From contig OX597815.1 in assembly GCA_951406725.2 (NCBI GenBank), positions 11,284,001 through 11,348,000 of the forward strand: a DNA stretch of 64,000 nt, in the 5' to 3' direction. This DNA is from Octopus vulgaris (Eukaryota). The notes beneath the pieces are model-generated. The model ran no database searches, was not told where the DNA came from, and worked only from the letters and a program-made list of their open reading frames with translations. The translations under genes were made by a program, and so were the position numbers. How positions within the stretch are numbered: the stretch's first letter is position 1; each line of letters starts with the position of its first letter. Shown here piece after piece: positions 1 through 64,000 of the stretch.

Positions 1-156
1 GGGAAATGAAGATACAGTATATGTGAGCCATGTTAAAAGAGTTGTTAGAGCACATTTTGTAATTTAGCTTTTCATCCTTAAACCTTTCTCACCATAATAC
101 AAAACACTTTCGGGCAACGTATTTGTTACGTTCAAGATTTATTTCTTTATTTCTGA

Positions 157-559
157 CTAGCAGTATCGCCCGGCGTTGCTCGGGTTTGTAAGGGAAATAA
201 CAATATAATCATTTTTAGAGATGTAAAGTATAATAGCCATCTCAATATGGCTAACCACAAAGGGGGGGGGGGTGTTACAGTAGCTTTTTACGTTCTGAGA
301 TTTAATAATAAATTTTTAGAGAGTTACTTCCCTTATATATGCCAAAAATGAATTAAAAATGGGAAAAATTGATGGTAATTTTTTTTTTAAATCGTAGACT
401 CATTGTAGACGCGCGCTAATACCCAGAAGGGCTCGATATGAATCACGACAATAAGATACCCGGTTAAACTGGTTAAACTGAACCGCAAAATGTGGGAGTG
501 GTTAGGAATCTAAATCGTAGGAGACAGACAGCACACAACCTCACTTTTATATATGAAGA
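157..559 (-). mobile_element. Non-autonomous Helitron (family H1), copy 1
   Basis: Minus strand reads A|TCTTCATATATAAAAG...CCCGAGCAACGCCGGGCGATACTG-CTAG|T. This gives a 5' TC, a subterminal GC hairpin, a 3' CTAG, insertion between A and T and no TSD. A near-identical copy lies at 50260-50654. Confidence 0.85.
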
Positions 560-792
560 TTACTCAAGTACTTGAATCTCAATATTTGTAATCTTTGCAT
601 CAGTGTATTGTTGTAGATTTACCAGCGGTACTTATCATGTGATGGGGAAAGTTATTCTACAAGGAGAGAAAATATATGAATTTATTATATTAAAGTTGAA
701 AACAAAGTCAACAGTGATGGTTTAATGATATTAAAGTATTTTATCTCTTCTCTGATATTACAACTACAACAACATATAAAGTTAAGTATGGC

Positions 793-796
<4 letters not shown>

Positions 797-858
<62 letters not shown>

Positions 859-890
859 ATATATATATGTATTTATATATATACATATAC

Positions 891-926
<36 letters not shown>

Positions 927-942
927 GTGTATATTTATATAT
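797..942. repeat. (TA)n microsatellite, first of dozens of TA/CA/TATG/GA/AAT/GAT/TATC tracts in the window
   Basis: Direct inspection. These tracts account for the YI/HT/VC/MYVC-type ORFs. Confidence 0.95.
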
Positions 943-1482
943 TGATTCGTGTTTCAATATTGAGGTGTAATATGATGTTAGAGTAGTTTGAAATAGATAA
1001 TTGCGTGATATTTTATAGAAAACTGCAAAGAAATTAAACGATTTAATATTGAGTCTAATTGAAACAATTCAATGATTACTAAAACGAGAAAACTGCTTCT
1101 CTAAGTTTCAAAATGTATTATGAAGAGTTCCACACATCAAGAAATTGTATGAGGTAGGAATGAATATGCAAGTGTGTATAATACACTTATTTCTATCGAG
1201 AAGAATAAATACGAAGGATTGAATTTTCGAGGTATAGAACACTAGATGTAAAATAATATACTTATGTGTGTATGTATTTGTATTTGTGTAAGTATGTATG
1301 TTTGTGTGTATCAATGCGCAAGAGTATGGACCTGTATGTATGTATGTATGTATGGGTGTGTGTGTGTGTGTGCGCGTGCACGTATGTGTGTGAATGAGTG
1401 TGTGTGTGCTTGTGTGTATGTGTGTTTATATATATATGCATAGATTTCAGATTTCGACATCCGGCGGTGGTCTAGTTTCTAT

Positions 1483-1700
1483 AGGGGCAGACGTGGCTGT
1501 GCTACAGGAGGTCTGCTTGAAAACAACATGGTTCCGAGTTCAGTTCCACTGCGTGGCACTTTTGGAAAGTGCCTTCTACTATAGCCTCGGGTGGAGGCCA
1601 TAGCCGTCTCTCAGTTTCCGTCTGCCAACCAAATCAACTATGCATATATCTTTTATCTTTTACTTGTTTCAGTCATTAAATTGCGGCCATGCTGGGGCAA
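1483..1700 (+). mobile_element. Degraded, rearranged tRNA-derived SINE (family A)
   Basis: GTGGCTGTG...CATGGTTCCGAGTTCAGTTCCACTGCGTGGCAC...CTACTATAGCCTCGGG matches the head of the copies at 42461 and 47527. It is followed by inverted body and tail fragments. Confidence 0.7.
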
Positions 1701-1729
1701 TATATATATATATATATATGTCTGTATGC

Positions 1730-1772
<43 letters not shown>

Positions 1773-1849
1773 TTGAGTTGTGGGGTATCGCACGAGTGGG
1801 ATTATATAAGAAAAAAGGTTTGAAAATGCAATTTAAACGATGTTTATTT

Positions 1850-1890
1850 ACTTAACCGGTTTCACTCTTTGGTAAAAGATTGTCAAAAGT
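1850..1890 (-). ncRNA. Minimal type I hammerhead ribozyme motif, U3-A8 core variant (left arm copy)
   Basis: ACUU-UUGACAA-UCUUUUACCAAAGAGU-GAAA-CCGG-UU-AAGU. Stem I is ACUU/AAGU, stem II is CUUUU/AAGAG, stem III is the palindrome ACCGGU, and the cleavage triplet is GUU. AAUAAA follows immediately. Confidence 0.65.
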
Positions 1891-1920
1891 TACATTTAAG
1901 GAAACATTGAATAATATGGG

Positions 1921-2132
1921 TTCAAAAAAGTTTTTTACATAATTGTCACATTGAATATTATGCATTCAAAAAAGTTTTTTACATAATTGTCACATTGGAT
2001 ATTATGGGTTCAAAAAAAGTTTTTTACATAATTGTCACATTGAATATTATGCATTCAAAAAAGTTTTTTACATAATTGTCACATTGGATATTATGAATTC
2101 AAAAATGTTTTTTTATACATAATTGTCACATT
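1921..2132. repeat. ~44-bp tandem repeat, ~5 units, inside the PLE arm (mirrored at ~6283-6505)
   Basis: Unit TTCAAAAAAGTTTTTTACATAATTGTCACATTG(A/G)ATATTATG(CA/GG), with two alternating variants. Confidence 0.9.
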
Positions 2133-3514
2133 ATTTGGGAAAATTTGGCAGAAAAGGATAAAACAAATATATTATTGGGAATTGGTTGCGTTAATTATTG
2201 GTTGTCGCAAATTGTCACATTACATGTATATATATACAATCTTTGGTATATATATACAGCGTTTTGACAGCAAAAATTAAAATGGATTTTTTGTCCATCT
2301 CAGAATATTTTAAGTATGTTTTTACTGACCTGTCAGTATTAGCAGAAAGGCTGAACTGAGAGAACAGAAGTAGCCAATGTGGTGTATACTTCCCCTTTAT
2401 GCATGAATGATTTTGGGGTTATCAGGAGGTTAGTATGCGGGTGTGAATAGATGTGTCCGTGCCTGCTGGTCAGACAGCGTCTGTTTGTCACACACATATA
2501 TATACACACAAACACACACACACACACAACAACACACACACACACACACATAGTATACAAACACAAACCACATACAAACACACACACACACACACAGAAC
2601 ACACACAACGCACCCACATATATCACATATACACACAGCACACAAATATAACATGTATCTATATATAACATACACAGATATATAACACACATACACACAC
2701 ACACACACAACACACGCACACATACATACATAATATAAATATCACACAAATACACCTAGCATATATATATACACACATACAATACACACATACAGCATGT
2801 AAGTAATATACATACACAATATATGCATGCAATATACATACGCAATACATACATATAATATATATATATATAGACAATGCATATACATATATACACATAT
2901 ACATATAAATAGTGTTTACATACACATACATAGATGTACCACATATACACACAACACACATACATACAATGCATACACATACACGTACGCATACATATAA
3001 TATATATATACACACACACACATAACATACATACACACACAATGCATACATATATATACACGCAATGCATATACATGTATTCATGCACATATAGCACACC
3101 TACAATATACATATATACAGTGCACACATACACACAAATATATACACTTAATTGTACACGTACATATACAATACACATACATACAATATACATATATACA
3201 ATGCGCATGCAAATAATGTACATGTTTATACACACATAAACATGCAAATAAATATACACACACACACATACACACACACACATATATATACACACATATA
3301 TATATATATACACACATACATACATACATACATGCACATACATATATTTTTTCACACACATACACACACACATATATATATATAAAAATTCACCACCCCC
3401 ACACACACAAATTACAAACCTATAGCGTACACACTCAAATATATCTCTACATGCCGCACATACACACAAACAAAGTACTAACATATACACACATACCGTG
3501 CATATACACACACA

Positions 3515-3561
<47 letters not shown>

Positions 3562-3928
3562 GATACATATGTAAATACATACACACGTATACAATGCTCA
3601 CACACACACACACACACACATACACACACACCCGCACACAGTGCACACACACACACACATATATACACACGTGCACACACACAAACACATACAACGCGCG
3701 CACACACACATATACACACACACGCACACAGTGCACACACACACACACACACACATACATCAACTACATATATATAATGCATGCGTGTGCATGCCACGTA
3801 TGTGTGCGGTCAATGCCCGCTAGTGTGTCCTATGCGTGCCGATGCGCGCATGTGCCCGCCCGCACGATATGCTGTGAGCGTGCGCGCGTCCCTGTGTGCT
3901 TGCTCTGGATGTGCTTCCAGGGGGTATG

Positions 3929-4765
3929 TTAGAGTATGTTTAGTTGTGGTCTGTATTTTTGAATAAGATTACTTTCCTTATTTATTCGTGTTTGGTCTGT
4001 GGTGTTGTCCGAGCATTGGTATAGTGGGAAGACTAAGAATTTTGGGGACTTATTGTGTGCACAAAGGTCTAAGTGTCCACTTAGTGGTATCTGTCTTGTG
4101 GAGGGGTCCCTCAGTTGTTGTCGGTGAACTGTCATTCTGTCTCTGAGGGTAAGGCTCGTTTGCCCTATGTAGTCTTCGTGGCATCCTTCACACCTTATGA
4201 CGTAGAGTAAATTTTTTGATGCGCACGTGAAGTTATTTTTTATGATGAATGTGTGTCCCGAGTGGAACTTGTACGACGATCCCTCAATGAGGTGGATGCA
4301 GGTCTTACAGTTGGGGCGACCACATTTTTTGATGGTGGGCGGTGGGTTTGTGTTGTGTAATTTTGCGTTGGTGAGGAGGTTTTTTAGGGATTTAGGTTGT
4401 CTCTTACTTTTTATTATTTTATGAGCTGCCAGTATTTTTTTCAGGCGTGGGTCTTGATTTAGTTGTGGAATGTTGTTGTATATAATAGTGTAAGCTTCTG
4501 CATTCCTTGGGTTGTGTGTTGAGAGATAAGGAGGCTATTGACTGAACTGTGGATGTGTTTGGGTTTTCGAAGGTCTTGAATGTTGATTGATTTGGCCCGT
4601 TCTATTCCGTTGTCTACTAGTGATGCCGGGTAATGTCTTTCGAGAAGAATTGCCCTTAGTTCCCGGAGTCTTCTATTTCGTGTTGTGTCATTTGAGACAA
4701 TAGTGCAGATTCTTCTCGCTAGGTTGAAGGGGATATTTGTCTTTGTGTGTTTTGGGTGATTGGAG
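3929..4765 (-). pseudogene. PLE polyprotein C-terminus: RT thumb, Cys-rich linker and GIY-YIG endonuclease; 5'-truncated, one frameshift near 4530
   Basis: SNHPKHTKTNIPFNLARRICTIVS...LLERHYP is a PLE thumb motif. After a 1-nt frameshift the frame reads YLSTHNPRNAEAY...KRQPKSLKNLL...KCGRPNCKTCIHL...FTCASKNLLYVIRCEGCHEDYIGQTSLTLRDRMTVHRQQ...LSGHLDLC...RINKESNLIQKYRPQLNIL*. This contains the GIY-YIG motifs (LLY...YIG), the conserved Arg, Glu and Asn, and CCHH-type Cys/His residues. Confidence 0.93.
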
Positions 4766-5093
4766 GTGCACTGTGTGCGGGTGTGTGTGTATGTGTGTGT
4801 GTGTGTGTGTGAGCATTGTATACGTGTGTATGTATTTACATATGTATCTTTTTTATATATATATATATATATATATGTATATGTCTGTGTGTGTTGTGTG
4901 TGTATATGCACGGTATGTGTGTATATGTTAGTACTTTGTTTGTGTGTATGTGCGGCATGTAGAGATATATTTGAGTGTGTACGCTATAGGTTTGTAATTT
5001 GTGTGTGTGGGGGTGGTGAATTTTATATATATATATGTGTGTGTGTATGTGTGTGAAAAAATATATGTATGTGCATGTATGTATGTATGTATG

Positions 5094-5124
<31 letters not shown>

Positions 5125-6604
5125 ATGTGTGTGTGTGTATGTGTGTGTGTGTATATTTATTTGCATGTTTATGTGTGTATAAACATGTACATTATTTGCA
5201 TGCGCATTGTATATATGTATATTGTATGTATGTGTATTGTATATGTACGTGTACAATTAAGTGTATATATTTGTGTGTATGTGTGCACTGTATATATGTA
5301 TATTGTAGGTGTGCTATATGTGCATGAATACATGTATATGCATTGCGTGTATATATATGTATGCATTGTGTGTGTATGTATGTTATGTGTGTGTGTGTGT
5401 ATATATATATTATATGTATGCGTACGTGTATGTGTATGCATTGTATGTATGTGTGTTGTGTGTATATGTGGTACATCTATGTATGTGTATGTAAACACTA
5501 TTTATATGTATATGTGTATATATGTATATGCATTGTCTATATATATATATATTATATGTATGTATTGCGTATGTATATTGCATGCATATATTGTGTATGT
5601 ATATTACTTACATGCTGTATGTGTGTATTGTATGTGTGTATATATATATGCTAGGTGTATTTGTGTGATATTTATATTATGTATGTATGTGTGCGTGTGT
5701 TGTGTGTGTGTGTGTGTATGTGTGTTATATATCTGTGTATGTTATATATAGATACATGTTATATTTGTGTGCTGTGTGTATATGTGATATATGTGGGTGC
5801 GTTGTGTGTGTTCTGTTCTGTGTGTGTGTGTGTTGTTTGTATGTGGTTTGTGTTTGTATACTATGTGTGTGTGTGTGTGTGTTGTTGTGTGTGTGTGTGT
5901 GTTTGTGTGTATATATATGTGTGTGACAAACAGACGCTGTCTGACCAGCAGGCACGGACACATCTATTCACACCCGCATACTAACCTCCTGATAACCCCA
6001 AAATCATTCATGCATAAAGGGGAAGTATACACCACATTGGCTACTTCTGTTCTCTCAGTTCAGCCTTTCTGCTAATACTGACAGGTCAGTAAAAACATAC
6101 TTAAAATATTCTGAGATGGACAAAAAATCCATTTTAATTTTTGCTGTCAAAACGCTGTATATATATACCAAAGATTGTATATATATACATGTAATGTGAC
6201 AATTTGCGACAACCAATAATTAACGCAACCAATTCCCAATAATATATTTGTTTTATCCTTTTCTGCCAAATTTTCCCAAATAATGTGACAATTATGTATA
6301 AAAAAACATTTTTGAATTCATAATATCCAATGTGACAATTATGTAAAAAACTTTTTTGAATGCATAATATTCAATGTGACAATTATGTAAAAAACTTTTT
6401 TGAACCCATAATATCCAATGTGACAATTATGTAAAAAACTTTTTTGAATGCATAATATTCAATGTGACAATTATGTAAAAAACTTTTTTGAACCCATATT
6501 ATTCAATGTTTCCTTAAATGTAACTTTTGACAATCTTTTACCAAAGAGTGAAACCGGTTAAGTAAATAAACATCGTTTAAATTGCATTTTCAAACCTTTT
6601 TTTT

Positions 6605-6612
<8 letters not shown>
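4766..6612 (+). repeat. Right arm of ~1.85 kb inverted repeat (inverted pseudo-LTR)
   Basis: Reverse complement of 1803-3646. It joins the truncated ORF at the palindromic hexamer GTGCAC (4766-4771). Confidence 0.95.
6523..6563 (+). ncRNA. Minimal type I hammerhead ribozyme motif, U3-A8 variant (right arm copy)
   Basis: ACTT-TTGACAA-TCTTTTACCAAAGAGT-GAAA-CCGG-TT-AAGT, identical to the copy at 1850-1890. Confidence 0.65.
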
Positions 6613-6671
<59 letters not shown>

Positions 6672-6680
<9 letters not shown>

Positions 6681-7182
6681 GATAAAAAATTTTCGAAAAA
6701 ATTTTATCAATGGCCAGCATATTAAAAAAATACCTTTAAAGGTTAAATTTTATAAACAACTTATAAACAAGGGCAAAAAAGAAAAAAAAATCTAATGCCA
6801 AATATGCCGAAATATAGACTTATTCCTCAATAACCATATAATTTATCACTATAAGCACGTGTCTCGAAAGCAAGCCGATAGAAATTTCTAAAAAAAATTC
6901 GTTATTATCAGGTCTGTCCCAATTTCTGAGTTAATTCATTTAGAATTTTCTCCTCATCAGCGATAAATTCGTATTTATCGCTGATGACGAGAAAATTCTA
7001 AATGAATTAACTCAGAAATTGGTACCGATCCGGTAATTACGAAATTGTTTTAGAAATTTCTATCGGCTTGCTTTCAAGACACGTGCTTATAGTGATAAAT
7101 TATATGGTTATTGACGAATAAGTCTATATTTCGGCATATTTGGCATTAGAATTTTTTTGTTTTGCCCTTGTTTATAAGTTGT
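6672..7182. mobile_element. Non-coding fold-back element (~210-bp arms, 6756-6968 and ~6973-7182) with an HHR in each arm and a one-sided ~85-nt tail; flanked by TA tracts
   Basis: Arms are near-perfect reverse complements centred at ~6970 (CGATAAAT-TCGT-ATTTATCG). (TA)n lies on both sides. Confidence 0.85.
6975..7036 (+). ncRNA. Type I hammerhead ribozyme, canonical core
   Basis: UUAUCG-CUGAUGA-C GAG AA AAUUC UAAAU GAAUU AA CUC A-GAAA-UUGGUACCGA-UC-CGGUAA. Stem I is 6 bp, stem III is the near-palindrome AUUGGUACCGAU, and AUC cleavage is predicted after C7030. The opposite-arm copy (minus strand, ~6905-6966) has a mutated cleavage site. Confidence 0.8.
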
Positions 7183-7200
7183 ATATATATATATATATAT

Positions 7201-7860
7201 AAAGTGGTTGTTCCTTGTCACTACTAGTTTAACTCGGGGCAGATCTTCTGCTAGCTAGTTGTCGGTGCGGCGCTGTACATATATATTGCTAGCAGGAGGA
7301 GCGAACCCCTACCTTCTTCTTTTAGACAACAGAAACTGAGACTGACTCAATTTCAAGCCGGTTGGATCATCTTCAGTCGCGAAAACTTCGTCGCCAAAAC
7401 AATAGAGCCAGGGTCTTCTCCAGCCGGTTTTATATTGTATACAAAGTAACTATTGGTTACTGATTTACAACAAGCAAAGTAGCTAGATGTAAAATCTCAA
7501 TAAGAGATCAGAGCAGTAACTATACAAATAAGGAAAGTTAATCGCCATATCAAAGTGGCTGTTCCATGTTACTAATAGTTTAGCCCCAGGCAGATATTCC
7601 ATGAGATTGCTATTTGTGCAGCGTTGCAGCCTGTATATACATATATATTGTTAGCAGGGGGTACGAACTCCTACCATCCTCTAGCAGACACCAGGATCGC
7701 GAGGATGGTAGGGGTTCACCAGGGGATAGTAGTGGTTTGCTCCTTCAGCTACCAATATATATGTATAAACAGGGTGCAACACCGTACCGATAACCAACTG
7801 ACGGAAGATCTGCCTGAGATAAAACTAGTAGTAACATGAAGCAGCCTATTTTACTGTTAC
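7201..7860. mobile_element. Degraded pLTR-like element: direct repeat (7201-7330 and 7551-7695) plus an inverted copy (~7705-7850), with a decayed HHR on the minus strand at ~7335-7380
   Basis: AAAGTGG(T/C)TGTTCC...TAGTTTA...GGCAGAT...ATATATATTG(C/T)TAGCAGG appears twice forward and once reversed. The minus strand reads CTGAAGA-TGATCCAACCGGCTT-GAAA-TTGAGTCAG-TC. Confidence 0.6.
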
Positions 7861-7926
<66 letters not shown>

Positions 7927-7932
<6 letters not shown>

Positions 7933-8324
7933 ATATTTCGGAATGGTCATTTTGCCAGTTTAGCCAATAAAAACACACGCACTATATATTTGGTGTTATT
8001 TTGCTTCAGTGTTATTTATTTTTTACATTAATCTTAATCTTATTTCGGCCAGAGTTCTTTCGTCACACTCCTGTGGCCGCATCAGTGGTCCTTTGCTTTC
8101 TTCTTTCTTATTTGTGTCTCTCCTTACTAACCGTCAGCCATTTTGTATTTCTATTGTATGTCTTCATTTGCGGTCACAGGAGTGTGACGAAAGAACTCTG
8201 GCCGAAATAAGATTAAGATTAATGTAAAAAATAAATAACACTGAAGCAAAATAACACCAAATATATAGTGCGTGTGCTTTTATTGGCTAAACTGGCAATA
8301 TGACCATTCCGAAATATAACAATA
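7927..8324. mobile_element. Fold-back (MITE-like) element with ~155-bp inverted arms, next to TA tracts
   Basis: ATTGTTATATTTCGGAATGGTCA...CTCCTGTGGCCGCA pairs with TGCGGTCACAGGAG...TGACCATTCCGAAATATAACAAT across a ~90-bp pyrimidine-rich spacer. Confidence 0.85.
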
Positions 8325-8387
8325 TCTGTTTCAACACACGACTTCACATAAAAAAATCTTGCACAACAAATATTTAAACGTATATAT

Positions 8388-8474
<87 letters not shown>

Positions 8475-8704
8475 TAAAAACGGTAAGATAACAAAAGAAA
8501 GAAAGCGACCTCGATATTATGTAAATAGAGGAATTTATCAGTAAATGTAATATGTGACAATTATTCAGTAGCTAAGATCAAACACTTCGGTAGCCAAGAT
8601 AAAACACGATAAAACGGATGCCGAAGTAGAAATCCACACCACTATCTCTTCAGTTATCCGGCCATCGGAAAAAAACCTTATTTCTCTCTCTCTCTCTCTC
8701 ACCA

Positions 8705-8753
<49 letters not shown>

Positions 8754-8759
8754 ACAAGA

Positions 8760-9222
8760 CTATGTGATAAGTAGTTTGCTTGCAAACTACATGATTCAGT
8801 GCTCAGTCACGCTGATCACAGGATGGTGTGTTTACGTTCCCGTAACCTAGCGATTCGATAAAGGGGAACATAGAAATACCGGAATTAACAAAAATGAAAG
8901 TAGCCGGGTAGATTCATTCGACTAACAAGAAAGTCCTGAATACAGTGCCCCAGCATGGCCACGCCCTAATGAATAATACAAGCAAAACATAAAAGAAAAG
9001 ATATATTTGATCGTATCTTCGTGTCTGTGTTCCCGTCACCACCATTGTGTTGGTATGTTTATGGTCTCGTAGTACAAACTTGATGGTTCGACGAGGGAGA
9101 TAGATTGAATAAGTACCAGGCTTTAAACAAACAAGTCCTGGGGCCAATTCGATCGACTAAAATCCTTTAAGCCGGTGTCTCACCATAGCCACAGTCTTAA
9201 GAATGAAACAAGTAAAAAATAA
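8760..9222 (+). mobile_element. Two degraded SINE family A fragments in tandem
   Basis: GGTGTGTTTACGTTCCCGTAAC..., GTGCCCCAGCATGGCC and AATAAGTACCAGG...AAGTCCTGGGG...GAAACAAGTAAAA match the family A body and tail. Confidence 0.65.
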
Positions 9223-9332
9223 AAGCTGGTGTAATAAGAATATTGGAGCGATAAATTTTGGAGATTTAGAGTAAACTATCATTAGAAGAGTGGTAAGGGG
9301 GTAGAGTTTTAGAGCAGACATAAAATAAGGTA

Positions 9333-9334
<2 letters not shown>

Positions 9335-9363
<29 letters not shown>

Positions 9364-9735
9364 TGTATGTATGTATGTATGTATGTATGTATGTATGTAT
9401 GTGTGTATGTGTGTATGTATGTATGTGTGTATGTATGTATGTAAGTATGTATGTATGTATGTATGTGTGTATGTATGTATGTATGTATGTATGTGTGTAT
9501 GTATGTATGTGTGTGTATGTATGTATGTATGTTTGAATGTATCTATGAATCTATGTATGTATGTGTTACGTGTATCTATATATGTATATGTGTATATGTA
9601 TATATGTACGAATATTATATATGTATACATATACATAGATTCATTCATACAAACATGCATAGGTATATATATGTTATGCATGCATACATACATGCATACA
9701 TATACACATAGATTCATACATACATAAACAAACAT
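9335..9735. repeat. (TATG)n microsatellite with degenerate extension
   Basis: Direct inspection. Confidence 0.95.
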
Positions 9736-10456
9736 ATAATAATAATATTAGGGAGTAAATCCAAACTTACAGGGAAAAATTAGAATTAGGATTAAATCTA
9801 ATTTTACAGTATAAATAGAAATTGAATTAGCGATAAAACCACTATTAGGCAAATATTTTTATTTCTATGTTTTGGTTTATGTTTTACACTGTTTGATTTG
9901 CCTAATAGTGGTTTTATCTCAAATTTAATTTATATACAAACATATATATATATATAGGCATGGGATATAAATAAAAGATTAAGAAAATGTCATATGACTA
10001 CTTGTTGTTGGTGCAATGCTAAAAACTGTTAACACTTTCAATCAATGAGCTGGACAATTGTGTAGACCAATTGAGAACTACTGATATTTTCTCAGAGTTC
10101 CTGAAACCTATGGGAGCCAATGAGTATGTTCTCCTCAGATCAGAAACCTATCGCGAATGTAGTAGTACTGTAGTATTAAGTAGAATGAAGGAATACTCTA
10201 CCAACGAAGAACAAGAGACGAACGTACATTAAAATCAATAGAAGCTAGTGTTGCTATGTAGTAGCAATCGATTCATCTAAAGAATAGAGTAAATGTTATG
10301 CGATTAATAATTGATGTTACAATTTGTCAAATTTTCTTGATATTGGTATTATCTGCGGAATTTGGTTGAAATAATAGCTAAATAATTAATCAAAAACAGC
10401 TAAGTAGGATTTTAAGATACGAAACGCCACCGCTCTTGAATATATTACACCCACTA

Positions 10457-10495
<39 letters not shown>

Positions 10496-10675
10496 CCTTC
10501 TACTTGTTTCAGTCATTTGACTGCGGCCATGCTGGACCATCATCTTTTGCCGAACAAATCGACCCCACAACTTATTCTTTGTAGATTTTCGACTATAACT
10601 TAACAATTTTCACTTCGGAGAAATCCACCATTGTTTACAAGCATGAGCTAAGTCCCTTTCTAGCGACTGTGTAAC

Positions 10676-10734
<59 letters not shown>

Positions 10735-10886
10735 GATGATAACAGATATTTAAAATTTAGTCTTTTCAGTGACTGATTGAGAGGGATAAACAAACAGACA
10801 GGTGTTGTCACTTATTTATGTATGTGTGAATGGCTTCAGTCACACACACACGAGCATGCATGCGTACAAAGCACATGTATGCAATG

Positions 10887-10926
<40 letters not shown>

Positions 10927-10930
10927 GCCC

Positions 10931-10983
<53 letters not shown>

Positions 10984-11704
10984 ATAAACGATCAACTACA
11001 TACAGAAAGGGAGAGTGGGGGCACTCCAGACCGACTGTATTCATAATAATACTGAATGATCCGACAGGTGACCATCTACCAATGAGCAAATGTCACTGTG
11101 CAATGCAGCGATCCAGTTTCTGAAGACGAGTCCAAGACCAGCCGCCTTCATGATACTCACTAAGTTTTGATGGTCGAGCCTATCGAAGGCTTACGGCTAA
11201 AGTAAATTAAACAGAGACTCACACATGCCAATTTCTTTACCCAAGGTTTCTACGCTATATTACGTTAAGTACAGATTATCTTGTATAGATCTTTTTGGTA
11301 TGGAAATTGTATGTGTCTCGCCGTCCATATATCGACAAGTGAGAATCTGTTAGCAAACATTTTAGCCAAAATCTTCAACTCTGCATTTAGAAGAATTAAG
11401 AAACTGAAGTTGCAAAAATCACGCACTTTCACCACCATTCTTGTCCATGTTCATTTGCAACGGCCTCACCACACCTCTTTCCGCATGATTGGAAAGTTTC
11501 CCGTTATGCTTCTGCTACTAACTACACTAAGCAACTGCGCGTCGCGCGTGGGAAATCCAGATCACGTCGATGGCTGTCATGTCTCATAAAACGTGACTAA
11601 TAAGAGCAGTACACCCACTGGAATATTTGTAAATGCTACAAAATTAAATCCCATGATAAGTGGTACAGGCACCATCCACAGGATGAAATAAAGGGCGAGG
11701 GCCT

Positions 11705-11905
11705 CACCATCCTTTGGAACTTCCTAATACGAACAGACAGATTGGGAAATACCAGCCACTGCGGGACGAGACAGGAAAATTATGGGGCATGAGGAAAGTA
11801 ACTAGAACATTAGGAGCTGTTTCCAAAGGTTTTGAAAACATTAAAAATATTGGAGCTGCTGTCAATCTGGAGCATTGTTGGGTACAGCTTGCATTCTAAG
11901 GAGAG
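11705..11905 (+). pseudogene. Small RLE-LINE (R4/Dong-like) C-terminal fragment
   Basis: KYQPLRDETGKLWGMRKV...LGAVSKGFE resembles the KY..L..E...LW / IGALG region of RLE LINEs. Confidence 0.5.
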
Positions 11906-12115
11906 TATTGTCTCTTTGAGTCACAGGAGAAGGCACTACTTGAAACCTTTGTTGATTTTTTCATTGCTTGCTTTCAAGTAAAGAATAACCGGTAATCAAG
12001 AACTATCCCAGAGTCTTTCATAAAAGAAAAATAATAACAATAATAATAATAACAACAACAACAACAACAGTAGCAGCAGCAGCAGCAGCAACAACAACAA
12101 CAACAACAATAATAA

Positions 12116-12149
<34 letters not shown>

Positions 12150-12156
12150 AATAATT

Positions 12157-12370
12157 AAGTCGACGAGCTGACAGAATTCTTCCTGCGCCGAACGAAGTGC
12201 TTAGCACCATTTCGTCCGTCGTTACGCTCTGAGTTCTAATTCCGCCGAGGACGAATTTGCCTGTCAACTTTTCGGATTCGATAAAATAAGTACGAGTTGA
12301 GTACTGGGTCGATGTAATCAACTTACCATCACCACTACGTTGTTGGACTTGAACCAAAATCTGAAACCAT
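12157..12370 (+). mobile_element. Degraded tRNA-derived SINE (family B) after an (AAC/AGC)n tract
   Basis: CGAGCTGACAGAAT...TCTGAGTTCTAATTCCGCCGAGG...GATAAAATAAGTAC...GTCGATGTAATC. Confidence 0.75.
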
Positions 12371-13577
12371 TACTATTATTAATTTTATTATTTCGTAAAA
12401 TTACATCAATTCCCGAAAAATATGATTTCCAAACTTATTTTCTGAAAATTGATGTTAATTCAAAGATATTTTCTCAATATGTCTCAGAAAATCTGGAATC
12501 TAATTCAGACATTGCACAATATTTCAGAAAAATCACTGTATCTAATAAATAATTTATAAATGATTTATGAAGTTTATCCCATAATAGAGCCACTTTGAAT
12601 TGTACGTAGTGACCCATGATATTTTCACGTGAGTTTTGTTTGTCTCATGGTCAGTCAATGAGGACAAGCGTGCTTATTCCAAAGGTCATTTACATTGTCA
12701 GAAAGTTATTAAAATGTGAGATGTACAAGTGAGCTCTTCTACGATTCTATCTTACATTCCTATATATATGTTTACAAAATAATATTGAAAATTTACTTTC
12801 TATCACTATTACTTTATCTGCTATCATTTATGTCCGCCATTTTCTATTTTAACAGTAGTATCAATGTAAGCTGTCAGCTTATCTGAATATATTTAAAACC
12901 TAAGAAATATGTCAGCGCTTAAACGAGAGATTTCTATATTTTTCTTAACATTATTGAAAAGGTCGAGCGAATTTTTTTTCAGAAAGTTGGTGGTGAGATC
13001 AGCATGGTTACTTGGATTTTATCACTGTTTGTGCAAAACAAGAATCAGGAACCCCATATTACTTTGATTTACCAATTGTTCAAAGATACGTAACAATATT
13101 GTTTTTCCATGAGAATTTTACTATTACCAGTGTTATATTAGCATCTTGTCCAGTTCAAGGTTCACCTGTAACCGACTTGTTTATTATATATTGCAATAGT
13201 TGAATAATGACGTAGATAGTTGTAAATTACCAACAGAGTTATTGCATATTGTAAATATCTATATCCGTAGATCATCTTTGTTGCAGACTCACACTGAGCG
13301 ATACATACATACATACATACATACATACATACATGCATACATACATACATACATACATACATACATGCATACATACATACATGCATACATAATACATGCA
13401 TACATACACACACACACACGCACACACGCACACACACACATATATATATATAAATATATATAGGATAAAGATTATAAGGAGTGCGATGCGTTACATAAAT
13501 GGATTTAATGGATTTAATATAAAAAACGGAAAAATATTTGTTAATTTTTCTGTGTATTATATTAAATCCTTGATATA

Positions 13578-13621
<44 letters not shown>

Positions 13622-13627
<6 letters not shown>

Positions 13628-13832
13628 ACGGAGATGTACTTGCATAGCAAGTGATTTGATCTGAGACCGTGTGCTGAAACGAAAACAATTGCAGCGTGGA
13701 AGATGTTTGTAAGCCATTTAAGAAACACACAAAAACCGTTCGATTCACTTCAACATTTAAGTTTAATTTGTCAAAATATTTTCGTCGCTATAAGACCGCG
13801 ACCTGTTCACTGACAAAAATCCGTGCTGCATC
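13622..13832 (-). mobile_element. Short TA-adjacent element carrying an HHR (pLTR-like)
   Basis: Unique ~210-bp island after (TA)n, containing the HHR at 13767-13817. A related fragment (CTTCCACGCTGCA...TCAGATCA) occurs at ~36062-36100. Confidence 0.6.
13767..13817 (-). ncRNA. Minimal type I hammerhead ribozyme motif, G3-C8 core variant
   Basis: UUUGUCA-GUGAACA-G-GUCGC GGUCUUAUA GCGAC-GAAA-AUAU-UU-UGACAAA. Stem I is a perfect 7 bp, stem II is 5 bp, and stem III is the palindrome AAUAUU. Confidence 0.75.
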
Positions 13833-13872
13833 TTTATATATATATTTTCTTCTATATTTATGAAATTGAGTT

Positions 13873-13906
<34 letters not shown>

Positions 13907-16260
13907 AGTGTGTCTCTGTGTGTAGACATTTAATTTTTTTTTTATAGAAATCCACATTCAATGTCCGATTGACCTCAAATTTTATACACATACTCCAAAA
14001 GGTCAGACCAAAGAACTCACCGCCGCGACCTGCACGCATGATCGGGAACATACACATAAAGTGACCTTATGCGCACATGTGTCGCTGAACTTTTGTTCAC
14101 GCCTTAATTGCTTCGTTTTACACGTAAATGTGTTATTGGGGGGTGGGGGTGGCAAAAAGGTTCATGCACTAACACGTTTTGCACCTCTAGCTACCCTTTT
14201 GACACAGTATTTCGTCCAATAAATGAAGCACTTATCTTTTCGTTGCCAGGGTTCAATGTGATGCTACCTTAAAAATACCAGTTGCCGAACGTTTAGTCAA
14301 TACATCGTTACACGTTTTACTTTGAAGGAAGACAGCAAAAGAACCCATGTTCCATACTTTTTGAAAGTTCCAATGCGTAACATTGAGCAACAGGCGTTCT
14401 TAATCGAGAGCCATAGAGGTGGTTCGTTGTAAAAAATCACGTCAAAGCTTTTGAAGCCCTATTACTACTTGCAATAGCTTCTCCGTTAACCATACTCACG
14501 CCTTAATTGCTGCGTATGGTGCTACTTAGGGGATAGAGACAACAAGGCGTGCATAATCACTTTTTTGCACCTCTATCGACACGCTTTTGGCGCACTTAAT
14601 TAAGCAAAAGTCATCCTTTGCCGGGGCTCAGTGCACTACTACGTTACAAACTTCCGTTGCCAAACTTTTATTTAAACATAATAACTAACATACTAACGCT
14701 ATTCAAACATACTATTCAAACATACTAACGCTAAACTACGCCATTTGGAGCACTAACTTTTGAGTTCTTACCAAATCCAATGTGTAAAATTGAGCACCCA
14801 ATTCCATTCTTAAACACTGTTCATTCCTAGACGGCGATCTCTGCGTTTCCGCGTTGAAAAACACATCAAGGTGTTGAAACCCACTTACTGACTGCAAGTA
14901 CCGGAAATCCCTTGGAACTTCGACAATGAAAATACTGCGTTTTTGCTTACTGCATTCAAAGTGGACCGAAGTCAGGGCAATATTTGAACTCAGTTAATGC
15001 AGTCAGCCCATGTACGGATTTATTTTGCACTTAGCTCGATACACTGTGTATGGAATCAGCAAAAAATTGCTGTATTTATATGTTGATGTTTCATGGGATT
15101 TCCGGTAGCTTCTCGCGATAATTAATTTGAGGTTAGACTCGGTGGTGAGACCGCTTCTAAAACATTACTTACGACTGCTACGGCGCACATGTTACCCTCG
15201 AACGTCCTATAGCAGGGACAGGCCACTTTCCAGCTTCCGATGTATGTCTTACCTTTCATTGCCCTCTTTTCCTTGAGGAGGCCCTGGGCTACATTATACT
15301 ACAGAATTACGCATTTCACATTGTGGGAAAAGGCAGACTGGCGTTAACGGGTTCCTGTCGACGGGTCAGCCACTTATTGCAGTTCGACCGTGGTACGATC
15401 TCCATTGGGTAACCCTCTTTCTCGTGACCTCGGGCAATTAGCTATCCCCTTATGCCCGTGTTCATGTGTCCCTCCGGGTTATTTGACTTACGGGATCGAT
15501 TTCCCTGTCGCAAACAGCCCGTCCATTCGCTCCTACAAGCAAATTTTCTTGAAAATTTTCTTAGAAGTCCTCCTGGTTAGGACAGTGCCGTGAATCCCAC
15601 ATTTCAGTAACACATCCAGCCATTAGATTACTCTGCCCTCCACCTACTTCCCTCATGGTAAGTTGGTCATAGCCACTATTCGGTTTTCGCTTACTTTCCT
15701 TTTGCAAAAATATACCTTTTACAGTTTAAACATTTGCTACCCAAGGTGCGCAATTGCTCATTAACTCCGCTTTAAAAAGACTTTCCGTTATTTCTGCCCT
15801 TCTTAAGCTCTCTTTCTTGGTAAATGCCTCCAAAAAAAGAACGAAAAATATTGTCTACCAAGAAGTATTAGGATGAGATTCGTAACTGTTTATAATGAGA
15901 AAAGGTAACGTGCAGCTTCACAAAGCAGCTGATTTAGACATCATCCTCTCAGACGTGTGTAATGGGCTTTACATCCGCTTTTACTCTAAAACTAACTGCA
16001 CACAGTCAGCCCATTTCACAAAGAGAAACCTATTAAGTTACACCCCTCTTAGGGCAGCATTTATGTTTTTTTTACAAAAAAAAGGAGAGATAATTACTCC
16101 AACAATGGCTTAAGGGGCGATCGAGCATCTTCAAGGTCGTAACTTCAACCGATCAGTGTTTTCTTATGCGCTTCTAATACATTCAATGTGTAAGCAGAAA
16201 GGAGGCAGGCGATGTTACGCCAATTAACTGGTAGAGGCTTATATTTATGGAAACGTATAT
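13832..16260 (+). pseudogene. Highly decayed Helitron with Pif1-like helicase remnants
   Basis: Helitron-like 5' region (TC-TTTATATA, GT tract, CCGATTGACCTCAAATTT). Degenerate Pif1 motifs occur in order: GDFRQ-like (~15420), LCNG-like DVCNGL (~15955), TINKSQG-like (~16095) and VFS..LY (~16155). Confidence 0.5.
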
Positions 16261-16867
16261 TAATTCTAACTTACAGGGAAAAAATTCAATTTAGAAATAC
16301 TAAATCAAATATCACACAATATAACATATATATATATATATAAATTTTTAAAAAGAACCACCTTTTATCAATTGAAAATGAACAATTAAATTACACCTTC
16401 TAGAAAATTACATATAATAGAAATATTCGCTATGGCAGTTTCGGGCACTCTGCGACATAAATGGTGTGGACAAACATTCAACGTCGATACTACCCATACG
16501 TCAAGACAACTAATCAATATTCAATCACTCATTTTAATGACGGTCGTACTTAACGATTGTTTAAGAGCCCAATCCCCAATTACCAGCATTTCATTCATCT
16601 TTACGTTTTGAATTCAGATACTACTCAAGAAAAAAAAAAACTTTGCCTTTCATCTTTTCGGGACCGATGAAATAAGCTCCAGTTGAGTAGTGTGGCCGAT
16701 GTGGTCGACTTAAACCCCAGCCCCACCACCAAATTTTAGGGTTTCTGCTTAGGGTAGAAATGACGCAAGTCACCCCCCCCCCAACACGCACACACGCATT
16801 TTTAATGTTGAATTTGCGAATAATTACCGTCTATAAGACCCCATTCACAAGGTATTGGGTAGCTTAA

Positions 16868-17470
16868 GGCGGCGAGCTGGCAGAATCGTTAGCACGCCGG
16901 GCGAAATGCGTAGCTGTACTTCGTCTGCCGTTACGTTCTGAGTTCAAATTCCGCCGAGGTCGATTTTGCCTTTCATCCTTTCGGGGTCGATAAATTAAGT
17001 ACCAATTACGCACTGGGGTCGATGTAATCGACTTAATCCGTTTATCTGTCCTTGTTTGTCCTCTCTGTGTTTAGCCCCTTGTGGGTAGTAAAGAAATAGG
17101 TATTTCGTCTGCCGCTACGTTCTGAGTTCAAATTCCGGTGAGGTCTACTTTGCCTTTCATCCTTTCGTGGTCGATAAATTAAGTACCAGTTACCCACTGG
17201 GGTGGATGTAATCGACTTAATCCGTTTGTCTGTCCTTGTTTGTCCCCTCTGTGTTTAGCACCTTGTGGGTAGTCAAGAAATAGGTATTTCGTCTGCCGCT
17301 ACGTTCTGAGTTCAAATTCCGACGAGGTCGACTTTGCCTTTCATCCTTTCGGGGTCGATAAATTAAGTACCAGTTACGAACTGGAGTCGATATAACTGAC
17401 TTAATCCGTTGGTCTGTCCTTGTTTGTCCTCTCTGTGTTTAGCCCCTTGTGGGTAGTAAATAAATAAGTA
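16868..17470 (+). mobile_element. SINE family B: one tRNA-like head followed by three tandem ~184-bp body/tail units
   Basis: GGCGGCGAGCTGGCAGAATCGTTAGC head. The unit TCGTCTGCCG...TTCTGAGTTCAAATTCC...GCCCCTTGTGGGTAGTAAAGAAATAGG restarts at ~16921, ~17105 and ~17289. Confidence 0.9.
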
Positions 17471-17849
17471 TTGGGTAGATTTATGTTACGGCAGAAAATA
17501 CTTGTTGAATGAACCGTGTTGCGGGATCGAACCTGAAGAGACTGATCTATAAAGTGAACATGTTAACCACACAGCTATGTTTGCACTTACAACGGTAAAC
17601 AGACCCGAGTTAAAAATGGTTTTCTAGATGATACTTGTGGTTACTGAAGGAAAAAAACTAATTTCTAGTCAGAGATTGAATCTGATGATTTAGAAGTTAA
17701 TCTGAGTCAATAATTCAATATCGATCTGAGAACATTTTAGAAATATGTGACAGAGCATTTCCTTCCACCATTTTGTCTGTTCAAACCGACATCAGTAAAG
17801 AGAAAAGGAAGTATCCTCTCTTTGTTAATATTTGAGAATAACGAGTGTT

Positions 17850-17889
<40 letters not shown>

Positions 17890-18860
17890 CAGAGTACTCA
17901 TACATACACAGATGCGTACACATATATGTATATCTGCGTGTATGTGGCTCTCACGCATGCTTACCTACCTATTTCTAAGTGCTTACGTAGCCACACTTTC
18001 TCCTACATACAGATCCAACCCCAAAACACACACACACACGAATACATATAAATACACACTTGCTAGATTTCTTCTCAGTGTCTGTCTGTCTGTCTCTCGA
18101 ACACACACACACACACACACACCGCATATATGGACATATTCGTTGCCCTTCGATTCTTCGTCGCTAAAATCGTCATAGGGTCAATTCGTAATCAGCACCA
18201 AAGTCAGAATGGCACCAGATTTATTAAGTGGGACATGGATTGAATTGACATGAAGAAATATAAAATTTCTGAGTTAAAAAACTACTAAGAATATGTTTAA
18301 AAAATAATAAGATTGTGATCAATTAAATTTTATTTCTTAAAAATGTAATTGTTTAACAGTTTTCGTGTACTTTTCGATATCAATGTATTTCATGCGTTAG
18401 CAGGTCTCTTTCCCGTGGATAATGCTTAAAATTTGGTTGTGATTAGCATATTCTTCGTAACGGAATCTAATGTGTTTTGAAATAGACGTTGTTCTCATTA
18501 TGATCACTGGAATACCACTGGAACTTATTTACGTTACATTTTGATTTATTTAAGTGACGCCGAAAAGAAAACCAAGCCAAGACACGGAGAAGCACTCGCA
18601 ACAATGATTCGCTACCTGACTGGACTTCACTGAGTTAAGAAACTATTAGCTTTATCATGTGAGTGTTTTGAAGTGAAAACAAACATTTTGAAGCGCTGGA
18701 AATTTGCTAAAGACATACTGACTTTGATACTGGCGACAAATTGACCGGCCGACGAATTAAAAAAGCGATAAATTGAGCGATGATGAATTCTTTTAGTACC
18801 GTGTATTTTCTCCTCTATCTCTGTCAATCTACCTAAGGTAAATTCTCTTAGCATCTCCAC

Positions 18861-18944
<84 letters not shown>

Positions 18945-19132
18945 GTCGCCATGATAAACCGTTAGCCACTACACACATTTTTTTCTCTCCTTGTTTTTTT
19001 CTGTGTCCCTTTCTGTAGAAGAGCGTAGGCTCGACACGTAAAATACTTTTTTCTGTTCCTGAGCGTTATACTAATACATCTGTTTGTTTTGTACACCACC
19101 TGTCTTCGTCTTTTGTTTTTTTCCTAAACCCT

Positions 19133-19186
<54 letters not shown>

Positions 19187-19600
19187 TGTCAGACAAATAG
19201 ACAGATTGATACCTCGACTGGAATTTTTGATAACAGTGTGTCCTCTTGTTTGTTGGCATAACTGATCGAAGCCTAGCTGAGTGCTTCAAGAAAATCTACT
19301 ACAATGGCGTCGCTATAGTTAGAACTCCCCCAAACCTCAATCACAACTCTTCAACGGTCCTGGATACTCCTTTCCCTCATCTTTCTGTCTTCTGACTTGT
19401 GCAGCATTATTTCGGGTAATAGACAAATCTTCGGATATCCGAGAACAACTCTAGAGAAGAGCTTTGAAATCTCGATCGTATCCTCATCGACGAGTCTGTA
19501 AAGAGGAGAAAATGTGCATGTAAGGAAATGTACGTACATACAAGGTGTGCTTTTATGCACGTGCTCGTACCCGTGTGAAGTTCTTTGCGTGTGTGCAATG
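18945..19600. mobile_element. Decayed PLE-related fragments between TA tracts (pLTR-like island and GIY-YIG-like remnant)
   Basis: CTGTAGAA-GAGC GTAG GCTC-GACA-CG-TA is a degenerate HHR at ~19013-19040. CVLLFVGITDRSLAECFKK (~19237-19295) resembles the YIG.T.R.L..RF motif. Confidence 0.45.
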
Positions 19601-20303
19601 ACGTGTATTTCCAGAAGGTTTGGCTTTTAACAATAGGTTTTCCCTTATCTTGAAAAGTAATTTTTAATCGAAAAACTTTCTAAACGATGAACTTTTATGT
19701 TACCGTATATATTATTTATTTATATGTTTCCTATATATATGTATTTTTATATCTTTTTATATATTTATATATCATATATTTCTTTATGTTTTTATGTTAA
19801 AATATATAGTTTTTTAGTCGCTAAAGTATTAATCATTAATTTTTAACCGCGATAGACTGTATTCACACATTTTAAAAATATTTTTCTTATATGCTCTTGT
19901 ATTGATGGGTTGTGTTTCATCTTCCGTGATCTTATCCTTGTATATTCTATGTGAAAGAAAAAGCATTATGTGATTAAATGTTCGAGATAGGAAATGTTAC
20001 GTGGATGACCTTATATTTGTTTGTTCTGCAACCATAGTTTAATACATACATATATACATACATACAAACGCACACACACACACAGATAAACATACCTGTA
20101 TAGAGTCCTATATTCCTGTTTGCATCACGGAACGTATGCATATGTGTGTGTGTGAGCGCTTATCTGTATGTGTACATATAAATGAACTGAGAAAATTAAC
20201 TGAAATTGGCCAGTGACATGCATTTAAGCAACCAAGGCAAATACAAGTACATATTAGAGGTAGTGTCGTAATTACTGAATGACAACTAAAGCCAGTTCCA
20301 TAT

Positions 20304-20335
<32 letters not shown>

Positions 20336-20678
20336 AATACACCTATCTACGTGCATACACACCAAGATTTATATATGACAAAATACACTTGCTGTAGATG
20401 ACTTGTGGCTGAAAGCTGATTGATACCACTTTGTAGCTATCTGTCGGTGGAATGTAAGTGCAATTCAAACGTTGAACCTTGTTTCATATTTCAAACGGTG
20501 AGTATTCCACGGACAGTTCTACTAAAAATGTTTTTATGGGGCAAGATCAATGCAACACCCTGTGTGGTATAGCCGAGCATTTTAATTTCATCTACATTAT
20601 ATCTGACAGGCTATAATGTCAACAATTTTGTTGCGAGGTTTTTACCACGAAATGGCACATGTTTATGTCACGTATTCG

Positions 20679-20887
20679 TGGAGGCACATGGCCTAGTGGT
20701 TAGAGCAGCGGACTCGCAGTCGAGGGACCGCGGGTTCGAATCTCAGACCGGGTGATTTATGTGTTTATGAGCGAAACACCTAACCTCAACGCGGCACCGG
20801 CAGGAGGTAATGGCGAACTTATGCTGACTCTTTCGCCACAACTTTCTCTCACTTTTATGAACCAAGTATGGCTCGAGAAGGAACTAA
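20679..20887 (+). mobile_element. tRNA-derived SINE (family C), internally deleted, with 15-bp target-site duplication
   Basis: A box TGGCCTAGTGG and B box GGTTCGAATC. TSD TATGTCACGTATTCG at 20664-20678 and 20888-20902. A longer copy lies at 36834-37136. Confidence 0.88.
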
Positions 20888-21752
20888 TATGTCACGTATT
20901 CGAAGAAAACATTACAATATTACAATTGTGAATGGAAATTAAGCCATAGCTTCATACATACACATGTATATAGACTGATATAATGTAATTATACACAGTA
21001 GTAAGAAACTCTGGAAAGAATTGAACAGCAGAAAGTCTTCAGAGAAAGGATTCAGTTCAGGTAAGAGTTTCGGTCTTGCATTTATTCCACTCTGACAGAG
21101 CCGGGCCACATCTAAATTATGACACTTTTTACTCATTTGCACATGGGAGACTTGTATATTTAAGCCGTACGGAGGTTTGACAAGATCTAGCTAGAACACC
21201 TCTTCGTTTATATTACAATATTAATAATATTTTTATAAACGAAAATACGTTGAAGGCTCGAGTGAGTGAAATATTTTTAGAAATTAAAAAAATCTCGATC
21301 GGAAGAAAACAGCTCTGGAGTATCTAGTAAAATACCCAAACACATAGAAAAAGGGACCAGCTGATGCTGCAGTGGATCGAAATCTGTTACTCTCAAATTC
21401 CCAGTGAGAGCGAAGTGTCATTGCTTTAAGTGGCTCCTCAACACAGATGGCATTTTTTACAACGCTATATCATAGCTGTTTGGAATTTGAGAACATTTTT
21501 ATAACCAAGGTACAGAGCGATCAGCCGGAATTTGAAAGAGATCGATTTACTGCAGTGGCTGCTGGCCACTATTTTAGTCTATAGAATTATTTTACCTGAT
21601 CCACTAAAGCTGTTTTCACAGTTGTTCTATATTGTTTGAAAATTTCAAAACATTTATGTAGTATAATGGGCGGTGCCCCAGCATGACCGCAATCTAATGA
21701 CTGAAACAAGTAAAAGATAATATTACATTACATTATATATAAAAATAATATA

Positions 21753-21782
<30 letters not shown>

Positions 21783-21784
<2 letters not shown>

Positions 21785-22425
21785 TTTTACTCTATAATTT
21801 GTCTCAGTAATTTGACTGTGGGCATGCTGGAGCACCGCCTTTAGTCGAGCAAATCGACTCCAGGACTTATTCTTTGTAAGCCTAGTACTTATTCTATCGG
21901 TCTCTTTTGCCGAACCACTAAGTTACAGAAACGTAAACACACCAGCATCGGTTGTCAAGCGATGTTGGGAAGGGGACAAACACAGTCACACAAACATATA
22001 CACACATACACAAACATATATATATATATATAAGGGGGGTAAAGACCCCCTTCGGTCATGAATGACCATGGGATTGCACCTAGAAAGTTACCCTCCTAGA
22101 CACAAGTCCGGGCAAGGTTGTTTATGGAAGACCAGCAGTCGCCCATGCATACCGGCCTCCCCTCTCCACGCCACCAGTGTTATCCAAGGGAATGACAAAG
22201 GTCGATACAGCTTGGCACCAGTGACGTCGCAACTCATTTCTACAGTATATATACATATATACGACGGGCTTCTTTCAGTTTCCGTCTACCAAATCCACTC
22301 ACAATGCTTTGGTCAGCCCGAGGCTATAGTAGAAGGCACTCGCCCAAGGTGCCTCGCAGTGGGACTGAACCCGGAACCATGTGGTTCGTAAGCAAGCTAC
22401 TTACCACACAGCCACTCCTACGCCT
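21783..22425 (-). mobile_element. SINE family A, full length, with a nested ~210-bp repeat fragment (22033-22245)
   Basis: Reverse complement of the 42461-42846 family. A foreign segment is inserted in the internal CA/TA tract. Confidence 0.88.
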
Positions 22426-23056
22426 ATTAGCTGTTCAACTCTCCAGAACATCATGGTTAGATCAATGCTTCAACTCTGCGTATACATAGACAATTTTCCT
22501 TCTTATATAAAATTTGTGGAACACAGATACTAGATAAAATTGGGCTGGATTCGTTACTAAGGAAGAATTGTAAATAATGAATGAACTTTGTGTCATATCA
22601 ATAAAGAATCTGCATCTAAGTTTTAGGAATTGATCATCTTTAATATAAACAAAAGACAGCAAAGAGATCGAAGAGGAATTAAAGAAGTTACGGTAGATCA
22701 AAAGACATTTTAAAAGTGTTTAAAAATACATGTAAAAGATACAATGATATATAAATATTATTGAATTCAGTTGGGGGACAAACAGCCGGAGGCATAAAGA
22801 TAGTTTTGAACAACGATTATTTCTAAATAGGTCAAACCACCTTCAAATACCTTCTGTCTAAATAAATTATACTGAAGTCAGAACAATAGTCACACTTACA
22901 TAGAGGCAGATATTTATAGGCATTAACATACTAAGAAATAATAAAACTATACCCACATAGTTCTCTATTCATACACATTCATTAATATGCATACATAGTA
23001 CTCAGAGGCAAAAGTTGGTACATACAAACAAATGTATACACACACTCACACACAAA

Positions 23057-23091
<35 letters not shown>

Positions 23092-23103
23092 GTATATATA
23101 TAT

Positions 23104-23480
23104 ACTGAATAAGAACGTAACGGACGACAACAAAAGCATACGGACAGATAGCCGATACAAAGACGAATAGGAAAAACCAGGACGGATCATTCGTGGCCTT
23201 CTATTCATCAGTCAACTTTCCAGTTATCATAACAGTTTCGGCCTGTCACACTTAAACGTGTTCAAAATTGGTTGGCCCTAAAAATATAAGCTAAGAGAAT
23301 TAAATGTTAGGAAGAAGGCAAGCAAATGTGTACGACAACACAGAAAAAATAACCCCAGAAAAACGGAGAAAATGTTTCACGATTACAAATACAAACAAGA
23401 GAATAACAACAGGTGTCTTTTGACTAATAAGAAATGACAATAATGTACTAATTATTGTACTAACCATTGACCACCAAATC
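23104..23480 (-). mobile_element. Degraded pLTR-like repeat beginning at a TA tract
   Basis: The minus strand contains CTGATGA (~23205-23211) and GGCCGAAACTGTTA (~23230-23243) in a microsatellite-anchored context like the other islands. Confidence 0.35.
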
Positions 23481-23739
23481 ATCCCCCTCTATCTTCTGTC
23501 TCATCTTTCTACATACCTTAATAATCTCTCTTTGCCATTGAATTAGACACTTTCCCTCCATCAAATATTTGCCATTCTTTTCTTACTAACTGATCTCCCA
23601 ATAATTCTATAGCTATTATCCCTGACAATACAAACATCCTGACCGATTCACAAGAATATTCCTACGATGAAAGGAAAATTTTCCAACCTTTCTAAATAGA
23701 AACTCAAACACAATTGAAGACTTCCTGGAAATGTTCCCA

Positions 23740-25017
23740 ATCCTCCTCCTCAGCCGTGGATGAACAGGAAATCTACTTTTCATGACTTTAAGAAAGCTAT
23801 GTAGCAAATGAGATCAAAGAAGCCTCCAGGCCCAGATAACATCCGTTTTGAGCTGATCAAATATGGAGTCTTACCTTTGCAAGTCTGCCTCTTCATCCTC
23901 ATCTGAATCATGTGGGAATCCCAACACATCTACCTAAACAACTGAAAGATGCAGTTATCATAACTATTTTCAAAAAAGGTCATCAAAAAGCCTGTAAAAA
24001 CTATGAAGGAAAATCATTACTTTCCATCACTAGAAAGGTGTTTGCCAGGATTCTTCTAAATCGGTTCTAGATCGTCGCCGAAAATATCCTATCAGAATCT
24101 TAATATAGATTCCGTGCCTCTCGTGGCACAATTGACATGGTTTTCTGTGCAGGGAACAACAGAAATTCATTTCTTTTGTTTTCTATGACACGGAAAAAAA
24201 CTTTTGATAGCATTTCAAGAGTTGCTATGCGGAAGGTTTTGGATGTCCTGGTCACTTTATCTCTTTGGCTCAAGCAATGCACGACATTATGTCTGGACGT
24301 GTACTCCACCAAAAACATGCTGTTGGAAGAATTTCCAGCAATGTGCGAACTAAAACAAGGATGTGCCTTGGAACGTACGCTGGTCTCCTTGCATCTGGCT
24401 GAAAGGTTTCACGAAGTTCCTCCGGACAATCCAGGAACTGACATCAGATATTGATATCATGGAAGACTTTTCAATCTTAGGAGATTTTGATCTAAACATC
24501 TCACACATTTCCAACATAAACTCAGAATCTCAATATGCTGATGACAGAGCTGCCCTCTGTCATTCAAAACAAGAAGTCCAACAGTATGTGAAGAACTTTG
24601 TTATGTCCTACAAATGGTTTAACCTTAGAGTAAACACCAAGAAAACCAAAGTCCTTGTACAACCAGCTCTAAATACTATCTTACAGATTTTGATGTTACT
24701 ATCCTGGATCCAACTCTGGAAAGACCAAAGCATTTTCCATATCTAGACGGCCTTTTTACCAAATAAGTGTTCCTAAAAAAAGCATGTGGAACAAAGAATT
24801 TGAGCTACAGACAGGGCATTTGGAAAGTTAGCCAAACGCTTCTTCAACAATAAGGATCTTAAATTAACGTAAATTAGGATTTATTACGCTATTGCCATCT
24901 CCACGTTGCTATATGGCTGCGAAACCTGGACTCTATATCACCAAGACATGCAAAAATTACAACACATTCACCAACGAATGGTTCGTTCAATCTTGAGCAT
25001 CAAATGAGAACACTATG

Positions 25018-25020
<3 letters not shown>
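23740..25020 (+). pseudogene. Decayed RTE-clade LINE reverse transcriptase
   Basis: Broken frames give KA.GPD.I..ELIKYG, IITIFKKG, GKSLLSI..KVFARILLNR, ELKQGCAL, QYADD, LRVNTKKTKVL and IYYAIAISTLLYGCETWTLY. Confidence 0.88.
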
Positions 25021-25065
<45 letters not shown>

Positions 25066-25427
25066 GACATAGTGTTCTCATATATATATTAAATTAGAGA
25101 TAAAACCACTGTTAGGCAAATCAAACAGTGAAAAACATAAAACAAAACATAGGAATAAAATTAATTAATATAATATACAAAATATATAAAATATAAAATT
25201 CAAAATTTAAATTATTTAAATTTAAAGATAAAATATAAAAAAATTTAAATTATTAATTAATACTTATAAAGTTATACATATATATATATATATATATATA
25301 TATTATTTTTATTTTTATTTTTTATTTTATATTTTTAAAATTTTTTTAAATTATATATTTATTTATTTTTTCCCCAAAAATATATAACTATCAAAAAGTA
25401 TTAAAAAAGTTTAATATAAGATAAAAA

Positions 25428-25461
<34 letters not shown>

Positions 25462-25465
<4 letters not shown>

Positions 25466-25814
25466 CTTGTACTGTTGGGTCCAGCGAACCTAATTTAAAC
25501 ATACCTATTTTACACATACTTAAGGGTTTTTATAGTATCAAACGTTGATAAAGTGATATAAGGGCCTGATGATTGGGGTTACATTTTAAGAAGGGTTCCA
25601 GCAAAACACGGAGTGGTTTAGGAACCGGGGAATGTACCTCAGGAAACACGTGTTGCCAAGTAATAAAATAGTAGGTATTTAAAACAAAAATGCTTTTTAT
25701 ATGGTGAGATGAAGGGGCCTACTATCTCTAAATTAAAAAATATATTTCTTTACTTAGAATAATTTGAACCCCTGTTATGCCGGAATTTTTATTCTCTAAC
25801 AAATAAAATTTAAA

Positions 25815-25820
<6 letters not shown>
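25462..25820 (+). mobile_element. TA-flanked non-coding island carrying an HHR
   Basis: Unique ~360 bp between (TA)n tracts. HHR at 25563-25657, followed by AATAAA at ~25662. Confidence 0.65.
25563..25657 (+). ncRNA. Type I hammerhead ribozyme with extended stem II
   Basis: GGC-CUGAUGA-[UGGGGUUACAUU..GGUUCC..loop..GGAACC..AAUGUACCUCA]-GAAA-CACGUG-UU-GCC. Stem III is the palindrome ACACGUGU, and GUU cleavage is predicted after 25654. Confidence 0.8.
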
Positions 25821-25866
<46 letters not shown>

Positions 25867-26796
25867 CACATTCAGCCACACACACGTACTCGCAAATACT
25901 CATATATACTCGTATATCTATAACAACAGCTAAACGACCAAAATGCATTGAATATCAAGTAGTTAAATATATTCACCTCTCATATCACCTGAATTTTGTG
26001 GGGCTTTTGGGCTTCTGTGGTTTTTGTGGTTTATATATACGTATGTGAGTGAAACTGGGCTGACGGAAACGGTCGAATTCAGTAGCATGAAACCGTACTT
26101 GTAACTCAAATACTCAGTCATAAAAGTGATTGAATACTCTATTAATATACTGAAATTCAACGAGTAGGAACTTACGATTTTTATCTATTATCAGGTACAG
26201 AAGATTACGCTTACATTGTTAAGATTAAGAAGATAATGTACGGAAACCCAAGTTATGCCCTCAAAAACCTGTTTTTTTCTCTCGTGTAGGAAACAAAAGT
26301 AACACATATTTGAATATGCATTGCAGGAACATATATATTCGCAACCTATATATCCATACAGGGTCTTTCAGATACTCAAATAAATTCACTGTAATATACA
26401 ATCGGAAATTTTCATATACATCTATATATTAATATAAAACCGTATTTTCACACACACACACACACACACACGCGCGCACACACACACATGTATAGAAATA
26501 TATACAGAATATATGAGGTGCGCCATAAACAATGTGTGTGCATAAATCTATATATGGATGTATGTATGCATATATATAAGTATGTATAAGTGTGGATATG
26601 TATATATACATATAAATATATGTATATACAAAAAAATTATATATACATACATAAGTAAATATATATAAACTAAACATATATATATATATATATACACATA
26701 TATGCATATATATATATGTATATATATATATGTACATATATATATATATATATAGATATATACACGTATATATCTATATGCATATATATATATGTG

Positions 26797-26865
<69 letters not shown>

Positions 26866-27986
26866 TTATACACGTATATATCTATAAAGTCTGTGTGTAT
26901 ACACATTCACACACACACACACACACACATATCTATATACATGATTATATACACGTATATACATTGCTGCATGTAGAGGTGGAACAGACAGATATTCAAC
27001 GTAGAAAAGCGACAACTTTGTTGAAGCCATATACATTTTTACTGTCGTTAAACCGATGTTGTTACATAAACAATAAATAAATAAACAAATAAAAGAATGG
27101 CGAGGTGTTATCAAGACTCTAAATGTCATTTCTGTTATCCATCTGCGTTGCAATACGTAGCTTTTATAATGTTTGATTTGAATTTTCAAAACACTCTTTG
27201 TAATAAAACGAATGGAAATATTTCCATTTCTCTTTGTTTCTCTCTCATTCTACTTCTTCCAGTCTATCCGTCTTCTATTTTTCGTTTCTTTCATTTTTAT
27301 TATATCCAAATGTTTCTTCTTTCCTCTAGCTCTCTCTCTCTCTCTCCTTTCCTTTCTCTCTTCTTGTCTCTGTCTCTGTCTCTCTCAATCACCCGTCTCT
27401 TTAATAAAAATGGAGGGAGAAAAGTTCATAGTATAAAGATATTAATGTCAGCTTGAGACAAAACGTGGAAAGAATGTTTGTGGTATATATATATATATAT
27501 TTCACTCTTCTTCTTCTTCATGGTCGCAATTGCTTGCGGTTCCTCTCCTCCAACCTCATCTCTTCTACTCCATCTCGCTCGCAGAAACACATTCACACAC
27601 ACACACGCACACATTCACACAAACACGCACACATTCACACACACGCACAAACACAAGCACATTCGCACCCACACGCACATACACACACACACATATACAC
27701 ACATGCAGATAGAGACGTATATATAAAGCATTCACATAGACGGATATAATAACATATACATACGCATTTGTAGCTGTATGAGCTAAAATGCCACTGCCGT
27801 TGCAGCTGTTAATGATGATGATGATGACGATGATGATGATGACGATGATGAAGTATTAAGAATAAGAATATTTTGGTAACTATACACTCTACTATGATAT
27901 TAGGTATTAAGCACAAAAGCAGAAACGTATATGGAGATTACTCTATGTGTGCGTGTGTGTGTGTGCGTATGAATGATATATGTATA

Positions 27987-28112
<126 letters not shown>

Positions 28113-28169
28113 TCTTCAGCAAGTTAGCTAGGGATTCCTTAACGACCTTCATTTAATTAAGGTATCTTC

Positions 28170-28250
28170 GGCCTGATGAGTTGCTAGTGAAATACCACTC
28201 GTTAAGTAATTATAAGTTCCGAGGTTCTGCTCGTCAGGAAACATGTAGCC
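28170..28250 (+). ncRNA. Type I hammerhead ribozyme candidate in a microsatellite-flanked island (28110-28285)
   Basis: GGC-CUGAUGA-(58 nt, imperfect stem II with inner CUCG/CGAG)-GAAA-CAUG-UA-GCC. Stem III is the palindrome ACAUGU and the triplet is GUA. Confidence 0.6.
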
Positions 28251-28281
28251 TGGATTTTATCTGGCCCATACCTTCAATTTG

Positions 28282-28334
<53 letters not shown>

Positions 28335-30222
28335 CATATAAGCAGGAGTGGGTATGTGGTAAATAGCTGACTTACATCCCATGAGTCTCAGTTGTCAATG
28401 TGCGCATGTCTCATTGTGCTGTCCACTGAAGAAGATGGTCGGCAGTGTTTATCCCGCCAAAAGAAGCTGCTGCAAGGTAAGACTTTCCTCTTGGACCCAG
28501 TGAGGGTTGTTGTCTGTGCTTATATGTTTCACAAACAGGGACTCCTCACTGGATTTAGGATGCTGGTCTGCTTGCGGTTCAGCAATATGGTCCATAGTAA
28601 ATGAAAATTTGCTCTCATTGTGAGAAGTACAGTCTGGTGGGCCGTATTCTTTAACCAAAAATTGTTCACTTTTTAACAGTGTATGTTTTTACAACAAATA
28701 TATTCACCATTATTGAAAAATTGTATTTCAAATGTTCACATGAAGTGAACATTTTTTCTCGCTGTGAGAAATATAGTTTGGTGACGTTTACTGCCACCAA
28801 AAGTCGTTCACTATTTGTAAATCGTGTGTATTTTACAACTAAGGCGGAAAGCTGTATTTCAAGTGGAGCAGTCCAGGTTCTAATTGGTGTATCATAGGGC
28901 TGGAGTACCTGCATGCCCAACGTCCTCCGCAGGTCAACATAATCTCTTGGTTTCTTGTCTTGAAAGATGTTAGTATTCATCCTTGTAGCTGTTTGCACTT
29001 TGCTGCCACCATTGCACATATTTGTCACCAAGTCTCTGTCTGTTTGTCTGTCTTTCTCATACACACACGCATATATCATTATCATACAAGATTGCTCGTG
29101 AATGCTACACGTTATGTACATTACCCAGTACAATTGGTTGTATTGTTTTGTGAAAGGTGACTAAATCGTTGTCCTCACCGGTCCTGCCTATTGAAGAAGA
29201 TGACTTTTGGACTTGCAGCAACAACAAATATATAGTGCGTGTGTCTATTTGGCAAAAAAAAACCCCACCATCCAATGTAAGGTTATAGGCTGTAGAATAA
29301 ATACTGACTAACAAAGTAAAATGTTGCGCGGCGTTGAATGCTACTAATGAATCAACATATCTGGACTACGATGAAGAAGCAAAGACTGTTAAAAAAGCAT
29401 CATCTTGAAACTAGCTGTAAGGACTGGAATAGAATTTCTGTAGTGATATTGAAATAGCCGCTAAGGCTTTCTAATTCGCCAAGTTTCCGAATTTGTTATA
29501 ATAACCAGAATAACAATATTTTTTTCATATATATTTGTGAGGGTTGTGAGTGCTGTCAAATCAGCCAAATTTTTAATGTTTGTTATAAAAACAAGAATAA
29601 TATTTCAGCACATAAGTCGTAATAATCCTTAACGTTGTTTAAACGGCATCTCTCCATGATGAAAAGGAAAATCCGAAAATGGTGCTTCAAAGTGAACGCT
29701 GTTGTTCGTTCGACGTCCAGGCCACAACTAAATTAAACACTTTCAAAATCGGCGCGTTTCACTGTTGGGTGGTACACTCACATACATGTACTAAGACAGA
29801 TACACACAGACATACATTTACGCACACACCAAGCATATGTCTGTCCCTCTGTGTATCTGTCTCTTTCTTTAGATGTACTTATGTGTGTGTGTGTGTTAGT
29901 CGTCACAAAACTGTATGCATATTGACTGGCACATACACAAACGCATATACTTCTCAGTCATCGTAACGAACGTGCAAACACACACACTGACAGACTCATA
30001 CACACCCATATAAAAAATGTGACGTGGTGGTAGTGGTGGTCGGGATATAAAATGTCGTTTATGAGAGTTGACTTATAAACAGACTATTTGTATTGCAAAT
30101 ATGTAAATGAAAATAACGATTATTTGGTACTCGAAAGATTACTAAATCTTTTGATACACCATACGTCAAAATCGGCAACTAAGTTTTCGAATGCATAAGG
30201 AACATACGCGCGCAAACTCTGC

Positions 30223-30267
<45 letters not shown>

Positions 30268-30779
30268 GTGTGCGTGTGCGTGCGTGTGTTGTATGTATAG
30301 TTGTATATATTTGTAGTTCATGTAAATCTACGTAGGAGAATGATACACACGTCTTGTCTCTAAACATATTTTTCTGTAACTTGTTATACTCAGGGTGTTA
30401 CATGATTATTGAATGGCATTCATGTCACTCAAGACTGTGTCAAAATAAAATTCAATACTTTTTCCCTTTTCCGTTGCATGTCAAGGTTGACAGCGGAACT
30501 TTCATTGATGTGTTTGGGCATCACACGCGCATAAATGACTAGTAAATGCTGCTATTTACATAATTTTTCTCGTTCATTATGGCAGAAAGAATGTGCAGTC
30601 ACGGCTATCTAATGTTTTCTAGAGCTCCATTCACTGTTGAGGTGCCGTCAGAGTTTAGGATGTAGAACCTGAGTCCTTATATACTTATCAATGTGTGCAT
30701 GAGTCTATGGTCACTATCCATAGGAAAATGAAAAGTAGCAAAATGTTGATCACATTCGATAGCTATTGGACACATATCA

Positions 30780-30984
30780 TATTCTTTTCTACTCTAGGCG
30801 CAAGGCCTGAAATTTTGGGGAAGGGGATCAGTAGATTAAATCAACCCCAGTACGCAACTGGTAATTATTTTATCGACCGTGAAAGGATGAAAGGCAAAGT
30901 CGACCTCGGCAGAATTTGAACTCAGAACGTAAAGACAGACGAATACCGCTAAGTATGCTAACGTTTCTGCCAGTTCGCCGCCTT
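30780..30984 (-). mobile_element. SINE family B (deleted copy)
   Basis: GAAAGGATGAAAGGCAAAGTCGACCTCGGCAGAATTTGAACTCAGAACGTA...CTGCCAGTTCGCCGCC. Confidence 0.85.
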
Positions 30985-33661
30985 GGTACGTGTGTGTGGT
31001 ACTATATACACTTTTGCATGCATACATATAGCCACAGAGGTACAGAAGCACAAATATATTTACATATATATCGTAATCACTCATAGATATTCATCTACGC
31101 CTGTAAATTAGCTATCAGAAATAAATCATTTCAGCAGGACATCCAAGGATCTCAATATGTGGAGAAAACTCAATTATCAAAACAGTATACTGTATTAGCT
31201 GCTAGTTAGCATTGCAAAATCTTGAATTAGAACCGCTTGTGACTCAATGGTTAAATGCAACGTGGTGAGACTGAAAACTGATGAGATTGATCCTACTTCG
31301 AGACTATAAATTGAGACTATACATATGGAAGATCTGTTGTTGATTTCGGCGGATGGTCGTTAAATATCATAAATGAATGCATGTTAGCAACATTAAAGTA
31401 ACTGTATTAATTTAGTTGTTATAATAGTTGTATAGTTGTATATCAATTAGTGAAATTTGTGCCTCGTGCATGAAATGAATAGCAATGGCGAAAATATTTT
31501 CACTGCGGTACAGCATGCTTTAGTGACAAAACAATGGTTGTGATGATTAAGGAGACAACAAATGTGTCCAGCACAAGTGGCGATCATGGCTATGTTGGTT
31601 AGAAGTTTCCTTCGTAATTACGTTAACTCCTACAGTTTGGCATAACACCTTCATTAAATGTGCTCAACTGTATCCTAGAGTTGCATCAAGGTCCTGCAAG
31701 GGTTGTTTATTAGACAGAAAATGTGTCTGGGTTGTAAAATGAATCCATTACTCGGTTTGAAACCACCACTTAGCCTTCGTAGGTGTGAAGTAATCAGAGT
31801 ACATTCTGTTCTAAGCAATCGTGTCAGGTCTTCAGAATGAAGAAAAGATAACTTCCTCCTTGCTATTCAGTAGTATGGGCGACTCTAAAATGCTTTGAGC
31901 ATTGCTGTTCCACAGCTGGCTAAAATATCTTTTCAAGGCCATCATATGATAATGTATTTAATCAGTTGCTAGTTCTGCTAAAAATATCAGCCGAAACACC
32001 TTACAGTTCTCAAAAGAAAATAAGTAAATAAATAAATAGAGAGAGATGCTGTATATTAGGGTAGTTTTGTTCTAGATTCATTCAGTCGCAAAACAAAAGA
32101 TGTCCATGCCTTATCAAAGCTAACCTAGGGCTAGATATTAGCAATAATAACAGAGGCAAAAGGAGTTAATGCTATTAAATATTTACTCAAGGCAAAACAG
32201 AGGTAAGAATTGAATTAAAAAATTAATCACTTAGTAATAGGCTGGTAGTAATAAGAAGAAAACAGACAGTGATATTACAGACACCTACGTATAACATCGG
32301 ACCAGCAAACTGGAGTGTAAAAGAGTGTAAATCAGGTCTGGCGCCTCAAATATTGAAACATTAAAGAAAAGTACTGGACGTTTCTATGATGTAAAATGTC
32401 AGAGACTAGCTTGTGATTATACTAACACCACATGATACATACCCCAGTCAGTATACATACATACTAACGCTGCACAGTACACACAGACACACTCAAGCAC
32501 ACCGCACAGTACTTAGAGATACACAGTCTTAGTCTGTGCGTGCACTGTGTTGTATTAGCTTGTGCACACACCTACACACAAACACCATGCAGTATACACG
32601 CACTAACTGCATATATTAAACAGGAAAACCACATATACACACATATACACACATATACACACATTTATACGCATACATCGCATAATGCAGAGAGGTACGT
32701 GTCTAACCCTAGACAGCACACATATGCATACAACAACCAAGTAAACACACACACATACACATATACATACACATACACACACACACACACACACGACGAC
32801 GACAATAGCAACAACAACAAGAACCACCACAGAAGATTTGGTGTCTAAAAAATAACACCACATAGAAAATGGCAGTAGTGTTAACACGAGAAAATATGTG
32901 GTACATTATTGATTTAGAGGGAAACCGACACAAGACACAGCAGCAATAGGCCAAACAGTAATTCGAGATTATAGTCATTGAAGAGTAGTAAAGCAAAGCA
33001 TGCAATTAAACTGATATGTCGTGTCTTGTATACATAACAGTATCGATGAAAGAGACAAAAGAAATGTCTGAATATTAATTTTTCTAAATAATAGAAATAT
33101 CAAGGAGAGAGATAGCATGGAAGAAATATTAGGCCCCATATGTCTCAGTCATAGGTCTTTCGTTACAAAGAAGAAAGAAATGGTCGGGGATAAAACTCTG
33201 AAAGGAAACGTACTTGTCCAGCTTTTAGACGGATTGAAGATGTTTATGCATTTAAAAAAAAATATAGGATCAACATGACGGATACGAGACAATGTAAGAG
33301 GTCATAAAAAAACAGACTAAAGTAAACTTCACAAATTCAATTATACATATTTGTTCATTCTGGAGTCCCCCGCCCCACAAAACTCACATAACTCACACGC
33401 ATTGAACATAGGTAGGATGAACACTTGCATTAACAAATTAAACTGAATATAAATATATTTGTGTCCGCGTGACTATAAGTGTGTACATCTGTATGTGTAT
33501 GCATACAGTTTATTAGTCGAGAATAAGAGTTACTCAAGACGTACCTTCCCATGTCACAGTTGTTATCAAACTTTATTAAGTGCATTGGTACGAAACTCTA
33601 GCCTTCAGATTACTTTTGGTATTATTTTGCCTAAATAAAATATTGTGTGTGTGTATTTTTT

Positions 33662-34052
33662 TTTCTTTTACTTGTTTCAGTCATTTGACTGCGGCCATGC
33701 TGGAGCACCGCCTTTTTAGTCGAGCAAATCGACCCCAGGACTTATTCTTTGTAAGCCTAGTACTTATTCTATCGGTCACTTTTGCCGAACCGCTAAGTTA
33801 CGGAGACGTAAACATACCAGCATCGGTTGTCAAGCGATGTTGGGGGGACAAACACAGACACACAAATACATACATATATGTATACATATATACGACAGGC
33901 TTCTTTCAGTTTCCATCTACCAAATCCACTCACAAGGCTTTGGTCGGCCCGAGGCTATAGTAGAAAACATTTGCCCAAGGTGCCACGCAGTGGGACTGAA
34001 CCCGGAACTATGTGGTTGGTAAACAAGCTACTTACCACACAGCCACTCCTGC
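33662..34052 (-). mobile_element. SINE family A, full length
   Basis: Reverse complement of 42461-42846. Confidence 0.9.
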
Positions 34053-34062
34053 ACATATATAT

Positions 34063-34128
<66 letters not shown>

Positions 34129-34946
34129 GTATGTATGTATTCTGTGTGCGCATGCGTAAGTAAAAAGTCATATAACATAGACAGAGACACTCACAGACAC
34201 GAAACGTAGCAAATACTACGTGTAATGGAAAAAGTTGTAACCAATACATTAACTTATTTTTAAGTCTCATCCTTCCCAAACACAAGTGGAATATTAATAT
34301 GTGCACTGACTTACGGCTAGGCGAATTAAAATCAAAATGGTATAGAACGAAATATCTACAGACGTACACGCATACCAACAAACAAGTGGAAGACCGAAAC
34401 AGATGCAGGCATAAAAGCGCAAATCTACAACACACACACACACACACGCACACACACACACACATTCACATACACACAGACGGACAGACAGACACAAATA
34501 CACACATACACGCACACACATATATACGTAGACAAGCATTTATAAACATATACTGGTATAGATGCGTATATTTATGCATATATATGTATACATACATATA
34601 TACATACACGCAGAGCTATAATATATGCATTCATTTATACTATATATATATTACATATATACATACATATATGTACATATACACGCAGAGTACTACATGA
34701 GTATATATGCATTCATTTATACTATATATCTGTATATTACATATATACATACAATCCCTATATATATATATATAGATATGTACATATATACGCAAAGGTA
34801 CTACTATGCACATACTACGTAGTATATATGTACATATCTGGTATGTTTAATATCTGTATCTATCTATTATCTATTTATCTGTACGGATAATAATTCGCTT
34901 GCCACTTGTAATGGTATTTTAATAATACCATCCCTATATATATATA

Positions 34947-34948
<2 letters not shown>

Positions 34949-35017
<69 letters not shown>

Positions 35018-35021
35018 GTAT

Positions 35022-35062
<41 letters not shown>

Positions 35063-35072
35063 AATCTATCTC
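34949..35072. repeat. (TATC)n microsatellite
   Basis: Direct inspection. Confidence 0.95.
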
Positions 35073-35528
35073 TCTTTCTATATTGGTATGAATATGTATG
35101 AATCGAGAATCAAATGCATAGGGAATGAGTTCGAGAAAATAATACAAGCATAAAAACGAACGATGTAATGCGACACAGGAAGAAGATGAAGACAAAAGGA
35201 AAAAGACGATGACGATGATGATGATGATTATGATGATGATGATGGTTATAGTGGTGACGATGAAGAGACAGAGAAGATTAAGGAACAGGAGTAGAAGCTA
35301 GCGAATTCCCCTTGTGTTTAATTAGTAAGACATTTCAAAGAAGAAACACGAAATCAAATAGAATAAACTAATTCCACGAAAATATGCCAAGTTCTTCTTG
35401 TAGCCAATAATTCAAAATGTTTCTAGAAATAACAAAATAACGCCTTAAATGCTCTGCTGTTAGTTTCGTCCTCCACAATTTTATTCATTTTGTACGTTAG
35501 TGTACGTATTTCGTACATACGTTCGCGC

Positions 35529-35759
<231 letters not shown>

Positions 35760-36199
35760 TATGCGCGTGAACGTATGTACACAAATATAAACCGGAAATA
35801 ATTAAGGCTACCGCTACCACAAAAATAACAACTTCCTTTCTAAGGGCACGCGTGTTTAAGGGCACCTAAAGGTTAAACGAAACCGTTCACATACTAGAAA
35901 AGAAACCTTCTTCCCTAAAAAGGTTATTAACATCCCCATAAGATTTCATAACATTTAAGAAATAAATTATTTTAAAATCACCTTTACACTTCAAGAACTG
36001 TATTAAATAATTCTCATAGACTTATATATATATATATAAATAGATGTATTTATATATATAAACACCTTCCACGCTGCACTCAGATCAGGTCACTCGCCAT
36101 GAAAGTGTTTTTTTTTTTTTAATATTTCAGTAGACGTCCCTTGTATATTCCTGATTTCTTAATATAGGCAGTTGAAGAATCGTGGACTTCGAAGTATCA

Positions 36200-36760
36200 A
36201 TCTGGTACAATAGACTGCTTTTGCTCGTGATTTCGAAGGTGGTGTATTTGGAAAGTGACAACAAAATCTACTCGTTCCTACATTGAAATTCTCTCTAATG
36301 ACAACGTTTATAACGTGCCCCTTCAGGATTTTCCTTAGTTATATTATTGTACATTATGGTCCCAGCATTTAAAGCTTTTAACCGAAATTATTTTACTGGT
36401 AAACGTTCTTTGTAACCTTTCAATTTCTTCTATGAGACCGGATGAGTAGGACGACCAAAGCTGAGAGCAGTAATCTAATCTGCTCAGAACTAAAGTTTTC
36501 CATGGAATAGGCAAAACTACCGGTTCTTCTGTAACGAAGGTTTGTAGGATCGATCCTATGAGATGTCTGCATTTAGAGGTCTCTTTACTGATGTTGCTGA
36601 AGTAAGACACACTAACTGACATGATTAATCTTAAGACTCGTATGCCATTATTACTCTGAACCATTGTGTTGTCTTGTGTCTAATATTGTGATTGGTGTGC
36701 ATTGCCTCTGTATTGAAGAACCTAAAATTTTGATGTATTAAATTTCACCTAGTGATAAGA
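36200..36760 (-). pseudogene. Decayed CR1/L2-like LINE RT C-terminal region
   Basis: ILQTF...KTLVLSRLDYCSQLWSSYSSGLIEEIERLQRTFTSKI matches the LDYC..VWSP...I..LE.VQR.FT motif. Confidence 0.8.
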
Positions 36761-36833
36761 AATGAGGTTTAGCTGCTATCGATATTTTTGTATCATAAAC
36801 GTAATTCGTTAGGTTGGCTTATACCGGGTTGCG

Positions 36834-37136
36834 CTTCTCTTCATTCTCGACCCATGCCTGGCTCATAAGGACCGGCTTCCCGGTTTCCTTAGTGTATAGG
36901 TTTCCCACCTTGACGGGACGCCGGTCCGTCGCAGGTGAGCTGCAAGATGCAGGAGGAAAGAGTGAGAGAAAGGTTTGGCGAAAGAGTCAGCAGAAGTTCG
37001 CCATTACCTTCTGCCGGAGCCGCGTGGAGCTTAGATGTTTCGCTCATAAACACACACATCGCCCGGTCTGAGATTCGAACCCACGATCGCTCGACCGCGA
37101 GTCCGCTGTTCTAACCACTAGGCCATGTGCCTCCAC
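36834..37136 (-). mobile_element. SINE family C, near full length
   Basis: Minus strand GTGGAGGCACATGGCCTAGTGGTTAGAACAGCGGACTCGCGGTCGAGCGATCGTGGGTTCGAATCTCAGACCGGGCG. Imperfect TSD ACCG(G/C)GTTGCG. Confidence 0.88.
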
Positions 37137-37626
37137 ACCGCGTTGCGTGATAATAAATAATAATGGTCTTAGAACCGTGCACTGCGTTATACCATTTATT
37201 GTAGGTGGCATTGTAGAGAGAATACCATCTGCAACAAGAGATTAATTCCTACTGCGAAGACAAAGAGCCATTCTCTGAGTTTTTCAGTGATACCAATATC
37301 CTTTGTTCTGTGATAGAGGATTTCTGGATCAATCTTGTCAAACGCTTTAGCAAAATCAAGTCAGTGTTCATTCCTCGCAAGAGGTTATTGAGTATGGTGT
37401 TATGGCGCTGTAATAGTTGTGACAGCCAACCTCGTCCAGTCCAAAAACGTTGTGTAGCATCTAAGAGGTTGTCTTCCCCAAAACGTTTATGTATGTATGT
37501 ATGTATGTATGTATACATGTATGTCATTATTCAGTGAATTTCAAAATTTCTTACAAATAGAGAAAGAACCGGTTTCTAACTTAGATTCAAGGTTCCTTCA
37601 CTGGAATTTCAACATCAACAACAGGG

Positions 37627-37822
37627 TATGTATGTATGTATGTATGTATGTATGTATGTATGTATGTATGTATGTATGTATGTATGTATGTATGTATGTA
37701 TGTATGTATGAATGTATGTATGCATACATGTATGTATGTATGTATGTATGTATGTATGTATGTATGTATGTATGTATGTATGTATGTATGTATGAATGTA
37801 TGTATGCATACATGTATGTATA
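37627..37822. repeat. (TATG)n microsatellite
   Basis: Direct inspection. Confidence 0.95.
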
Positions 37823-38735
37823 TACTAGGTTTGATGAATAAGTATCCGGACAGTTGCCATAGTAACGAAGCTAAAGCACACAGTAAAGTCGCTTGACAAA
37901 TATGGACCTTGACCTGTGCTGTGCATGTGTACTAAGTGTTAGCGTTTTAGTGCAGTTCCGCTGTTTACAGCAGTGCTTGGGAGGAAGGTGTGTAGCGTGT
38001 GATCGTCGCATTCACCGACACAGAGAAAGTTGTCAGTGCCGATACCTGCTCAGAGGCTTACGCAAAGTTGCGGAAAGTGCATGGAGAGGTGTGTATGAGC
38101 AACCTACAAGTGTACGAGTAGATCAGACGTTTCCAAGATGGTAGAGGAAATGTCGATATTGACGAACGTCCACGGATACCCGCAATGGATACCCGCAACC
38201 AGCAGAACTGGGGAAATCATCGCAGATGTACATGCAGCTCTGAGGGGACATCGCCCAGTCACCATCCTTGATTACTCAGAGGATGTGCCGATTAGTTACG
38301 GTTCAGTTCCGTCCATTATCACTGAATGTTCGTGTATGAGACCCGTGTCTGCCAAGTTTGTGCCAAAGCCGCTTTCCACTGACCAAAAGGAAACTTGGGT
38401 TTTAGGTGCACAAGATCTCTTTGACTGTGTGGAGAATGATGAAAACGTTTTGAAAAACTTTGAGTAGGCCTCCGAGCAGGCATCGCAAAGCTTTTGGTAA
38501 AACTTGACGCAGATTCTCTGCTCAACCTTCTCTGTCATGGTCAATGCAACGATCACACGATACACACCTTCTTTCCAAGAATTGCTGTAAGCAACGGAAG
38601 TAAGTTAGAACGTTAAAATTTAGTGCGAATGGACGGCAGTGTTCATGGTCAATCTATGCCAAGCAGCTTCACTCTGTGTGCTTTTGGTTCCTTACTATGA
38701 CTACAGTCCGGATACTTATTGATCAGACCATGTTA
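37823..38735. mobile_element. Non-autonomous mariner (Tc1/mariner) built from two inverted left ends
   Basis: TIRs GGTTTGATGAATAAGTATCCGGAC and GTCCGGATACTTATTGATCAGACC, with TA at the termini. Transposase N-terminal remnants occur on both strands: MTEKVEQRICVKFYQKLCDACSEAYSK on minus, and SVPSIITE...VSAKFVPKPLSTDQKE on plus. Confidence 0.85.
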
Positions 38736-39271
38736 TTTGTACAAGTAATTATTACTAGGGAAAAATAATGAGAATTCAATATGTAAATATATATTTTTAT
38801 TGTTATATTTTCTCAAATTTAATTCTTGGTCGGATGTAATTTGAGCAGGCTTGAAAATCGAGGTAGCATCTAGGGTATTATGCCACTTCGCATGACCGCT
38901 TGTAGATATATATTCTCTAGCATACTGCTTCTTACTAGATTAAAACTTTAAATTCCGAGATTCATAACAAATCATATGAGACTCAGATTAAATCTAAACC
39001 AATCTAGAAGCAAATGCTGATACCCAATTACATTAATTTTCGTTTGTCGTTTTTTGCATAATTTACTACTGTTTGAAAATGTAGTCTTACCACTTGTTAC
39101 AACCTTGCAATGTTCTAATAACCTTGCATTTCCGGTAATGGAATACTAATTATCGAATTAGCGGAACTACATTTTATTGAATACCATCTAGAGTAATTAT
39201 ATGTTTAGCACACAGTGTACAAAGTGCCTCTGTCTTTTAACTATCCATCAACATATATTTTATACATTAAA

Positions 39272-39663
39272 TCTCTCTCTATATAAAGCTGAAGTTGTCT
39301 GTGTATGGCAGGTTTTGGTAGCCTTCAACTAACACTATCTCCTCCGAGACCCTGCGGCACAAGTTGACCAAAATTGAGAGTATGATAGAAGAAGGCATGC
39401 TCTTCCTTCCCTAGAAGAGAAAATTTAAATCGGATCATGTTAACACCAAAAATTATTTACATCAAAAAGGTGCTTTTTTTCTTTGAAAATCCCTACTTTT
39501 ACGATTTTTTGACTGCCGTGTCGCCATTTTTCGGTGTATATCAACCAGAAAAATGTTCACTTAAAGAGAATACCAAGCTACATAATGCAAAATTTTTACT
39601 TTTTGAAAATTCCAATTCTAAAGGCTCGAAACAAATCCGAGCAACGCCTGGCGATACTGCTAG
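39272..39663 (+). mobile_element. Non-autonomous Helitron (family H2, 3' end shared with H1)
   Basis: A|TCTCTCTCTATATAAAG...ACAAATCCGAGCAACGCCTGGCGATACTG-CTAG|T. Confidence 0.85.
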
Positions 39664-40804
39664 TATATTTTATATATTTAAGCAGTTTGAACCTTCTGAC
39701 CCCAAAGTGAAAGTGAGAAGCTAGTATCAGTATGCAGCGGAAATGCTTTAGTTGTATATTACTCATAAGAAACGGAGGTTTTGTGTTTTGCTTCTTATGT
39801 GCAGTACCTGTGCTTTGGCGACGCTAAACTAAGAATTAAACTGAAACTACGACGTGATTTACTTATCACACAAAGTGTGTGTTATAAGAAGTTGTCAGAG
39901 ACTTTGAAAATCTTTGCAACAGCTTTAGATAGCATATAGCAGTTACATGAATGGATAAGTAATTGATTCAGGTGTAGTGTGTAGCAGAAATAGTTCAATA
40001 GAAACAGACGAATAAACAAAAAGAAAAAAAAAGGAAGACAAAATGAGTTAAGCAAAATGTGTAGACTGATGATGGGGTAAAATCTATGTGGAATTGTTCG
40101 TGATCGGTATACTAGATCAATAGTTTCTCACCATAATCTAGCAATAGACTTAGAGAATGAGATGTTATAAAATGCTGAATCGACTCAGTCCAGTTACAGC
40201 CTCAGAAAAAAAATCTTTTTTTTTTCTTGAAATGAAATAACATTTATCGTTAAATATTCCTGTTAGACAATGAAGCAAATATTATAATTTTCCAATAAAC
40301 ACAGCTAGAAGCATAGATTTTAGAAGCGACATGTATGTATCCAATTAATGATGAAAAATGTTGCAATAACTGGATTCAGTATTTCTATTCGATGAAAGTT
40401 GGTGAGTTGACAGAATGACAAGAGCTCCAGGGGAAAAATACTCTAACATATTACATCACATTCATTTACGTCGTGTGCTCAAATTCCGCTATGGATGACT
40501 CTTTGTTTCTGAATTCGATAAAAATGAGACCCAGTCAAGCACTGGAGTCCATATAGTTGTCTCTTCCTTCTTCAAAGATATTTAGTTACCTGCCTGTGTT
40601 AGAAACTGATAGCTATCTTTCATTGAAATTGAATGGTGAAAATATATTTTCCTTTTTTTTATTTTGTTTTGTTTTTAGACATAGAATGCTTCTTTGCAGA
40701 TACAGAAAAAAAAAAACAAAATGTAGAGACACTGCAGGTTTTTTTTATATCCATTTTGTATATCTGAAAGATTACTGTGTATTTCTGAACAATCACCGTA
40801 TTTC

Positions 40805-41297
<493 letters not shown>

Positions 41298-42023
41298 AAA
41301 TGCAACCAATAAACCTAACGTTACAACAGTAATGAGAGAAAGAAACAAAAAAGCATTATAAAATTCCGATGAGACACATTCACAAAACTTCAGAGGTGAA
41401 CATATAATGACCACAACATAAATGTACAGAATCCGAATTGCATCAGAAGAATTGACTGAGAAAAGACTGCTGGACACTAAGCCAATGAAATGAGGATAGC
41501 TATCACACACCAAACACGAGTGAGTATATTGCGTGTTGGTTGTGAAATATCGCATGTGTGAATTGGTTACATAGCAATGTTTGAATGTTTGTAGAACAAC
41601 AAGCGCGTATATTGGCATTGATAGAAGCATGTATGGTATGTATGAAGGTATGCGTAATTGAGTTTCGAGTTGGAACATTCTCTAGGGATGACAAACCAGA
41701 GCGACTTTTAATGGTTTCAATCTTTTTAACGGTTTGAAATGAAGTCTTAGGAACGTCTTGACATTCCTGAAGATTTGTTAACACAGCAAACGGTGATGTT
41801 CAGTCCTGCCATCGCATATGCACAAACATATACTCACACAAACATACGCATGCATACATATACACACACATGTCGACTCAAATAATCCCAGGTAATAGTC
41901 ATACGAGAAAGAAAAGGGAAAATGTGCATATTGCAAAATAAATAGAATTTGATAGGCCAAACTAGAATGTAAATAAAAACATTATTATTATGATGATGAT
42001 GACTATGATGGTAAAGTTGTTGG

Positions 42024-42076
<53 letters not shown>

Positions 42077-42134
42077 GCTACTACTACTACGATGATGATG
42101 ATGATGATGATGATGATGTTGTCGATGATGATGA

Positions 42135-42345
42135 TGGTTTCAAATTTTGGTATAAGACTAGCAATTTCGACGGACGAATTACGTCGATTACATCGATACC
42201 AGTTGCCCGATTGGTATTTAATTTATCGACCCCGAAATGATGAAAGGCAAAGTCGAACTCGACGGAATTTTAACTCAAAAGTTAAACGAAATGCCGCTAT
42301 GCATTTTGCCCGGCGTGCAAATGATCGTACCAGCCTGTCGCTTTC
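42135..42345 (-). mobile_element. Degraded SINE family B
   Basis: GTCGATTACATCGA...TTTATCGACCCCGAAA(T)GATGAAAGGCAAAGTCGA...GCATTTTGCCCGGCGTGC. Confidence 0.75.
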
Positions 42346-42460
42346 GATAACAACTATAAGAATAACAACAATAGTAATAGTTCGCAAATAGTACCCGTAG
42401 AACAATACTTATTAATAGCATAAGTACAGGGACATAAAACATGAAAATAGATATAGCATT

Positions 42461-42846
42461 GGCGCAGGAGTGGCTGTATGGTAAGTAGCTTACTTACCAA
42501 CCACATGGTTCCGGGTTCAGTCCCACTGAGTTGCACTTTGGGCAAGTGTCTTCTACTATACCTTGGGCCGACCAAAGCCTTGTGAATGGATTCGGTAGAC
42601 GGAAACTGAAAGAAGCCTGTTGTATATATGTATATGTTTGTGTGTCTGTGTTTGTCCCCCCCAACATCGCTTGACAACTGATGCTGGTGTGTTTACCTCC
42701 CCGTAACTTAGCGGTTCGGCAAAAGAGACCGATAAAATAAGTACTGGGTTTAGAAAGAATAAGTCCTGGGGTCGATTTGCTCGACTAAAGGCGGTGCTCC
42801 AGGATGGCCGCAGACAAATGACTGAAACAAGTAAAAGAGTAAAGAG
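42461..42846 (+). mobile_element. SINE family A, full length (tRNA-like head, internal GT tract, AAAAGAGT tail)
   Basis: GGCGCAGGAGTGGCTGTATGGTAAG (A box) and GGTTCAGTCCC (B-box-like), ending GACTGAAACAAGTAAAAGAGT. At least five homologues occur in the window. Confidence 0.9.
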
Positions 42847-42879
42847 AATATACAACAAAAATAAGGGAAGTAACGAAAA

Positions 42880-45800
42880 ACAACAAACCCAAAATACTAG
42901 GAGTGTATAATGATGATCAAAATACACGGAACCGGAACAACAAAAGAAAAATATAAACGAGAAGGTATGTTGAGCAAACCTAAGAACTGGAGACAATGAA
43001 CTCGGAAAGTGTGTGAATGATTGCTTTAAAAATGAGTACCATTAAGGAAATAAAAGTCACAAAAGAACTCAGTATGAACAATCGAATGTACCTCCCAAAA
43101 ATTAAACTTGATTATAAAACTGCAATAGCAATAAAAATACAATTTGGTCGTTACAGAACTAACCGCAACAGAAGCAAATATCAATATGGCCAGACGAAAT
43201 AAAATAATATATACAGCAGCTTCTTTGGTTCAAAAGGAGAATGGACACTCCCTCAAATCCATTCCATTCCAATAGGAGTATCCCAACGTAACAAAGGGGT
43301 ATTGCAACGAAAACAGAAAAAGAAATAAAAAATAGAAAAAAAAACAGAAAGAAAAACAGAAAAAGAAGGATCTGTCAATCCTCAATGAAGTTAGTCATCA
43401 AACAACACTACAAAACAAAATTAAAGAAAAATATTACAGAAATATAAAATAACAAAACAAGATATGTCTGAGATAAAAGAAAAGCTAAAGGAAGATCTCG
43501 CTAAAAGAACAAAGTATCCGTTGATATGGGAAACGCGAAAGTTTCTTTGAGCGAAACAAGCAGTTTAACTTCAATCGAAAACGATTCTACCAAAGACCTG
43601 ATAAAAGTAATACAGAGATCAATGCAGCACCAGTAGCAGCAGCAGAAGTGGGAGATATTTGGAAAGAAGTGTGAGCAGCGAAGGAACCACCCACCAAAAG
43701 ATGTATTAAAATAACAAGCACAGCACCTGAACAACTGTGGACACCTATAACAACGGAAGAGGTAACCCAGGCATTGCAAAGGCGCTAAGATAAGGCGGCG
43801 AGCTGTCAGAATCATTAGCACGCCAGGCGAAATGCTTAGCGGTGTTTCGTCTGCCGCTACGTTCTGGGTTCAAATTCCGCCGAGGTCGACTTTGCCTTTC
43901 ATCCTTTCGGGGTCGATTAAATAAGTACCAGTTACGCCCTTGGGCTCGATGTAATCGACTTAACCCGTTTATCTGTCCTTGTTTGTCCTCTCTGTGTTTA
44001 GCCCATTGTGGGTAGTAAAGAAATAATAGCTAAGATAAGACAGGACCCCTGATTTCTAGTTGAAATATTTAACAGGTACACATGAAGAGTTGGCAAACAA
44101 GTTCGATGAGATGCTGATGAAGTCATAGACAAAAACTGAATGACTCACAAAAAGGAAAACTAGCACAATTCCCAAATCCATTGAAGCAAAATATTCGCAA
44201 AACTACAGCTACGTACGTGTAATGTCTCCTTTGCAAATTACACAATCTTAACTGCAATGATATTGCAGGGACCGTCTATAAGAAAATACCTTGTTTCCAG
44301 AGAAGGTTCATATGACTATGAAGATGAGTTTTTGACCAGTAAATCCATAACTGAAGACTGCCAGAAGAAAGAGAAGGCTCTTGGATCGATTATCGATAGG
44401 TTTTGGACAGTATTTCCCATACATGGATCCTAGAAACACTAGCCATGAACAAAGTAACACCAAGAATCAAAAATTGTATGAAACATTCTTTGAATAAAAG
44501 GCAAACAGTGCTGCAGCTCCAGACAATAGAAGGACTCCTAAACATTAAAGCCTTTTCCATTAGAAGAGGAATATTCCAAGGGGACACGCTCTCTCAACTC
44601 CTTTTCTGATTGGCACTGATACCTTTAACTTATATGCTAAACAGAACTGGATGTGGATACAACTGCTATGGTATAACAATTAATCGTCTCTGATATATGG
44701 ATGATCTAAAATCGCATGCTGCAAATGATAAACAGCTGGAAACTTTACTGCCAACAGAGCATGGATTTACCAAAGAAATAAACATGAAATTTGGCTTAGA
44801 AAAATGTGCCACAGCAACCTAGAAAAGAGGAAAACTAGTTAAGAGTAACAATATCACAATAAATAAAGAAAATGAAATAAGATATTAGACTAAAGCCAGA
44901 CATTCGAATACTTAGGAATCAATGATTTAATACTGTACAACACACAAATGAAAGAGCAGATAAGAAAGAAATATTATAGACTAGTTAGATTAACACTTAA
45001 AACAGAGCTCAATGCGAAAAACAAGATAATAGATATGAACATTCTAGCTGTCCCAGTTATAAGTTACAGTTACAATGTTCTTAATTAGACTCTAAACTAG
45101 ACAAGAAAACAAGAAAAAATAATGACAGGATTTAAGCTGCACCACCCAAAATCTGACATAGAAAGGTTATATATACAACGAATTGAAGGTGGTAGAGGGC
45201 TTATACGACTAAAAAACTATGATAAAGTAACTACCATAGGACTACAAAAATACCTAGTTCAGAGTCAAAGAAAATTGATACAAAAAATCACAAAGCAGAA
45301 GCAAAACAAAAAACTGTTTTCTGTGTTTAAGGAAGCTGTAAAATACATGAAAGAAGTAATAGTGCCTGAAAATTAGGAAAAAAACCCCTAAAAACAGGAA
45401 ACAATAAAAACAGTAAAACAACTGAATTGCAAACTGAAACTGGGAAAAAAAAACTAAGTATCATGATAAAACGATGGCAAGAAAAGCCCTTCAATGATAA
45501 ATAATATTGGGATAAGCTAAACAGAAAATAAATAAAGTAAAATCCCAACAATGGCTGAGAACCTCAGAACCCAAAGCAAGGACTGAAGGATTTTTAATTG
45601 TACCACAAGATCAAAAGCTTCCCCACCAGAAATCACCAAAAACATATAATGAAGAAACATACAAGTAACAGCAGAATAAGTGGTGATGAGGAAGAAACAA
45701 TAAATCATATTGTCTCTGGTTGCCCAGTCCTGGCTAAGAAGCATTATATCTACAGACGCGATAGATTTGGGACCAGTACACACTGGAAGCTATGCCAACA

Positions 45801-46335
45801 CTATGGAATAACAACAGAAAAAGGATGGTATAGACACACCCCAGAAAAGGTCTGAAATCATGTGAAAGCAGCCCTACTCTCACATTGGCCAATACATACA
45901 GACAGAGATATCAAGATTAGTAGACCAGATATAGCTGTCAGAGATCACCAAGATTTAAAACATGCTTTCTAAATCAATGTATCAATACCAACAGATGACA
46001 ATGTATCTCTAAAAGGAACGAAGAAGCTCTCAAAATACAAAGATCTGGAAATAGAGATAACCCGAATGTGTAGACTAAAAAGAGAAACAATCCCTATAAT
46101 AATAGGTGCATTAGTTGTGATTAAAAACATACAAATACGTAACCAAAACACCAGGACTTACGAACGTATATAACATCCAAATAATAGTACTACTATGCAT
46201 CCGACGTAAAGCACTTTCAATAGAGTGAAAATAAGAGGACCACAACAAACCGCAGCACACACCTGAAGCCACACAGAGCTGCACTCGGTAGTGCAGTGAA
46301 AAAGCACTCGATAAAAACAAGAACACTAAATAATG
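42880..46335 (+). pseudogene. Decayed R4/Dong-clade non-LTR retrotransposon (RT, CCHC remnant and restriction-like endonuclease)
   Basis: DSISHTWI, IRRGIFQGDTLSQLLF, YMDDLK, MKFGLEKCA, HHPKSDIERLYIQRIEGGRGL, EETINHIVSGCPVLAKKHY, RPDI, KYKDLEIEI and IIIGAL. Many stops and frameshifts. Confidence 0.92.
43794..44028 (+). mobile_element. SINE family B inserted in the R4/Dong LINE, 11-bp TSD
   Basis: Full head-to-tail copy. TSD GCTAAGATAAG at 43784-43794 and 44029-44039. Confidence 0.92.
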
Positions 46336-46499
46336 ATAATAATTTCTTTTATTTGCCAAAAACATGGTTTCTGAGATCAGCAATTTGGAGGCCATCGTTG
46401 ATTCCTTAAGCGCTTTAAAGATTCTGCTCTCTCGCAATAATTACTGTCTATTTTCCTCAATGGCTTCGCATGACAAGATAATAATGAGGAATGCTACGG

Positions 46500-47480
46500 G
46501 AGAATAATCATCTTTCGCTTATTTAAGACCAATCTCAGACTGAATGGTGTAGATTGGAAAGAAATGGAAATACTAATACACATAGTACACGGATTGTTTT
46601 TGTTGAAATAACAATGAAAATGAGCTTTAAAAAAATGCACCGAGGCGAATTTTAAGAGACGAACGCTAATGTTATGTTGGAGAGGGCAGCAAAGCTTAGA
46701 GAATTATCCCAATCACAGACTTACAAATACTTATGCTAGACACTGTTCAACAGGTAAACGTACAGATTCAAAAGTAAATGATAGGAAAGGATATTACTGA
46801 TGCTTGCATATAAGTATTAATTCTTAAAACAGAGCTATAAAGAACATTATGAAGTTATAGGTAGTGAATAATTTAGTTGGATGCTAAGTAAATTAGTAAG
46901 ACTAGACAAGAAAGCAAGTAAAATAATGTTGTATTTAGTGTTCCCCCGTAATCTAACACAAGAGGTTTATATTTACCAACAACACAAACTGGTTATTATT
47001 TTCTTTTTGCAACAATAAAACTATTGTAAAATATCGAATAGAGGATTAGAAACGTATGATTTAAGAAATAATGGAATACAAATAACTGTAAGTGGATATC
47101 TAAACCCACATGCAAAATATCGTTTTATGTAAGGCTGTCAGCAAACATTATGAATATTGAAGCAATATACGACTGTGAAATAAGAGAGTAAAAACAGAAA
47201 TATTTTAAAAATTGCTACGCTAAAATGTAGCTACACAATGTACAAAAAATGGTCCCTGCATGGTCAATACATGAAGAAACTGAACAGAAGGGAAGAGAAA
47301 CAGATACTGAAAAGTCGTAGCATTGACAGAGAATGCAGAAAGTACTGGTTAATTGTAAATACTGTCTACAAGAATCCATTAAAGTCATGTAGGAAGCAGA
47401 ATGCTATAAGAAATTGCAGAAAACAATAATCACGATGTTTCTGATTGCTTAGTTTTATCCAGACATTTTTTTTCAAGAAA
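46500..47480 (+). pseudogene. Older, more decayed R4/Dong-like LINE fragment (probably continues at 48655-48840)
   Basis: Segments parallel the preceding LINE (YKYL, CTTAAAACAGAGCT, ACTAGACAAGAAAGCAAG, LHGQYMK). NKPDIVI occurs at ~48760. Confidence 0.55.
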
Positions 47481-47526
47481 AGACAAGAGATCCAAGTCTT
47501 GTACATTAATGGTAAGAGATGGTAAA

Positions 47527-47944
47527 GCGTAGGAGTGGCTGTGTGGTAAGTAGCTTGCTAACCAACCACATGGTTCCTGGTTCAGTCCCACTGCTTGGCA
47601 TCTTGGGCAAATGTCTTCTGCTATAGCCCCGGGCTGACCAAAGCCTTGTGAGTGTATTTGGTAGACGGAATCTGAAAGAAGCCTGTCGTATATATATATA
47701 TATATATAAGTGTGTGTGTATGTGTTTGTGTGTCTGTGTTTGTCCCCCCTAGCGTTGCTTGACAACCGATGCTGGTGTGTTTACGTCCCCGTCACTTAGC
47801 GGTTCGGCAAAAGAGACCGATAGAATAAGTACTGGGCTTACAAAAAGAATAAGTCCCGGGGTCGAGTTGCTCGACTGAAAGCGGTGCTCCAAGATGGCCG
47901 CAGTCAAATGACTGAAACAAGTAAAAGAGTAAAAGAGTAAAGAG
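47527..47944 (+). mobile_element. SINE family A
   Basis: Matches 42461-42846. Confidence 0.9.
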
Positions 47945-48212
47945 CTCAGAAAATATGGGAGGGGGGGGGGCAAGAGAGGGGTGTTTGGAAACACACGAAA
48001 TATAAAATCCATCTCAAATTGAAATGATGCGTATGTGGGTCGGAGACGTTTTGTCGGTGTCCATTTGGCGCTGCTGAATAAATGCTGACTTATTTGACAC
48101 CAGGTGTTTTAACGTTTCCCTTGTTTGCCTCCTCCCTCCCTCCCTCCCTCCCTCCCTCACACCTTCTCTCTTTCTTGGTATTTCTTTTTTCTTCCTTTTT
48201 TTTTTTCATTTT

Positions 48213-48613
48213 CCTTGTTTCGGTCATTTTGACTGCGGCCATTGCTGGAGCACCACCTTTTAATCGAGCAACACTCGACCCCGGGACTTATTCTTTTTGT
48301 AAGCCCAGTACTTATTCTATCGGTCTCTTTTGCCGAACCGCTATGTAACGGGGACATAAACACACCAGCATCGGTTGTCAAACAATGCTAGGGGGACAAA
48401 CACAGACACACAAACATACACACACACATATACATATATACACATATATACGACGGGCTTCTTTCAGTTTCCGTCTACCAAATCCACTCACAAGGCTTTG
48501 GTCGGCCCGAGGCTATAGTAGAAAACACTTGCCCAAGGTGCCACGCAGTGGGACTGAACCCGGAACCATGTGGTTGGTAAGCAAGCTACTTACCATACAG
48601 CCCCTCTTGCGCC
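48213..48613 (-). mobile_element. SINE family A (inverted relative to the 47527 copy)
   Basis: Reverse complement of family A. Confidence 0.9.
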
Positions 48614-49319
48614 TATATGGAACTTGTTTTCATAGACTGCAAATTAAGCCAGAATAAGGAAATATTAAATGAAAAGTATTGGTATAAATATACGCCAAAC
48701 AAGTATTGAAGGATAAGAAGGGAACCCATATGCCAATTCAAGTAGGGAGATTGAAGAAAATAAACCGGATATTGTAATCAGAAATACAAGACAATGTCGC
48801 ATCAAATTAGTATGCCAAGAAATAATTTTGAAAATTATTTGAACTGGCAATGCTTTAGTGGGTCGTTACCATCAACGATAGACTATACAGGCACTGCTTT
48901 GTTAGATAAGCCGGCAACTACCCCTGTCACCCATGTACGCAGGGCGACGAAACCATCTGACACGCTCTTTTTCAGTGCTCATGGATTAGACTCCCTGGCA
49001 CGTCTACAGTGACAATCAAGCAGCTTTCTGACAAGGGTTGTATGTTGGATGCGGCTGAAAGATCTAGGGACGGGGCTTTTCCTCACAGAACAACTTGAGG
49101 TGGAAGGCAAAGGAAAAATTGGAGGTACTGTCTCCTAGTAATTTTTTTTGAAATTAGGCCACAGTGGTGAACTTTTGACGTTGCCATAGGAGTTTACATT
49201 AACTAAGGAGCCATAGGTTAGCAGTTAGAGCTAGCCTTTGGTGAGTCAGAGTAATCCTGGACTGTGTGTTCGTTCTCTTAACTCCCTAAGCGGTTGCCTA
49301 CTCTGAACATATGCTTGTA

Positions 49320-49568
49320 AGCCAGAGTAATTGAGAAAGAAAGAGGCACCTGCTGATGTGCCCCTGGGGTTTGGGGTAACCAGGGTGTGTGTGGTTGTTC
49401 GGTTGTCCCCAGGTGGTGCTTCACTCTTTTAGTGAATTTTATTGTTGAATTTTTGTTAACTGTACTTGTTTTAATTTTATACAGGAAGGTTTGTGCAAGC
49501 TCCACTTGACCCTTGTATTGAAGTGTCCCTTTTGTTTTGTGTCGGCCCTTGAGGCCAATAAAGAAAAC
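49320..49568 (+). mobile_element. Probable LINE 3' UTR ending in GGCCCTTGAGGCCAATAAAGAAA, followed by a (CAT)(TAT)(TGT) tract
   Basis: U-rich 3'-UTR-like sequence with AATAAA. The terminal ~40 nt resemble the SINE family B tail. Confidence 0.45.
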
Positions 49569-49583
49569 ATCATCATCATCATC

Positions 49584-49631
<48 letters not shown>

Positions 49632-49656
49632 GTTGTTGTTGTTGTTGTTGTTGTTA

Positions 49657-49880
49657 TGGCGAGTTTGCAGTAGAATCGTTATGTCAAAAAACAAAAAAAA
49701 TGCTTAGCGTTGTTTCTTCCGGTTCTCTGCCTTGTGAGTTCAAATACCGCCAGAATCGAATTTGTCTTTTATTCTTTCCATTGGATGATAAAACAAGTAC
49801 CAGGAAAGTACTGGGATCATAATCAACTTCCTCCTCCTCTCAAATTGCTGGTTTTGTGCCAAGATTAGGAAAGCTTATTA
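49657..49880 (+). mobile_element. Degraded SINE family B (a further remnant at ~49930-50110)
   Basis: GGCGAGTTTGCAGTAGAATCGTT...GAGTTCAAATACCGCC...GATAAAACAAGTACCAG. Confidence 0.65.
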
Positions 49881-50259
49881 TCATTATTGTTGTTGCTGTT
49901 ATTGTCGTTGCTGTTGATGTTCTTACAGGTGACGGCGGCGTGGAAGAGGCCCATTACCAACATACGCAGAGGCATTTCTTCCGCGTCCCGAATTCCCGAA
50001 GTCAGCTTTGCATTTCCTTAGTCCGGGGTCAATAAATCACTGTACTTGTTAAGTACTGCGATTGATGGTATCGACTCATCGAGTACTCCAAAATTTCTAG
50101 CCTTTTGTCTGAAACCCTTGTTTTACCTCTTCACTGTCAAATCCTTCACATGCTCAAAACGTTTGCTCCAACATTTCTCAATGTTTGTGAAGTTTTCACT
50201 AATGAAATAATTTTTCTTTATTTTGAATATTAGTTCCGGTAGAGAATTATTATGTAACA

Positions 50260-50654
50260 CTAGCAGTATCGCCCGGCGTTGCTCGGTTTTGTAAGGGAAA
50301 TAACTATATAAGCATTTTTAGAGATGTAAAGTATAATAGCCATCTCAATATGGCTAACCACAAAGTGGGGTGTTACTGTAGCATTTTACGTTCTGAGATT
50401 TACTAATACATTTTTAGAGAGTTATTTCCCTTATATAATAGCAAAAAAATGCATTAAAAATGGGAAAAAATGATGGTAAATTTTTTTTTAAATTGTAGAC
50501 TCATCGTAGACGCGCGCTAATACCCAGAAGGGCTCGATATGAATCACGACTATAAGATACCCGGTTTTGGTTAAACTGCACCGCAAAATGTGGGAGTAGT
50601 TAGGAATCTAAATCGTAGGAGACAGACACACAACTTCACTTTTATATATAAAGA
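50260..50654 (-). mobile_element. Non-autonomous Helitron (family H1), copy 2
   Basis: Near-identical to 157-559, with A|TC...CTAG|T ends. Confidence 0.88.
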
Positions 50655-53600
50655 TTTGCTCCTTACTGGGGTTAAATAAAACAGTCGATTTAAAAGCTTA
50701 TTTCTGTTTTATTTTATCATCTATCTCTAACGCAAAATGGCAGGTTTCTTTTCGGTGTCTAACGCATGATAGATTATTTTGTAAAAATCAAACAGCTACA
50801 AAAGACACAAGAAATAAATGAAAGCGTTTATGTGTGTGATGTAAGCCGTGCAGTATCTCTGTGTCTATGCCTAGCTGTTCGAAATAAAAGTCCGATGGAA
50901 AAAGGATCAAATTTACCACAAGATACTGGAGCCGACTTCATTGACTAAAATATAAAGGCGATGCTCCAGCTTGACCATAGTCTATAGACTGAAATTAATA
51001 AGCGAGGAAAAAGAAAACGTGTAATTTTTTGTAACCTCATAATAGCTATTTGATAATTTGAAGAATTCAAACTCTGTGTATTCGTGATAAATATTGTCTG
51101 TATGAATCCGATTTTGATTGAAATATTCTAAATGCACTCATTTTCTTCTGTTCAGTGTTGTTAACTCATTTAGCTTTAAGATGAGAATGTAATATTTCTT
51201 CCTATCCTTTTCTTTCTCCTGAGTACGATGTTCTCTGTCAGGTCCATCAATTTTGAAGAATATATTAGTCTGTGTCTAGTTGAGTTCTCTTTTCTCCGTT
51301 TCTTTGTATAACACGATATTCGTGGTCGTTTATATTAATTCGTTTCTCTTCGACGTTGCTTTGGTGTGCGTTTCTAGACTATTTGTCCGGACAGTTCCTG
51401 AACTGATTCCGTGTATTGTATGTAATAGTGTTTAGAATTGCTTGTTATCATTAACAGCGTACAAAATTGTATTTATGCTTATAGATTGTCCTTCCACCGA
51501 TGGCATTTTTGTTCTAGGATAATCTGGATTAACGTGTTTGATAATGTACTAAGCACAAAGAAGAAAAGAAGTCCTGAGTTCTTTTGCATGTTCTTCTTGT
51601 AGCGATGTGGTTTGATTTTATAATTTCATATTTTGTTCGTATGTGCATAATTGGTTATCCTATATTCATGATAGGCCTGATGTACCGGCTTCTGTCGATA
51701 TTACCTTACACATTACAAAAGTTGCTCGAAAACCAAAAAAGAAAGTGCAATATAGGAGAGTGCAAGCTGATATTCAAGTTATTGCCTTCAACACGGAATA
51801 ACTTAATTGGATTGGACATACTGTTCAACTTGTTTAATGTAGATGGTTAATTAAAAATTGAAATTGCAGTCTATATTAATGAAGACTCTTGCCAGTCATG
51901 AACTATACTGAATTTTGAACGAAGATCAGTGCTTAGTTCTACATGAAAAGATAAATGCTGGGTGTGATTTTTGTTCTCTGGTTGTGCTTGGTATCGTATG
52001 CTTGTTGTGATGATTATCTAACGATGTTTTCAAAGTCGCCAAAGAATGGACGGTGAGCAGGCACAGAAAATAAGGGAAGAAGCTCCTAATCTCACTTGAA
52101 AAATGCGTACCTGCGGAGTCTTCTAAAGTATTGTGACACACTCCAACATCTTCTAAGAAACAACTTTTCTTGAGAGCTTCGGAAATGAAAGAATTTGCTG
52201 AATCAAAATTAATATTTCTTGGTTTCAGTTAGAATGCTGATACACAAGTCATATAAATGGCAACATCTACCTTGGAAGAGATAGTTTTCATTGTGCTTCA
52301 GGTGGAACAGGCTCACATTTTTCACCAATCTAATTTTGGCAAAAAGAAATCGTTTGAGGAAGCAAATTGTGGTAGAAATAGCTTCGTTTGGAATACAACG
52401 ACGATAGCAGGTCTTCTCATTCTGCTTATAAGCTGCCACTCAACATTGCATACAATGACAGTTCTGTGTGTAATATTGAAAAATATCTCAACAGGTAGAG
52501 GTTGTGAAGCAGGCTAAGCTGCAAACGCTTGAGGCTATCATCCACTCTTAATGGGGAGTTGATAGAATCATAGGTTTGGAAATGAGAGGTAAAACTTCAT
52601 CTTTCATCAATAAGAGAGTAACACTTCATGACGTTATCACGCAGCCCAGTTTGCAAACTGGGGTCGATGGTTGGGCACTCCTTGAGAATGTCAAAATAGA
52701 ATAACAACGGGGAAAATTCTTCAACATTTATCAAGAAATGCTACTGAAATTTTATCTAAAACTCACATGGACTTGTGAAGATTATGAATGACATTCTGAG
52801 CAGGATATCTTCGCTCAAAATATGAAGCAGTACATGATATTGATACCACAACCATTTAACAAGTAGCAGTCCAGTCTAAATGGCAGAAGCCGATTTACTC
52901 TATAACTGACTTTAATGATACTGCCATTCACACAACCGAGATTCTTAATTTTACAACATTGCATCTCCACTTCAGTCTATGACTAATGATTGAGACCCTA
53001 TTGTTTTTTGCTTTCAAAATACTGGTGTACCAAATGATCTAAAAATAAGATTCTTCTACCCCGTATGATCGAAGCCACTATAACAGGCTGTGCCAAGGAG
53101 TAGATATTTTCATCCCGTGCAACCGTTCATCTTTTATTTATGCTAATTCAGGTCTCTCTGACAGATAGGTCTATGTTGCAACATAAGCGTATGTCAATCT
53201 CTGCCTTTCCCGTTTATATACGAATTCTTCGGACGCGAAGGCACAGGTCTCTCAAAGTGGCCCTACAATAACTTTTATTTTTCCCAGAGTCGAACTTGTT
53301 CTATGGTACTTTATAGTTTACTGCGTAAGCAAAACTGTTGTTATTCTTATTTACAAATTCTTTATATATTTTGTCTGTTGAACATTAAATGGCCAATTTT
53401 TGTTAATGCATTTACAACTTACAAGAAAGTTTACAAGTACCCTCACTCCCTCATATTCTCATATTCTCATGTTTTTACATATAGCTAACCCACGGGAGAC
53501 AAAAAAAAAAGGGAAGATAACCAAAATCTTTCCTCTCCACCAAACCGACAGACAAACGATGAAAAATAAAAACAAGAAAATAAACAACATTATTTTCAGA

Positions 53601-54112
53601 TGCATAAAAGTTTTAGTGTCTGCTAGCGATTTTGAAGAAACATTATAGAAAAATCCAACGCTCGTTATATCATGGAGACGAAATTCTAAAAACAAAATCT
53701 TATAAGATGACTTACAATTGACCAATATTAGTGTATATGTGTGCATGTGTGTGTGTTTGTGTATATATGTGCAGGTGTGTGTAGTTGTGTATGTGCATGT
53801 GTGTGTGTCTGTGTGTGTGTGTGTTAAAATGCAACAGTACGTCTATGTGTCTATGTGGGTATATAATTAATTCGTCTTCGGCTTTTAAAAACGATGTGAG
53901 TAGTTCTTTTCTGCTCAATTGACCAAAACAGTCTTATATCTTCACAAACTTTGCGACATTTTGCACACATATACATACATACGTACACAGATACACTTCT
54001 ACAGATATAAAAGTATATAAACGTTTATATACACAGAACCATCACACACACACACACACATAATATATATATATATATATATATATATGTAATGTTTGTG
54101 CATATATATATG

Positions 54113-54143
<31 letters not shown>

Positions 54144-54157
54144 ATATATATATTATA

Positions 54158-54337
<180 letters not shown>

Positions 54338-54839
54338 CATATATAGTTCGTCTTTCAAGATGGCTACATAAGTATGTATTAGAAACTCTTTGTCTCTGTC
54401 TTTCTCCCTCACATTATGTGGAATCTAGGATGAGTACTCAAGCGTACGCATATGCACACACACAAGAACACACACACACACACGTGCGCGCGCACATGTA
54501 CACACGCACAGTCACGCCTCCACACACACAAGCACACACCTATATTTGCTTATGTATTGTGCCATTAAGAAATGCATACACACACCATCTCATGAATGAA
54601 AAGCGTAAACACATTTACTTACGCACAATTTTTTCCCTTCTTCTTTCTCCCAATCGTACTCTCTTACTAACAGCTCGTGTCTTCCTCTCACACTCATAAA
54701 AGCACACACATGTACACGCACACATTCACACATGAACACAGACAGCCAGATAGAGACACATTTATACAAGCATAAACACACGCATATAAAGATGTAAACA
54801 CGCATTCACATACGTATGTGTTTATCAATCTATTCAGAA

Positions 54840-54840
54840 T

Positions 54841-54920
<80 letters not shown>
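54840..54920. repeat. (GATA)n microsatellite
   Basis: Direct inspection. Confidence 0.95.
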
Positions 54921-54921
<1 letters not shown>

Positions 54922-55126
54922 GGAGAGGGATAGAGAGAGAAAGAAAAAGCCCAGAGTGATAAAGAAAGGTAGACAGAGATAGAATAAAGGAAGAGGGTGA
55001 TAAAAAGAGAGAGGGGGAGTGGGGTAAACATGCACGATCGTACACATGGACGCACACACATACACACGAATAAAGTGTGAGTATATGTAAGATAAGAGAG
55101 TATATTTCTGTCTGTCTATCAATCTA

Positions 55127-55169
<43 letters not shown>

Positions 55170-55506
55170 ATATATGTATATAAACACACACATATACACA
55201 GATAGATAAATAGACATAAATACACATACGCACACACGTATATACATACATATATATATATATATACATATATATATACGCACACACACGTATATACATA
55301 TATATATATATATATACATACATATATATATACATATATGTATATACATATATATATACATATATACATACATACATATATATATATATATACATACATA
55401 TATATATATGTACTCACACACATACACCCCCCCATATATATGTGTGTATTTGTATGACAGATAGATATAAATACACCTACGCACACACACGTATATACAT
55501 ATACAT

Positions 55507-55558
<52 letters not shown>

Positions 55559-55619
55559 TCACACACATACATCGCCCATATAGATGTGTGTATGTGTATG
55601 ATAGATAAATAGATATAAA

Positions 55620-56235
55620 TACACACACACACATATATGGACACACATACACACACACACACACATATATGGACACACACACACATATATGGACACACAT
55701 ACACACACACACACATATATGGACACACACACACATATATGGACACACATACACACACACACACATATATGGACACACACACACATATATGGACACACAT
55801 ACACACACACACATATATGGACACACACACACACATATATGGACACACACACACACATATATGGACACACACACACACATATATGGACACACACACACAC
55901 ACGCACACATATATGGACACACACACACATATATGGACACACATACACACGCACACACATATATGGACACACACACACATATATGGACACACATACACAC
56001 ACACACACATATATGGACACACACACACATATATGGACACACATACACACACACACACATATATGGACACACACACACACATATATGGACACACACACAC
56101 ACATATATGGACACACACACACACGCACACATATATGGACACACACACACACATATATGGACACACACACACACATATATGGACACACACACACACATAT
56201 ATGGACACACACATACACACACACACACACAGACA
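55620..56235. repeat. Minisatellite CATATATGGA(CA)n, units of ~20-30 bp, more than 20 copies
   Basis: Repeated ATATATGGACACAC anchor with variable CA run. It accounts for the [13 protein letters not shown] ORFs. Confidence 0.95.
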
Positions 56236-57374
56236 CACAGACAGACAGAGTGAAAGTGACAGTGACTGAGACAGCAGAAATTGTTTATGTTGGTAGGTAA
56301 AGGTGCTCTAGCTCGATCATCCAAGTTGACACGGAGCGATGGACCATAAAACTTTCCAGTCTCTCAGCAGCCATGATCTACCAGTTGCTTTGTGTTCCAA
56401 CTAATTGCTTCTACCCGCTTCACTGACCCAACAAAGCAACACAACACGGGTAAAATGCAATTTCGTTAAGTTTGGAAATATCCCAAGCGAACACAGAGAA
56501 AGAGAAGGAGAAGGAGAAGGAGAAGGAGAGACCATTCACAAACGAATAGTGATTTATTCACATTCTTACTCAGCCACCCAGTGACACACAACCATACATA
56601 CACCTATATACGCAAACATACACATATACACTCGCATATACACACACATACACACATACATACGCACACATCCAAGGTATATACTATTTCTATCTGTCCA
56701 TTTATTGGTCCGTGTGTGTGTAAATGTGTGTATTTATGCATCTTTCTTTCTTTGTCTACCTCTCTATCGCTCTCTTGCTCTTCACACACACACACACACA
56801 CCCTTACATTCATACGCAACGTATACGTGAGAAGAAGTGGTGTATATGTACTCAATACTAAAAACAGAGTTGTGTTAGATTTCATTGGAGGCTAGAAAGT
56901 TCACGAAACCATATTCTGAGTTTCTTTGCTCCAATACTCGTTCAAATGAAAAAAAAAAGCGGAAGGCGTATGGAAATGATATATAAAGCAACCCTAATTA
57001 AAACTGCTTTAGGAAAATGTAAACATGCAGAAAATAAGAACAAAGGAATAAATAAATTGTCAGAAGAGGGAAATTAATGGAAGATAAACGAAAAATGAGA
57101 GGAATCGGATAAAGGAAGTAATTGAACAGGAAGTTGAATAGAACAGCAGACGATGAAGTTGAAGGAGGCGAGGTTTCGAAGGAAAATAATCGCTTAAAAA
57201 AGGAAAATTAAAGGACTTGAAGTTTAAGAAAATGAAGAATAGGAAAATGAATAAAAGAATAAAAGAAGCCAAAACAAGTAAAAGATAATGAAGAAATGAG
57301 ACTATTATAGTAACAGCGGGTTTCATGAATAAATAAGTAAGTAAAATATAAAATTAAAGAAAATAGTAATATTG

Positions 57375-57780
57375 CTTTTATATTTTGGCACGGTACCAGT
57401 AAATTCGGGAGAGTGGGAGTCGATTAAGTCGACCCCAGTGCTCATTAGGTACTTATCTAAGCGATCCCAAATGGATGAATGGCAAAGTCTACCCTGGCAC
57501 TAAAAATTTTACCCGGCGTGCTAACTCTTCCCAACTCGCTGCCTTAATGAAAATTGTAAAACTGATTTCAAATTTTGGTACAAAGCCAGCAATTTAGAAG
57601 GAAATGGGTAAGTCGATTACATCGATCCCATTGCTCAATTGGTACTTATTTTATCGATCTCGAAAGGAACGAAAGGTAAAGTCAACCTCGGTGGAATTTG
57701 ACCTCAGAACGTGAAGACGGACGAAATGCCACCAAGCATTTGCGCGACGTGCTAGCGATTCCGCCAGCTCGCTGCCTTAA
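57375..57780 (-). mobile_element. Two tandem degraded SINE family B copies
   Basis: Both copies end in CTCGCTGCCTTAATGAAAAT (~57536-57555 and ~57768-57787). Confidence 0.75.
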
Positions 57781-58199
57781 TGAAAATAATAATATTAGTT
57801 ACAAACATAGGTGTAGATTTACACAGTTCTAAAAACATTAACATTTGTAACTCATCTCTGCATTAATATTCTCTGCGCGTAAAAAATGAATTCATTGTAT
57901 TATATTTTGACAATTTGATTTAGATTAAGTAAAACAGCCACTAGTTGCTTGGCATATCTTAGAATGTAGTCATCGTAGTTGAGCTGTGTACGTTTATGGT
58001 AAATTGTATTCTAAACTCTTTGCCCCCAAATGTCGGACCTTTAAAGATGAGATATACAGAGAGAACTTATGGTTAGTTTTCCGAGATATGAACGGTAGCC
58101 AACCAGATTTAGAACAGATCTTACGAATTGATTGAGGAGCAATATTGGCATAAAGATTACGGTGAAAATTAATCTTGGTACAGATAACTTTTTCAATGT

Positions 58200-59100
58200 T
58201 ACCTTCGACTCAGCCTTTCATTGGTCCCCCCGCCTACTGGAAGACAAACTTCCAATTATTTATTATTCTTTTTATTAACAAGCGCTCTGGTAATACGCCC
58301 AGGATTCATTGAATTATTTTCCAATATAAGGGAATCTCATTATCCACAAATGAAGCTGCGCTTAATACTGCCTAACGCTACTACGACAGGCTATTCACCG
58401 TACCATTCCAATATATAGCAAGATATAATGGCTCTAGACATAACAATATCAATAAAACCTGAAAAATTTATAGTTCAATCAAGTTTTCAGCGTTAATGTA
58501 AAGACCAACTGAGCTGGAGAATTCCTTAGATTAGTCTCTCGGCAAGAGAACAGAGATATCGTAAAATCTTTCACAGAACTGCTTTCAGAGTTTACTATTC
58601 TTATGAAAACTTTGTCTCTACTATTAACCACTTGAATGGTAAAAGGCTCTCTGCTGTCAATATTAATGTTCAGAATCCTACCTACGATTGTAGGGCTACC
58701 AATAACTGCCCCCTAGATAATTACTTAGTTAAAGAGATACTTACAGATTGAGAGCGCAGCTTGACAGTGTAAGATATACACCAGGTTGACAAAAATTAAA
58801 CTGAAGGCGTTAATTTAGCCACATAAGGATCATTTCAAATATTTGCCGAAAGTTTCTATTTTACGGGTTTGTTTAAAAGCATCAGCTTTTAGAAAAGAAT
58901 TCATCCAAGATACGTTGGTGCACCTTGGAGAAAATGCTAGCCCATACAAGCACAACTGCTACCATGCTTTGAGCTAGAATGCGGATTTTTCGAGTGTGTT
59001 CTAGAAGAACACGGGAAGATAGATCAAATCTGAACCCATCGGGAAACAAGTATTAAGAACTCGCAAAAACAGTGAAAGAAAACTATATTTTAATCTAAGC
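58200..59100 (+). pseudogene. Possible ancient PLE (Poseidon/Nematis-like) coding remnant
   Basis: Weak similarity of ...FIELFSNIRESHYPQMKLRLILPNATTTGYSPYHSNI..II..HN to the PLE linker motif (FL.LI..HFP..H.L.KIFN...SYS..N). Confidence 0.25.
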
Positions 59101-60359
59101 CATCTCGGGAAACCGAATGGTTTTTCTTATATGGACTTCATATACAAAATGTATGATAGTGCGTGCGGGTGCGCTGAATTTAAATAATACTTATTTAAAC
59201 AAATTTAATACTGAATATTACAGCGTTGCACTGCGGTCGAAATTGATAGACACTTGACGTTTGAACGTCTGTTCGTGAGTTCAATTATGCCTTAAGTGGA
59301 AACGCCGAAATTTTTTTTCCATTTTTTTTTTATCAAGCATAAACTATAATTATGTCATTTTGTTACCCGTATACAGGTAATTTATAATTCGCACAGTCTT
59401 CGGCTTATTTTTTAAGAAATAAAATACCCTTAATACATTACGTGAATCAAAGATATATGAGGAAAATAAAATACAGAATGGAATATCTGTATGTCCGAAA
59501 CAGACAAACTTTGAGGCCATTCTGCATGCTGCAGATAATTCAGGAAAAATAAGTAAATTTTACACATTTCTGGATATTTAGCACTAAAAGTATACAGTAT
59601 ATAATGTCTCCAGTACTGCTGGTACTATATGTGCGCCTGTTTGTGTGTGTGTTTGAGATAGAGAGAGAGAGATAGAGAGAGAGAGGGATCGTGCGTATGT
59701 GTGTGTATGCTCAAAATGTGGCAACACCTTCAATAAAGGCTGTGAACCAGATGAAGAAGCTGCATGAAAATTTTAACCATATTGCATGATATGCTTGCAG
59801 TAGAAACATATGTCGGATACAGATAAATAAACTAAATACGATATACTACAGAATGAAATGGTAAAAACCGTGCAGATGTAGTATTCGTGTTATTCATCAG
59901 AATTGTGTAGTATATACACTCAGTAAACTGTTTATGGTCGAACGAAGCGAAACAAGGTTTTACCTATCAGAAGAAATATATTGAGCATGTTTACCTTGAA
60001 TACACCTATATTATTCCTTATCGTACAGGTTCAGTTAAATGTCACTCACATGCATGAAAATTCAGTAAAGATTTTCCTCAGATGCACCGCCACAGCAACA
60101 CGTGCGTGAAAAATGTAAAGACATGGACTGCAATATTTCTATATGAGAAATGCAAACCTGTAAGTAAAAGTTCAAATTTTAGATTTTAATTACATATGCA
60201 TCCAATGTAATTCAAAATGAAACAATTAATAAAATAAATTGAAATGAAATATTAAATTCTTGCGAGCATTTCCCGATATTTTAATTTATATATCACTTAA
60301 TGCTGGTATATAAGACTTACAGAAAGCAGTTAAATACCAACTAATGGTGGTATACAAAC

Positions 60360-61460
60360 CTTATGAAGAGTAACTTTCTAAGGATATGACAGTGGACCAC
60401 TGACACTGTAATCTTGATGTGCAGCTGGTGTGATAGTTTTTGATGCTTCGGTGAATACTTGTAAAATATTTAAACTCGCTTCGAGGAATCGCCACGTTTT
60501 TGATAGCTCCCCCTTTCAATCCGAGGGGTTTGAGACGTTTTATACTGCAAAAGTTTGTAGCAATTGCCACGTTTATTGTGGAGCATTCTCTTCTTGTATG
60601 TCATTTGTAATGATACGTGATCTGTAGCAATTATTTGTCTTTCTACTCTAAATGTCAAAATCCCGCAGAAGGTTTTTAGCCACTTATTTTTTACCGTTTA
60701 CATAGATATGTATTTTCCTAGTGTTTTAACGAAAGCCCTCATTAAGTTAGTAGTTGCATGAATGTACGCTTCAAGACCGAGTGTGGTTGTTTTAAATGAC
60801 ATTCCAAGTGAAATGAGATCTCTTACACCTTCATTCCTCAGGAGGTATTGACGTTCGAAGTCAGCTTTAGAGTTATGCATATTGTGCGAGGTGAGGTATT
60901 TTCTGATTTTTACATCTATACTTTAGATATCATGGAGACATCAGTGAATCATCTTGAAGCTATTTTGAACAACTGGTATCAGCAAACCATTTAAGGACTT
61001 AAATAGGTTTTTGTGAATAAAGCTCCATATTAAGGATAAAACTGTGCTATTCTTTTTTTAATTTTTAAAATGTATTCCTCTTGTTCAAGTTCCCTTATAG
61101 TGGTTGATATGTCAAATTTAATAGAACTTTATGAAGTGTTATCTGTGTACAATTATCTTAACCCTCCTCATCACGAATACTTTAAACAATTTTCCAGATT
61201 TTTCGTTCACTGTTATTTTTAGCATATAATTATTAGACGTCCATGGAGAAAAGGTGATTAATTGTCTTGTATTTTTAGTTGTATTGTTTTTGTATTTTAT
61301 GTCCTAAATTGTCATTATTAAACTCAAATTAACTTGACTCAGGTTTGGACTTATTCCTGGTAGGGTTTATGTGGGTAACTATCTGTAACCTTAGGTATCC
61401 GGTAGCTTTCAATAGTCGTTCAAGAGGAAAACTTTATGTAAAACATTCTATTCCTTAATT
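60360..61460 (-). pseudogene. Possible ancient R4/Dong-like LINE remnant
   Basis: MHNSKADFERQYLLRNEGVRDLISL resembles HHPKSDIERLY..R.EGGRGL of the 42880 element. Confidence 0.5.
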
Positions 61461-61521
61461 GTCCATATCTTCCTTATTATTATTATTATTATTATTGTTA
61501 TTATTATTATTATTTACAAAA

Positions 61522-61761
61522 AACGTTTCGAGTGATAAACTCTTCAGGTCACTGCCTGGAATCGAACCCAGAATCTTAGGGTTAGCTACGCGCACTCTTA
61601 ACAACTACGCCATATACCCGTGAGCAATTATGAAAGTTATTATATCCTAGCATATGTGCTGCTTCTTTTAGTTTTCGTATTTTCTGAGTTCGATTCCAGG
61701 CAGTGACCGGAAAATCGTAATAATGATAATAATAATGATAATAACAATGATAATAATAATG

Positions 61762-61824
<63 letters not shown>

Positions 61825-61965
61825 TCAAAATACCTTAGGAATGAAAATCCAGGTTCAAAATTATCCCAAGACATCTGATGAAGGCTGGAGAGTATATCAG
61901 CCAAAACGTTGTCATAACAACAAACAAGATAGGGATAAATATCCGTCAAATTTAAATAATGTAAA
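61522..61965. mobile_element. tRNA-headed element with inverted B-box segment and HHR-like motifs, embedded in (AAT)n
   Basis: Minus strand 61620-61547 reads TGGCGTAGTTGTTAAG...GGTTCGATTCCAGGCAGTGACC. An inverted copy lies at 61682-61708. An HHR-like CTGATGA-A-GGCTG...CAGCC-AAAA-CG-TT occurs at 61875-61910. Confidence 0.6.
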
Positions 61966-61977
61966 TTACTATTATTA

Positions 61978-62008
<31 letters not shown>

Positions 62009-62013
62009 CATTA

Positions 62014-62047
<34 letters not shown>

Positions 62048-62052
62048 CATTA

Positions 62053-62119
<67 letters not shown>

Positions 62120-62133
62120 CATTATTATTATTA

Positions 62134-62612
62134 TTGAGTGAGAGAGCCAGTGCATGCCATCGAAGTGAAACTGGGGTAAAATATACGAAGCCCAATATAC
62201 CCATCATGACTACCCGTCTGATAAGGGTACACTAGGCACATGCATCATAACCAAATGTGCGCGACATGGTGATCTCATATCAAGATAAACAGCGCATGAC
62301 CTTGCAGGTGGGGCCCAGTTAAAAGGTCCCTGAATAAGGATTGTTTAAGGATATTGAACGAAACACCCATGTTTCCCAAGGTGAACTATCCAAATCTCCA
62401 AGATTTCCTTTCAACACACGGTTAATGATGCTCCCCAACTACTTCTGCTCGTGATCAGAGATGCACATATCGTCAGCCACTAAGGGACATGCTCAACTGC
62501 TTAAGATCAAACAACTGATAAGCAAATCTGTGGTATTGAGCAAAATATTTGCTGTAGCCCATCTTTTATACCAAGACAAAACAATGTACATGATAATACT
62601 TCCAATCAGTTA
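62134..62612 (-). mobile_element. Interspersed repeat anchored in an (AAT)n tract (retroelement 3' end, family unassigned)
   Basis: Unique sequence ending ...GCTCTCTCACTCAATAATAAT on the minus strand. Assignment rests on context only. Confidence 0.4.
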
Positions 62613-62681
62613 AGATCGTACTGCATCAGGGTGTTTATCATCGTCGTCATTATCGTCGTCATCATCATCATCATCATCATT

Positions 62682-62734
<53 letters not shown>

Positions 62735-62739
62735 CATCA

Positions 62740-62804
<65 letters not shown>

Positions 62805-62809
62805 CAAAC

Positions 62810-62985
62810 TGGCGAGCTGGCGGAATCGTTAGCACGTCGGTCAAATTCGTCCATTCTGAGTTCAAATTCCGCCGAGATCCACTTTGTCTTTCATCCATTC
62901 GTGGTCTATGAAATAGGTATCGGCATCGGTAATCGAGTAGCCCTCTCCCTCAAATGTCAGGCCTTTGTTTCTGTAGAAGAATGGG
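62810..62985 (+). mobile_element. Degraded SINE family B
   Basis: GGCGAGCTGGCGGAATCGTTAGCACG...TTCTGAGTTCAAATTCCGCCGAG. Confidence 0.8.
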
Positions 62986-63394
62986 TTAAATGCTATATTA
63001 ATTAGCAGGGATTGCAGAGATTTTCTTCTGATGTTTGGTGACAAGTTTCCTTAAATCTAAAGAATATTTCCAAGGATTCATACAGAAAACAGGATTGCCC
63101 TTTCCTACTTGTCGACAAAGTGTGTTTTATTTGCAATATCCTCCAGCCTCTTAGACAACAGTTTTAGTGTTGTGCCATGTTCACCAATTAATACATGAAT
63201 AATTGTCATTTTAGTCCTCCACAATGTCTTCATCTCTCTGGCTAGGCCTTGATATTCCTAGTTTTCCTCATTATGTTAGGGATCCATTTTATAATTATAT
63301 GGTATTACGAAATCTATGATCTCGAAATATTTTGTTTTCGTTCTCTACAATTATATCTGGTTTTCTTGCTTTAATATTATGGACAAAAGGTGGC

Positions 63395-63720
63395 TTGCCT
63401 TTCATCCTTTCGGGGTCGATAAATTAAGTACCGGTTACGCACTTGGGTCGATGTAATCGATTTAATCCCTATATTTATCCTTGTTTTTCCCCTCTATGTT
63501 TAACCCCTTATAGGCAATAAAGAAATAAGAAACGTTAGCACACCGGGCGAAATGATTAGCGGTCTTTCGTCTGTCTTTACGTTCTGAGTCCAAATTCCGC
63601 CGAGGTTCACTTTGCCTTTCATCCTTTCGGGATCGATAAATTAAGTACCAGTTGCGCACTGGGGTCGATCTAATCGACTAGCCCCCTCCCCCAAAATTCC
63701 GTGCTTTCTGCAGAAAAGAT
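63395..63720 (+). mobile_element. SINE family B, permuted/tandem (tail-head-body), inside an old minus-strand LINE remnant
   Basis: TTGCCTTTCATCCTTTCGGG occurs twice (~63395 and ~63612), with tail GGCAATAAAGAAATAAG followed by the head remnant AACGTTAGCACACCGGGCG. The flank TTATATCTGGTTT is KPDI-like on the minus strand. Confidence 0.75.
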
Positions 63721-64000
63721 TAAGGTCAGTCTTTGTGGTAAATTCCATAAAATCCTATAATTCTTATTCTCTAATGCAGCCTCTGGCATGTCTTCATATC
63801 ACTTTTATGCTAGATTGAATCCGCAAACTCGACTAACATCCAATTACACTCTTTTACAGAAAAAAAGGCTTTGCCTCTGCATATGCTCTTTTTGTATTAG
63901 TTTATTGCATTCGGTTAAGAAATGGTTAATGCTTTCGTTTCTTATCCCAGAAATTCTTCATTTGTTCTCTGATTTAGTCTTATCAATCGTTGTCATTATC

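What the first reader, a model, noticed from the sequence alone, without database searches (positions are those of the whole stretch)
6672..7182. ORF-less 430-bp hairpin made of two back-to-back hammerheads
Seen: the fold-back centre lies only ~10 nt from each CUGAUGA, so the element is two divergent HHR-plus-3'-tail units with a one-sided 85-nt extension. This is the same architecture as the adjacent large PLE but with no coding loop. The plus-strand HHR is intact and the minus-strand one has mutations at the cleavage site. Inference: it looks like a MITE but is more likely a retro-product starting next to the ribozyme. A read-through transcript would form ~200 bp of dsRNA that sequesters the ribozyme.
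Basis: partly seen in the sequence, partly recalled or inferred. Interest (0 to 1): 0.72.

Follow-up and report, generated by a model that had tools for sequence, protein, structure and literature searches.

The report
Stump-sized inverted Penelope retroelement insertion
This 427-base mirror-image sequence with a ribozyme motif in each half is one locus of an abundant repeat family and is most likely a cut-down, head-to-head insertion of a Penelope-like jumping gene's end, an arrangement already described for that class, rather than a new self-copying hairpin element.

Summary
In detail: arms 6756-6968 and 6973-7182 (13 substitutions, 3 gap columns in 213), a 4-nt loop, CUGAUGA 8 nt from the loop on each strand, an 84-nt extension on the left only, (TA)n on both sides, no ORF. 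The plus strand folds as a type I hammerhead with a palindromic stem III; the minus copy has lost its cleavage triplet. Contigs of four public DNA runs show an abundant family. The extension is its deepest-covered part and is continuous with the arm. Other copies run on past the centre into non-palindromic sequence, and six other inversion junctions lie elsewhere. This fits a one-off 5'-truncated copy plus inverted partner of a Penelope-like element end, not a MITE or a fixed palindromic unit. Inverted copies, one-sided tails and opposite-strand hammerhead pairs are in print. The parent RT gene was not found, and the large neighbour shares the layout but no sequence. Residual interest: a long tail; four of six other inverted copies start 5-14 nt upstream of the ribozyme core; one run has the same left arm but a more diverged right arm. 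The scan noted similar elements before in other genomes.

The parts
6608..6671 (.). (TA)n microsatellite, left flank, presumed insertion target
   Evidence: sequence
6672..6755 (-). One-sided extension ('tail'), 84 nt; outer end uncertain by about 8 nt; 3' end of the family in ribozyme orientation
   Evidence: deepest bins 6698-6733 and contigs continuous from tail into arm in all 4 runs (tables 2 and 8)
6756..6968 (-). Tail-bearing copy of the element end, truncated 8-13 nt upstream of the hammerhead core
   Evidence: loose ends behind 6968 and 6973 in other copies (table 7)
6898..6968 (-). Broken type I hammerhead (core starts 6960; U16.1 changed to C at 6912, stem III damaged); the family majority keeps the triplet
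   Evidence: 6912 G>A in 97-100% of depth in the 4 runs (table 3)
6969..6972 (.). 4-nt fold-back loop; the junction could lie anywhere in 6968-6974 because family variants explain these letters from either side
6968..7043 (+). Type I hammerhead motif: stem I 6968-6980/7031-7043, core CTGATGA 6981-6987, two-part stem II, GAAA 7015-7018, palindromic stem III, predicted cut after 7030; cleavage untested
6973..7182 (+). Inverted partner copy, without tail
7183..7201 (.). (TA)n microsatellite, right flank
   Evidence: sequence

Best explanation
The locus is an inverted repeat whose two arms are copies of the end of an abundant hammerhead-bearing repeat family, and it is most likely a single stump-sized insertion of a Penelope-like element (PLE), built head-to-head during integration into a (TA)n tract. 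Shown: the arms, the loop, the one-sided extension, the family's abundance, the extension being part of the family, other copies continuing past the centre, and other inversion junctions elsewhere. Inferred from published PLE work: an RT/GIY-YIG protein encoded elsewhere nicked AT-rich DNA and began reverse transcription at the outer of two start sites, giving tail plus arm. Synthesis stopped about 10 nt upstream of the ribozyme core. The second copy was then made in the opposite direction (snap-back or template switch) and ended at the inner start site, so it has no tail. The tail-bearing copy later lost its cleavage triplet. Predicted: a read-through RNA forms about 210 bp of duplex in which neither ribozyme folds, so the copy is inert apart from possibly feeding small-RNA pathways.
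For: Family: 1685, 2332, 1045 and 2837 contigs laid in runs X1-X4. Depth ratio of tail bin 6710-6721 to core bin 6950-6961 is 81, 50, 79 and 53. Tail and arm lie on one contig in all 4 runs (table 8 records 1-6, 9-11, 17, 24). Loose ends behind 6968/6973 in X1, X2 and X3 are non-palindromic and, read in ribozyme orientation, contain a splice-donor-like GTAAGT about 35 nt upstream of the core (table 7; reading it as an intron is inference). Six of the 15 joints shown read as inversions at other places (6729/6868, 6729/6965, 6743/6969, 6744/6969, 6812/6971, 6869/6971), each one contig per run, at depths like ordinary listed contigs. In table 8 this centre is spanned only by X3 record 19 (depth 8.63). 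Family variants at 6921 and 6916 keep stem III pairing (table 3). Both arms share five minority alleles. Literature: inverted 5'-truncated copy, one-sided 30-40 bp tail and microsatellite bias (PMC8557442); palindromes at inverted junctions (PMC3846280); type I hammerheads in pLTRs with palindromic stem III, a nucleotide between 9 and 10.1, and opposite-strand pairs 100-700 bp apart (PMC4209133); tail as the span between two RT start sites (PMC11167929). A PLE with this layout sits directly to the left.
Against: No RT or endonuclease gene is linked to this family; the database searches found nothing and no genome is held. The tail is 84 nt, not 30-40, and no PLE-like reading frame follows the ribozyme, whereas Penelope/Poseidon pLTRs include the ORF start. 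The tool warns that summed contig depth is not copy number, and the gradient also reflects how well this copy matches the family. In X2 and X4 depth at 6974-6997 is as high as or higher than at 6962-6973. I read that as ribozyme-core contigs placed on the right arm, but it does not exclude further copies with this centre. Tables were cut: 15 of 20 joints and 32 of about 8,000 pieces shown. A target-site duplication cannot be read inside (TA)n.
Confidence: 0.84

Rival explanations
1. The whole palindrome is a self-propagating non-autonomous unit with a fixed centre, copied as one piece by PLE machinery.
For: Four of six other inverted copies start 5-14 nt upstream of the core, close to this centre. 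Depth right of the centre is high in X2 and X4.
Against: The partner halves of those junctions end at different places (6729, 6744, about 6833, 6869). Other copies continue into non-palindromic sequence (table 7). In X3 depth right of the centre is 28-36 against 825 at the core, about four times the depth of the one contig that spans it.
Confidence: 0.06
2. An ordinary truncated copy was later duplicated in inverted form at the DNA level (fold-back repair or a replication error), independent of retrotransposition.
For: Near-zero spacer; arms share five minority alleles; no target-site duplication is readable.
Against: The inverted arm stops where the tail begins and runs into (TA)n rather than copying the tail and left flank. 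Several other contigs also begin or end at 6749-6759 (table 8), and two unrelated neighbours show the same arm-plus-tail layout.
Confidence: 0.06
3. A palindromic MITE of a TA-targeting DNA transposon (6756-7182), with the extension an unrelated neighbour.
For: Short, non-coding, AT-rich, long inverted arms, TA flank on the right.
Against: The extension is continuous with the arm in all 4 runs and is the deepest-covered part. The family continues beyond the centre. The left arm end is not flanked by TA. The ribozyme is kept in the family consensus.
Confidence: 0.03

Closest known systems
Insertion structure of endonuclease-bearing Penelope-like elements: inverted 5'-truncated copy plus one-sided tail (PMC8557442, passages; PMC3846280, passages)
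   Same: Head-to-head inverted copies, palindromic junction, tail at one end only, microsatellite target, strong 3' bias.
   Different: No coding remnant; tail 84 nt rather than 30-40; parent ORF not identified.
Type I hammerheads of metazoan PLE pLTRs, including opposite-strand pairs in Schistosoma mansoni (PMC4209133, parts 1-2 of 4)
   Same: Type I topology, extra nucleotide after A9, G10.1-C11.1, long stem II, palindromic stem III suited to a dimer; two motifs on opposite strands.
   Different: Cores only 20 nt apart (reported pairs about 100-700 bp); stem I 12-13 bp (4-6 there); an extra A before GAAA, not mentioned in the parts read (supplementary figures not seen).
Poseidon element of Anolis (PMC11167929, parts 1-2 of 4)
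   Same: Tail explained by two RT start sites downstream of the ribozyme; AT-rich target; no sign that the cut site defines ends (none of the six junctions shown is at the cut site).
   Different: There the ORF starts inside the ribozyme; here no ORF follows it.
Animal non-LTR retrozymes (bioRxiv 10.64898/2026.07.22.740005, part 1 of 5)
   Same: Non-coding, type I hammerhead, proposed to derive from pLTRs.
   Different: Retrozymes are defined by head-to-tail tandem units; this locus is a head-to-head pair, and none of the 15 joints shown goes back as a tandem would.

Membership tests
Penelope-like element (EN+) | RT plus GIY-YIG ORF in the element or its parent | tested here: inconclusive
Penelope-like element (EN+) | Type I hammerhead in the terminal repeat | tested here: met
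   Descriptor hit, 0 of 20,000 shuffles; family keeps the triplet and stem III pairing. Activity untested; Rfam gives no match.
Penelope-like element (EN+) | Inverted 5'-truncated copy joined head-to-head, junction varying between copies | tested here: met
   This locus plus six other junctions among 15 shown.
Penelope-like element (EN+) | One-sided tail that belongs to the element | tested here: met
   84 nt, continuous with the arm in 4 of 4 runs; longer than the published 30-40 bp.
Penelope-like element (EN+) | Strong 5' truncation | tested here: met
   Depth ratio tail to core 50-81 in 4 of 4 runs; contig depth is only a rough proxy.
Penelope-like element (EN+) | Target-site duplication of variable length | tested here: inconclusive
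   Both ends lie in (TA)n.
Penelope-like element (EN+) | Spliceosomal intron near the ribozyme | tested here: inconclusive
   Donor-like motif about 35 nt upstream of the core in loose ends of other copies; no RNA laid.
MITE / non-autonomous TIR transposon | Inverted repeats at both element ends, fixed ends | tested here: not met
   One end carries an 84-nt family extension; the family continues past the centre.
MITE / non-autonomous TIR transposon | Ends shared with a DNA transposase family | not testable with these tools
   No genome or repeat library held.
Non-LTR retrozyme | At least two head-to-tail units each with a hammerhead | tested here: not met
   Head-to-head pair, no further copy in the window; other loci of the family not excluded.
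microRNA precursor | Match to a family at curated score; defined small-RNA product | tested here: not met
   Best hit 47.4 bits against a cut-off of 95, driven by generic hairpin shape; small RNAs not examined.

The most novel reading that the evidence does not exclude
The family is a non-coding parasite of PLEs whose copied RNA begins at a preferred point 5-14 nt upstream of a variant hammerhead (long stem I, extra A before GAAA, 84-nt tail). Insertions therefore rebuild ribozyme-centred palindromes again and again, each silencing its own ribozyme and able to supply double-stranded RNA against the family. That would show where PLE templates start in vivo and that the cut site does not define it.
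Probability: 0.25. Interest if true: 0.5.

Novelty: new member of a known kind. Interest (0 to 1): 0.25.

Why it matters
As it stands this is a minimal example of a known insertion layout. Its practical value is annotation: such stumps look like MITEs or microRNA hairpins and are probably retro-products. If the clustering of inverted-copy starts just upstream of the ribozyme core holds genome-wide, it would bear on an open question, how PLEs make their inverted ends and what the hammerhead is for, and would give a short substrate for testing it.

Tried and rejected
Whole genome: none held. Rfam: 0 hits at gathering score in 64 kb; 98 weak hits in 1500-8500, none a hammerhead. Exact-pattern scans found 0 stretches: ribozyme pattern in metagenome and viral contigs; tail pattern in metagenome, prokaryote-genome and viral contigs. 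Related-locus searches with P0001, a relative of the neighbour's protein: 0 of 67 and 0 of 10 candidates confirmed. Sequencing runs: no RNA holder listed; no RNA run was laid; small-share rows X8-X24 are not used. No tRNA gene in the window. Earlier notes: nothing for this genome or look-alike stretches, nothing for the long word list, two unrelated hits by sequence. PMC5785218 is not held; its dimer claim is known to me only through passages of PMC6466107. A search on long-read errors at palindromes gave a listing only and is not used. Rejected: same family as the large neighbour (no similarity); junction at the ribozyme cut site (centre is about 60 nt from it; 0 of 6 other junctions shown are there); a coding remnant.

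Full report
Observation. Between two (TA)n tracts lies an inverted repeat with arms 6756-6968 and 6973-7182 and a 4-nt loop. The arms differ by 13 substitutions and 3 gap columns in 213. The region folds at -298.1 kcal/mol; 0 of 100 shuffles fold as well. The left arm runs on for 84 nt (6672-6755) without a partner. No stop-free frame within the element reaches 40 codons.

Ribozymes. CTGATGA starts at 6981 (+) and 6960 (-). My strict type I descriptor gave one hit on both strands of the window, at 6981, and 0 of 20,000 approximate dinucleotide shuffles of 6961-7182 gave any. Stem I has 12 pairs in 13, stem II has 3+5 pairs, and the predicted cut follows AUC at 7030. Stem III is a palindrome that pairs at about 0.04 in the monomer but forms a 12-bp duplex between two molecules (-14.8 kcal/mol). 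There is one unpaired nucleotide after A9, as described for PLE hammerheads (PMC4209133), and an extra A before GAAA that I did not see in the parts read. The minus copy has C in place of U16.1. Rfam detects neither. In the whole element all three stems have pairing probability 0.000; stem I is also 0.000 when the RNA starts at 6950, and 0.17-0.26 for the right arm alone. Sequestration is therefore supported by computation only.

Family. No genome is held, so I laid contigs of the four best-holding of 24 listed runs (four organism labels) on 6662-7005 at 80% likeness. Between 1045 and 2837 contigs were laid per run. Summed depth peaks in the extension and is 50-81 times the depth at the ribozyme core; the tool warns this is not copy number. 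Contigs run from extension into arm in all four runs, so the extension is the family's end. At six sites where the arms differ and family data are shown, the right arm has the majority letter, so the family keeps the cleavage triplet and the left arm lost it. Variants at 6921 and 6916 keep stem III paired.

Is the centre fixed? Loose ends behind 6968 and 6973 in X1, X2 and X3 continue into non-palindromic sequence that holds a donor-like GTAAGT about 35 nt upstream of the core. Of 15 joints shown (20 found), I read six as inversions: two flagged as opposite strands (6729/6868, 6729/6965) and four that jump onto the right arm (6743/6969, 6744/6969, 6812/6971, 6869/6971). The other nine are same-strand skips that I could not interpret. 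Each joint is one contig per run. Among the 32 pieces shown of about 8,000, only X3 record 19 spans this centre. Against this reading, depth right of the centre is high in X2 and X4; I attribute it to core contigs placed on the right arm but cannot exclude more copies with this centre.

Where inverted copies start. Relative to the first base of the core, the six start at -5, -10, -10, -12 to -14, about -40 and +92; this locus is at -7 to -12. A rough binomial gives about 1e-3 after allowing for the choice of window, but the table is cut, the core aligns more easily than other parts, and the test is post hoc. None starts at the cut site. This agrees with unchecked notes on other genomes, which are not independent support.

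An unexplained point. X3 record 19 matches 6840-6987 with 0 differences. Its other arm has the same length and gap count as the window's right arm but differs from the left arm by 25 substitutions against 14 (Fisher p = 0.003 for 0 of 148 against 11 of 199). X3 holds 0.31 of the sampled words, near the 0.25 expected from the left arm alone and far from 0.65 for both arms. In the window 8 of 13 arm differences fall in 25 nt (p about 0.0007). The window's right arm may have been made more like the left by gene conversion or by assembly polishing, or X3's arm diverged or was mis-joined. The intact look of the plus ribozyme beyond 6987 thus rests on the window alone, although the family majority has the same triplet.

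Context. Directly to the left, 1766-6610 is a PLE with the same layout: arms 97% alike, a loop encoding an RT end and a GIY-YIG domain (PF01541, E 4.7e-5) preceded by CxxxxCxxC, which points to the Neptune/Nematis type (PMC8557442), and a tail of about 38 nt. Its relatives are 350-770 aa proteins, many with an RT domain; named ones are mostly from molluscs (28 hits of 1214 candidates), so the host is probably a mollusc (inference). It shares no sequence with the element and I found no convincing hammerhead in it.

Mechanism. Inferred from published work: nicking of AT-rich DNA, reverse transcription from the outer of two start sites (tail; PMC11167929), a stop about 10 nt upstream of the core, and synthesis of the opposite copy by snap-back or template switch (self-priming proposed in PMC3846280), ending at the inner site. 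Inverted Penelope copies giving siRNAs is reported for transformed Drosophila (PMC3681739); nothing was tested here.

What is known. Papers as seen: PMC8557442, PMC3846280, PMC3681739 and PMC6466107 as passages; PMC11167929 and PMC4209133 as parts 1-2 of 4; bioRxiv 10.64898/2026.07.22.740005 as part 1 of 5. No supplements were read; those of PMC4209133 and PMC8557442 may hold this ribozyme variant or family. Searches listed no paper on this particular family, but the library is partial and I could not search repeat databases.

Verdict. A real feature and a new member of a known kind: it works like a PLE end insertion with confidence about 0.84, while formal membership lacks the link to an RT gene. 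Interest 0.25.

Noticed in passing
window 1766-6610: 5'-truncated Neptune-like PLE on the minus strand (RT end plus GIY-YIG at 3929-4766, apparently frameshifted near 4500) with a 1.9-kb inverted copy of its microsatellite-rich 3' region and a tail of about 38 nt at 1766-1803; no convincing hammerhead found.
   Followed up: partly
window 7925-8380: A third, unrelated fold-back element in (TA)n: 157-nt arms 98% alike, 87-nt loop, extension of about 55 nt on the right, and a hammerhead-like core on the minus strand at 8085 lacking A9 and a clear stem I; the loop has a branch-point-like TACTAAC before an AG on the plus strand.
   Followed up: partly
window 1766-8380: Three unrelated arm-plus-tail insertions lie side by side, each bounded by (TA)n, suggesting repeated targeting of the same microsatellites.
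   Followed up: no
window 7197-7860: Older palindromic repeat: 7557-7846 folds back with 71% alike arms, and 7197-7332 is a partial copy.
   Followed up: no
run X3, record 19, against window 6840-7186: Same left arm and centre with 0 differences but a right arm more diverged than the window's; gene conversion, assembly homogenisation or a mis-joined contig.
   Followed up: partly
window 61875: Decayed hammerhead-like core (6-bp stem II, GAAA changed to AAAA) next to (ATT)n repeats, from another repeat family.
   Followed up: no
window 47527-48612: Two copies of a 400-nt dispersed repeat (also at 33650-34060 and 42460-42870) in inverted orientation, 90% alike.
   Followed up: no
window 16865-17472: About three tandem 184-nt units of a dispersed repeat with partial copies at 12155, 30800, 42170, 43791, 57600 and 63395.
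   Followed up: no
table 5: Three same-strand joints start at 6748-6751, at the tail/arm boundary, and resume at 6827, 6830 and 6871; letters between not known.
   Followed up: no
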